Source: Blepharisma stoltei ATCC 30299
Taxonomy: Eukaryota; Protista; Ciliophora
DNA: 64,000 bases
Direction: 5' to 3'
Assembly (NCBI GenBank): GCA_965603825.1
Contig: CBFDEM010000002.1
Location: 620,001 to 684,000, forward strand
Part shown: one piece after another, positions 1-64,000 of the stretch
How positions within the stretch are numbered: the first letter of the stretch is position 1
Layout: every line of letters begins with the position of its first letter
Made by a program: the position numbers and the translations under genes
Notes under the pieces: model-generated
The model's input: only the letters and a program-made list of their open reading frames with translations
What the model was told of the DNA's origin: nothing
Database searches by the model: none

Positions 1-422
1 TTGGAGATTGTGCAACGCAGATGTCCCAGATTCATCTACCATATTAACAAAATAAATATATTTATTTAGATGCCATTTGAGTTTGATAGTTTTAAAGCTG
101 AGAATGATAAAATAAGTAATATTTCTTCAATAATTAGTATTTACCTATTTTAAGATTGCTTTCAATTCTTTATTCATAATAATTTCAATATTATTTATTT
201 ATTCTCAACCAAATCATATAAAAGAAATGCTGCTATAAAACTTCAGGCTATTTAATTATCTGAAATTAATTTAAATTTATCTACTGTTAAATAAGCAGCA
301 ATAATTGCGTATAAAACGCTATTTTGTAGAGTCTGCGATTTCTAAAGTTTATTTATATATTTATAGCGAGCTTCCTAAATTAGAAGAACCAATTACAACA
401 AACTATTAGCTAGACTAAATTT

Positions 423-695
423 TTATTTGGAGCTTAGTTCCGACTTCAAACGACTTATTTCTCCACCAGCCTTTTCTAAGCACTCTTGAAGTTGAGTTAT
501 TTTGGTTTGAGAATGAGTCATATAATTTTGAAGTAATTGCTTTTCCATGCTTAACTCTTCTATCTTCGCTTTTAAATGTGCTGTTTGCTGTTCAGAATCT
601 TCAATCTTTGCAAGCAGTTCGACATTTTTTTGGCGTTCAATTTTAAGCTGCTCTTGAAGAGAATTTACAAGAGAATTTTCAGAGCTGTCTTCCAT
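423..695 (-). CDS. Small coiled-coil protein
   Basis: ATG (MEDSSENS) to TAA; E/K/Q/L heptad-rich sequence; flanked by AT-rich intergenic DNA. Confidence 0.6.
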   Translation of the reverse strand: MEDSSENSLVNSLQEQLKIERQKNVELLAKIEDSEQQTAHLKAKIEELSMEKQLLQNYMTHSQTKITQLQECLEKAGGEISRLKSELSSK

Positions 696-929
696 ATTAT
701 TCAACAAATGTCAAATGGCAAGTAAATATAGTAAATTATGAAATTTGAAACTGTATAAAAAAATTAAAATTATTTGCTGAGCTTATTTAATATAATAATT
801 ATTTCAAATTAAGAAATTTAAAACTTATAGCAATCTAAATATCTGAAAAATGCAAATTCAAACTCGCAAATAATTTCCTGTCCATTTTTATGATATGCAA
901 ATTTACTATTTTTAACTCCAATAAAGATA

Positions 930-1889
930 ATGGTAGTGGAATCTCTGATAGGCAGTGTCTGCTGCAGTTTCACCGTGCTTATAGCCACTACCCAAATTCT
1001 CATGCATCTTTGAAACTATAACGAGCCACGGCTCCAGCTTTATATCTCGAGAATAGTTTTAATGGTTCCTGTAGGAGTTATTTAGGCATACTCAATCCAA
1101 AGCTTCCTCTCCATCATATATCCTGACCGTTCTTTATTTTTTAACACTATTAGAGACTGTTACGAAGCTTATGTTCTCTATTTATTTACCAAACTTATCA
1201 TCGAGTATATTGGCGGAGAAGAGCGAGTGGTCACTCATTTCTTACACAAAAAGCAAATCCCTCACTTATGGCCTTTCCAAAACAAGATCCTTATATTGAA
1301 TGAAAAAAGCTATCACAGGATTAAACAAGGCGTTTTCCAATTCATCGTGATCAAGCCTCTTACATCTTGTCTTGCTTTACTATTAGCTGGCTGGAATGTA
1401 TATAAAGAAGCTGATTTTTCGTTTGATAATGGGTATCTTTATTGCTCAATTGTCAACAATATTTCAGTGACAGTATCGCTATACAGCTTAATGCTGCTTT
1501 ATTTGGCTTGTTTTGAACAATTGGAGCCTTTTGGGTGTGTAGGGAAATTTTTGTGCATTAAAGCTGTCATCTTTTTCTCATTCTGGCAATCTTGTGCGTT
1601 TGCAATTATTGTTAGACTGGGATGGTTCGGGGAATTTGAAGAGGCCACTCTATTTGTGTCTTCGCTGCAGGATTTAATTTTGTGCATTGAAATGGCGCTT
1701 GCGTCTGTAGCTTATTGGAAATGCTTCAGCTGAAGAGATTTTGTTATGAAAAACAAGAGAGAGTATAGCTTTTTGAAAAGCGTCCGAGATGTACTGAATG
1801 TAAAAGACGTCATTTATGATGCTAAAAAGACTTTTACACATACTGGTGTGCAGTTGGGTTATAAAGAAAATTCTTGGGAAAACATCTAA
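930..1889 (+). CDS. TMEM184/OST-alpha family membrane protein
   Basis: ATG930; TGA=Trp at 1011 and 1731; intron 1071-1085 joins RIVLMVP|AYSIQSF; family motifs IRDCYEAY, KFLCIKAVIFFSFWQ, LQDLILCIEM; stop TAA 1887. Confidence 0.9.
1071..1085 (+). other. 15-nt spliceosomal intron gtaggagttatttag
   Basis: GT..AG, carries an in-frame TAG; removal restores the TMEM184 reading frame. Confidence 0.9.
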
Positions 1890-1941
1890 TTATATTAGGG
1901 AGAATTATGAACAGAAATTTAACTTAAATAATAATATCATG

Positions 1942-2784
1942 CTAAGGGAGGTAAGGGTCTTGTGTGTCCCAAGTTTCAGTTTCAAGGTTGTAGATTAATA
2001 AATTCATTTCGTCATTGAATGCAAAAACTTTATTATTGTATAATAGAGGAGGATCTATAATTCCCATAGAAATACGTAAAGGCATTTCTTTTCTTTTGTC
2101 ACTGCCTAGCCAGTAGCTGAATCGATTACTGTTTTGATCTCTTAGACCTCCAAAAATTAAAACTCTTCTGTCTGGAAATAATAAGCAGTAGTGAAGATAA
2201 GAAGGCCGAAGCAAAGGGAATTCGTTGATACGCCATGTGTTGGTTAATATATCATAAATTCTAATACAATCAAGCACTCTTGTGGACTCACTGTCTTTGC
2301 TTAGCCCTCCGGTAGCTCATATAAAATTGTCAATTCTGAAGCATCCAGGGAAAACACAAGGGTAAGGCATACTTGCTACATCAATTCAGGTGCGGAAATT
2401 TAATGAAAATTTATAGCAGTTGCCTAGTAATTTTAATTCCCCTTCTTTAGTCTCCACACATCCTCCAATAGTATATGCCTCGTCATTGTATTCAATTACC
2501 CTTAATCCTTTCATCTTACAGGGTAAAGGAGGAAGCTCAGTCACATCTAAAGTCTGAGAATCAATCAAAATTACTTGGTCAATCAAATGGCCAGTTGGTT
2601 GATAAATTCCTCCCACTATTAAAATATACCGCCTACTTAAGATGCCGATTCCATAGTCATCAGGAAAAGAAGTAGACATTATCAGAGAATTCTCTGTCAC
2701 CTGCTTGGAGGATAGTGAATAAGTGCAAAAATCATGACTTCCGCCAATTGGTTTAATCAAAGAAAGTTCATTTTGAATTTCCAT
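1942..2784 (-). CDS. Kelch-repeat beta-propeller protein
   Basis: ORFs 2386-2784 and 1942-2277 are in one frame joined by TGA=Trp at 2386 and 2317 (FRT-W-IDVASM; FI-W-ATGG); repeated GG..Y..W Kelch pattern. Confidence 0.85.
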
Positions 2785-3378
2785 TGGGTTTATGTTGATT
2801 ATTAAGATATAAGAAAATATGTAATTATAAAGACTAGATAATTAATAAGCTAATTTTATACTTATTTCCCTTTTAAAGCAAGATTTTTAGGGTTATCATT
2901 TAAATAAAATTTTATTTACTTTAAATAGCTCTGAAACTGTAGCTTTTAGTCGAATCTGCACTTTTTCCACACTTTAAGCTTCAATTTAATATGATGCATA
3001 GATCTGCAATCCTTAAATTGATTTGTGGGTCTTAAGCCTCGAATGTTGTGTAGAAGCCTTGCCTATGTGTCGCATAATGCAAATGCGCGCTGAATAAACT
3101 TGATAGGTATGCTTTGTATAAAATTGGAATCATAGCTGTTTCAGCATGTTTGTAGCGAGGCTTTTTATGGCATATATAACTCTTATATAACGGCTGCATG
3201 CGCCCTGCAGGCATATTGACGATCATACATAAATCATCAGCATCATTACTTTCATCATTATCTTCACTTTAAGTCTATTTTAATTTGCTAACGAGCTTTA
3301 TGTGAGTTATTAAAAATATGGACTATAGGCTGGAATAGGTGGGGATAAGTAGCTGAGTTATGTTTTATCATTGATCAA

Positions 3379-4741
3379 CAAGCTTTTCCACTATTAGTGT
3401 TACTGCAAATGATAAAGATATTAATGCCCAGACTACATATTCAATAAGTGTGCAATTAGCAGCATTAATGAAGATGTATCTTCTGATTTTACACTTGCAA
3501 TGGTTTTACCAAATAAATTAACTGTAATTGATTCAGTTGGCAATAATCCAAGTACATGCATTCTGCAAGATCCTGTATACTTAATAGCCGATTATCCCCT
3601 AACAACTGCATATGATTCAGCAAATCCTCAGCCAGACCAATGTGGAGTTTCAGACACTAATACTTATACCCCAATTATGCCTAATGTAAGATTCAAAGAC
3701 CTTAATTTTCAAATTGGAAAAAATCAAAATCCTAATGCTTCTTATAGCTCTGCTAATGTGGGTTCCATTTAATTTTATGGATACAAATTAGGAAGTACAA
3801 GCCCAGATTATCAAGGCAGTCAACCATTGGGTGATGATTATTTTACTGTAGGCACTTTGACTAGCATATCATTAACTCAAGGAAGCGTGGCTATTGGGGA
3901 TTGAAATACTTACACTTTTTCATTTTACTTAGAAAATAACATTCCTTCAGGTGCAATTGTGGATTTTACTTTTAATAGTATTTTTTCTTTGAGCACTGCT
4001 TCAAATGCAGCCATTACAGGTCAGATAAATGGTGGATCGAGCATAGACATAACTGGACAAGCTTTAACAGTTTATAATCTTTTTAGCTCAAATCTTGCAG
4101 TCACATCTGGATCAACATATCTTACTATCAGCATTAAACAAGTAAGAAATATTCACCAGATATTAGTGTTGCCTCAGCTGTATCAAGCACAGAATATATC
4201 GATAAAATGGCAATTAATGCATCAGCAAGTACTTCATGCGATATAGGAGTTAGCTCATTCACTTCATCAGCTAAATATGTCCTTACATCAACAACTCTTA
4301 CAATTGCATTTACGCATGGAAATTATGCAGCCAGCTCTTCAAGTTCTGCAAATGCATATTCAATAAGATTAGTAATTCCTACTACCTTTACTCTTTCATC
4401 AACATTCAGTTGCACAAAATACATAAGCATAAATCCTAGCTATAGCACTATAAGTTGCACAAATACCGTTCGAGGTATTGTTACAATAAATTTAATAAGT
4501 CAAAACTCGAACATTGTTGCGAAAAATCTGCTCGATGTCATACTTCCTCCTAATTCTAAAACAGCAGACTATATACAGAGCTCTACTTACACGCGCAAAT
4601 GCAGGTGGATCAAAAATGTGCGAAAATACTCAATTCGCTACATACAGTGCAACTCCTAATGCAATTACTGAAGCTCAAAAACTAGAAGCAGCTCCTATGT
4701 TGGTGATCTTGGCTTTCATGCACTTACATTTAAAACTACAA
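3379..4741 (+). pseudogene. Decayed partial copy of the 5' part of the surface-protein gene at 7079
   Basis: Long nucleotide similarity to about 7131-8520; no start or signal peptide, TAA at 3770, several frameshifting indels. Confidence 0.85.
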
Positions 4742-4799
4742 CTCTTAGCATATCATTGGTGGTTGCAGCCTGCTACATTTTTTCTTATTATTTAGATGC

Positions 4800-5245
4800 A
4801 CACTGGATCGAGCATAAATTAATACTAGGCATAACTGAAGATTAAAGCAACTACTCTTACAATAGATTCACACAAGGAAATTATTCAACCGCCTTTAATC
4901 TTTTACATCCTTTAGTTGCACAAGAATCTGGGCTATATACAAGCCACAGCACACTTAGCTGAATCATCAAGGTGCTGGAATAGTGACAACAAATTTAATT
5001 AGTCAATACTCTAGCATTGCTACGATAAATATATTTATGTCATACTTACTCCCAATTTTAAAACAACAGATTATATACAGATCTCAACTTACATAGACTC
5101 AGGCGCTACTGAACCAAAAATATGTGAAAATACTTAATTTGCAACATCAGTACAACTCCAAATACAATATTGCAAGCTTAAAACTAGAAGAGCTCTATGT
5201 TGACGATTTTGGTCCATATGCGCATGCATTTAAATCTGCAGCTCT
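4800..5245 (+). pseudogene. Second, more degraded fragment of the same gene
   Basis: Matches such as ggatcgagcataaatt, acaacagattatatacagatctcaacttaca and aaaactagaag to about 7785-8520, with large deletions and stops. Confidence 0.7.
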
Positions 5246-7078
5246 ACTTAGCAAATTATAGCATCGCTAGGGCTACTCCTGCCAGGCGAGGGCCTAACTC
5301 ACTACTTAGTATTTGGAAGAGTTGTGCCACCATGCCGCGCTTCATCAAAGGTGGATCATCATAGAAAATTCAAAATGGTTGTTCAGAGAATTGTGCAAAC
5401 TGCGGCATCTATAATATTTATTAAAAATGTAGTTGTGGTGTATGGGCATTATGCAATAATCTATGTTCTCTAGATATAGACCTCATACCTATAACGCTTT
5501 AAAAATACTGGAATAGCATGCAATTTTCTTAGCACTCCTTCTTGTAGTAAATAAAATTCGTTTTTACGTTATAAATTTAGCTCCTCAATACCATTTTTGT
5601 TTTAACTTCAAGATAAAAATCATCAAGTGAGATAATCCTGTACATTGGGACAATATGATGCAGGTCGAGTGTGCAGGTGTTATGTAGATTCGTGAAAGCA
5701 AGCTGAGGAGATATTTTTTGTATATTAATTAAATCTGGTTAATTCTATCTTAAAAAGCTCGAAAGTAAATGAGATAGCATGAAATCAACATTCTAAGGAA
5801 CAGCATTGACTGCACTTGGCACCTCATGCTGAAGCAGCACATGAAAACCATTTAATGTAGGTCAATTTTTACCAAAATCAAAGATTAATTTTGTTCCAAT
5901 TAAAAGGGGCAGTTAAGAAAATTTTAAATACAATGGCTTCTAGCCGATATATGCTGGTTTAAGCACTATTTCAGGAATAAACATATATTGAAACAATTTT
6001 ATCAACATACAATCTCTTTCCTTCTAGCTAAAGTGATACCTGGACCAGCTTTATTCACAATTTGTATTTATCAAGCAAGAAAGAAATATTAGTCACACAA
6101 TTATAAATGCTGCAGCTGCATCAAGCACTGAACTTATTGATTTAATAAAATTTTCTGACCCTGAAACATTTCATGCAACATAGAAAATAGCCTATTTTAG
6201 TTAATCAGTTAAATATTTCTTACATCAACTGCAACCACAACTGTGCATATACAATGAATTTGCAAATCTTTTCAGGCTCTGCAAATCCATATTCAATAAG
6301 TTCAAGATGAAAGCTGTTTTATGAAAATTAATATTGATTTTTTAATAAAAATTTAAGAGTTTCAAAATTAATTTCTTATTAAATTTTTCCAATATATAAG
6401 AAGCTCTTTCAGCTAAACTTGCAATCGTTCTGATGCATGATGAATTAAGCTCTGTAGCCCTTTATTCATAACCTATTAATAACATAAAATTCAAATGATA
6501 ATAAGCAGCATAAACCTCAGGCATAATCTGTTTTATCATTTTCAATTCCAAAATTCTAATGAAAGTGGAGAAATTGCTAAATGTTAAGATTATTAAAAGC
6601 TTTTATTTTACCTAAAAAGTCCTTACAAACATAAAACATTTTGGTCATAATTATTTATGCCATTATTTTTCGATTCTAAATAAATTCTGAGTCAAGTTAA
6701 AGGCATAGCAAAATCAACACTTGGTCTAGTATAGCAAAAGATGTTATAAACTTATAAATAGATTGATTTAAATTATTTAGGCTAAAATGTACGTAAAATG
6801 GAATGTGACTTTCAACACATCTTTTCTTGTGGTAGTTATCCATGCATATGCGAGCATAGCTTTTGGAGTCTGAAATTAGCCTAGCAATATTTGGTGTCCT
6901 ACAACGAAGGACTTAATCACAAACCTGCTGGATTGTGGCCTGGTCAAATTATCGAAATCTTTATTGTATATTTTAAATGCAATTCTTTCACTGTCAAATA
7001 AATTCCTGCTATAAATAAAATCATGATAAAATAAAGTATGCAAAAAATTTATTTCATCATTCGAGATAATCAATTAAT

Positions 7079-10000
7079 ATGAAAAATTTAATTGCTCTCC
7101 TTCTGCTGATCCACTATTCTGCGGGATATACAAGCTTTTCCTCTCTAAGTATTACTGCAGATAATAAAGATATTAATGCCCAGACTACATATTCAATAAG
7201 TGTGCAGTTAGGATCATTTGGAGAAGATGTGCCTTCTGATTTTACACTTGTAATGGTTTTACCAAATAAATTAAGTGTAATTGATTCAGTTGGAACTAAT
7301 CCAAGTACCTGCATTCTACAAGATTCAAACGGAGCATCTGACTATTCACTAACATCTGCATATGATTCAGCAAATCCTCAGTCAGGCCAATGTGGAGTTT
7401 CAGGCACTAATACTTATACCCTAATTACGCCTAATGTAAGATCCAGAGGCCTTAATTTTCAAATTGGAAAAATCCAAAATCCTAATGCTTCTTATAGCTC
7501 AACTAATATAGGCTCCATTCAGTTTTATGGATACAAATCCGGGAGTACAAACCCAGATTATCAAGGCAGTCAACCATTGAGTGATTATTATTTTACTGTA
7601 GGCACCTTGACTAGCATATCATTAACTCAAGGAAGCGTGGCTATTGGGGCGTGAAATACTTACACTTTTTCATTTTACTTAGAAAATAACATTCCTTCAG
7701 GTGCAATTGTGATTTTTACTTTTAATAGTAATTTTTCTTTGAGCACTGCTTCAAATACAGCTGTTACAGGTCAGATAAATGGTGGATCGAGCATAAATTT
7801 AAATTGTGACATAACTGGACAAGTTTTAACAGTTTATAATCTTTTTAGCTCAAATCTTGTAGTTACATCTGGATCAACCTATCTTACTATCAGCATTGTA
7901 CAAGTAAGAAATCTCAGATATATCGGCTCAGCAGATATCAGTGTTGCAACAGCTGTATCAAGCACAGAATATATCGATAAAATGACAATTAATGCATCAT
8001 CAAGTACTTCATGCGAAATAGAAGTTAGCTCATTCACTTCATCAGCTAAATATGTCCTTACATCAACAACTCTTACAATTGCATTTAAGCAAGGAAATTA
8101 TGCAGCCAGTGCTTCAAGTGCTGCAAATGCATATTCAATAAGATTAGTAATTCCTACTACCTTTACTCTTTCATCGACATTCAGCTGCACAAAATACATA
8201 GGCATAGATCCTAGCTATAGCACTATAAGCTGCACAAATCAAGGTGGAGGAATTGTTACAACAAATTTAATAAGTCAAAATTCTAACATTGTTGCAATAA
8301 ATTTGCTCAATGTCATACTTCCTCCCAATTCGAAAACAACAGATTATATACAGATCTCAACTTACACAGAAGAAAACACAAGTGGATCAAAAATGTGCGA
8401 AAATACTCAGTTCGCTACATACAGTGCAACTCCTAATGCAATTACTGTAAGTTCAAAAACTAGAAGGAGCTCTTATGTTGGTGATCTTGGCCCTTATACG
8501 CTTACATTTAAAACTACAACTCAAATGCCCCAAAATTCGTATATAAAACTTGTTCTGCCTATGGCACAGGTTGTGGAAAATTCAGGAATTGTATGCTATG
8601 AAATTTTATCAGGAACTATCCAAACCTCAAATGTATGCACAAAATCAAGTACCCCATCTGACTCTACAACGTATGAACTGTACATTCCAGAATGATGCTC
8701 AACTACATCTACTGGCTGCACAGGTTGCTGTAGTGGAGGTACAGAATTATCTGTTAGCATAGACGGAGTAGTTAACCCATACTACGTCAATTCAAATACA
8801 GGAACATCGGTAAAAATTTATACCTTAAATCCAACACAGGATGGAATTATAGATGATGTCACATCAGGATTGGAATTTACACCATCTTTAGTAGCAAAAT
8901 CAATTTCTTCCACAAGTATGACAAGAGATGCCAACATTGTTGGCCAAGATATTAAAATCGATATTTCTCATACATCTACTGTGATTTATATTCAAAACTC
9001 TCAGGTGGTTTACTCTTTTCCAGCGTCATTCATCTATTCAGCTAGTAGTAACGTGAAGTGCACCAATCTTGGGACAAATACGGATACAACTTGCTCTTTT
9101 ACAACTAATTCATCAGATGGCTCTATTTCTACGGTTACAGTAAGTAACTTGTGTACGAGTAACTGCGCTTCTGGCCAAACTTATAAAATCAGGATATATA
9201 ACATTCAAAACGCTATTACTGTTGCGCAATTAACAAATCCTTCTTATACTGTCTCCGCATATTATAGCTCATATTTAATAGAGAGTGGGGCAATTGACTC
9301 GTCTGCTTTAGTTAGCCTTGACACTGGGACGATTACTTCAATAAAAGCATATAGATCAACTAATAGCATCAAATCAAGCATCACCATGTGGATTTCTTTT
9401 ATACATCCTACAATGATGAAAAGCACAGGGGTCATTACTATCTCCTTTCCTTCTTTGATGGTTTATCTTAAGACTTCACTTTCTGTGTTCCGGTACTCTG
9501 ATAATACTCAATTAACAATTAGTACTTCAAATGATGGAGCAAATAGTATTACTGGACTGACGATTACTAATTATTGCGCTTCAACATGCGCTGGGGGTGG
9601 AAATATTACGATTGCAATGACTGGAATTAAGAACCTTGATTATCTTCAAACGATTACTGGCTCTTTAACGATTACTACATCAGATAGTAATTCTAATAGT
9701 GATACTGGTACCGTTTCTGATATAACAACAATATTAGCTCCTTTGGAGACTGGAGCAATAACTGAGATTGATTTGCACCCAACCAATCCTACTATTTCTG
9801 AGACTACAGACTATAGGATCATTTTTACAACTTTTAATGATATCCCAGCTGGAGCGACTATAAAAACCGAATTTCCAAGCGGAGTCTCCCTCTCTTCTAC
9901 AAGTACTACTACCTGCACAAGCTTTATCAATATATATTCTGGTCTTAGCTGTGCTGTTTCAGGTAGTGCACTGACTTTGTCCAACGGATTCCCATCAGGT

Positions 10001-12976
10001 GTAACTGGCCAAATCCAGGTTGGATTTGTAGCATCCAATATCGCTAATGGAGCCTCAACTGCATCAAGCTATGGACCCTTCAAAATTTCAACAGTAGACA
10101 CAACCGGATATTTAATTGATGCTGGCTCAACAACTTTTACTTATTTATCTTATAAAGCCTCGAGTGATTGCTCTACTGACTGTAAAACATGCGCTGGAAC
10201 TTCTGGTACGCAATGCTATTCATGCAAAAATCCTTCTTCTAAGCCAATTTTGCTTGGCTACTCCTGTGTTGCAACTTGCCCAGATGGGTACTACTTGACT
10301 TCTTCCACACCTCTTACATGCCTGAGCTGCTACTATACATGCAAAACCTGTCTTGGGCCTCAATCTAGTGATTGCACATCATGTGAATCAGGCTATTACA
10401 AGTCTGGCGGCTCTTGTGTTACTCCATGTCCATCTGGATCTACTCTTAATTCCAATAATATTTGTGTAAATGATAATGCATGCACTTCTCCCTGCGCTTC
10501 TTGTAGTGGAAGCTCAACTTTTTGTTTAAGTTGTGATCCGAATTCCTCTACACCAGTACTCGATCCAGAAAGAGGGGAATGTGTAACAGAAGAAACTCCA
10601 ACAGAGGATTATTGCCCTACAGGATATTATGAAGACAGTAATAAAATCTGCCAGAAATGCTCAACTAATTGCGCAGAATGCTACTCAAGTTCAACTCATT
10701 GTACAAGCTGTCCATCAATTTACACATATAAATACTTGAATAAGCTTGACAATACTTGTGTTTCTTCCTGTCCAGCTTTAATATCTGTTCAAGACGATAC
10801 AAATCTTGTATGTAATCCATGCGATAGTTCTTGCGCTACTTGCAATGGCGTTAATGCCAATAATTGCTTAAGCTGCTATTCAACTAATAAAAAATATTTG
10901 ACTGCTGATAATCAATGTGTAGCAACTTGCCCTGCGAACTATTATAATTTTCATAATACTACCTCGGGCTCGTATAAGTGTATAGCCAGTTGTCCAACAT
11001 CATCAGGTTATTATATAGATTCAACGAACACTTACTGCAATGAATGCATGACAACTTGCTCAACTTGCTCCAATGGGTCTACATGCACTTCATGCAGCAC
11101 CTCAACTCCTTACTTGAACGATCAGTCTATATGTGAAGCTGACTGCACGTCCTCAGAATACAAATACACCGAAAATGGCAACAAAAAGTGCTACTCAGTC
11201 TGCCCTTCAGGAACTTCTCACTATACAGACAGCTCTAGTAAGAAATGATGCCTTTCCACCTGTCCCAATGGTTATTATGCTTCTACTTCTGGGACAGCAA
11301 CATCTGGTCAAAGCAATTCTTTTTGTACTGCATGTGATACCACCTGTGCAACCTGCAGCGGAGGAGGGAAAAACAGCTGTCTCACCTGTTCCTCTTCCTC
11401 TACTTATCCTTATAAAAATGAAAATAATGAATGTGTTGAAGCCTGCTCATCAAGTGAATATACAAATACGTTAAACGGTAAGATGGAATGTGTAACTTCA
11501 TGCCCAAGTGGCTCATACCAACTGACTGACAAATCAGGCAAAAAATGGTGCTCTAGTTCTTGTGGTGATGGATATTATGTTCAAAAAGTGTCAAGCACTG
11601 TCAATAACTGTAACCCATGCGACACAACATGCCAGACATGCAGTGGAGGATCAACTACTAATTGTTTGACCTGCACTCAGCAGTATCCTTATTTAAATGA
11701 GAAAAACCAATGTGAATCAAGCTGCTCCAGCAATGAATATACTTATGCACTGAATGGTAAAACAAGGTGCTACTATACATGCCCATCAGATACTTATCAA
11801 TGGATTGATACATCAGGTAAAAAATGGTGCACTGATACATGCCCTAACGGCTATTATATTCAAAAAGTATCAGATAGTGTAACAAATTGTAATGCATGCT
11901 ATACAACATGCCAGACTTGTGATGGGGGTAAAGATAGTGATTGTTTGACGTGCTCTCAATCTTATCCATATATTAATGAAGATAATCAATGCGAAAAAAA
12001 TTGCTCATCTATTGAATATACTTATGAATTAAATGATTTATTAAAGTGCTATACCATTTGTCCTGCTGGGACATATAATACAAATAGCAGCTCAGGCATA
12101 GCATCATGCACGACTTCATGTGAAAAGGGATCTTATGTGGATACTGTAAGTACTTCAGACTCTACTAAAAGCGGTGACTATTGTGAGCCTTGCCCTCAAG
12201 ATTGTTTACTGTGCTCAAGTAAGGTTGAATGCGAGGACTGCAAAGATAAGCATTCTTTGCCAAATACAGTGAATACTACTATTAGCATCTGCTATGGATG
12301 GAGTCCACCAGGACCTGCAACCCATCTTGGTGGGTATGTAATTTATGCACTCATATTTGAAACTATTTTAATTGCTATCCTTATTTTTATATCCAAATTT
12401 AAAAATACAGGGTATTTTGATGCAACTGCCACAGTTTTATTTATGTCAAGCATTATTGAGTTCACTGAAAAATTGATGCTATTAATTTTCTTATGGGTCG
12501 AATATGGACCACATGCAGATATTTTTGTAGCAATAACAGGGTCGATGCTAGTTGGATCTCTACTGATTTCAATGATGTACCAGAATCTGCACTTTGACTC
12601 TTTAGTAGAAAGCAGTGAAACTCTAGAAGTATTTTCTAGCAAAAATAAGTGGGCTTTCAGAATAGTCAGATGTTTTTCTTTTATTTTCGGGATTCATTTT
12701 CTGAGAATCTTTTATAGTGGATTTATGGGATTTGCAATAGCAACAAATGCGAAAACACTTGGAAACGTTAATGCATTTAGATTCCCACTGGAAAAATTAT
12801 GTGTTTTGAATTTAGCGCTTGTCTGTATTCCTATGCTGCTGGAGCAAGCTGCTATTATGGCATTATTTGATGTTGAAACAAATCCATGGCAGATATCTTT
12901 ATTTGGTGTAGTGCTAAATATATGCATTGAAGGACTGTTTTTGTGGGATTACTTTAGAGGCCCATGGAGATTTTAA
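7079..12976 (+). CDS. 1965-aa surface protein: signal peptide, Ser/Thr-rich beta repeats, furin-like CxxC repeats, about 6 C-terminal hydrophobic segments
   Basis: Four supplied ORFs share one frame, separated only by TGA at 7652, 8693 and 11246; gaps checked stop-free; TGA11246 aligns with TGG in internal repeats KKWC. Confidence 0.9.
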
Positions 12977-14702
12977 CTCATTATTTAAGGCTTATTATGA
13001 TTTTTTTAATTAGATAGCGATTAAATTGAATTTTATAATAAATTATAGATGATAAATAATCGCCCATAAATCCCAATACTTAATTCAGCTAAATGATAGG
13101 GTGAACCGTTTGAAAATCCATATGCAGCATGTGCATCATTATATTCGATGCGGAATTTCAGCTCAAACAAATGTGCGCCTACCCATCATCTTGTAGCATA
13201 TTTCGCTTTAGAAGAGAAAAGAGGTAATGTTATAAAAATTATTATTTCTTGAAATAATTGTGAGGGCTGTCTCAGCATGTGGAAAAGCTATTCCACTTGC
13301 CGAACCAAAAGCTCACATGCTGAGCCATTATGAAGACTTCACATGTGGAATTTTGTCCTCAGACATGAATAATTTTTTCATGTATAGAGACCCTGCCACA
13401 ACTTATGCAATAAATAATAAGTGCAATTGAAGATAGGCAAAACCATACTTCAGCATGAGATATCATGCGCACTTAATGTGCATGTCATGCATGACCCGTA
13501 GGGGGCTGAGTTGACCAATAGGCATCCCTGCTGTGGAATTTGAGAAGCAGACCGCAATTGTGTCATGAAATCGGAATAGAAATTTCAAGTATAATTACTT
13601 CGCGATTTTGTTTTTTCTATGCTTGCATTATTGAATAGTTTGCTGATGTGTGATTATGATTTGAAGTGTGGCTCGTATAGTGAAATACACATTATTTGTC
13701 ACAAATAAAGAGTAATCAGTCCATATTACGCTAATTCATATCCAGAAATATCTTAACAATATATACTCTTATCATAGATGCTGCAATTGAAAATCTTGCA
13801 AATATAAGCAAGATGACGCCCCATATAAAGATTTTAAAGAGTTGCATTATGTGCCTAAATTACTCTATAAAAGAAATCGGCATGCTAAATCATAATTTTC
13901 CTGTAAGCGAGATAAGCAATTGGAATAAAAACCTATATTTTTTTTCTGCATTCAGAGTACTTTATGCAAGATATAAATAGTCTGCTAGCATCTGTAAATA
14001 TGCTTGTATACCAATTTCACTTTCAATCATGCTTACAAAAGAAACTATTCAAATTCTTCAAATGCACATTCTATAAGATTAGTCATTTAGCTAACTTTAC
14101 TCTTCGTTATCATTAATGTGCACAAGAAACAGGGTACAGATACTAGCTATAGCACAGTGAATTGCATAAATCAATATGGAGGAAGTCAAAATGCTATAAG
14201 CGTTATAGTGCCAGTATACTTATAATTGAGTTAGTAAAATTAACTGCTTAAGCCATTTATCAAATTAAACTCAAAAATATTTAAGAGCTGCTAGCCAATG
14301 TGCAGCAAATTGTCATACCTTCTAGATAGCTTTCTTTTTGATAATAAATATCAATGGTATACTATTTATTTGATCGGGTCTCTCTCATAAAATTATGCTG
14401 CCTTTTTCAGAACTTTTTTTACGATTTAAACGGCAAAAAAATTAGTGGCAAAAAATCATGGAAAAATATTATCAATTTTTTTAAATTATTACTGAAAGCA
14501 GCTTTTAACAAATATGCTTTAAGAACAGTGGCCGAGAAAGAGCCGGACTAAAATAAAAATTATTGGCTCTTATCTAATGCATTATTAATGATCTGAACTG
14601 AATTCACGAATTGCATAGTACTGTATGAAAATTTAATAAACTCACTTCATTCTGCTTAAATAAAAGATTTCTTCTAACTGAAGTTCATTTCTCATTGCAA
14701 TA

Positions 14703-15833
14703 ATGGGAAAGTTAAATGTAATAAGTAAAATGGATATGCAAGGAGATTCAAAACTGTATTTAGCCGATTCGAGCACTTCATACTTGCCAGTGAAAACGAG
14801 ATCTCAGTTTATAAATATTCACAGCTCTTCTAAACTAACCAATCCAAATAAAGAGCACCCTCTCAGAAATCAGCCTATTAAAATAGTGAAGAAACCGCAA
14901 AACTTGGATTCGCATCCTCGGTATCACGAGCGAGGCCAACAAAATTTCAAAATCCAAGACATTTATGAAGATTCAGAACGCAAGAGGCCTCGCAGACCTT
15001 TTAAGGTACTTGATTATAATCCACATGAGTCATTTCACTCGAGAAGTCCGACAACAATTATAAAGGAAGTTGACCAGAGCTATCAATTTGTGTCAGCTTT
15101 AAGCAGTGTTCCAGATTCTGATCAATCACGCTCAATAATTTCAATTGATTTTTCAGATTGCCGAAAAGGAAGCTTTAATTTAGAATACCTAGATAATTCT
15201 GATGAATCGCTAAGCAATTTTTCTTTTACTGAAGAAGGTGAGGAGCCTAAAGAGAAAAGTAATATTAAGACTTCATTTAACTCGAACCAAGAAAGCACAA
15301 AGTTTTCGATATTATCATCAATGGTAGATCCAAAAAGCCAATATTCTCCAGATGCAAGGAAAACTCCGACCAAAAAGCCTATTGAAGAGCGATATTCACC
15401 AATATATAGTGCAGGCGTAGACACCTCGTCAAAAAAGGCTTATCAAATAAAGCCAGAAAAAAAATCTCCGCACTCAGAAAGGAATAATTTGACAACAAGA
15501 GTTACTGCAAATACTTTAGAAAACGAAACAGAATTGAATACAGAAGCTAATGAATTTCACTATGAAAAGAAAAATTTCTGTAACTTCGAATTTAATAGTG
15601 ATGGGCCAAATATTCTTCCGACGAAAGCATATTGCAACAGCTGCAGGAAAATGGTTATGACAGCTGTAAAAATAGAGATGGCTGAGGTTCCACTGTAATT
15701 TTTATTCAGATGAAAACGAATTTGCTGCTCTAATTGCTATGAGGGTAATTCACTTAATAATTTGCAGGCGATCGTGCATTACTGTAAAAAATGCAAAACT
15801 TTAATTAGAAAAATTCAACCGGGAAAGCTATAA
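14703..15833 (+). CDS. LITAF-like zinc-binding domain protein with long disordered N-terminus
   Basis: After intron 15695-15709 the frame continues L-W(TGA)-KRICC...IVHYCKKCKTLI, completing CNSC...HYCKKC; stop TAA 15831. Confidence 0.8.
15695..15709 (+). other. 15-nt intron gtaatttttattcag
   Basis: Removes in-frame TAA and restores the second LITAF zinc knuckle. Confidence 0.85.
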
Positions 15834-16061
15834 ACTAATTGATGTTTAATTAATATAGCTTCTTATGGCCTATAAATCTTTTATATAATTTAATTAATAC
15901 TTTGTGAGAATCTCATAAATTAATTATATGTTGAGATCAGATGAAAATTCTAATCCGCTTCTAATAAAAACGTATTATTTGTGATCAAAATTTCAGATTG
16001 TTTTATTTCTTAAATATTTTTCCATTTTGATTTACTAAAACACTGATTAAGCTTCAAATTA

Positions 16062-16646
16062 TTAAATCCTCCTCTTGCACGTCGGGCACGAATTTTTCAT
16101 CCTCAGCCAAGGCACTAGACACTCTGAATGAAATAAATGCCCACATTGAAGTCTATTTGCTTCTTTTCCTTTTTCAAAAAATTCCATACAAATCATGCAC
16201 TCTTTTCCTATTAGCTCATTTTCAATACTTACAACAGGCAAATTCTCAATAAAGCCTTGAGAAACTTCATTTCTTTGGCCCAAGCCATCTTCCATTAGTT
16301 CCATTAAAACATGGATCAAAGCTCTCCTAGTGATATCTCTTCTCTCCATCTCTGATTGCCCTTCTGGTAAATCGTGAGCAAGCCTTCCAAATAGAGTGCT
16401 TGGGTTGATGACTAGTCTTCCGTTTTCTCGATGATTTCCTACATCAGCATCTTCCTCATTTGAACGATGAATTTCAAAAATAAAAGGATTTGGATCGGCT
16501 TGAAAATTTCCTTGTAGACCTCCGATTTCAGCTACTTGAAGAAAATCACTTCCACATCTCGGGCATAGCAGTTGAGAGGGATCAATAGAGGAGGTGACTT
16601 TACAAGCGTGACAATAATAGTGCTGTTCTTCAATATCTCTATCCAT
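16062..16646 (-). CDS. RNF126/RNF115-like RING-H2 E3 ligase
   Basis: N-terminal zinc ribbon YYCHAC...CPRCGSDF; C-terminal CMIC...CGHLFHSECLVPWL...CPTC. Confidence 0.9.
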   Translation of the reverse strand: MDRDIEEQHYYCHACKVTSSIDPSQLLCPRCGSDFLQVAEIGGLQGNFQADPNPFIFEIHRSNEEDADVGNHRENGRLVINPSTLFGRLAHDLPEGQSEMERRDITRRALIHVLMELMEDGLGQRNEVSQGFIENLPVVSIENELIGKECMICMEFFEKGKEANRLQCGHLFHSECLVPWLRMKNSCPTCKRRI

Positions 16647-17551
16647 TTATAAGTACTTCGTAGATTATTTTTATTTGAAAGGAAAAAGTTTAAAAAAATA
16701 AATAAGACTGACAACCCTGATTATTGATAAGCAAGGCTTATAAATTTTCAATATCTCGAATTGATTATAATTTCTTTAATCCAATATTTTATATATTTTT
16801 TTAAATTTTTTTCTAATTTAAATTTTGATTAGCAATAAAAATATAAAATACTTATATAGAAGATGCTCTTTTTTAGGAGGAAACAGCTATTCTATATTAA
16901 GATATATAAATAGAAAGTATAGTTTCTACTGATTATTTGTATTTAGTGCTTTAATAAAAGATTTTCATAATTAAAATTTGGAATCAGATATTTTTATTGA
17001 CTTAATTCTATAAAATGGTTTAATTTATTAAAAGATGCACAAGAGTTTTAAATATGAAGTAAAAACTTTTAATTTTATTTAAAAGCTTAGAGGTCTTATC
17101 CCTTTATATATAATAATTTTAAAATTCTGGCTATATTGAATTAGTCAATTCGCAGTTGATCTTTCTCAAAAAAAATGCTACGAATGAATTCAGAGCTTTA
17201 ATGAAATTTAGTTTCTTGACTTAAGAATAGCACTATATTCTTGATAAGACAAAATATTCTTCTAAAAATGTTTTAAATATGATAAATACATAAATTCTTG
17301 TTAGTATTTTAATAATCATCAAAAATATTAAAGCGTCTTTCTTACCACTTGTTTCAGAAATGAACTGCATTATACTTAATAATTAACATATTCAAAATAT
17401 ATGTTTTTGATATTCAAAAATTCAGAAAATGCATCTAAATTGATTAGTCTCATTCTCTTCTGATTCTTTTTGAATAAAATCTCATATTCATACCTGAGTA
17501 AATATCAGCATTTCTATGTAAAAAGCAATCAATTCTACGATACGATAAAAT

Positions 17552-19846
17552 ATGGCTTGTGCTCACCTGACCCATTCCAATATCACTCAGAATTTGCAGG
17601 GAAAATTCATCCATAAAGACGAATGCACAAAATGTTTCGCAACATCTGTAAATTTCATTTAGAAATCCGAGCACGGAATCGACATTTGCTTAAAATGCTT
17701 CAATGGGTCTTGTCCAGATTTACACTCATCCCAGCACTATCTAAGTCAGCATCATCCTATTGCCCTTCACCTAGAAATGGTTAAAAGGCCTAAGGCATCA
17801 GAAGAGCCTCAACAGATTTCTAAGCTCGCAATTGGAGTTCCAGGAGGAGCAGGATACTCAGCTGATGAATGGGATCCCCACACTCTCCTAAAATGCTTAG
17901 CTTGCAACATCTTCCTCAATCCTACTGCAGAAATCCGGCAGCTGATTAATTCTATACTTATGGCTAACTCAGCATTATTCCAATCATCAGTAGATGCATG
18001 GGAATTGGAGTTACAGCCGTGTGAGCATACTTTATTATTAGAACAATTACCAAGACAGTTAGCAGAAAAAAGTTTGGCTTCTTGTAATAGCTGTGATTTA
18101 AAAGCAAATTTGTGGCTTTGTATGGTGTGTGGGAATTTAGGATGTGGAAGGAAAAATTATGATGGGTCTGGAGGGAATGGGCATGCTTTGACTCATTTTC
18201 AAACTACTGGGCATGGAGTTGTCTGCAAAATAGGGACGATTACGCCAGAAGGTACAGCTTCAATCCATTGCTATAACTGTGACAACGAAGTTTTAGACCC
18301 TTCTCTTGCAGATCACTTAAAAACTTTTGGAATTCTAATTCAGCAGCAAGTAAAAACAGAAAAAACTATCACAGAAATGGAATTAGAAAGCAATATAAAC
18401 TTAACCTTGTCTAAAGCAGTTGAAGAAGGCAGAACTTTATCTCCAAGATATGGCCCTGGATATACTGGGATGGAAAACTTAGGAAATTCTTGCTATCTTA
18501 ACTCAGTAATCCAGCTGATATTTTCTTTTCCTGAATGGCAGCATCGGTATACAGATGAAGACCACTTAAACGGATGCAAGTCAAATGATCCTTCACAATG
18601 CTATTTCTGTCAGCTTAATAAGCTTGGACTTGGATTATGGAGTGGAGAGCACTCACTTCAGAAATGGACAGAACCAGTCAACACTGTTACAGGAGAAATC
18701 ATCCCACCAACTGAATACCAAGACGGAATCCGCCCTCAGATGTTCAAAGCGTTGATAGGAAAAGGCCACCCCGAATTTTCTTCTGCAAGACAGCAAGACG
18801 CTTATGAATTTTTCAGCCACTTTTTAAGTGTAGGCCAAAAAGCTGAAAAAGCAGCTGGTATAATTAGCTCATACCCAGGAAAAATTTTTGAATTTAAGCT
18901 GGCAACCAAAATGAAATGCTTAAAATGCCATGGAGTTAAATACAACAGCGCCAATAGTACTGTAATATCTGTTAGCGTTCCTATTGACTTAAAAGAAGAT
19001 GGCCCAAATGTTGTCGTTGACTTTGACAGAGTTTTAAATACATTTACCCAGGCAGAAATCGTGGAATATAACTGTCCTAATTGTAAACAAACTACGAATT
19101 TTTCGAAGCAGTTTATGTTTGAAACTTATCCAAAGGTCCTCGTCGTTGTGGTTAATAGATTTGTATGTCCTGATTGGGTACCTAAAAAACTGGAGTGTGG
19201 TGTAAATGTCCCAGTTGACCCATTTTCGCTTGAAAATATGAGGCTGGTTAAAGGAAACGAGCAAGAGCTGCTTGGGTCTTCTGAAGAAGATTCAGGACCG
19301 AAATTTGATCAAGGGCTTTTAAATGAGTTATTGATGTTCGGATTTGGCGAAAATATAGCGAAAAGAGCATTAATCACTACCAGTAATAGATCACTTGAAG
19401 AAGCCACTAATTGGATAGTGGAAAACTTGGAAAATCCTGAAGCAAATGAACCATTAGTCTCTTCTAGTAGCCAAGGACCTCAAATCAGCCAGGACTTAAT
19501 TGATAACCTTACAGCTATGGGATTTTCTGCTAGCCAAGCTAAAAATGCTTTAAAAAATTGCAACTGTGACCCTGAAAGAGCTGTAGACTATCTCTTTTCT
19601 CACCCTGATGATGATATGGAAGTAGAACAGCCTCAAGTACAAGAAGAAGTAGGAGATAAAGGCCCCGCAAATTATCAGCTTCAAGGAGTTGTGACTCATT
19701 TAGGCGCTTCTGTGCATTCTGGTCATTATGTCGCCCATATTTTGAAGGAAGGAGAATGCATCCTCTTTAACGACATCAAAGTTGCAGCATCGTCTGATCC
19801 TCCGCTTGGAAAAGGCTATCTTTATTTCTTTAGAAAACTTAACTAA
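17552..19846 (+). CDS. USP5: Ubiquitin C-terminal hydrolase 5/13 (Ubp14, isopeptidase T)
   Basis: ATG17552, KDECTKCF N-terminal zinc region, intron 17648-17662, ZnF-UBP (NLWLCMVCGNLGCGR), Cys box GNSCYLNS, two UBA domains, His box HSGHYVAH. Confidence 0.93.
17648..17662 (+). other. 15-nt intron gtaaatttcatttag
   Basis: Contains in-frame TAG; removal links the conserved N-terminus to the 689-aa ORF. Confidence 0.9.
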
Positions 19847-19938
19847 TTTAGCAAAGCAATAATAAAAATGATTTACTGGAATAGATACCACTGAAATAGA
19901 TATTCTCAATAATTAAAAAATAAAAGCATGATTATTTA

Positions 19939-20370
19939 CTAAGTTAATATTAACAATCGATTGCAATTAGGGCATGTCGGGAACTCTAATTTTGCACTTA
20001 ATCAATGATCTAAACAATTTGTGTGAAATGGATGCAAACAAGTAGTTATACGGGCTAGTTCACCTTCAACTACATCACTCAGACAAATCGTACAAACTGG
20101 CATTCCGGCAATTTTTATATCTTTTGTAAATTTTACTGCTGGGAGTATTTTTTCACAATATTCACTACTAATTAGCCTTGAGAGCTCAGCAAAGCTGCTC
20201 CTGTTTGAAGCATCACCAACTACTGTTACTGGAGCAACATATGCTCTTCTCTTAATTATTTTTCTTGCCAATAAGCAAAAACATACCACTCTAAATATCT
20301 CCTACAAAGAAACCATAACGAAAACTGCACTAATAGTAACTACTACTGAAAAAAATAGTTCAGAATTCAT
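19939..20370 (-). CDS. Single-TM RING-H2 E3 ligase (ATL-like)
   Basis: ATG20370, hydrophobic helix across intron 20291-20305, CTICL...CLHPFHTNCLDH-W(TGA)-L...CPNC; the TGA sits at the conserved RING Trp; stop TAG. Confidence 0.85.
20291..20305 (-). other. 15-nt intron gtaggagatatttag
   Basis: GT..AG on minus strand; removes in-frame TAG within the TM helix. Confidence 0.85.
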
Positions 20371-20535
20371 TCTATTATCATCATTTTTCCATGAAAATTA
20401 CGGACTCATTTGTGCGATTTTAAATTTTCAGAGAAAATTTAGCTTACTTTCTGCAATTTTGGGTAATTTTGAGATACGAGTAGTATAATTAATTAAAACA
20501 ATTAATTCATCATATAGTGAATAAAGACTTAATAA

Positions 20536-21954
20536 ATGAAAATAAAGAGCATTCCTATTTTAATATTTCTTATAGTAGGAACATTGGGAGTCTTTCAAGA
20601 GGAAAACGATGTTTTAGTATTAGAAGATAGAAACTTTAACGATGCTCTAAAAGAATATCCAAAGCTCTTAGTTGAATTTTATGCCCCTTGGTGCGCTCAT
20701 TGTAAAGTACTAGCTCCGCTCTATGCCAAAGCAGCTGCTACTCTTAAAGCTCATGACCCTCCTTATCGAATAGCCAAGATAGACGGAACTGCCAATGTCA
20801 AAACGAATCATAAATATCATCTAGAGGGATATCCTACTCTCAAATTTTTCGTAAACGGGGAGCCTTCTGACTACAAAGGACCCAGAACTGACGAAGGAAT
20901 TGTTTCTTTTGTGCTGAAGAAAATGGGACCTCCAGCGACACACATAAAATCCTTAGAAGATCTAAAAGACTTTAATGCTGAGCACAAGCTTTCAATGATT
21001 TTATTTACCCACAAAGGCTCAGAAGAAGAAAAACTGTTCGAAAAAGTTGTGGAAAGCTTAGAAGGCAATTATTATGGGATTATTTATGATAAATCTGCAT
21101 TTGATTTCTATATCGCAAGTGACCCTACTGTAATTGCATTTAAGCATTATGATAATTTGAGGTCTGATTTTTCAGGACCTTTTACCCAAAAGGATTTAAC
21201 TGCATTTTTAGAGCTAAACCAAGTGCCTTGGATTTTGCCATTTGATGATAACACAATTCAACACGTGTTCGGCAAGCAGAGGCCTGCCCTATTTTTCTTT
21301 AGGAAAAATGAAGATGCAGGAGTTTACGACCCAATGCTGGTTTCTTTGTCATTTAAAACTCAAGGCTCAGTTATCCTTGTCTATACAGATTTAGCTCTAG
21401 AATCCAACAAGCGCTTAGCCGATTTCTTGGGCGTCCCAGCCTCAGTGATGCCAAAAGCTCTTTTATTAGATTCTAGTATGAATAAATATATCCACAATGG
21501 AGCACTTAATGAGCTAGCCTTAATTCAATTCTTAGACAATTGAAAAGCAGGATTATTACACCCATATTATAGAACACAGCCAGCTCCAGAAAAAGAGTAT
21601 GAAGATGGGGTCAGAATTCTGGTAGGCAGCACTTTTGGGGATATCGTTTTTGATGAGAAAAAAGACGTCGTTGTAGAATTTTTTGCACCTTGGTGTGGAA
21701 ATTGCAAAAAGCTAGCAGGGGAGTATAGAAAAGTCGCTAAATATTTCAAAAAAAATGAGAATGTTGTGATAGCGAAATTGGATTCAACTGAAAATGAGGT
21801 CCATGGGCACCAGATTTCGAATTACCCTGTTATTAAGATGTTCCCAGCTAAAAATAAAACTGCTATTGAGTACACAGGAACAAAGGATGCAGATGGAATA
21901 ATTAAGTTCATTGAAGAAAACACGTCTTTTAAAAGTGAAAAGGTAGATTTGTAG
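20536..21954 (+). CDS. Protein disulfide isomerase (a-b-b'-a')
   Basis: Signal peptide, APWCAHC and APWCGNC active sites, TGA=Trp at 21541, C-terminal KVDL ER-retention-like signal. Confidence 0.92.
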
Positions 21955-22090
21955 TGGCCTTTGAAGATAAATATTTAATATTAGGTAGTTTAGGAGAATA
22001 AGAGCCTTGCTTTAAAATAAAATTTTAGGAATAAAGAAAATATTAGCAAATGATAAGGAAATTATGATTATTTTTTTAAAGTTATTGGGA

Positions 22091-22202
22091 AGATGTGTGA
22101 GATGAGGTAGACCGCCAAAATGACGGTACAAAAATCTCAGTTCCTATGGCGCAATTAAAAGAATGTCTGGACATAATACCCTTTCATTTACCCTTGCGCC
22201 AT
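22091..22202 (-). ncRNA. Box H/ACA snoRNA, predicted guide for 18S rRNA pseudouridine (yeast Psi466-equivalent site)
   Basis: Minus strand: hairpin GGCGCAA/UUGCGCC, H box AUAGGA (22147-22142), hairpin UGAGAU/AUCUCA with upper stem ACCGUC/GGCGGU, ACA (22096-22094) 3 nt from the end; pocket strands complementary to GAGGUAG-UN-ACAA; pocket-to-ACA spacing 14 nt. Confidence 0.85.
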
Positions 22203-22290
22203 TTTAGTTTAATATTATAAGCTTATGTAATCTAAGAAAATAAATCTTTGATGCAATGAAGATAAGAGCTCAGAGTTTACTTTGTGAAAA

Positions 22291-22323
22291 ATAAAATTAT
22301 AAAATTATAAAATTATAAAATTA
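22291..22323 (+). repeat. Short tandem repeat (AAAATTAT)x3-4
   Basis: ataaaattataaaattataaaattataaaatta between the SDR stop codon and the snoRNA. Confidence 0.55.
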
Positions 22324-22363
22324 ATTAAATAATTTTCGCTCAAATTTAAATGAATGAATTAAA

Positions 22364-23101
22364 TTATAGTCTCGCATGATATCCTCCAGCAATAACCACA
22401 GTTTCCCCATTAACATAAGATGCTTCATCACTGCACAAAAACGCAGCAACACTTGCACATTCTCCAGGATTTCCCATCCTCCCCATCGGATTTCTTTTCA
22501 CTTCTTCACTCTCCCAAATCGCTTCAGAGAATCTCGTCTTGATTATCCCTGGCGCAATCCCATTAACTCTGATTCCAGCCCCAGCCAGTTCAATTCCCAG
22601 CATTTTTGTCATCCCAATCAAAGCTGTTTTAGTCACTCCATAAATCCCAATTGCTGGCGAAGGGGCATATCCTCCATAGCTAGACACAAATAAAACTGAA
22701 GGGCTTTTGCTTTTTTTAAGCCAAGGCAGCGCGGTCTTCAATAAGAAAAATCCAGCCTTTATGTTGATATCAAACATTCTATCATAAGCTAACTCTGTGA
22801 TATCCATTGTAGGTCCAAATGCAGTAGAGACCGCAGCATTATTGACAAGGACATCAATTCCTCCGAACTTATCTACAGCAAAATCCACTAATTTTTGTCT
22901 GTCTTTTCCTACATGGCAAACCACACCTTCAGCAACAATTCCTTCTTTCCTTAATTCTTCAACAGCAGCTTGGACGTGTTTTTCGTTTCTTGAGCTTATC
23001 ACAATTTTTCCACCTTCTTGTCCCATTCTTTTGGCGATGGCAAAACCGATGCCAGTAGCAGAAGCGGTAATCACACAGACCTTATTTTGATATCTCCCCA
23101 T
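22364..23101 (-). CDS. DHRS4: Peroxisomal short-chain dehydrogenase/reductase, DHRS4-like
   Basis: TASATGIG, NNAA, YGVTK catalytic motif, C-terminal ARL (PTS1-type). Confidence 0.85.
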   Translation of the reverse strand: MGRYQNKVCVITASATGIGFAIAKRMGQEGGKIVISSRNEKHVQAAVEELRKEGIVAEGVVCHVGKDRQKLVDFAVDKFGGIDVLVNNAAVSTAFGPTMDITELAYDRMFDINIKAGFFLLKTALPWLKKSKSPSVLFVSSYGGYAPSPAIGIYGVTKTALIGMTKMLGIELAGAGIRVNGIAPGIIKTRFSEAIWESEEVKRNPMGRMGNPGECASVAAFLCSDEASYVNGETVVIAGGYHARL

Positions 23102-23128
23102 AATAAAATGATATATTTAATTGAATTT

Positions 23129-24409
23129 TTACCCTAAAGATTGACTTCTATTAAGACAGTCTTCGTTTAAGAATGGCCCATGCTCTCCAAGTGTTTCATT
23201 TACGTCATTCCAGGCGAAGCTTAATAAAGTGGCTGGTGCGTAACTTTTAAGATCTTTTGTGGTAGCTTTGATTATTGTTTTTGGAGGTGAAAAGAAAAGG
23301 TGGAATTTCCGGCCTTGCTGAGCCAAAAAGCTTGCTACAAAAGCATAGATGTCTCTTTCTGTTTCTTTTACTGAAAAAGTGCCTTGCAAAAGCGTTCTGT
23401 CTGGGAATCGAATCCTTATTAAAGCTCTTGTATAGATTTCTCTGCTTTGTAAAGTTTCCAGCTGTTTTTTCCTTTTATTGTGGAATTTTGATAGCTCTTC
23501 TCTTTCTTTCATAACTCTCTGGATGTTTCTCAAATTTATCTGCCTTTCTTCATCCTCCTGATTAGACCTATTTTTTTCCTCTTCATTCAGCTTGGCCAGG
23601 GTTGCATTTAAATTTCCATCACTAATTCTATACACAACAGGGTCTCTGCTGACTGAAGTTTGTCTGGCTAATTGATCATGATTTTCTTCAAGTTTTTTAA
23701 TAGCTTCAGTTATGGCTATAGGGTCATGCTCTCTTGAGTTAATTTTTGGCATATCTGGGTTGGTCTTAGTAATTGCAGGCTTATAAGGATTAAACACTTC
23801 TGGGGTAACTTCAGTTCTTGGGACAAGTTTTGGAGGTAGCCCGATGTTTTCTGCAATTTCATTGACTTCGTCCAACGCGCGGTTTATTTCTTCGAAATCT
23901 ACTTGTGGCATATAATAGTTTTCCCTTTCATCTGTAAATCCTATTTTTTTGAGATACTCAATAGCAATATGATGTTGGCCTATTTTTGCATTGAATTTAG
24001 GGTTGGATTTTTTTAGCCTTCTGACTCTGTCGTCTATAGGATTTGTGATAGCTATATTATAGATTATGACTTGGAGAGTTTCGATGGTTTCCCTTAAATT
24101 TTGATGTCCATTATCACGAGAAAGGAAGTATTCTAGCAGCCTGTGCAGCAGAGATGCTGTAGATTCGACTGTAGCTTGCTGATTTTGATTGGATAGATCG
24201 TTAAGACGCTTTTTTACTAGTTCAGATACACGTACAGGTACTCCTAGTTGATTCCAATGCTCATCTGAAAGCTCTTTAAGAGATTCTGCAGAATCATATC
24301 ATTCATTGGTGAGTTTTTCTATAATTGGTTCAATTCTTGATTGAGGAAATCCTTGCTCAGCAGCAAGTTGTGTTAAAAAATCTCTTGTTGTCAGAACGGA
24401 TCCAGACAT
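23129..24409 (-). CDS. SAM-like + PUB + UBX domain p97/Cdc48 cofactor (UBXN6-like)
   Basis: Frame extends upstream to ATG24409 through TGA=Trp at 24299; PUB motif IIYNI..NP...RRLKKSNPKF...YLKKIGF; UBX motif IRIRFPDRTLLQGTF...FSPPK. Confidence 0.85.
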
Positions 24410-24688
24410 ATTGATATAGAATTCTATTATTCTTTCTAAAAATATTCATTACTATAAATAATTAAGAAAAACGCTAATGAAGATTATTTGGATTTGGCTT
24501 GATAAATAAATGATAATTGGATTTTATAGAGCATATGCAGCAATTTTTGACTTAAATAAATAAAGATATATTAATTTAGCTAGCTTAAATTAGAATAATT
24601 GAGATTATTATTTTTAAGTAAATTGCAGTATAACACCTCACATGAATCAGCATCTGTAATTCATGTTTGAATAAATATCAAATTTGAA

Positions 24689-27600
24689 ATGGAAGAAAGC
24701 CATTTAGAAGTAAGCAGAAAAAATGCTTTAGAGAACACATCCATAGAGATGTTTGAAAAAATTGAGTTTGAAACAGATGAACTTCTTAAGGCAGGAAATT
24801 CTCAAGAAGTTTCAAGATATTTAAGAAATATTTTAGCATTAAAAGAAAATTCATCCCATACCCCAGAAGCACTCCTATCAGCATCCAGATTAGTTGACAA
24901 AATCTCCAAGAAAGCTCTTTCATACATAAACGATCCCCACACATCTCTCCTAATCTTACGTAGTGCCAAGATAATCCTAAGTCAATATCCCAACATTTTA
25001 ATTTCAGAGCGCTGCAATTTATTAAACAACTTGGCATGCACATATCGACGATTAGGAAAGCTTCATTCAGCAAAGAAATATTTAGATCAAGCATTAGAAA
25101 TCTTAAAATATAACAGGCAAGCAGAAATTGATAAAGCATCCACACATCTTAACTGCTGTGCAGTTTTTTCTAATCTTAATCGGCACAGAGAAGCTTTAGA
25201 TCATGCTATGGTAGCAGTCCAATATGCACAGGATGATATGATTAATATAATTAGTGATGCGCCTGGCCCTGATATCATCCACAAAATTTCTGTATTGTCG
25301 ATTTCCTATTATAATATTGCTGTTGAAAATGAATATTTGAAAAGATTTGATGAGGCTTGTGAATGATATACAAAGGCGATTAAATTTTTGCAAAAACATC
25401 AGGAAAATAAAAACTTGAAGGAAATCTTGGATACGTGTATGGAGAATTATAATGAAATAAAAGATTCATCGACGTCTAGAGTCTTGCAGAGACCCTTTAG
25501 TACAAATGAAAATTCAAGGCTGAGGCCAGTTTCTGCTAAGTCTGCTACATCTTCTGCGTCTAGAAAAATCGTTGCAAGAGAGCAAGCATATAAGCCACCC
25601 TTAAAGCATCCTAAGCCTATTCCAATAAAAACGACTCTGCAAGCTGCTCCTTTTGATGCAAGATTCCCTTTAGAAGGCAAACAAATTACATTTGACCAGC
25701 TTAAAGCTAAAATAGAATACGAAAAAAAATTCAAAATTCCTAATATAAATGATAAAAACCCAAAAAATTTGTTTGATAGCAAAACTGAGAAAAAAATAAA
25801 AGCAATTTTTACCACGGACGAAAGCAGAAAAGCATTTAAAGAAAGGCCCAAAAGTTCAAAGCCAAATGATAGAATTATAAACAGTCCATACAGACCCTCT
25901 ATGATTAAAACAAATATGAGCTTTGAAAATAATCCTGTAAAGTCACGAATATCATCTATGATAAATTCCAGCCCTGCAAGAACTAAATCAAGCCCTTTAA
26001 AAGAAAATGAATCAAGGCACAGAATTGTAATTGAGGAACAAAAAAATGTTAGAGAGAAAATATCTAAGCCAATTAGGCATGATATTACGCTTGGCTTGGA
26101 ATTTGAATCTTTTTCAAATATTACTTTGAATGATTCCCATAATACTGAAATTTCCTTACCAAAATCTTACTCGCGAAATGAAATAAATAAAGATGAGCTC
26201 TTAAAACAATCTGTAGTAAAAATTCAAGCATTATTTAGGGGGAAAAGAGATCGGCTTCTTGCGAAATTATATAAAAAAAGCGCTGAAAAATCAAAGTATA
26301 TATATAAAACTGGCAGGAGAATTGGAGGAGAATATTATATGATTTTGATAATGAAAGCAGAATATGATTATAAATTGTCAGTTACTAAAATAGGGGAAAT
26401 TGATAAAGTATCTGAATTTTCAATTAGCAGCTCTCAGGCAGAAAACCCTGATGAGCTTATAAGCCATTTACAAGTAGATGAGTGTGGAAAGTTGTATATT
26501 GGCCTAAACACCAATAATTATTTTGAACATATACACAGAGCCGCAAAAAATGTTTCTGGAAAGGATCTTGTTATTGACTGCTATTCCAGCCGCTCTGGAG
26601 ATTCAATGCTTTTAAAAGCCAAGGATATGAGAACTTCTAAGAATTTTTCCTTAAAAGTCGCAAAACAAACCCCAAGATCTCCATCAAAAATTACAAGGCA
26701 GCTGAAAGAATCAATTATCCCAAATCTGATTATTCATAAAGAAGATTTGGAGTTTTATGATGCAGCTTCACTTCCTAAGCAAAATCATTTTAATCTGCTT
26801 TTAGCGAGACCAGTTCTGCTAAACTCTGAAAAACGCCAAATGACAATATTTACCTCACCAAATCATTTGAAAATTATATGTGAAAATAATGATAAGCAAG
26901 AAGAAATAATTATAGAAAAAGATGAAATTGCAAAAATTTTGAATATTGAGAAAAAAGATATAGAGGCAAATGCAGAAAAATTGTTAGAAATGATAGAAAA
27001 GAACAATGATTTAACTTTTTTAACAGCAAACACTGCACTAGAAACAAAAGCATCAGAAGAAAAGATTCCACACCAATTTGAAGGATTTGTTTTAGAAGAT
27101 AAACCAATGGGCTTATCTGCTGTCCCAGAAAATGCACCTACAAAATTCATAAAATCATTATGAAGAAATTTAGATGGAATTAATTATTTGTTAGAAGCAA
27201 TACAAGAGGATGAATTTATTTTACTGAAGGCTACATATGTAAATGATAAATCAAAATTAATTTCAAAGCAATACTCAAAAGCTGAAATACATGAAAATTA
27301 TGGGACTTCAGTTATGCTAGAAGAGCTGTTAAACACTCTCCAAGTAAAAAATGGAGAAATTTATCTTAAGTTTGAAAATAATAGTGTACAGGAGACCACT
27401 GATGTTCTATTATACCTTACAACTCGATATATAGATGATAAAGATTTTCTAATAAAAATAATATTAGAAAGAAATTTAGAAAATCCTTCAGATTCTGATA
27501 CAATAAGGATTGAATTATTTCAAAAAAAATCGTTTTTCAATAAATGCTATGTTGGACTTAAAGAAGTATCTGATATATTATGCTTATCATACGAGAATTT

Positions 27601-28057
27601 AAAAGATATCGCTATATATATAGCGTGATCAATGTTAAAACTAGATGGCCAAAATATTCAAATAAATAAAGATGCACCTCATTATGACCTTGAGCGTTGT
27701 GCTACAATGATTCAATCTTTATTCAAAGGATATTTAATAAGAAGTATTTTTAGTCCATTGCTAAAAAAAGCTGGCAGCCCAGCTACAGTTAAAAAGAATA
27801 TGGTCATAACAGGCGATAATTTAACTTATAGCGTAGAAATCATTCAGTATCCCAAATTCATATTTATTCAGGCAACAAATAAGCAGCTAAGTTTGAAATT
27901 ATTTTTGAAAATCGAAATTCTTAATGGCTATCCAGATGATTTTGGGCCTAAAGATATAATTGAGCAACACATAATTCCAAGGCTTCATATTAGTTTGAAA
28001 AATGGTCAAAAAGAGCTGCATGGTATCAAAGATTTTGAGATGATAATGTCTAAATAG
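24689..28057 (+). CDS. 1122-aa TPR + IQ-motif protein
   Basis: Four ORFs in one frame joined by TGA at 25364, 27161, 27626; TPRs (NNLACTYRRLG, YYNIAVE); IQ motifs IQALFRG and IQSLFKGY. Confidence 0.85.
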
Positions 28058-28405
28058 ATTTCTAATAAAAATTATATTTAATGTGCATTTATGTTAAAAT
28101 AATTTATTTATTTAAAAAACAGAAAATAATAATAAATATCCTCATGTTGTGGTTAAAGAATAAGATATTTATTTCAGCATATTAGATGTAAAGCTTAAAA
28201 ATAATGATAATGATGAAATTCTAACAGCCCCTTTCACTTTTATTAATATTCCACTATATCTTGCATTCAAACCATAGTGCTAAAGTTCAACTGAAATCCC
28301 AAAGCTGACATCGAAGCATCATATCCTTAAAGCGGTCTATAGGCCATTTTATTTAAATTTTAATCATATATATATTGATTTTTACAAATTATTGCCTCAA
28401 GAATT

Positions 28406-29410
28406 TTAATGCACATCGCTCAATAAAGGCTGGATTAATACTTCATCTGGGCTAACCTCATATAAATTTTCTGGCAGGATTGGGATTCCAATAAAGAGTG
28501 AGATTTCGCTTTCTATTGCTGGGTTTAATATCATTAAAGGACGACTTACTAAGCTTTCTTTGACATTTTTATAGCGATGTTGTGAAAGTCTAGCTTCATA
28601 AATTGGGAGAACTGAGCGGTAGTTTAGGCGAGTATGGGTTTCTTGATAATAAAGATCTCCTCTATTTTTTGATCTAAATAAAAAACAAATGCAAAGAATT
28701 GATAAAAATTCGCAAATCTCGCTGAATAATTTTGTACTTGTTTCATACGGCAATACATTAACCGCACCTTTGTAGCTTGAAAAGATCAAAAATGAGGGTA
28801 TAAAATGAGATGCGAAATGAAAAGTTACAAATCCTATATAATTTCTAAGTATTTTTAATTTCTGAATTACAATAGATGCCAAATCCCTCATATCAGAAAT
28901 CTGCAAGAGTTCATATCTTAATTTCAGGCATTTTGTCGTATAAAATGCAAATTTCAATACGAAATATCCGCAAGTCGCTAGAAAAATAAAAAACAAAGGA
29001 AACATTACAATTTCATCTATTGAATACACACTGAACCAAGCGTAAATTATAACCATTATCAGGACTGTTACTGACAGCTCTTTTTTACTGAGCGAGGTTT
29101 TATAAAGCCCAAATCCTTGACTGATCAAAAGGAAAACCGGGTATAAGATTGCGTTGAAGAGCACATATGTCGATGTATGGCAGAACCAAAAGTAGTAAGT
29201 ATTATGAGGCTCTACAAGTGCAATGATTACTTGGAAAAGACAGTGCATAAATTTAAATAAAATCATGAATGTCATTAATTTTTGCAAAAATGTGCTGTGA
29301 TCTTTGTTTCAGAAATAGGTATTCAGAAGTCAAGTCACAAAAAATGAAAATCAAAGTGAGCTCAGCAAGCACTTAAAGTCAAGATCTACGGAGTTCGGAT
29401 CGAAAGCCAT
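28406..29410 (-). CDS. Multi-pass (about 7 TM) membrane protein, possibly GPR107/TMEM87-like
   Basis: ATG29410 in frame via three TGA=Trp (LWFSFFVTWLLNTYFW); series of hydrophobic helices; family assignment tentative. Confidence 0.7.
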
Positions 29411-29580
29411 ATTATTTATTTTAATGAAATTAATGCTTTAAGTTTTATTTTTGTAATTTTTATGATTATTTTAAATTTAATTTGGAATGCTTATTTTTTA
29501 TAGCCAAATCTTAGATAATATACTGTCTTTCGATATATAAGCATTAGGTTGCATCAGCAGTAGACTTCTAAGATTAATAC

Positions 29581-30012
29581 TTAGATTTTCCTTTTCTTCT
29601 TTATTTCCTCTTCCTCTTCATTTTCCTTTTCCTTTTCCTCTTCTTCTTCTTCTTCTTCCTCTTCATCTTCCTCCTCTTCACTTTCCTCTTCAAGACCTTT
29701 TATAAAATCATCTAAGGAATCAAAATTTTCTTTTAAAATTTCACATCCTCCGAAACTATCTCCATAAAAATAGATGTGCCCATATCTTTCACAGCTGCCT
29801 GTAGAAAATCTATCTTGATCATGTATTCATTCCAAAATTCTCGCTTTTTTTCTATTAATTACTTCCTCATTGTAATCTTCACACAACAAACTAATAAAAT
29901 AATCATCCAGTTCATTCTCATCCATTTTGCAAGCGCTTAGTAATGTTATCTCTTTATTTGCTTGTGAAGTGCAGCAGCCATCAATGATTTTAAATTCTAT
30001 TAGGATTTTCAT
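29581..30012 (-). CDS. Hypothetical protein with poly-Glu tail ending in KKKRK
   Basis: ORF continues through TGA at 29827 to TAA 29581; GAA/GAG low-complexity tract about 29600-29690. Confidence 0.6.
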
Positions 30013-30169
30013 TTTATTATTTAACTATTTTTACCATTTTAAACAATTAAAACTTGATATTCCTGATAATTATCAACCAACAGGACTAAATATAAATTCT
30101 AGCAGATATCTCAGCTAAGACTCTAAAACCAGTAAAATAGCTTGGAGTGTTAAGTATATGCAGCTCTAA

Positions 30170-30473
30170 AAACATCTATTAAATCAAATCTTGTGTTTGA
30201 ATCTTATGTCCTCAAACTTCATCAAAATCTCCAAAAGCATAAGACTTCCCACAAATTCCGCAATACAACAGAAAATTCATCTCTTGTATGAATTCATCCA
30301 AAATTTCTTCTTTGTTTTTATCGATCTTATCTATAATTTTGACACAATAAACCAATGAAATAATTGTCTAGGTTCTTTGCATCTATTATTCGCTTTTTCT
30401 TTAATCATAACTCCTAACGCTACTGTGAAGTGCAGCAACAATAATAAGTTTCAAATTCTATTATCGTTTTCAT
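30170..30473 (-). pseudogene. Decayed tandem paralog of 29581-30012
   Basis: MKTIIEF..CCTSQ and LDNYFIGLLCQNY match MKILIEF..CCTSQ and LDDYFISLLCEDY but with several TAG/TAA; upstream flank also duplicated (about 30060-30170 vs 30530-30640). Confidence 0.7.
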
Positions 30474-30702
30474 TTTATATCATCTTTATACAACTAATAA
30501 AACTTTCTTTTGCCTAACTTGAATTATTCTTTATGATTATCTACCAACAGAATTTAAATATAAATTCTAATAGATATTCCAAATTAAAAGCTCTAAAATC
30601 ATTAAAAATTTTTGAGAGTCTTAAGCATATTCAGTGCCAAAATAACGGACATTCTAAATTAAAATAAAAACGTAAAGGATTATTTATTGGCATGCAAATA
30701 AT

Positions 30703-31140
30703 ATGTCGGAAGAAGGTGTAGACTATTTTACTTTGTTTAAAGAAGTTTTTGATCCTAAAAACAGAGGATTCATAGTTCCAGCTGAAATTGAGGCTTCATT
30801 AATTGCCAATGGATACTTAGATGAGAAAAACTCAGTTATGGACTTGATAGGTTATCTAGATGCTGACGAAAATGGGCGAATTGGTGTTGAAGAAGTTGAA
30901 GCTTTACTTCACCCAGACTTCGTCAAGCTAGAAGAGCCTAGCAATATCGAAGATGTGTTTGTTAACTTTGACAAAGACGAAGACCAGCTAATTTCAGTTG
31001 ACGACTTAAGAACTACCAGTGAATCGCTCGGCTTTCCTTTAAGTTACCGTCAAGCAGTCCTCATGATCCAAGCGTTCGATTCTGACAATGATGGAAAAGT
31101 CAACCTTCAAGAATTTTCATCAATATTCCAGACAGCTTAA
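30703..31140 (+). CDS. Four-EF-hand centrin/calmodulin-like protein
   Basis: EF loops DPKNRGFI, DADENGRI, DKDEDQLI, DSDNDGKV. Confidence 0.85.
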   Translation: MSEEGVDYFTLFKEVFDPKNRGFIVPAEIEASLIANGYLDEKNSVMDLIGYLDADENGRIGVEEVEALLHPDFVKLEEPSNIEDVFVNFDKDEDQLISVDDLRTTSESLGFPLSYRQAVLMIQAFDSDNDGKVNLQEFSSIFQTA

Positions 31141-31165
31141 TAACCTTAAATTCAAATTATTATGA

Positions 31166-32072
31166 CTAATACTCATTAATTCGATCTAAAGTAATTCTGC
31201 CGAGTTTTCCTTCTCTGAAATGCTTTATTACAGCTTTGCATAAGGCTTGGTCGTCCCAGTGATATTTTTTTTGCAAATGCAAAAGCACTTCTTCTAATAC
31301 ATCAGTAGGCCCAGGGAGATCATATTTTTTAACATAATCAAACATTCTGTGTTTATTTAAACAAAACAATAAGTAATCGCAGATCACGTCAGCTCCTACA
31401 ACATCATCTCTGATTGCCCCTATTAAAGCAAGTCTTATAGCTTTTTCTGCATTGTCAAGCCTTGGGAGCATAATTCCAGGTGTGTCAATTACATATAGCA
31501 AAGGATTCATGCTTACTTTAAACCCTTGGACACCTCTAGTAACACATGGCTCAGGACCTGTTGTGGCTACTTCCTCTAAATAAAAAATCACTGTTTGAAT
31601 TAAAAGCTTTAGATTTTCTCCTCAATGAGTTAATTATCGAGCTTTTCCCCACATTAGGGACACCTCCTATCATCATCCAGCTTCCTACAGTTTTGAACTT
31701 TGGAGGCACAATTTTCTTTACAGCGTCCAAAATAAGATTAATATTCTGATTAGTCGCTGCCGAAAAAAGCAGAACTTTATCACACTCATCTTTGATTTTT
31801 TCAGCCAATTGGTTTGTATAGGTGACTGAGCAGAGATCCATCTTGTTTAAAATCACGATTTTTGGCTTGTCGATTGCGTTTTTGGATATAAAAGTGTTAG
31901 ATGAGGAATATGGGATCTAATTTGAAATTACTCTGGCGTCTCTTACTTCGATGAAAACGTCGCATTTTTTAATTTTTTTAAGCATTTCGTCGGTGGCTTT
32001 TTTCATATGTCCAGGAAACCAGTTGATTTTTGGGATGGGGAAATGACTTCTGAATTGGGAAGTCATTGACAT
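31166..32072 (-). CDS. MTG1: Mitochondrial ribosome-biogenesis GTPase, RbgA/YlqF family
   Basis: NWFPGHM, EVRDAR|IP, NKMD, GVPNVGKSS, DTPG, GKLGRITLD; needs introns 31917-31931 and 31576-31591; start 32072 or 32066. Confidence 0.9.
31576..31591 (-). other. 16-nt intron gtgattttttatttag
   Basis: Removal joins two out-of-frame ORFs into ...FNSNKEVATTGPEPCVTR. Confidence 0.85.
31917..31931 (-). other. 15-nt intron gtaatttcaaattag
   Basis: Restores conserved RDARIP; contains in-frame TAG. Confidence 0.9.
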
Positions 32073-32100
32073 TTTAATAATTAAAAAATTAATAAATTTA

Positions 32101-33369
32101 CTATACCTCTATGTTGCAGTCTTTTGGTGCTGTTTGTTTAAGCATAATTCGGTCTTCGCCTTGGAAATTGTTGTCAGCGAGATTAAGAGTTTTCAGCTTT
32201 TTGAGGCCAACTAAAATTGACGCTAGAGCTCTAGCGCTTTCTGTGCTTAAATTATTGTTAGATAGTCTTAATGATCGTAGCTCTGCCATACTCTTTATTG
32301 CTGCAGCTATAAACTTGGTCCCTTCATTCCCTATCTTATTATTCGACAAATCTATATTTTTCAATCCACTTATATCTTTTATTCCAGAAGCAATACTTTT
32401 AGCGCCTTGTGCCCCAAGGGCGTTTTTCGAGATACACAACTTTTGTAGATTTTTTAAGCTTGAAAGCCCTGATGCAATTTTTTTAGCTCCTTCAACGCCA
32501 AGCTCAGTGTCTGTAAGTCTCAATGATTTGATTTTATTGTACTTTGGTAGTACAGCTGCTAGCTGTTTTGCGCCATCCTTGCCTAGGCTTACTTTATTCA
32601 ATTTAATTTCATTGATTGTATGGTGTCTTTCAGCTAAAACATCATCAAAAAGCTGCTTTATTTTTTCATTCATTCCTGCGCCATTTTCTCTTAAAAATTC
32701 TATAAGTTTTACATTTGACTGTAAAGGTTGTAAGGTAATTTGAAAAGTTAAGGAGCCTTCTAGTGAAATATTTTTTTCTCTTACTGTACATTTGCTATTA
32801 ACAAGATTCAATGCATCCATATTAGGGGCATCAAGAACTTTGGCGAGGACTACATTTCCTCTTTCAATGTCTCCATTTGCCGGAGTTTTATCGCATTCAA
32901 CTATTGCTTCATGTATGGAGCTTTGCTTTGCTCCGCACTCGCGGTTTAAAATTTCTTTTGCTTTGTCGTGCTCTCCTACAATGTGCTGGATAATTCTCGC
33001 AGCTTGATTTGATAATTGTGAAATTATACCTTCCTTGAAATGCCTAAGCTTTCGAAGTTCTTCAGTCATTCGATACTTTAGCGCTTCTTTTTCCTCAATT
33101 AACTTTTGTTCTTCTTCTGGAGTCCTAGTTGGCTTTTTTGGAGCTGCTGGCTTCTTCTTGCCTCCTTTTTTGGTTCCTTTTAGCGCACGGCGGGTTTTGT
33201 TGAACTCTAACTGAATCTTCTCCAGATCTGGATCACCAATTAAGACTAGTTTATGTGGGCCTGTAGTTTTTTTTTGATGGTTTGGGACGCATGCTTTGCA
33301 AAGCTTTATGTCTTGGCAGAAACAGATAAACTCAGCCTTTTGTTGACAGTCTATGCATACGCTTTCCAT
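32101..33369 (-). CDS. B-box-like zinc finger + RNI-type leucine-rich repeat protein
   Basis: CIDC..C.C...CKAC..H N-terminus; 28-aa LRRs (LxLsnNxLGxEGAKxIA). Confidence 0.85.
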   Translation of the reverse strand: MESVCIDCQQKAEFICFCQDIKLCKACVPNHQKKTTGPHKLVLIGDPDLEKIQLEFNKTRRALKGTKKGGKKKPAAPKKPTRTPEEEQKLIEEKEALKYRMTEELRKLRHFKEGIISQLSNQAARIIQHIVGEHDKAKEILNRECGAKQSSIHEAIVECDKTPANGDIERGNVVLAKVLDAPNMDALNLVNSKCTVREKNISLEGSLTFQITLQPLQSNVKLIEFLRENGAGMNEKIKQLFDDVLAERHHTINEIKLNKVSLGKDGAKQLAAVLPKYNKIKSLRLTDTELGVEGAKKIASGLSSLKNLQKLCISKNALGAQGAKSIASGIKDISGLKNIDLSNNKIGNEGTKFIAAAIKSMAELRSLRLSNNNLSTESARALASILVGLKKLKTLNLADNNFQGEDRIMLKQTAPKDCNIEV

Positions 33370-33723
33370 ATAATTAGATTATTACTCAATTAATTACGTA
33401 ATGGAGAAGAATCCACCATTTATTTTAATCCTTCTATTTAACTGAAACACTGTATTTGTGTGATCCATGATTTTGCTTTAATTTGTGTATTCTCATTTTT
33501 TAAAATTTTATGCACTTTCTTAATTATCTCAAAAAATTTGTAATCTAGAATTCTCTTAAGTAAGTAAAAGGCTTTGAATGTTCTGCTAGCAAAATTAATA
33601 TTAATTAAGTGATTTTTGTATTTATGATGCTTAAAAAATGGTAAAATAGCTCAAGATACCAGAACCTAAGCTTTGCTATCATGGTTTAGCTTTCATTTTA
33701 ATTCCATCATATTCTTAATTAAG

Positions 33724-34116
33724 ATGGATGCTTTTCTAGGTGAAATTTCAGATAAACTTCGTACAGAAATTGAAGCAATCAGCACCGAAGTAGAGCCTGA
33801 ATTAAAACAAGTCATCGTGAGAAGCTATACCTGTATGGCAGACTGCTATAAATCCCCAGATCCACTCAGCCATTGTGGAAATTGTGCAGACAGATGCAAT
33901 TTACTCGTAAAAGAGCCTCAAGAAGAACTAGAAAAGCACATCCACTACGTCCAAAATACCTTCCAGAACTGCATGCAAGGCTGCGGGCTTAAAATAAATA
34001 AATCCGATAACCAAGAAATCAAGACCTGCATTTTCAATTGCTCAAATGACGCTTTCAAATTGCTGGGTGATGTCAAAAAATCAGCCAAAGAAATAATAAG
34101 AAAATATCTTGATTAA
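33724..34116 (+). CDS. FAM136A/DUF842-like twin-CX3C protein
   Basis: Four CX3C motifs (CMADC, CADRC, CMQGC, CIFNC) in a small helical protein; ATG33724. Confidence 0.7.
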   Translation: MDAFLGEISDKLRTEIEAISTEVEPELKQVIVRSYTCMADCYKSPDPLSHCGNCADRCNLLVKEPQEELEKHIHYVQNTFQNCMQGCGLKINKSDNQEIKTCIFNCSNDAFKLLGDVKKSAKEIIRKYLD

Positions 34117-34132
34117 AAACTTAATATAATTT

Positions 34133-34426
34133 ATGGCGGAACATACCCTTCCCAACGCATCTATCAATAAAATCCTCAAAAAAATCCTCCCAGAAGGAAA
34201 CAAAGTTGCAAAGGATGCAAAAGATTCAATTAACCGAGCCAGCGTTGTATTTTTACTATATATCACTACAATTGCAAACGAAATTTCACTAGAAAATAAA
34301 GGGAAAAAGAAAAAGGCGCAAATTATGCCTGAGCATATAATTCAAGCTTTAGAAGAAATGGAGTTCAGAAATATAGCCCAAGCAGTCAAAGGGATGAGTC
34401 CTGCACCAATAAAGAGAAAAGCGTAA
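34133..34426 (+). CDS. H2B-type histone-fold protein (POLE3/Dpb4/NF-YB-like)
   Basis: LPNASINKILK..LP...VAKDAK..INRASVVFLLYIT...HIIQALEEMEF. Confidence 0.85.
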   Translation: MAEHTLPNASINKILKKILPEGNKVAKDAKDSINRASVVFLLYITTIANEISLENKGKKKKAQIMPEHIIQALEEMEFRNIAQAVKGMSPAPIKRKA

Positions 34427-34452
34427 ATTAATATTACTATAAACGATAATAA

Positions 34453-35910
34453 ATGGAAAACAGTGACGATTGGGTTACCTGCTTTTTGTGTGACACTGCG
34501 AGAATTAATCTTCAAAATGATGGCTATCATGAATTTCAGTCTCACAAGATCTGCAACTCCTGCATGATATCGTTACAAGAAAGCGGAAGCATCAAAGGCC
34601 AAGCAAATTTAAGCCCGTCTGACTGTACGATCCCTCAAGACCCTGAAATCATTGATAAGTCATTTCCAGTTTGCAATAACCACAGCATAAAGTGTAAACT
34701 ATTTTGTTCTAAATGCATTGAAGCTATTTGTATTAGCTGTTTAAAGCAGCATAAGTTTCATCTAATTGAAAGCTCGGCAGAACTTGCCAGAACCTTTCTA
34801 AAAGCACTCCACCAGTTGGAATTTTGTGCTTATTACTGCGAAGTAAACTCGACTGATGAAGAGTCCAACAATGCAGCCCAAGCCTTAAAACAAGAAGTTA
34901 TCCAGACCTATAACAGAGTAAAAGACCAAGCTGCAAACTCCATTGCAAAAGAGCTGTCAATTTCTTGCCAAAAATATGACGAAACTTTAGAAGGGTTAAA
35001 TTCAGACTTTTTAGGCTTATCATTGGATGAAAAATATAAGCTTGTAAGAGAAGGAAGACAAGTGTATACGAATACAAACCTGTTGCATTGGATAGAGTGA
35101 AATGATAGGACTGTGCATATGCTAGACTTAGCTACTATGACGAGATCTACACATATGTTTGCTGATGATTTTATCGCACCTTATTATGTGAGGTCTGCTA
35201 TGGTGGCCCCAACTAAAATTTTCATGTGTGGAGGAAGATTTGATGTAACATCGCTTGGATTGAGATCAGCCTGGCTTGTGCATATTGATCAAAACTATAA
35301 AGTGGAGCAGCTTTGTGATATGTTTATAGGAAGATCAAATCATTGGGTACTCTACCATAATGATTTTGTATATGTGATTGCCGGGTGTGACTCAAATAAC
35401 GAATTCACTAATAAATGTGAAAGAATGAACCTCAGGACAAGACAGTGGGAAATGATAGCAAGCACTAATGAAATTCGAGATACAAGCACAGCAATTGTAA
35501 AAGACGAAAATATCTATATTTTCGGAGGGAGATCAGAAAGCACAAAACTAGCTAAAACTATTGAAAAATATATAGTTGAAAAAAATTCATGGATTGTTTT
35601 GAACTTTATCATGCCATTTGAAACAAGTGTACAAGGCGCTGTCTTGCTCCCAGGAGAAAGCAGAGAAATTTTAATCTTTGCAGGACAAGATTCAGGTGGA
35701 AAACCTCTTAATAGAGTTGCAAAAGTTAATTTGGAGACTGAGAGTGCATATGAGATGAATCCAATGCCATCGAAAGGAGGATGTGTAGTCAACGAAGTCT
35801 TGGTGTTTGGAAACAAGGTTTATTCTTATATATTTAAAGGCTATAACGCAAGAACATTAGAAACTTGGGACCTCACCACAGAAGAGTGGAAAACTGAAGC
35901 TCAAAGCTAA
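34453..35910 (+). CDS. B-box + Kelch-repeat protein
   Basis: CNNH...FCSKC..AICISCLKQHKFH B-box; TGA=Trp at 35098 joins it to the Kelch ORF 35113-35910. Confidence 0.85.
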
Positions 35911-35919
35911 TTAACGAAT

Positions 35920-38140
35920 TTACAACTTTTTAAATTTAGTTGCATATTTATTAAGTCTTTCCATCCTGGCATTTGACAGTTTTAGCCCTTTTTGAATTAT
36001 TTTTTCTTCATTCCGCTTAGAAACTTCTGATAACTCTCCAGCTCTTTTTAAGGTTTTATTAGAAATTTTGTTTTGAGGCTTCAGCAAACTGCTTGGGGAT
36101 ATATTTGTTTCCTTTTTGTCTGAGTCCATAGTTTCGAAAATAGCTTGTGATGGGGTGTTTTCTAATGGGTACTCTTTTTTTAAATACTCATCAGTACTGC
36201 TATCGTCTTCAATTATTAAATTTTCATATTTAAATTCTTCTTCCCCCACCAGCTCATTTGGCTGCATATTTCCTAACCCTTTTCATGTTATAGGGTCTGA
36301 GTTTTTTCTTGCCATTTTGGCTTTATAAGTTTCTGGTGGGCTAGGGACCACTTTTCTAGCAAAAATTATTGCATCTGAAGGAACACTATGAGCTATCACA
36401 TGGGTGGAGCTTTTTCTCTGTTTATTATCCTGCTCACTTTGTTTTGTTTTTTTCCACTCCTGTACACTCTGCTTTAGTTTTTGCTTTTTCTTTAAATCAA
36501 ATTTATTGGCGATATCGTCTGCAGGGATCCTCGTTAACAAGTCAGGGCCAAAAGGCTGCGAAAATCCTTTGCATTTTTTAAGGTAAATTTGTGGATCATG
36601 AAATCCTAAAATTTCATAAAATTTATATTTTTTATCAGCAGGTTCCTGGTCTTTGAAATCAGTTCCATTAATAGAATCATATTCTGCATCTAAAAAGAGC
36701 AAGGCCATTGAGTCTAAAACTTTTATAAAAACTTCTTCGTTCATCTCTCGATGGTTTATTGCATTTTTAATGAAAATTTGTTTAATTGCTTTTTTAGGGA
36801 GGGATTTTTTGTTAGGATTTTTCGAAATGTCTAGAATTGAGAAATCCTTGCAAAATATTGTGAATTTGCCTAGATTAAGGGTTTCTGAGTTCTTTTTAAT
36901 TAGTTCAAAGTTTTGGTGGAGGCCCAGAAGATTCTGTTGGCAAGCATAAAAATTAAATACTTCGTGAATCCCAGATTTAAATCTCTCAATAAGAGGCTTT
37001 TCTTTAGAAATTCTTTTTCTAGGGTATTTTTCTTGGGACTTCTTAAGCTGAGTTTTAAGGCTTTTAAGTAAAGTCTCAATTATTGATGTATCCTCATTAT
37101 TTTGTGTTTTTTCATATTTTATTTGCTCATAATCAGAAATTGTTTTCTGAAGTTTAATTTGGAACTCATCAAACTCTGCGTAAGGAAATTGCGAATCTCC
37201 TGTAGCCCCAAAAGTTTGAACACTTCCACCAAATGGTGAGGGGCTGGATTTAGACACAACGCTCATTTCAGATGATTTTATGGCTAATCTTGGAGAGCTA
37301 CCAAAGTTCATAAGATTTAAATGATCTTTCTGGTCTAATTTTTTTTTATTCTGTTGTATCGGACTGGCTGAATTTTGTGGTATTAACTCAGGGTTATTAT
37401 TCAAAAACCAGTTATTTGCAATCGATTTAAATTCAGCCAAAGAAATTCGTATAGGTGTAACTTCAGTAGGCTGAGTTTGGTCAGTTTCTTCATCACCAAA
37501 TAACCCTCCACCAAATATGGATTTGGCAGCGTTTTTGCCTTCTTTCCAATTTTCATAGTCTTTGATGAAATTTTGTATCTGACTTTCATCAGCATTTACA
37601 TTGACATTAACTAAAAGATTTCTGAAAATATTTATCGGGTCGTCTTTTTCAAGCGTTTCGTTTAGCCATTTATCAAATTTGTCAAGCCTTTTCTGAAATT
37701 CTATGGGTGCGTTGTAAGCTGCATCTTCTTTGCTTTCAATTGCTTCATCTAGGTATTCTTCAGTATAAAATGGAAAAGCTTCATAAATATCTTTATTATC
37801 ATTTTTCGGTTGGTTTCTTCCCAGCTTCTTATTTTCTATAAGCTTTTGTTTAATAAAAATTACTAATTGGCTTAATGCAATATCGATGTCAATGTGTCTG
37901 TATTAAAATTACTCTGAGTCTTTCGGCTTGCTGATAGCGAGATTAAGGAGCTGAAAAGGAATACTGTAACTTGTGCATAACTTCTTAAGTATGGCTTGTC
38001 AGTTTTTAATATTGACAGATCCAAATTGATCAAGCACTCTGCTATACTCGCTTTGGATTAGATCTACGTTGGAGCCTTCAATGTCTCTTAATAGAGCTTC
38101 TAATCTGAATTAGGAGTTACACTTGATTTTCAGATGACAT
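35920..38140 (-). CDS. Uncharacterised protein with p25alpha/TPPP-like region
   Basis: ATG38140, introns 38105-38120 and 37898-37912, TGA=Trp near 38000 and at 36283; segment EVFNFYA...LNLGKFTIFCKDFSIL...IKQIF resembles p25alpha (tentative). Confidence 0.75.
37898..37912 (-). other. 15-nt intron gtaattttaatacag
   Basis: Removes in-frame TAA and keeps a continuous frame. Confidence 0.8.
38105..38120 (-). other. 16-nt intron gtaactcctaattcag
   Basis: Puts ATG38140 in frame with the downstream exon. Confidence 0.7.
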
Positions 38141-39600
38141 GGTTAAATATAATAAAAAACTTTAATTTAATTCCATTTAGTAAACTAATAAAATATTGAC
38201 CTTATTATAAATTCTCAACTTTTTATGTTCCTCTCATCATTCATAAAAATCAATGCTTTAAAATGGACCTCTCTTATGAATCTACTGACAAATGAATCAA
38301 AAAGGTCATTTGTGTCAATAAATTAATATAGCGTGAATTAGCTGGGAGCTTGAAGATTATTTGAGATGATAGAGCTAAGTTTAAAATTTAGGCAATAGTG
38401 AGTGAATCAGCGGAAAAATAGCTCCATAAGAGGAATATATAATCCAGATTGTCTACTAAAAACTCCTGGATTTAAATTTGAGACTTAGGCTTTTAAGCAT
38501 CTGCTTATCAGCCTATGAAACATTTTTAAATGCTTAACTCATCATACAGAAGACTAGTAGCATTTTCATGGCATAAGAGGCTTCGTCAGATACTGGAAGT
38601 TCGCTACTGAAATGCTAATAATACTAAGTAAAATTTTGAATTAAAGGAGAGTTATTTTAATGCTTGATTTTCTTAAAAATCCTTAGCAATCATAGTCAAC
38701 AATTATTTATAGTAGCTAAAGCAGGCTAGTAGCACATAATTGATTGATGCTTTTTATATATTTTTGTGATTTAGATAAATTCAACGCTTTCAATGTGAAT
38801 CATTGCTTAATTTATTTTAATAAATAAGCAGCAGATTAAGCACATATTAATTATCTTACTTAGTCAAAATCCTTTTGTTTCTAATGAAAGGCCAAACCTA
38901 GAGAGCTGCTTAGTGTTTTGATTATATAGCTAGTTAAAATACCAAGTATTATTACAATTCAGAGGGTACTCATATTTTCCTCACAAAATTGTACAAAAAT
39001 TTCTAGGTTATCTTATTTGTGAATATAAAATTTAGGCTTAAAACCCATACCATAAATAAAGAGCCAAACAAGAATTTACAAAAGAATTCAGTCGTAAAAC
39101 GAGGCTTCAATTATAATTTCCAGCCAGATGAAAATGAGATTTAATTTATTCGAATCAAAACAGTGTCTTATTAGCTGAAATTTGTAAACAATAGCATTTT
39201 AAATGAAGAAATATCTTCTAAAAATAAAACTCAACGTTTTGCATATGAAAAGGACTAATAGCCTTTAGAATGGTATAAAACTGATGTTGATCGAATTGGC
39301 AGACTTATAAAAGAAGAAGCGCTGTGAATAATAATAGCCTTAAGCTCGATAAAATGCTTTCTAATTGGTATTTTGACAAGAGTTTGATTAATAAGGTGTA
39401 TTTGAATCTTAGAGCATTTTGAAGATAATCTAAATAAAAGAAGTATCACAATTCCAAACTCTATAACTGTGGCAGTGCAATAGATTTATCTAGGCACTCG
39501 GAGCAAAAGCTTCTTAAAACAGAAGCTGCATACCTGCTATATTGAAGCAGACTATATCTTAAACTAATCATATAATTCCTACTTTATAAATAAACTAGCT

Positions 39601-41418
39601 CTATTTATTCATATCTCTAATGCAAATATCATAAGAGCACTCAGCGCAATTAAATGACCCGACCTTTGAAAATATTTCTCCACACTCATTGCAGCTATAT
39701 GCACCTCCTGAATAATTTTTCGACGATTTATTGTTCCAGCGCAGCAGATGGTCATTCTCGCATTTCTTTGTATAAGGCGAAGACAGATGAAGAGCTAAGC
39801 TATCAGCGCAGTCATTACATAGATCAAAGCAGCATTTTCTGCAGTGAAAACACTCTTCAGCTTTAGTCAGTTTGCAGCCATTGCACATAAAGGATTTTGG
39901 CTTACCTATAGACTCATAGTATGAGCAACTATCAGCATAATGCAAAATGTGTTCTTCTGGACACAAAAACCCTGGATGAGGGCCAATAGGTCCGCTATAA
40001 TAGCTAGAGCAGGAGTCACACAAGTCATAATCGCATTCATTGCAGTGTTGGCAAGCTGAATTTATAGGTGCTCTGCATTCATCACATCTTGGAAATCCGC
40101 CATATTTTGTCTGATAAATCTCTACTATATTATTTTCAATTGCCAAACGATGGTTTTTTCTGCATGTCATATCCAATCTCGGGTACTTATAGCCATGCTT
40201 AGTCCCACATTTTCTGCAGAGGTCATAAAGGCAAGTCCTGCAGTGCCAATGAGCATCATCACCTATCCCCTGGCATTCGTTACATGAATATGAAGTGGAA
40301 CCATAATTGGTTAAATAGTATGAGACTACGTCACATCTCCATTGCAGCTCTTTTGATTCAGAGCACAGCAACTTAGGCGGGGTCATATTTTTTGCTAATC
40401 CACATTCTTCACACACGTCATATTTGCAGTCTCGGCAATGCCAGCAGCCCGTCGAAAAATTTTTTCCACAGAGATTGCAAAATATCATCCAAGTTCCAGA
40501 GATTTCTTTATAATGGAATGGGACATCATTTGCCCAGGCTAAAGCATGGCCACTGTCACAGGTGAATGGTTTATTAAGATCAATGGGTTTTTCTGATGGC
40601 TGACCAGAGTTTAATAAAATTGCAGTATCTGCGACAACTGCTTCAGACTCTTCTTCATTTTTATCTAAAATGGATTTTATTTTAGACTCAAAGATTTGAG
40701 CTGCGTTTTTGATGTCAAAAGGCCTGTACTGTTTGAGTAAAAATTGACGAATTTGATATGGATCTATCAATGTTTTTAGCCCTGCAGGTAAGTTTTTAGC
40801 TTTTGTTTTTAGATCTTCTAAGCTTATACTACTTTCTGCCATCACTGTCGTTCTTTTAACTAGCCCTAACGCCAGCCACAAAGAAGCCACTAATTTTGTT
40901 TCGTAAATCCTAAGCCTGCTTTTACTGATTGTTTCTTCATCATCTCCTTGAGCTACCCAAATCATCTTAATAGCAGTTGCGAAAACATCTCTTATCATTA
41001 GTTCAAACTTCGCAATATCCATTGCAGGAAGCTGAGCTGACTCTACCTTATTCATTTCGTCAGCTATATAAATTTTGTAGAGCTGTGAGACTTTTTCCTC
41101 CTCAGAGCCGAGTCCAAGAAGAACACAAACAATTTTCAGCTTTTTCGCGTCGATTTGTTCACTGTTGCCAATAGACCTATAAAAAGAGTTGAATGGGTTT
41201 GTAGGAAAGGAGAGAAAAGAGGAGTCGATTTTTAGCGATGCTAAAACTTCTTTTAGACCTGCAATAGTGATAAAACCTTGGTTTTCTTTAGCAGCGAATT
41301 GACTTACAAGGTTTACAGCTTTAGAGGTATGCAATCCCATTTCGAGCTGCTTGAGGAAAATAATCCTTTCGTCGTCTGATACAATTTCAATAGGAGCATT
41401 CGACCCACAACAGCCCAT
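39601..41418 (-). CDS. N-acylated protein with five Cys/His-rich (ZZ/DC1-like) zinc repeats
   Basis: Starts MGCCGSN; repeats C-x3-H(x)L...CxxC...HCxxCxYDxCxxC. Confidence 0.8.
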   Translation of the reverse strand: MGCCGSNAPIEIVSDDERIIFLKQLEMGLHTSKAVNLVSQFAAKENQGFITIAGLKEVLASLKIDSSFLSFPTNPFNSFYRSIGNSEQIDAKKLKIVCVLLGLGSEEEKVSQLYKIYIADEMNKVESAQLPAMDIAKFELMIRDVFATAIKMIWVAQGDDEETISKSRLRIYETKLVASLWLALGLVKRTTVMAESSISLEDLKTKAKNLPAGLKTLIDPYQIRQFLLKQYRPFDIKNAAQIFESKIKSILDKNEEESEAVVADTAILLNSGQPSEKPIDLNKPFTCDSGHALAWANDVPFHYKEISGTWMIFCNLCGKNFSTGCWHCRDCKYDVCEECGLAKNMTPPKLLCSESKELQWRCDVVSYYLTNYGSTSYSCNECQGIGDDAHWHCRTCLYDLCRKCGTKHGYKYPRLDMTCRKNHRLAIENNIVEIYQTKYGGFPRCDECRAPINSACQHCNECDYDLCDSCSSYYSGPIGPHPGFLCPEEHILHYADSCSYYESIGKPKSFMCNGCKLTKAEECFHCRKCCFDLCNDCADSLALHLSSPYTKKCENDHLLRWNNKSSKNYSGGAYSCNECGEIFSKVGSFNCAECSYDICIRDMNK

Positions 41419-41785
41419 TGTACAAAGTCTATTATAACAAAAAATATGGATTTTTTGAAAAACACCTATCAAATCTGAATTTCATTATTTAATTTAAATT
41501 ATTCTAAACTCATTCAAGCAGTGATCCTATTTCTTGCAAGAGCAATTAATGAGGCATAGAAATGCTGATTTTTATGGCTCTTAAGCAGTTTTCATTATTC
41601 GTCCCACAAGAATCCAATACATTTTATAAGGAAAACCAGCTTTATCTATGCATCTGATATTTGGGCTGAATGTTGTTCTTTTACTCATCAACTTCCGGCA
41701 GAGAACGTGCTATCAATAGCGTTATTATCTAATTAATTAATATTAATATCATGATGATTGCAAAAATTTTTATTTTAATAATAAA

Positions 41786-42854
41786 ATGAAAGTGCCATCT
41801 TTTACAGATTTGCTTGGGCCACTTCCAGGGATTATTGCAGGGTTAAAGAGCTATAGGCTTTTTAAAGCCATTGATAGCCCAAATAATGCTAAAGCTTTAA
41901 AGTTTTTAAAGAAGAAAAGGAACATTTTTAACTTAAAACAAGCAAACACAGGTCTGAATCCTCTGCACTTAGTTACTATGAAAAATGATACTCAGTTAAT
42001 TGAAGCGATCACAGTCAGGCAGGACTGCAAAGCACACATAAATGACCAAGATAATGATCAGCAATGGGCTGCTATTCATTTTGCAGCACAAAATGGCAAT
42101 TCAGAAGCTTTAACATATTTCCTCAAACTAGGAGCTAATATTTCAATTAAAAACAAAGAAGGCTCTGGGCCAATTCATATAGCAGCTGGGCACAATCACA
42201 AAGACTTCATTCAAAAACTAATCGAAAGAAGTGTCCATATAGATGAAAGAGACGCAAAAATGAGAACAGCCCTTCATTATTCCGCAGTCCAAAACTTCGC
42301 AGACCTCGCAGAATGGCTCGTCTCGAAAGGTGCCTCCACTTCTGTGGTCGACAGTGTTGGAATGACCCCAATTTATGTAGCTGTGCATGCTGGTAGCTTC
42401 AACGTCACTGAATTTTTGCATAACTATAAAGACGGATATACAAAAATCCCAGGAAGCAAATGCAAGCTAATCCATTTAGCTTGCAGACACCAAGACACAA
42501 AAATCCTTGAATTTTTGCATGCAAATGGGCATGATTTGTGGGATTTTGATAATGAGGTAATTGACAAGAAAGGTTGATAGAGAAAGTGTGTATCATTATG
42601 CAGCTCTTGATGGGGCAGTCAACTGCATAGACTATTTGGTTAGTAAGAATATAGCAATTGATAGACAGGACTCGAGAGGCTTGACACCGCTACATATTGC
42701 GGTAGGAGTGAAGAATTTGGCAGTTATAAAGAAACTATGTGAAGCAGGAGCGAAACTTGATATACCGAATATTGAAGGACTGAGTCCGTTTGATATGGCT
42801 GAGAGTGTCCGTGATCATGCGACTTTGACTTTATTGAGGAGGTTTAAGAGATAA
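41786..42854 (+). CDS. Ankyrin-repeat protein
   Basis: Repeated PLH/ALH/AIH ankyrin motifs; two ORFs joined by intron 42557-42572. Confidence 0.88.
42557..42572 (+). other. 16-nt intron gtaattgacaagaaag
   Basis: Required to change frame between the ankyrin ORFs; atypical purine-rich AAG acceptor. Confidence 0.75.
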
Positions 42855-43399
42855 ATAATAATTAAGTGGTAGGATTTGGCTTTTTGAAATGAAAAATCAA
42901 AATTTTCTTATAGCATATACGATAAGTTAAGCAAATTCAGATGTAATGAAACATTTGGAATGGATAATTGTCGAAATATATGAATATTCAGAATCAAGCG
43001 TAGCTATCAGAGATCAGGATAGAAATTCATCATATTAATTGCAGCCCATAATAAAAATTATTATATTTAGTATGGCTTATGAGAATATAAATTAAAGATT
43101 GAAATTAAATAATATTATATTCGCTTATATGAGATTAATAGCTAATGATAATACAGTACGATAGCTTTATAACTAAAACAATAATATATATATTAACCAT
43201 TTGATAATTTGCTAGCATTTGCATATAAATAAATAATTATCTTCCTATCACATATATTATATTTCGCTGAGCCCAGGCAATCCAAAAATAAATGATTTTA
43301 GCCTCCTATTTCAAATAACACCAATATTTTATTTCCATTTTTGCCAACGAAAAATTGGTGTTATCTAATTTATCTTTTTAAGTCTCGATAATTTTTATA

Positions 43400-44275
43400 A
43401 TGGGGAACTGTCAACAATCTTTCTTCACAAAAACGATAACGTTTATCTTCGATCCTCGATTTTTCCCAGTCCCTAAGCGTACTCAGAAGGTCCCAGCCAA
43501 TACCACAATAAAATCCCTTTGCCGAGAACTAAAATCGCTAATGTCCCCATCATTTCCTAGACATGCTCACTCAATAAATCTCCGATTTCGAGAAAAAACT
43601 TACTATCACAAAGACATCACCCTTCTTTCTGAGCTTTTCATTAAAAAAGGTGAAAAAATATTCGTGCATGTCGTTCCCAAATCAAAAGATTTCCGACTGA
43701 TAAATGTAAAGATCCACTGCTGCAAACACTCAAATATATGCCTTTCAGTGTCGAATGAGTCTACTATTTCTCAGCTAGAAGATTCAATTTCAGGCTTAAA
43801 AGGCTGCTGCTCTAATCACTCTTGCAAGTTATTGTGCGACGACCTAGAACTTAGGTCAGATGAAAGCTGTGAGTTCCCTCCCGGGCATTCTTTGCATGCT
43901 CTTTACCAAGGACAACATTTAGGATGTGCCCCAAGTCCTTGAAAAATTAAACAGCCAGGGCTGATACAAGAAGGGATATGCATGAATCAGAACTGTCTTG
44001 CTTATAAGCAGTCAGTATGCATTAATAAAGGACTCGGGAAGTTCAACCTGGTTAATGAGAACGAAATTGGAGAGCACCGTTGTACAATGTGCGAACAAAA
44101 TTTGTATAATACCAAAAGATTTGGATTTATTAATTGTTGGTATCAATATGTAGCATATGGCAGAGATGGAGGAACACAGCAAGAAACTTGTACAGCTGGC
44201 TTCACATATTGTGAATTCGACCTCTTCAAAAACTTTGACTGGGAAAGGTTAGATGTTTTGGTTTCAAAATTGTAA
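43400..44275 (+). CDS. Tandem ubiquitin-like domains + Cys-rich C-terminal domain
   Basis: TGA=Trp at 43940 joins the ORFs (SP-W-KIKQPGLIQEGICMNQNCLAY); two Ubl-like segments (TTIKSL, STISQL); MGNC start. Confidence 0.7.
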
Positions 44276-44370
44276 GTTTAATTATTTATTAATACGAATC
44301 CTTATGTTAAATTTCTTATTACTATTAAAAAATATTTAAATAGAAATCCCTGATATAAAATTATAATAAA

Positions 44371-44607
44371 ATGATGGTGAAATCAATGCTCAGTTTTTGC
44401 TTATTTTTAGTAGCATTTGCAGAGGAAGCAGCAACAGACGATTCAAGCATTGATGTAGGACTCGAACAAATCTGTATTTGGCTCCCGATTGTGCTAGTTC
44501 TTACAGTTGGGTCTGCAGTGTATGCTCTCTTCAATATGGATGAAGGAAGAGACTCATTACTAAACGCAAAATTCTTAATTGCTGAGCCAAGCCATGAAAG
44601 ACATTAA
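44371..44607 (+). CDS. Small type I membrane protein, ATP6AP2 (M8.9)-like
   Basis: Signal peptide, short acidic linker, TM helix QICIWLPIVLVLTVGSAVYALF, tail NMDEGRDSLL. Confidence 0.65.
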   Translation: MMVKSMLSFCLFLVAFAEEAATDDSSIDVGLEQICIWLPIVLVLTVGSAVYALFNMDEGRDSLLNAKFLIAEPSHERH

Positions 44608-44846
44608 ATAATCAAAATTCCTAATAGAAATAGAAAGATTATGGTATTAAGGCAACATATGAATAATTTATCATATAAATCTACCTATAAAAGCTTCTAC
44701 GCTTAACGACGTAAATTTTCTTTACATATTTGGCAATTCATACTTATCCCAATTGAATTTTACTTGAAATAATCAAGCGCTTAAAATTATTTTATTTATA
44801 CAAATTTTCCTTATTATTTCTACTCAATTTAAATCTATTAGAATGC

Positions 44847-46226
44847 TTATGAGGTATTAATATCTTGCAGTGCGAAATATTGCGTGACTGCTTGGTTGAT
44901 TTGTCTCCTCATTTCTTGTTTCATCTGGCTCCTAGCTCTTAGTCTGTAATACAGCAAAGCAAATATTAATAAGCAGAAGAACCCAAGCAGTATCATTATC
45001 AAAGTGGTCATAGAAACCATATACTGATTTTCTGGCCAATCACTTCCATATCCATTATCAAAGCAGCTCTGAGGCGTTTCTTCAAAAGCTGAACAAATTG
45101 CATCAAGGACGTCTTTGCTATCCCAATTTCCCATGTACGTTTGATTATTAATCACAATAGCAGGGTAAAACTGCACTCCAGAGTGCTTCCACTTCCTCCT
45201 TTCTTGCCTTAAAATACTATTATCGTCCATTGTTACATTTTTGCCTCCTTCAGTTGAATCTTTTATGCATTTATCGATATCTTTATAATCCATCCCAATC
45301 TCATTAATAATTTTTTTTGAGCATTCTTCTGTAAATGATGATATACACCTTTTCCTGAAGAGAGACATGTATTTAAACCATACTTTGTGGGATCCTTTTG
45401 CCTCTGATGTCATCCATAAGCATTTTTGTCTTAAATCTTCAGCTACAATGCTTTTTCCTGTAAGTGGTCCGAGACCGTCAGGGTCTGCTGCGCAGTATCT
45501 GCCACCACTTAAGCAGTTATCGACTGGAGATGTGAAGTTGTTATCAGCACATACAGAACATCTCCAGTGTACGTAATTTGGAGAAAATGTAACAAGGCTG
45601 AAGTCAACTTCATTTATAGTGTCATACAATTCCGAGACAAAGTCCAAAATTTTCAAATTGTCACTGGACATTCATAGACCTAATTCGACATGGAGATATG
45701 ATTTTCTCATTGAAAACTCAAGCCCAATTTCTACTATTTCGCCTGAAATGATCTCATTTATTATATCGTGCCCATCGCTCTTTGTTATAAGAGCACTTGG
45801 GATGTTCACGTCTGTACCTACCCCATCGTCACTTAGAACATGTTCATTAATATCTCCATCCATGCTATTTGCTATAATCACACAATTAACCCCGATTTCT
45901 TGGGCATGCTTTACTTTAAGTGTATTTGGACATCTGCCTATTTCAACTATAAGGAATGATGCCTGGAACTCTTCTGGCTGATGGACTGTTAAGTTTGTGA
46001 AAGGGAGACAGCCAAGTCTTTCACCTTCATTTGGCAAATAGACTTTTCCTATAATTTTTCTTCCATATGGCGGATTTCCAAAGTTTGCAATTGAGATTGG
46101 TATTGAATTTTTATCGTATCTTTGAACAATACTGTCTTTTAGAGTTCTTGGGCGATAAATTGTGATATCTGCTGAAATGAAAACGCTGAAGGTGATTAAT
46201 AGAGAAAAGACTCTAAATAATACCAT
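44847..46226 (-). CDS. Vacuolar sorting receptor (BP-80/VSR family)
   Basis: ANFGNPPYG, PA domain, NCLSGGRYCAADPDG, EDLRQKC, TM, YFAL sorting motif; abutting ORFs joined by TGA=Trp at 45672. Confidence 0.9.
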
Positions 46227-46311
46227 TTTCTTTATTTATTATTAGACTTATTGATATTTGAATATTGGAGAACTCTTTTTATATTCCAGATTATTTTTAT
46301 ATTTTTTTACA

Positions 46312-48114
46312 CTAATATATAAAGACTCTATGAATGATCTTGACTTTCTGTCTGCAGCATGGACAATCAATTAATGGATACCCATCTTCTCTTTCTTTAT
46401 CCATCGGCAACCCCATATATATGACACAACTATGACAATAAGAAGAATGCCCACATGGCAGAAATAGTGTGTTTTTCTTTTGATTCATGCAATAAATGCA
46501 CAGCTCTTTTTCTTCATTATATAAAAATTGAGGCTCGCTATAAGTCCTTTCCCTGACTCTAATTTCGTCTCTTTCTCTAGTAATTGAGGCTAACTGTTCT
46601 TCCAGTACTCTATATTTTTCACGCAAGTCGTCAATAATTGCTTCATATTGGCTGTTCTGTATAAATGAGAGCTTTTTTTCTTCTTTTTTAATATGTCTTT
46701 TAAGCATCAATTCTCGATCAGCGTTTTCGTGCTTTAGGTCATTAATTTCATTAATAAGAAGGTCTCTTTCTTTAATAATTACTTCAAAATCTCTTCTGAA
46801 TTGTTCTTCCATTGCTTCTTTTTGGTCATTTATTCGATGTTTTAGTTTTTTAATTTCTTCACTTTGAGCTATTATTGTTTCATTTAATAAATTTAGTTGC
46901 TCCATGTAATTTTCTTCAATCATTGCTATATCAGCTTTTAATTGCTCGATTCTGACTTTCTTTTTGTGGCTTTTGCCGCTTTTTCTTGCTAGCTCTTTGT
47001 TTTCTGCTTTTAATATGTCAAGCTGAGCGCGAATTTCTTCATTGCTTTTTTGTAACTGGTTGAGATACTCGATTTTTTTATTAAGTTCTTGTTTTAATTT
47101 TTCTTCGCTGTTCTTTAAGAATGAAATTTCTTCTTCTAAGCTTGGCTCTCTAGTATTTTCACTATCTAGAAAAGCTTGTTTTCTGTCTTTAATACTAAAT
47201 GCTATACTTTGTTCGAGACTGCTTGGCTGCAAGCAATCTTCAAACCAATGACTATTAGACCTCTCTCTATGGCCAGCATCTTCATTCTTGCAATTCTCTA
47301 TTATGTTTTCCCTACAAAAATCATCTTCTTCTTGATGAAAATCTTTAATATCTGCATCTACTAATTCTTGCTTGCGAAGGCCAAGGGCAAAACAGCTTAG
47401 AATTTTTATAGAAAATAAAAACACTTCTTTATACATCATAATTGGCACACTCAAAACTTTTTGAACACTTGAAGATTGTCTAGGATTTGAAGTCACCTTC
47501 GATAAAAGTAAAACCATTAAACTTTCATAAGCCAAAATCCCACAGCAAATTGCAATTTCCCATACGGTTTGGTGTAAATAAAACACTAAGAGCAGCGATT
47601 TTCCAATTGAAATGCATAAAACAACAATCAAAGATTTCATAAGAGAAAAACTGCCTGAAATATAGACTATTGTAGACAGCCAATAAAAAGCAAATACTTG
47701 AAAACTGTAATGAATTACCGCTATTTCAGGGCTAAAGAAAAGAGACAGTCCACTAAGGAGAACTCCTTCTGATACCGCTAAAAGAGCTATTGTTACAAAG
47801 CTGGAGCTTAGCTTTGGGTTCTTTGTTTTAAAGTTCAATATCACTAATATTGTGATAAAATACGATACGACACCATATACCAAGGCTATTGTTATTATTA
47901 AGTGGTTATTTGAGCTGATCATCATTGACAAAATATTCAATCCCATCGAGAACATAAAAGAAAAAATAGTTTTCGTTGCAAATATTGTGAGCACTAGTGA
48001 TATCAGTTTATACCTCGGGAATGTTTTATATTTAATATTTTTGAAATTTCTGTCTATTTTTGATACGTCATGTTGGCTTGATAAAAGAGGAGAACTTAAG
48101 TCAGAGCGATTCAT
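46312..48114 (-). CDS. Multi-TM (Bax inhibitor-1-like) + coiled coil + C3HC4 RING protein
   Basis: 6-7 N-terminal hydrophobic helices, long heptad region, CIYC...LPCGHSSYCHSC...CPCCR. Confidence 0.75.
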   Translation of the reverse strand: MNRSDLSSPLLSSQHDVSKIDRNFKNIKYKTFPRYKLISLVLTIFATKTIFSFMFSMGLNILSMMISSNNHLIITIALVYGVVSYFITILVILNFKTKNPKLSSSFVTIALLAVSEGVLLSGLSLFFSPEIAVIHYSFQVFAFYWLSTIVYISGSFSLMKSLIVVLCISIGKSLLLVFYLHQTVWEIAICCGILAYESLMVLLLSKVTSNPRQSSSVQKVLSVPIMMYKEVFLFSIKILSCFALGLRKQELVDADIKDFHQEEDDFCRENIIENCKNEDAGHRERSNSHWFEDCLQPSSLEQSIAFSIKDRKQAFLDSENTREPSLEEEISFLKNSEEKLKQELNKKIEYLNQLQKSNEEIRAQLDILKAENKELARKSGKSHKKKVRIEQLKADIAMIEENYMEQLNLLNETIIAQSEEIKKLKHRINDQKEAMEEQFRRDFEVIIKERDLLINEINDLKHENADRELMLKRHIKKEEKKLSFIQNSQYEAIIDDLREKYRVLEEQLASITRERDEIRVRERTYSEPQFLYNEEKELCIYCMNQKKNTLFLPCGHSSYCHSCVIYMGLPMDKEREDGYPLIDCPCCRQKVKIIHRVFIY

Positions 48115-48376
48115 TTTTATAAATCTATAAGTAAAATCTATAAAGTTTTTAGGCCATCTCAGCAATTAATTTTGCTATTTAAAAGAAAATTGACATATAA
48201 TAGAGCGAGACAGATATAATAAGAATAATCTTTAGCATTGTTAAAATTATTGATTATTATTTTCTAGATAAAAAATATTTTATTCTTAGATTTCAAGGTT
48301 ATTTAATTGATATTGTCTCAAATACAACAAAGAACTTCTAATAATTCTAAATTTTGATATTATTTAGATAAAATAC

Positions 48377-49786
48377 ATGCTCAAAAGAAAACGCGGGAAA
48401 ACTACATCTCCTTTATCACCAAATAAAAGTACAATATCTATAAGAAATATACCCAAAAAAACAAAGCTCAATAATCATCACAAAGGAGAGAACGGTTATG
48501 AACAAACAACGCTAAGCCAGACATTCTTAAAGAAACCACCAGCTCAATCCCCAAAACTTAATAAACAAATTCAGCCAAAAATAGATGAGCAAAATTTCCC
48601 GCCACAAACTCTACAAACTTATCGTTTATATCCCGAAATTGAAGGTATAATTCGGTCATATCTCAAGGTATATATAAAAAAACTTAAAGATAAAAATTTT
48701 TTTGCCCTTGAAGAACCTCAAAAATCGATAATTATCGAAGGGCCAAGTGGCTGTGGGAAAACATTTCTAATAAAAAGCTTATGTGAAGAATTAGGCTTAA
48801 GGATTCTTGAACTTGGAGTATCTCATAATCGAAATAGTGCGCAAACAATAAAAATTTTATCTGAAGCTACACAAACCTATGCCTTGACCTCAGGGGAAGT
48901 AAAAAATATCCAGGGAAGTATCATTCTACTTGATGACGTCGACATAGTTTTAGAGCCTGATAAAGGCTTCCACAAAAGTGTTTCAGACTTATTAGGGTCA
49001 AATCGGAATCCAATAATAATGACCTGCCAATGCTCACCCAAAATTTTCAGATCCCATGATAACGTCAAAGTTTGCCGCATAGAAAGATCTCCAGAAAAAG
49101 TTTTTGGGTTTATAAAATGAAAGCGAGACGAATTAAAGTTAAAATTAAGCGACGAAGAATTAGAAGTTTTATGCACCCACACAAAAGCGAATTTGCATGC
49201 ACTGCTAAATGCTATGAAGTTGATTGTAAGTTTTAGATAGAGACCTCTAGATTTAATTGGCTGAGACAATGCAAGACTTATCCCTCCTAACTCTGTGGAG
49301 ATTGTAAAAGAATCAAAGGCTAATATGCTGGAAAGCGAAATGCTGAATTTCATAGAAAATAACTCGACCAGTATATACCTAGGAATTGATGAATATGTGA
49401 ATTGGCTTGAAGGACTTGAAGAAATCGACATTTTGAACTTATTTAGCAAGAATATTCAAGAAAAAGAGAACCCAATCTTAAATGAATGCTCGATTTATAG
49501 TGGCACGATGGCCTATATGCAATATTTAAGCGACTATTTTATGAGGAATCAAGAAAGCACTTGCAGATGTAAGCTTCAAGAAATTGATGAAGAAAAATCT
49601 AATTTGACTATTGTTAGGGAACATTTGGCACATATGGGAGACCCAACTGATTATATTGGGTATTTTCAGGAAATCTCGAAAATGTCTTGTGATGTGGAGC
49701 CTTCTTATTATCTACGGACTAAGCCAAAGCTGGCAAATCTGATGTCGATATTCTTGCAGAGAAACCCGAACTTGTTTAGGACTTAA
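48377..49786 (+). CDS. RFC large-subunit-like AAA+ ATPase (ELG1/ATAD5 or CTF18 group)
   Basis: Walker A GPSGCGKT, ILELGVSHNR, Walker B ILLDDVD, PIIMTC; TGA=Trp at 49118 and 49262; intron 49226-49240. Confidence 0.78.
49226..49240 (+). other. 15-nt intron gtaagttttagatag
   Basis: Removes in-frame TAG and links to ORF 49295-49786. Confidence 0.85.
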
Positions 49787-49901
49787 AATGTGTATTGCAG
49801 ATTTTTATAAAAATAATATTTACGTTGTTATCTTCTTATTCTTAAGAAATAAATTAAATTGCCCTGCCCTGAAAAAGCGGAGACATAATAAACCTGAAAA
49901 A

Positions 49902-52637
49902 ATGTCGCAAAAAAGTTTACGAATAAAGCTGACTTGAAAGATTATTGTTCCTTTGATGATAGGTATGATTCTTATTTGCAGCGTCGCAATAGTCCCATTG
50001 TATAACGAATATCCTATTTGAATAGACAACTATATTAATGATATACATGATGATCAAGGAAAAGCAATGATAGATGTATCGCTATATCTCGTTAAAAGTG
50101 AGTCACTTAATATCATCCAGCACTCAGCAAACCTTATGATAATTGCCAGGGCTTTAATGAATTCTTACTTCGGAAATTCATTAGCAATAAAAACTCAAAA
50201 TTATTCACCTGGGCTAAACTACGTAAGCGGAATAGCAATAGCTGAAAATAAAGCTAAGCTATCATGCTGAAATAACATAACAAATACAAGTTACTGTCAG
50301 GCTCTTTGATTTACTTCTCCAAGCGATGATAATACTGCTAACCTAAATAAAACTTCTCTTCTAAATCTGAATTCATCAGCTGTCTTTGATAGTTTCTTAA
50401 GACCTATGGCTGTGATTGGCTATAAGCTGAATCCATTATTTGGAGACGTGTTTATAGGCTTTGAAAATGATGGTCTTTACTATTTAAATCCAGCAGGAAA
50501 TTACAGTTTTCTAGCTAATGCATCTAAAAACTCCTTATGCAGTAGCCCAACCTATCAATATGACCCAAGATGCACACTGTGGTTTGAGGAAACAAAAAGC
50601 AAGTCTTTTGAAACCAGAAACAGCGTGGTTTTAACAGACCTCAATTTAGATATAAACTCTTTAAGCCAATCAGCTTGTGTAGGAATTTGGAGTGACTCTG
50701 ACGATTTTATATTGTCAAGCTGCCTAAAGTTTTATCTAAATTCATTCAGAAAACGCTTATGGGGAGTAAATGTAGGAAAAGGGTCTTATATATATGTGCT
50801 GGATGCTAGTGGAGAGGTTATTGTGTATTCTAAATCAACGTGGACTTCAGCAAATCCTCCATCAATTTTTGAGCTTGAGTTTGGGAAAAATGCAGATTCT
50901 ATCTCTGCTGAAGTAAGATATTACAGAGACCATATTTTACCAATTTTTCAAAAAAATAAGACAGAATTGGCATATTATTATAAAAATGGCGATAAAATGC
51001 TGATTTCGGTTGCCCCTATAAAGATACAGCTTGGCCTAAATTCTGAGCTGACTCCTTGGGCATCTGTAGGAATTGTAATAAAAGAATCGGATACGACTAA
51101 AAAACTAGACAAGTTAAAAGATGATTTTTATTATCTAATGTATGGTGAAATTGCCATATTTGCTGTTCTTATAGTCTTTTTTGGAATTTGATGTTATTTT
51201 TTAACAAAATTCCTTTCAGCTGCAGTTACAAAACCTGTAGAAAAATTATCATGCATTTTAAAACGATTATTTAAGAAAGATCTAGGAGTTGATATCATGG
51301 AAGAATATGAGCCGGGTCCTCCAGAAATTGGCTCTTTATATGAAATCTTTGAGAAACTCCGAATTGTTCTTAAAATGCAGGATTCTATAAAATTCAACGA
51401 CGAAACAGCTGGCATGATTAATTACGCTCAAGCTCTAAATTTATTCAGAGACTTCAGGAATAAAAAAGCTATGGAACTTTGCCATAGAGAACTCGGAAAC
51501 ATTCATTTTCAGAATAAAAGATACCCAGAAGCAGCATTAAATTATTATAGCTCATATAGACTCTCCAAAAACATAGAAGGCATTTCAGAGCTGGAAAAAG
51601 CCAGAATTAAAATCCAAACAGCAAAATCTATGCTATTTGCAGGAACCAAAAAAGAAGAAGCGATTGAAATGTTTAATGAAGCTATTGATTTCTATAAATC
51701 TCAGTCATATAAAAATATAGAGATTATTCTCTGTTTGCTGGATAAAATAGAAAGCCTTTTTGCAGTCAGCCAAATCCCAGTCTCAGATATAGATGAAGTG
51801 GAAAAGCTACTACAGGAATGAATTCCATTAAGCATGCAAAGCATTCTTCAGCAAAAATATTTATATTTTAGAGCTTTTCAATATGAAATGCAAGAAGATT
51901 TAAAAACTGCTTCAAGGCTGTATATGATATGCATAGAAGGATTTATTGATTTCGACCCTAATATAAGGAAAAAAACTCTTGAAAGATTAATTGGGATTTT
52001 TGAAAAAAATAGTCTGCCTTGCTATGAATTAAAGATTTTATGGAAAAATTTGAATGAAATTAGCAAAGATATCGCCCTAATTATTGATACAAAAATTTGC
52101 AACTTAGAGGTCCAGAACAATATATTGTGGCTTATTGAAGCTGTTTTTAATAAAAATGATAGGCTATCTATAATTGATTTTGATGAAGCCATACAGATTC
52201 ACTTTAATTTAACCCAAAAAATCCCTAAAAATATTCGTTTCTCTATTATTGATTTAATCAACCAATCTGGAAAATCTGTGCTTTATGATGGAATTAATGC
52301 TGGGATTAACCAAATTTGTGCTTTGGATATCAAAAATTCAGCACTTTTGCCAAGCCCGAATATCCAGCAGAAATGGGTCATAGCGATTTGTGGAAGTGGA
52401 GATAAAGGAAGCGAAATTAGACAAGATTTTCTGTCTAAAAAGGTTAATGAGCTGGGGATAAATTTGGTGATTGTTTATATCAATTATGATCCTAATCAAG
52501 CTAATGAGTTAGGATTATTAATAAACTCAAGTCCACGAGGTGTGGTAATTTCAGTCTATTCAGACGATGATATCAGATCAGCAGTTCAAAAAACTGCAGC
52601 ATTTATGTGCCCATCAAAATGTGTATTTAACAATTAA
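49902..52637 (+). CDS. TM-dCache-TM-HAMP-TPR-vWA receptor, paralog 1 (911 aa)
   Basis: One frame from ATG49902 with TGA=Trp at 49935, 50019, 50268, 50307, 51189, 51819; YDPRCTLWF, YIYVLDASGEVIVY, KPVEKL..EIGSLYEIF, TPRs, vWA-like C-terminus. Confidence 0.85.
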
Positions 52638-52756
52638 TTTTTATAAATTTCATTAAGATAGGGTATAAATTTGTATAAATATAACGTGAATCTATTTCTC
52701 ACCAAATTATAATCCATTTTTGCAACTTTCCTTACAAAAATTATTCAACATACTAA

Positions 52757-55498
52757 ATGTCAAATACAGGATTGACAAGAAAGCTGACCTGAGGTATTCT
52801 TGTGCCTTTAGTTGCAGGGATGGTTCTGATTACCATAATTGCGTCAGTTCCTTTATACATTCAATACCCAACATGAATTGATAATTATATCAATCACATG
52901 ATCAACGATCAAGGAAATGCTATGCTCAATGTAAGTAGCTTCGTTGGCAAAACTGGGTCATCGAATGTTGTACAATATGCAGCCAATTTAATGATTATTG
53001 CTAATATACTCATGGAAGAATATTTAGTTCAAGATATTCTATCGGTAAAAAATGATTTCAATTATGAGGACAATTATGTAAGTGGAGTAGGCTTTGATGA
53101 AGGCAATATGACTGTGCCAGGCTTAATTGAAAAAACAAATATGAGCTACTATGCAGCCATGTGGTATCTTAACCCTGATATCAAAAATTCTTCACTTTTG
53201 CCTCCTGAATCATATAGGAATTTAAAGTCTTCAGCTGTGTTTGACAGCTTTTTAAGGCCAATGGCACAGCTTGGGGATGAAGCAAGCCCTTATTTTGGAG
53301 ATGTGTATATAGGTTACGATATAGATGGCTTTTTTTATACAAATCCTACATACTATAGAGGCTATTTTTTAAACTATTCAGAGATGAATTGCAGCTATAA
53401 CCAAGGAAGTCCAGCCCAATTTGACCCTAGATGCCGTCCTTGGTACGCTCAAACCAAAACCTCTACATCTCCTAACAACCCCAGTATTGTATTAACTGAA
53501 CCTTATCAATCAATCAGCAATTTCAATTTAGGGCAATCAGCATGCACAGGGCTATGATACGGTAACCAAACTTATATTCTTACTGCCTGCATCGATTATT
53601 CCCTAACTTCTGCTGAAAATCATTTACTAAATGTAAGTGTCGGCGGCTCTACATATTCCTATGCATTAGCAGCTGATGGAAGAGTCATAATCCACCCAAA
53701 ACTAAACAGGACCTCAAACGTCGTCCCACCTATAACCCAGCTGGAATTTGGTAATAACCCAGACCAAGACGAAGTTAACTATTATAATGAGCACATTTTG
53801 CCTTATTTTAAACAAGTCAGGACTATAAAAACTTATTACTACAAAAATGGGGAAAAAATGATGATTGCTATATCCCCAATTTTAATTAAGCAGGATATTG
53901 AAGAGCACCAAACCCACTGAGCGTCAATAGGAATTGTAATGAACCAAAAAGAGATGACAAAAGATGTAGAAGGGCTCAAAGAAGACTGTAATATATTGCT
54001 ATATGTGGAGTATGGAATTTTTGGAAGCATTGAGCTGATTATTGCTGTTCTATGCTACTATTTAACAAAAAATATCGCCAGGACCATTGTGGCGCCTATA
54101 GATAAATTATCAGAAATTTTAGATAAACTTATTAAGCATGACTTGGGATTAGATATAATGGAACAATATGAGCCAGGCCCTCCAGAAATAAACGCGCTAT
54201 ATGAGGTGTTTGATAAGCTTAGAGTTGTGCTTAAACTTCATGATCCAAGCCAGTTTAAGCACGAAACAAATGCTATGATGAATTACGCCCAAGCCCTCAA
54301 TCTTTTTAGTAAATTCAGAAATAAAAAAGCAATGGAACTTTGCTATAGAGAGCTTGGGAATATTCATTTTAGGTCTGAGCGGTATCAAGACGCTGCTTTA
54401 AGCTATTATAACTCTTATAGAATAGCTAAACAGATTGAAGGGTTTCCAGAGCAGGAAATGGTAAAAAGGAAAACCCAAACTGCCAAAGCAATGATGATAG
54501 CAGGCGTCAGAAAAGAAGAAGCCATGGAGATGTTCCACGAAGCCATTGATTTTTACCAAAATTCGTCAAAAGATTCAGTTGACGTCATTTTATGCCTGCT
54601 AGAAAAAATTGAAGGGCTTTTTGCTATTGGAGAAAACACAGAATTCGTACTTGATGAAACTGAAAAGCTCCTTAAGGCAAGGTTTTCTGTAAGCTACCAA
54701 GATATTTTGCAGCAGAGATACTTGTTTTTTAGAGCCCTGCAGTATGAGACACAAGAAGACTACCAAACTGCAAGCAGGCTTTATGTGCTGTGTTTAGAAA
54801 ATTTTATGGAATTTGACCCAATGATAAGAAAAAAATCAATAGAAAGGCTGATTGAGATTTTTGAGATGAAAAATCTGCCAGTAGCTGACCTTGTAGTGCT
54901 CAAAGAAGAAATGGAAAATAAAAGCAAAGACATTGCGTTGATTGTTGATACGAAATTTGATGGGAAAGAGTTCCATCATCTTATATTATGGCTAATAAGC
55001 AGTGTTGTGGATACTAAAGATAGGCTTTCAATTATAAATTTTGACGATGAATTCCATATATTGTTTAACTTAACAAAAAAACCTGCAAAACAAATTGAGT
55101 TTCCGACCTTGGATTTAATGAACCAAGGAGGAAAATCAGTTCTATATGACGGAATCAATGCAGGGATTGAACAACTCTATTCTTTCCGATCAGAAAACAC
55201 TACATTTTTAGGACAAGAAGATATTCGTCACAAATGGATAATTGCTATTTGTAATAGTGATGATATTGGCAGCCAAATTTCTTTTGCTGAGATTTCTAAA
55301 AAGATTAGAGACTCTGGGGCTCGCTTAATAATTTTTTATATAAATTCTGACCCATCCCCACACTCTCAGCTTGAATCTTTGAAGAACTACAGCATAAGAG
55401 GAATATTTCTATCAGCTTATTCCCAAACTGAGATAAGACGTGCATTCCAAAGGATTGCTGCTATAATCTGTCCATTCAAACTATTTTTGGTTAATTAA
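52757..55498 (+). CDS. TM-dCache-TM-HAMP-TPR-vWA receptor, paralog 2 (913 aa)
   Basis: One frame from ATG52757 with TGA=Trp at 52790, 52874, 53555, 53918; FDPRCRPWY..TEPY..CID, YALAADGRVIIHP, APIDKL..EINALYEVF, TPRs, DIALIVD/DRLSIINFD/LYDGI/KWIIAI. Confidence 0.87.
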
Positions 55499-55527
55499 TT
55501 CTATTTCATAATTACTATAATATTGAA

Positions 55528-56184
55528 ATGGTGAGTACTGAAGGCGAAGTTAATTTTTCCTTCAAATTAGTTATCCTTGGCGATTCAGGAGTAGGTAAGA
55601 CCAATCTTCTACAGCGCTTCACCAAAAATATATTTTCCTTAGCCACAAGAAGTTCAATGGGTTTCAATAATGACTACAAAACTCTAGACATCGAAGGTAA
55701 AACAGTTAGGGCCGAAATATGGGACACGCCTGGACAAGACCGATATAGGGCTATGCTAAACCCATTCTACCGTGGAGCAGTTGGCGCGCTTCTCGTTTAC
55801 GATCTCACCAATGCTGAAACCTTCACCAACCTTCAAAAGTGGATGAAGGAAATCAAAAACTACGGGGAGTCCATAGAAACTGTTCTTCTAATTGGCAATA
55901 AAAGTGATAAAGAAGAGGAAAGGAATGTAAAACAATCTGATGCGATGGCTTTTGCACAGAAAAACGGGATCGCGTATATTGAAACTTCAGCGCTGAATGC
56001 AAATAATGTGGACAAAGCGTTTGAGATCATTTTAACTAATTTGGTTAAAAATAAGACAAGCAATATACCAGCCCCTGCACCGCCGAAACTTGATGTAGAA
56101 GGGAAATCGAAGAAGATTGGGAATGAAGAACATAGACAATTCGATGACACTGTAAGGAAGACCTGTAGTTGTAGCTTACTATAA
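55528..56184 (+). CDS. Divergent Rab11-like small GTPase
   Basis: GDSGVGKT, WDTPGQ, YRGAVGALLVYD, GNKSD, ETSA; C-terminus CSCSLL. Confidence 0.85.
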   Translation: MVSTEGEVNFSFKLVILGDSGVGKTNLLQRFTKNIFSLATRSSMGFNNDYKTLDIEGKTVRAEIWDTPGQDRYRAMLNPFYRGAVGALLVYDLTNAETFTNLQKWMKEIKNYGESIETVLLIGNKSDKEEERNVKQSDAMAFAQKNGIAYIETSALNANNVDKAFEIILTNLVKNKTSNIPAPAPPKLDVEGKSKKIGNEEHRQFDDTVRKTCSCSLL

Positions 56185-56509
56185 GATTTTAAGTGTAGAG
56201 AGGATAGGATATTTATAAACATTTGTGATAAAAGGATTTTAAATTTTGAAGGAATGGGGTGTGTGGAATGAGGGAGAAATGATAAGAAATGATAAGAAAT
56301 GTAGAAATTTAAGGATTTTAGAGCTGAATAGTCATTTTTTGGGGATTTTAGTGGGAGATGGATATAGAAAAGTATTAAAATTTAAAATCCTGCAAGAGTA
56401 TGCCTAAATTCAAAATATTTCTAGAGTCAGTAATTATTATGGAGTTTTGAGAAGTATATGAGAATTAATAGAAAATTTAATTTTAAAGCTAATAAAATTA
56501 TTGAAATTG

Positions 56510-57763
56510 TTATTCAATGTTCCCTTCGATGCTTATTATCCTTTCAAGCCTTTTCTCTTTTAACTCAAATTTATAATAAGAATAACACCATATGTTCTTT
56601 TCATTCATTTCAATTAAACCCAAATAGACATTTTCTCTACATCTAATCCTATAGGATTGTGCATGTATTAAAGAATAATCAATTTTTCCTATTTTATTTC
56701 AAAAATATTCATTATCAATTTCGCTTTCTCAAACATTTTCTCAGCCTTCGAACAAATAGACTCTTGAATTCCCAACAATTAATAATTTATATGAATCTTC
56801 TCCAGACTCCAATTTAATTTTCGTAAAACTATCTAAATTGACATCGTATTCAAAAATATTTTCTTCATTGCTAAGTCCTGCTAATAAAATTCTTTGTTTA
56901 AAAGGCACAACTGAGCAATTCATAGATTGTTCTGGAATTGAAAGCAAAGTTTCTCATCTATTTTTTGTTAAATCAAATCTTTGAACAATTTTTGAAAAAG
57001 TAAAATTTCCAGCCGCTGATGTTTCTAATCCCCCAAATATATAAACACATTTCTGGAAATACAAAATCCCTGCTTGGGAAATATTTTCTCCAGAGGGAAG
57101 AATTTTTTTAATTGTGTAAGAGTTTAAATCAATTATGAGGGTTATACCAGTGATTGGGTTCTCTTTTCCGTAGCAGAAAAGTTCTTTGTTTGGAAGCTGG
57201 ACTATGCAAGAAGCAGCGGTCAGTGCATTATAATCTTCAATGTTTATTTTAGAGTGCTGAAAATTTGTAATATTATATAGTGACAGCTCAGCTTTATTTT
57301 TAAGCTCAAGATTTTTGTTGATTAAATAGAGAGTCTGACTGTCTTCATAGACATATGGAGAAAAATCATTGAGTATGAGGTTTTCGATTGCGGCATGAAG
57401 TCTTTTAGAGAAGCATTGATATTCATCTATATAAGCTGAATAAGATTTTTTAATAGCCTCATTATTGTATAATAAAAATTCTAATTTTTTGTCATTTTGA
57501 TAGTGATCAACTATATCTTCAAACTCAGTTTTTAATTTTTCTTTGATTGTTTCTAATTCTTCTATTTTAGAAGAATTATCTTCGTAGAATTGAATTTTAA
57601 AGGAATTGCTGAGCTTTCGTGTTAAGTTGCTTAATGTATCATTATATAATGATATAGAGTTGAATTTCATATCAAAGGCTTCAATCTCAGTTAATGAGAG
57701 TTCAGCATAAGAAATATTAAACTTGGATTCAAATTCCTTACAAGCATTTTCGATATCTTGCAT
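56510..57763 (-). CDS. Coiled-coil + Kelch-like protein, copy A (intact, 417 aa)
   Basis: Continuous frame with four TGA=Trp (56954, 56741 and two downstream); VYIFGG...RFDL...W Kelch pattern; stop TAA 56510. Confidence 0.75.
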
Positions 57764-58039
57764 TTTATTGTTTCTCTATTATTACTTTATAATTTCAGCA
57801 TATAAAAATTAATATTATTATATTCAAAGAACAATTATCGTTATTATACTAAAATATTATTAGAAGAGCATTTTAAACTAATCTTTAAAGCTTGGACTCC
57901 TTGAATTCTTTTGAGTTTAAATTAAATTCAAAGAATGAAAATTTGCTTGAATTGAATTTATTTTTAAGAACCCCAAAATAATTTTTTTTCCTTCTTATAT
58001 AATTCATTCGCGAAAGACTATATTGTAGAGATCTCACTA

Positions 58040-59941
58040 AATCTCAATTAAATGCTCCAATTTGATTCCAAACATACTGATTGCCATATTTGCATTCCCA
58101 TAAATTTCCGCCTGTTAATAAATAAACCCTTGAATTTCCTGCAATTAATAAATTTCCTTTACTTTTTATTTTTCCTATCTCAATTTTTGAGAAATTTTCT
58201 AGGCTAATGTCATACTCATAAATATATTCATCAAGATTATTAGCTGTAATTAAAATTTTGTGTTTAAATGGCACTAGAGAGCAATTACCCAGCATTTCTG
58301 GAGTAGTAGCTAATGAAGTCCATTTATTTGAGATTAGATCAAATCTTTGATTAACATTTTTTCCCACACTCCTCGTTTAAACTGGACAAATTTTTATTTT
58401 TATAGTAAATTAAATTCGTCATAGTGGAATTATTAATATAGCTTGCTCTATGTTTAAGACTTGATTTTCAATGTTATTATTATTAAATTATTTTAGCGCT
58501 GCATAGCAGCATTTCTCCCTTTTTTTCCTTCAACTTCACTCTATAAATAAATATTTTTATTTCGTTATCTGCTTCTCCAAGTTCTCCAGCATGCTCCTCT
58601 TTCATCCAAACAACAAATTTCTCCGCACATAGCACAACACCATGCACCATAAATCTTCTTCTGATCACCTCCTCTAGCATTCCATTTTTCTCTAACTCCA
58701 TTAATAAATTAGTTCTTTCATCTCATACAAAAAAAATCATTAAACAGATGTATTTCATTCTCATTTCACTTACATTTTTCATGTTTGGAACTCTGTCTTA
58801 AATGGCTTAAATTCTGAGAATAAGATGTTGCATTAAAACCAGCCCTTAATCTGAGGATATCCATAAACTTCTGCCTTCTATGAGAGTTTAAATATAAATA
58901 TGAGTTCTCCTCAATTTTATCTTCCCCTTCACTTAAGGCCAAAAATAATCGCGTCGTTCCTCTCGCTTCGGTTTCAATTTTTAAGGGTTCATCATACCTT
59001 TCACTTTTCCCGCCAAAATTCAAATCATCATCTTTTTCAATTACCACTTTTTCGCGGGCACTTTCGTCTTCATCTTGACCTTCACTTTTTCGACAAGCTC
59101 TTCATCTGCTTCGTTTCCTGCATTATCTAAGCTTTCTTTTTCTATCTGCTTTCATTTACTATGCGCATACTTCGCCAAAAATATAAATGCTTTGCTGGTA
59201 ATATAATACTCCTGCTTTATGAGGATAGAGTATAGATGGTAAAATTTGTTTTAATCTAAACGAATCTAAATCAATAATGCAAGCATGACAATTTTTATTA
59301 TCGCATTTCATTCCAATCAAAAAGAGCTCATTATTAGAGATTTTAACTGCAAATACCTCATTTCCTCCTATCTGTCTATCAAAATCAACATTGATTTCTA
59401 TATGTTTATAGTTTTCTATATTATGTTGAATCAAACGAGGTGATTATTTTATGTGATTGACAGAATAAACGAATTTAGAGTCATCGTAGGGGTATGGAGA
59501 AAAAGACTTAGAAATCAAATCTGCTATCATCGCTCTAAGCTTTCCATAATACTCATTATATATACTTACATAATTTGAATAGGCAGTTTTTACTTCTTCA
59601 TCTGCTTGTGTTAAACTTATATATTTTTGATTGACTCGATAAGATGCTTTCATATGGCTAAATTCCAATTCTAAGTTTTCTTTAATTAATTCTAATTCCT
59701 CTATTTTTATATCGCTATCCTCATAAAATTCAATCTTAAATTATTCATTTGTCTTTTGATTTTCATATACTAATTCAGGCTCTAATGATCGGATATATTC
59801 AATTTTTGCTTGAAAGGACTTGATCAGCTCTGCTTTAAGTTGAGTTAATGAACTATTATATTTACGCTCAAATTCTCCTTGATTTGCTTTTATCTCTAGA
59901 CTATTCTTTCAATTCCTTTCAAGATTGGGAAAAGTTGACAT
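58040..59941 (-). pseudogene. Kelch-like paralog C, with in-frame TAA stops and an unrelated ~0.8-kb insertion
   Basis: Collinear with copies A/B; TAA near 59740 and at 59444; homology breaks after IYIFG (about 59170) and resumes at NQRFDL (about 58355). Confidence 0.7.
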
Positions 59942-60180
59942 ATTTATAAGACAATGGTGCTGATGAGTAATTTTTAATAAATAATTAATTAAAGCCAGAC
60001 AGCAAATTTACTTAGTCAAAATCGTGTAAATTAATTAATTTAAAGCTAATATTTGAGAATTAAATTCTTGAAATTGTTAATAAATGTTCCCTTCGATGCT
60101 TATTATGCTTTCAAACCTTTTCTCTTTTAAATCGAATTTATAATAAGAATAACACCACTTGCCCTTTTCATTCATTTCAA

Positions 60181-61263
60181 TTATCTAATATCTAATCTAA
60201 TTTCGCTTTCTCAAACATTATTCCACCCTTCGAATAAATAAACCCTTGAATTCCCAGCAATTAATAATTTATATAAATCTTTATCAGTCTTCATTTTAAT
60301 TTCAGTAAAACTATCTAAATTTACATCATATTCAAAAATATTTTCTTTACTTCACTGTCATATTAATAAAATTCTTTGTTTAAAAAGAACAACTGAGCTA
60401 TCCATAGATTGTTCTGGGATTGAAAGCAATGTTTCTCATCTATTTTTTGTTAAATCGAATCTTTGAACAATTGTTGATATAAAATAATTCCCAGTCGATA
60501 ATATTCCTAATCCGCCATATATATAAACACATTGCTGGAAATACAAAATCCCTGCTTGGGAAATATTTTTTCCAGAGGGAAGAATTTTTTTAATTGTATA
60601 AGAGTTTAAATCAATTATGAGGGTAAGACCAGCGATTGGATTGTCTTTTCCGTAGCAGAAAAGTTCATTGTTTGGAAGCTGGACTATGCAAGAAGCAGCA
60701 GTCAGTGCATTATAATCTTCAATGTTGAATTTAGAGTGCTGAAAATTTGTAATATTATAAAGTGATAGCTCGGCTTTATTTTCAAGCTCGAAATTTTTGT
60801 TGATTAAATAGAGAGTTTGGCTGTCTTCATAGACATATGGAGAAAAATCATTGAGTATGAGGTTTTCGATTGCGGCATGAAGTCTTTTAGAGAAGCATTG
60901 ATATGCATCTATATAAGCTGAATAAGATTTTTTAATAGTCTCATTATTGTATAACAAAAATTCAACTTTTTTGTCATTTTGATAGTGATCAACTATATCA
61001 TCAAACTCAGTTTTTAATTTTTCTTTGATTGCTTCTAATTCTTCTATTTTAGAAGAATTATCTTCATAGAATTGAATTTTAAAGGAATTGCTGGGCTTTT
61101 GTGTTAAGTTGCTTAATGTATCATTATATAATGATATAGAGTTGAATTTCATATCAAAGGCCTCAATCTCAGTTAATGAGAGTTCAGCATAAGAAATATT
61201 AAATTTGGATTCAAATTCCTTACAAGCATTTTCGATATCTTGCATTTTATTGTCTCTCTCCAT
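60181..61263 (-). CDS. Kelch-like copy B, C-terminally truncated duplicate of copy A
   Basis: Near-identical to 56510-57763; a deletion near 60190 gives premature TAA at 60181 while the orphaned 3' coding remnant persists at about 60080-60180. Confidence 0.65.
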
Positions 61264-61619
61264 TATTACTTTATAATTTCAGCTTATAAAAATCAATATT
61301 ATTATACTCAAAGAAAAATTATCATAATAATACAAAAACTTATTAGAAGAGCATTTTAAAACTAATCTTTAAAGCTTGGACTCCTTGAATTCTTTTGAAT
61401 TTAAATTAAATTCAAAGAATAAAAATTTACTTGAATTGTATCTATCTCCAAGAACCCCAAAATAAACTTTTCTCCTTCTTATAATTCTATTCTCTGCATA
61501 TGATTTGAACACAATATTTTTTAGATTTGATTGGTTTGCTTATTTTTCAGATATACTTTATTAAATTACTCACTCATCTTATGCCAGAATTCATATGCAA
61601 AAGACTATAAGGTAGAGAT

Positions 61620-62570
61620 TTAAATCATTCTCAATTAAATTTACCAATTTTATTCCAATCATACTGATTTTCATTATTGCATTCTCATAAATTTCCTGTG
61701 GCTTATTTTGAATTTCCTGTAATTAATAATTTTTCTCTTCTTTTTATTTTTCCTATCTAAATTTTTGTGAAATTTTCTAGGCTAATGTCATACTCATAAA
61801 TATATTCATCAAAATCGCAAGCTGCAAATAAAATTTTGTGTTTAAAAGGCACTAGAGAGCAATTGCCCAGTTATTTTTGAAACAGTAGCTAGTGAAGTCC
61901 ATTTATTTAGATTAGATCAAATCTTTGATTTATAATTTTTGTTTTAATAATAAATTAAATTGCTAACTAGCTATAAACGGGCAACCCACTAAGATATAAC
62001 CATCCTCATGTTTACACTTTGAGTCGTTGAGGGATCTGCTCCACCAAAAATATAAATGCTCTGTGTGTAATTTAATACTCCTGCTTTACGAGGATAGCGT
62101 AAAGATTGTAAAATTCGTTTTAATCTAAATGAATCTAAATCAATAATGCAAGCATGACAGCTTTCATTATGGAATTCATTCCAATCCAAAAGAGCTCATT
62201 ATTAGAGATTTTAACTACAAATATCTCACTTCTTCCTATCTATCCACCAAAATCAACATTGATTTCTACTTGCTTAGAGTTTTCTATAATATATTGAATC
62301 AGACAAGGCGATTCTTTTACGTGATTGACAGAATAAAGGAATTTAGAGTCATCGTAGGAGGATGGCGAAAAAGGCTTAGAAATCAAATCTGCAATCTTCG
62401 TTCTAAGTTTTCCATAATACTCATTATATATACTTACATAATTTGAATAGGCAGTTTTTAATTCTTCATCTATTGTATTAAACTTATATATTTTTGATCG
62501 GTTAGATAAGATGCTTTCATATTGCAGAAATCCCTTGTAAAAACTTTTCTCTATCAATTTGTGGGTCACT
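61620..62570 (-). pseudogene. Kelch-like paralog C', 5'-truncated and frameshifted duplicate of C
   Basis: High similarity to 59170-59660 and 58040-58355 with stops and frameshifts. Confidence 0.7.
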
Positions 62571-62654
62571 TAAAACAATTCCATTTAAATGTGAATTCAT
62601 AATATGAACTCTAAAAACCTTAATTATTCATATATCAATTTTTCTAAAATTATC

Positions 62655-63846
62655 TTATCTTTTGCCAGCTCTTGGAGGTGGTTGTTTTCCTCCTTTTTTT
62701 AACTGTTCAGCCTTAGCTTTTTTCGCGCAAATCGGAATATGCATATTCCCAAAATATTCGCTAAACGATCTTCCACAATATGGACACTTAGTATGTTGGT
62801 ACACAAAAAAATTATCCACAATAGCTAATATCATTTTATCATATGGTGATTTATAATCTCCAGACCCTGCAAGTCTAGTAGCTTTTAGCTGTTCACTCTG
62901 CATTATCAATTTATTTCTAGGTGGTGAGGCTGACTTTCTAGCTTTGTTATAGGAAATGCTTTTTTCCTCTTCAAAGCTACTCCTATTGCTTCTCATGAGA
63001 CGCTCTACAATAGAAAGCGAAGGAATTTTTATCCCCAAAGTATTTACTTTTTCAATCACAAAATTTTGGCTTAAAATGTCATTTATAGAGGGTCTTTCGC
63101 TCATTTCTTTTTTCATGCACCAATCAACTATATACTTAAGCTCATTCGAGTAATAATCTCTAATAGGTGAGTGTCTTTCATTCTGAACTTTATAAGCATT
63201 TCCTTCAAATGGATGCTTAAGCTGGCAAAGGAAATATAAAACGTTCCCAAGAGCCCATATGTCGCTTTCTTTGGATGGGAGAACCCCTCTTCACATTTCT
63301 GGAGAATAGTAAAAAGGAGTCCCTCCCACAGATGATGTAGTTAGATACCTGGAAAGCCCGAAATCTCCAATCTTAACGTTGTTGTTTTTGTCTAGTAAAA
63401 TATTCTCTGGCTTTATGTCTCTATGGATATAGCCGTTTGAGTGCATGCATTCTAAGCCAAAGCAGATCTGAATAAAATATTTTCAGATTTCGCTTTCTGC
63501 AAAGGGTTGGCCAGTTTGAATCTGGTCAACTATTAGTTTAAGCAGATCAGTGGTTTTCACAGTAATCTATAATCATGTAAACTTTATTGTCTTGGTCAAT
63601 TCTCCTTTCTAAGTGGAGAAGGTATGGGTTATTCAGCTCAGAAAGAATTTTAATTTCTGTTTCCACATCTTTTCAGCTCTTAGCATCTCCATACTTCTTT
63701 ACAACAGTTTTCATTGCATAGATCTTATTGTCAGCTAAATAGCTATTACCAATCCTTCTAACTTTGTAGACAACTCCAAAGAATCCAAAGTTAATGTCAT
63801 CTACAACTTCAAATTCGTTTGTGATTTCTGCTGGAAAATGTAGCAT
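62655..63846 (-). pseudogene. NEK-like Ser/Thr kinase with C-terminal C2HC zinc finger; one +1 frameshift
   Basis: [48 protein letters not shown]...HIPIC; extra base near 63549 (YCE..DL). Could be a sequencing/assembly indel. Confidence 0.65.
63735..63749 (-). other. Probable 15-nt stop-free intron gtaatagctatttag
   Basis: Fits the GTAA..A(-6)..TAG consensus; removal gives NEK-like VRRIADNKIYAMK. Confidence 0.7.
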
Positions 63847-64000
63847 AATTAATAAATCTTTATGCGAATTTTATTTTCACAAATCGAAAATATTAATTTA
63901 ATAATTATCAGCTTTCTAAAATTCTGAAACCCAAGCAGTTTATTTATGAAAAATGTGACAAAAATTTACTTTAATGCAAGCTGTTTTACTACTTTTTAAA

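What the first reader, a model, noticed from the sequence alone, without database searches (positions are those of the whole stretch)
49902..55498. Tandem chemoreceptor-style receptors (dCache-HAMP) wired to a cytosolic TPR-vWA output
Seen: once TGA is read as Trp, six supplied ORF fragments collapse into two collinear ~910-aa paralogs. Each has an N-terminal TM, a ~370-aa ectodomain with Cache hallmarks (F/YDPRC.xW, Y.Y.L...G.VI.HP), a second TM, a HAMP-like linker (P..KL...EI..L...F..L), TPR helices and a C-terminal vWA-like domain. Established: TM-dCache-TM-HAMP is the input module of bacterial chemoreceptors and histidine kinases; in animal alpha2delta/CACHD1 the vWA domain is extracellular, inside the Cache region. 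Inference: here there is no kinase, cyclase or MCP output. The signal would pass through HAMP to a protein-interaction TPR-vWA module, an apparently uncharacterised eukaryotic small-molecule sensing system.
Basis: partly seen in the sequence, partly recalled or inferred. Interest (0 to 1): 0.88.

Follow-up and report, generated by a model that had tools for sequence, protein, structure and literature searches.

The report
Archaeal-type two-part membrane sensor in ciliate
Two neighbouring ciliate genes encode membrane sensors with a bacterial-style chemical-sensing outer part and a non-enzymatic protein-binding inner part; the same sensor, with a short partner subunit, occurs in Asgard archaea, diverse protists and giant viruses, so it may be a signalling system eukaryotes inherited from their archaeal ancestor.

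Summary
Observation confirmed. In Blepharisma stoltei (TGA=Trp), 49902-52637 and 52757-55498 are two intronless paralogs of 911 and 913 aa, 49% identical, built TM-dCache-TM-HAMP-TPR-vWA (profiles, AlphaFold pLDDT 87, Foldseek). There is no kinase, cyclase or MCP domain. The family is not ciliate-specific. It occurs in jakobids, Trimastix, a chytrid, a chrysophyte, other ciliates and giant-virus MAGs. It is in at least 121 of 400 Asgard genomes and 3 of 251 genomes of another archaeal phylum, and was not found in about 1,040 other prokaryote genomes sampled. In archaea a sensor-HAMP-only partner gene follows directly (55 of 59 loci); the two always match in having or lacking Cache. Partners also exist in ciliates, next to viral copies, and fused in chrysophyte-type proteins. 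In a rooted tree both eukaryotic subunits group with Heimdallarchaeia. Best reading: a heterodimeric receptor inherited from Asgard archaea, signalling through TPR-vWA protein binding. Dimer, ligand and effector are inferred, not shown. The window copies are derived: both have lost the vWA metal site, and A has lost the amino-acid motif. No paper found. The scan noted two paralogs earlier, without the Asgard or partner link.

The parts
49902..52637 (+). Gene A, 911 aa receptor subunit (TM-dCache-TM-HAMP-TPR-vWA); TGA=Trp at codons 12, 40, 123, 136, 430, 640
49941..50009 (+). A TM1 (about aa 14-36); basic residues before it, N-terminus inside
50019..51116 (+). A extracytoplasmic dCache domain (aa 40-405), no vWA insertion; amino-acid motif degenerate (Y220, T225, W227, N248, K276); 8 N-glycan sequons
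51129..51203 (+). A TM2 (about aa 410-434)
51219..51383 (+). A HAMP domain (about aa 440-494): helix, connector, helix
51384..52052 (+). A TPR solenoid (about aa 495-717), LGN/Pins/KLC/Rap-like
52056..52610 (+). A C-terminal vWA domain (about aa 719-903); MIDAS and the family's C-terminal Glu tail lost
52757..55498 (+). Gene B, 913 aa paralog with the same architecture; TGA=Trp at codons 12, 40, 267, 388
52874..53977 (+). B dCache domain (aa 40-407); near-complete amino-acid motif F222, R227, W229, Y250, D280; 9 sequons
53990..54244 (+). B TM2 and HAMP (about aa 412-496)
54245..54913 (+). B TPR solenoid (about aa 497-719)
54917..55471 (+). B vWA domain (about aa 721-905), MIDAS degenerate

Best explanation
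A and B are receptor (R) subunits of an undescribed two-subunit membrane sensor. R is TM-dCache-TM-HAMP-TPR-vWA. Its partner (P) is TM-dCache-TM-HAMP with only a short tail. Shown: the architecture, the distribution, the R-P gene linkage and the R/P phylogeny. Inferred: R and P form a heterodimer, so the four-helix HAMP bundle is completed while only one bulky TPR-vWA unit hangs below it. A small ligand (an amino acid or similar) binds the distal Cache pocket and moves TM2 and HAMP. The last HAMP helix runs straight into the first TPR helix, so the movement can rearrange the compact TPR-vWA unit and switch its binding to a protein partner, through the TPR groove or, ancestrally, the metal-dependent MIDAS. 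The pair arose in archaea, passed to eukaryotes from a Heimdallarchaeia-related lineage, was present at or near LECA, and was patchily lost. The window copies are a heterotrich-ciliate tandem duplication that has lost the MIDAS; their partners would be among six unlinked P genes in the genome.
For: Domains. Distribution: Stentor, Tetrahymena, Mallomonas, Stygiella, Andalucia, Trimastix, Nowakowskiella (the chytrid gene spans 3082 nt for 911 aa, implying introns); Asgard 121/400; the best structural neighbour is an all-archaeal, mostly Thorarchaeota, cluster. Pairing: P lies directly downstream in 55 of 59 archaeal loci, and the other four are at or within 600 nt of a contig end; 39 pairs both have Cache, 11 both lack it, none mismatch. 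P lies next to R in 2 of 3 giant-virus MAGs and in other virus-like contigs. P-R fusion proteins exist. Tree: P clade 100/99; eukaryote R 96/86 inside a 100/99 clade with six Heimdallarchaeia-type R; eukaryote P 93/90 beside the matching Heimdall P (92/93). AU tests reject an Asgard-only R clade (p=0.007) and an all-eukaryote clade (p=6e-6). The Asgard cytosolic model has pTM 0.76 with one helix spanning HAMP and TPR1.
Against: There is no experiment, and no dimer model could be run. R and P are unlinked in Blepharisma, so pairing there is extrapolated. The 11 Cache-less pairs are probably only one or two events. The eukaryote branches are long and compositionally biased, the AU groups were chosen after seeing a tree, and eukaryote P support is below the starred level. 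Three genomes of a non-Asgard archaeal phylum carry the pair, and viruses carry it, so lateral transfer happens. A lacks R126, Y144 and D173 equivalents. No effector is identified, and the conserved Glu tail is disordered in the monomer model.
Confidence: 0.65

Rival explanations
1. The same receptor, but spread among eukaryotes by lateral transfer (archaea to one protist lineage or to giant viruses, then onward) rather than inherited vertically from the Asgard ancestor.
For: Patchy eukaryotic distribution. Giant-virus MAGs carry R and P. The chytrid sequence groups with virus-like rows. A non-Asgard archaeal clade has the pair.
Against: Eukaryote R forms one clade spanning Discoba, Metamonada, Alveolata and Stramenopiles. 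R and P each fall next to the same Heimdallarchaeia group, which by my recall is the group closest to eukaryotes. Ciliate copies are deeply diverged and expanded.
Confidence: 0.2
2. The window proteins no longer signal on ligand. They are structural, chaperone-like or decoy membrane subunits that anchor or traffic another membrane complex, much as alpha2delta does for calcium channels.
For: Both have lost the MIDAS and the Glu tail. A has lost R126, Y144 and D173 equivalents; Gumerov 2022 (PMC8915833) shows that D173 substitution abolishes binding in PctA.
Against: B and the C50 and C57 paralogs keep the pocket motif, and C57 keeps a near-intact MIDAS. HAMP residues P445, E475 and F483 are at least 90% conserved. 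Allelic variation is mostly synonymous.
Confidence: 0.2
3. R works as a homodimer or as an A/B heterodimer like ordinary Cache-HAMP receptors, and P is only a co-regulated modulator or dominant-negative decoy.
For: HAMP receptors are normally homodimers (established knowledge). A and B are adjacent, and P genes are unlinked in ciliates.
Against: Near-universal operon linkage, matched loss of the ectodomain, co-occurrence in viruses, and P-R fusions that place both units in one chain.
Confidence: 0.15
4. Artefact: separate short ORFs or pseudogenes, joined only by assuming TGA readthrough.
For: Single pieces score below Pfam cut-offs.
Against: TGA/TGG interchange between the paralogs, full-length relatives encoded without in-frame stops (Stentor entries; a heterotrich-like contig whose gene translates to its query), an identical database protein, and contigs that cross the TGAs.
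Confidence: 0.01

Closest known systems
Prokaryotic TM-dCache_1-TM-HAMP receptors (MCPs PctA/PctB/Mlp24/Mlp37/McpB; histidine kinases, GGDEF, SpoIIE and adenylate cyclase receptors)
   Same: Input module, topology and pocket motif. They are the top Foldseek and PDB-profile hits.
   Different: No MCPsignal, kinase, cyclase or phosphatase output. A TPR-vWA unit sits there instead, with a dedicated truncated partner subunit.
alpha2delta-1 and CACHD1 (eukaryotic dCache_1 with vWA)
   Same: dCache with a similar Y..R.RxWY motif plus a vWA domain in one chain; profile hits at 1e-24 to 1e-29.
   Different: There the vWA is extracellular and inserted inside Cache, with two nested dCache domains and no HAMP or TPR. 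Here Cache is uninterrupted and the vWA follows TM2-HAMP-TPR. This is an exception to the statement in PMC8915833 that all eukaryotic dCache_1 proteins carry the vWA insertion.
LGN/GPSM2/Pins, kinesin light chain and Rap-phosphatase TPR domains
   Same: Closest natural TPR solenoids by profile and structure; peptide-binding grooves.
   Different: They are soluble proteins. TPR similarity is generic and shows neither orthology nor a shared ligand.
ITIH1/ITIH4, Sulfolobus ArnB, Rpn10 and integrin alpha-I vWA domains
   Same: Fold (Z 21-25). Most family members have an intact DxSxS..T..D MIDAS.
   Different: Different context; the window copies lack the MIDAS.
Sln1-type fungal kinases and the Naegleria Cache adenylate cyclase (PMC4822843)
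   Same: Eukaryotic membrane receptors with a Cache domain.
   Different: Enzymatic outputs. That paper attributes eukaryotic Cache domains to horizontal transfer.

Membership tests
dCache_1 sensor domain | Long stalk helix plus two PAS-like modules between two TM helices | tested here: met
   AF2 model and Foldseek hits to Mlp24, PctA/B and TlpA; family profile hits at about 1e-24. A and B alone are below the Pfam cut-off.
dCache_1AA (amino-acid sensors) | Y121, R126, W128, Y144, D173 motif, in gene B | tested here: inconclusive
   B has F, R, W, Y, D: four of five, with Tyr to Phe and longer spacing. Binding is untested.
dCache_1AA (amino-acid sensors) | Same motif, in gene A | tested here: not met
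   A has Y, T, W, N, K.
HAMP-linked receptors | AS1-connector-AS2 directly after TM2, with conserved Pro and Glu | tested here: met
   Pfam HAMP in 23 of 55 members, best 3.9e-13; P445, E475, F483 nearly invariant; helix-loop-helix in the model.
HAMP-linked receptors | Dimeric four-helix bundle | not testable with these tools
   Only single chains can be folded; no coordinates are returned.
Methyl-accepting chemotaxis proteins | MCPsignal hairpin domain | tested here: not met
   No Pfam hit; the cytosolic part folds as TPR plus vWA.
Sensor histidine kinases and cyclases | HisKA/HATPase_c, GGDEF or guanylate_cyc domain | tested here: not met
   None in A or B, and none among the 25 commonest families of 55 members. 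The UniRef name 'histidine kinase' for Tetrahymena Q22MS6 is not supported by its domain scan.
alpha2delta/CACHD1 | vWA inserted in an extracellular dCache; two nested dCache domains | tested here: not met
   The vWA is C-terminal, after TM2, HAMP and TPR; one dCache.
MIDAS-type vWA | DxSxS, Thr, Asp | tested here: not met
   Degenerate in A and B; intact in the Asgard members and most other eukaryote members.
Eukaryotic signature proteins of Asgard archaea | Present in Asgard and across eukaryote supergroups, with eukaryotes branching within or beside Asgard | tested here: met
Eukaryotic signature proteins of Asgard archaea | Absent or rare in other prokaryotes | tested here: inconclusive
   0/301, 0/201, 0/301, 0/201 full-length and 0/40 in five sampled phyla, but 3/251 in another archaeal phylum. 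Most bacterial phyla were covered only by a two-pattern scan.

The most novel reading that the evidence does not exclude
An obligate heterodimeric Cache-HAMP receptor with a purely protein-interaction (TPR-vWA/MIDAS) output. It evolved in archaea, passed vertically from a Heimdallarchaeia-like ancestor to LECA, survives in ciliates and other protists as a chemoreceptor class, and has been captured as a pair by giant viruses. It may also bear on how Cache and vWA came together in alpha2delta/CACHD1; that last point was not tested.
Probability: 0.45. Interest if true: 0.93.

Novelty: new variant of a known kind. Interest (0 to 1): 0.86.

Why it matters
By my own knowledge, known Asgard eukaryotic signature proteins are mostly cytoskeletal, trafficking and ubiquitin components, so a transmembrane environmental receptor shared with LECA-wide eukaryotes would add signalling to that list. 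It gives an exception to two published generalisations: that eukaryotic dCache always carries a vWA insertion (PMC8915833), and that eukaryotic Cache domains come from horizontal transfer (PMC4822843). It offers a candidate receptor family, with defined ligand pockets, for ciliate chemosensation; Stentor and Tetrahymena have members that can be knocked down. It also suggests a new way to use HAMP: an asymmetric heterodimer that drives a binding switch rather than an enzyme.

Tried and rejected
Other genetic codes: the standard code fragments the genes, and TAA/TAG=Gln gives overlapping long frames on both strands; rejected. Introns in A and B: none seen. A and B as the R/P pair: rejected, since both score as R and are sisters in the trees. 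C-terminal Glu tail docking in cis: not supported, pLDDT below 50. 'Asgard-only among prokaryotes': rejected after L051, L060 and several high-GC contigs proved to be archaea of another phylum. It is probably Thermoplasmatota, inferred from phylum size and genome sizes only; their TPR-vWA nests among Asgard rows. The locus labelled Bathyarchaeia is in the Asgard phylum of the genome collection. Two long bacterial outgroup rows fell inside eukaryote R in the first tree and were dropped along with other long or redundant rows. A word-based homolog search with the family alignment returned mostly TPR noise. Single-protein viral scans found nothing; an alignment did. Feature-based atlas search gave no usable hit. 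Ten literature searches found no description; the preprint 10.1101/2024.07.03.601958 and its four held supplements have no Cache or HAMP mention; the Gumerov supplements are not held, so listing there is unchecked.
Full report
Observation. The genome has 41.46 Mb in 64 contigs. A paralogous gene that I translated with TGA=Trp is identical to a database protein labelled Blepharisma stoltei, which identifies the organism. With that code, window 49902-52637 and 52757-55498 are open frames of 911 and 913 aa, 49% identical and collinear. Three TGA codons face TGG in the other paralog, and three fall on Trp-rich family columns. Gene A equals database protein P0002, and P0169 is the 913-aa match of B. 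Contigs of four runs from one study cross the TGA sites without gaps or joints; that they are RNA is only the tool's guess. The 40 listed allelic differences are 27 synonymous and 13 missense.

Architecture. Each protein has two hydrophobic segments. Basic residues lie before TM1 and after TM2, and 8-9 glycosylation sequons lie between them against 3-5 in the longer C-terminal part. This fits N-in, Cache-out, C-in. Single pieces score weakly. An alignment of 55 full-length relatives gives dCache_1 in 35, HAMP in 23, TPR_12 in 44 and VWA in 43. The family profile hits CACHD1, alpha2delta-1, Mlp24/37 and PctA over positions 142-388, and LGN, Pins and kinesin light chain over about 465-690. The AlphaFold model of A (pLDDT 87) shows a long stalk helix, two PAS-like modules, TM2 running into HAMP, about eleven TPR helices and a Rossmann-like domain. 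Foldseek matches it to chemoreceptor dCache domains and integrin I domains. No kinase, cyclase or MCP domain is present.

Distribution. A search of 1.84 billion representatives with the TM2-to-vWA piece of B found dozens of 860-1010 aa proteins with the same order. Named ones come from Stentor, Tetrahymena, Mallomonas, Stygiella, Andalucia, Trimastix and the chytrid Nowakowskiella, and from a Hodarchaeales archaeon. A scan of GTDB species genomes returned 58 archaeal loci, labelled Heimdall-, Hod-, Kari-, Thor-, Promethe-, Hermod- and Sigynarchaeota or unnamed, one of them on a 3.2-Mb chromosome record. The bacterial hits matched only the TPR or the Cache-HAMP part. Whole-genome searches found the family in at least 121 of 400 Asgard genomes. 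It was not found in 301 genomes of a deltaproteobacterial-type phylum, 201 Bacteroidota, 301 Thermoproteota, 201 Halobacteriota (Cache-HAMP part only) or 40 of the Methanocaldococcus phylum. One exception is real: 3 of 251 genomes of another archaeal phylum carry it. These are samples, so they do not show absence. Independently, the nearest atlas structure is an all-archaeal, mostly Thorarchaeota, Cache/TPR/VWA cluster. Three giant-virus MAGs also encode it.

The partner. In 55 of 59 archaeal loci a second gene follows on the same strand, mostly within about 15 bases. It encodes TM-dCache-TM-HAMP and usually ends just after the second HAMP helix. Where the receptor lacks Cache (574-aa and multi-TM forms), the partner lacks it too: 39 pairs with, 11 without, none mixed, although the 11 are probably few events. 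Blepharisma has six unlinked 507-520 aa genes of this kind, and Stentor has several. In two of three giant-virus MAGs and in several virus-like or intron-bearing contigs, a partner lies beside the receptor, head-to-head or in tandem. These neighbours, and five of the six Blepharisma genes, score higher with an Asgard partner profile than with a receptor profile; A and B do the reverse. Mallomonas-type 1500-1650 aa proteins fuse a partner-like unit to a receptor.

History. An unrooted tree of HAMP-TPR-vWA separates archaeal from eukaryotic rows. A tree of the shared TM-Cache-TM-HAMP part has 60 rows, uses LG+C20 PMSF and is rooted on four-domain-type receptors from Halobacteriota genomes; I removed long and redundant rows first. 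It gives a partner clade (100/99) holding Asgard, ciliate and virus-like partners and the first fusion unit. Eukaryote receptors (96/86) sit inside a 100/99 clade with six Heimdallarchaeia-type receptors. Eukaryote partners (93/90) sit beside the matching Heimdall partners (92/93). AU tests reject an Asgard-only receptor clade (p=0.007) and a duplication inside eukaryotes (p=6e-6). Caveats: long branches, compositional bias, and groups named after seeing a tree. So the R/P split predates eukaryotes and both subunits came from the same archaeal lineage. Vertical descent is the simplest reading; transfer, possibly helped by viruses, is not excluded.

Mechanism, inferred. HAMP works as a dimeric four-helix bundle (established knowledge), and a partner that stops after HAMP is what is needed to complete that bundle under a single TPR-vWA unit. 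In the model of the Hodarchaeales cytosolic part (pLDDT 90, pTM 0.76), one helix runs from HAMP into TPR1 across an RFGN motif whose Arg, Gly and Asn are at least 90% conserved, which is a plausible mechanical link. The TPR resembles peptide-binding solenoids, and the vWA is closest to ITIH and ArnB. Most members keep a MIDAS and a Glu-containing C-terminal tail. The tail is disordered in the monomer, so any role would be in trans or conditional. The amino-acid motif of PMC8915833 is common in eukaryote receptors and partners and variable in Asgard. The window copies belong to a heterotrich subclade that lost MIDAS and tail together. B keeps four of five pocket residues and A two, so A may be a diverged or ligand-blind copy. 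The effector is unknown; I put the binding-switch output at about 0.5 and the heterodimer at about 0.75.

Comparison and novelty. It works like a bacterial Cache-HAMP receptor but is not an MCP, kinase or cyclase. It is not an alpha2delta/CACHD1 member either, since the vWA is neither extracellular nor inserted. PMC8915833 states that all eukaryotic dCache_1 proteins have the insertion, and PMC4822843 attributes eukaryotic Cache to horizontal transfer; this family is an exception to the first and a challenge to the second. Databases name members only by single domains. Ten literature searches found no description, though the library lacks most subscription papers. Two earlier first-reader notes on paralogs in this genome repeat the architecture only. 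I rate it a new variant of a known kind, at the novel end, interest 0.86.

Left out. The C4 paralog becomes a 902-aa frame if two 15-nt introns are removed. I only measured that length in a script and did not search with the joined model.

Noticed in passing
G000:C2:695054-695503 (L015:6054-6503), about 20 kb beyond gene B: A vWA-only fragment 75% identical to the C-terminus of B; looks like a truncated duplicate.
   Followed up: partly
G000 C12:578.5-581.1k, C53:1118.7-1121.3k, C33:622.8-625.4k, C50:47.2-49.8k, C32:347-350k (L016-L019, L106): A second, strongly diverged receptor subfamily (about 870 aa or more) with long TPR insertions, an eroded Cache motif and a barely recognisable vWA.
   Followed up: partly
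L103, L104, L105, L108 (Blepharisma partner genes): Heterotrich partners carry a conserved tail of about 60 aa, rich in Trp and Pro, after a degenerate HAMP; a similar P.NP[FY] element follows HAMP in viral partners and fusion units. Possible TPR ligand.
   Followed up: no
L021, L061-L072: Promethearchaeota-type variants without Cache: a 574-aa two-TM receptor or a multi-TM receptor (P0037), each with a 134-191 aa TM-TM-HAMP partner. Possibly intramembrane sensing.
   Followed up: partly
L020, L021, L023, L038, L049 partner genes: Some Asgard partners end in Cys-rich zinc-ribbon or HEAT-like tails instead of stopping after HAMP.
   Followed up: no
L120, L121, L123, L125-L133: Giant-virus MAGs and virus-like contigs (tRNA synthetases, IF-2, dynamin, D123, PEX11 nearby) encode the receptor, often with its partner; the role is unknown.
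   Followed up: partly
L051, L060, L145-L151, L159, L210: A high-GC, non-Asgard archaeal clade has the receptor-partner operon, in some loci beside a pyruvoyl arginine decarboxylase gene.
   Followed up: partly
window 48377-49786 (+) and 55528-56184 (+): The flanking genes are a Rad17/RFC-like AAA ATPase (probably with a short intron near 49.2 kb) and a Rab-type small GTPase that starts 30 nt after B; no evidence of a functional link.
   Followed up: no
window 7070-12973 (+): A 1968-aa frame under TGA=Trp with furin-like / growth-factor-receptor Cys-rich repeats, a large surface-protein candidate.
   Followed up: no
G000:C4:695127-697863 (L014): A receptor paralog interrupted by two candidate 15-nt GT-AG introns.
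   Followed up: partly
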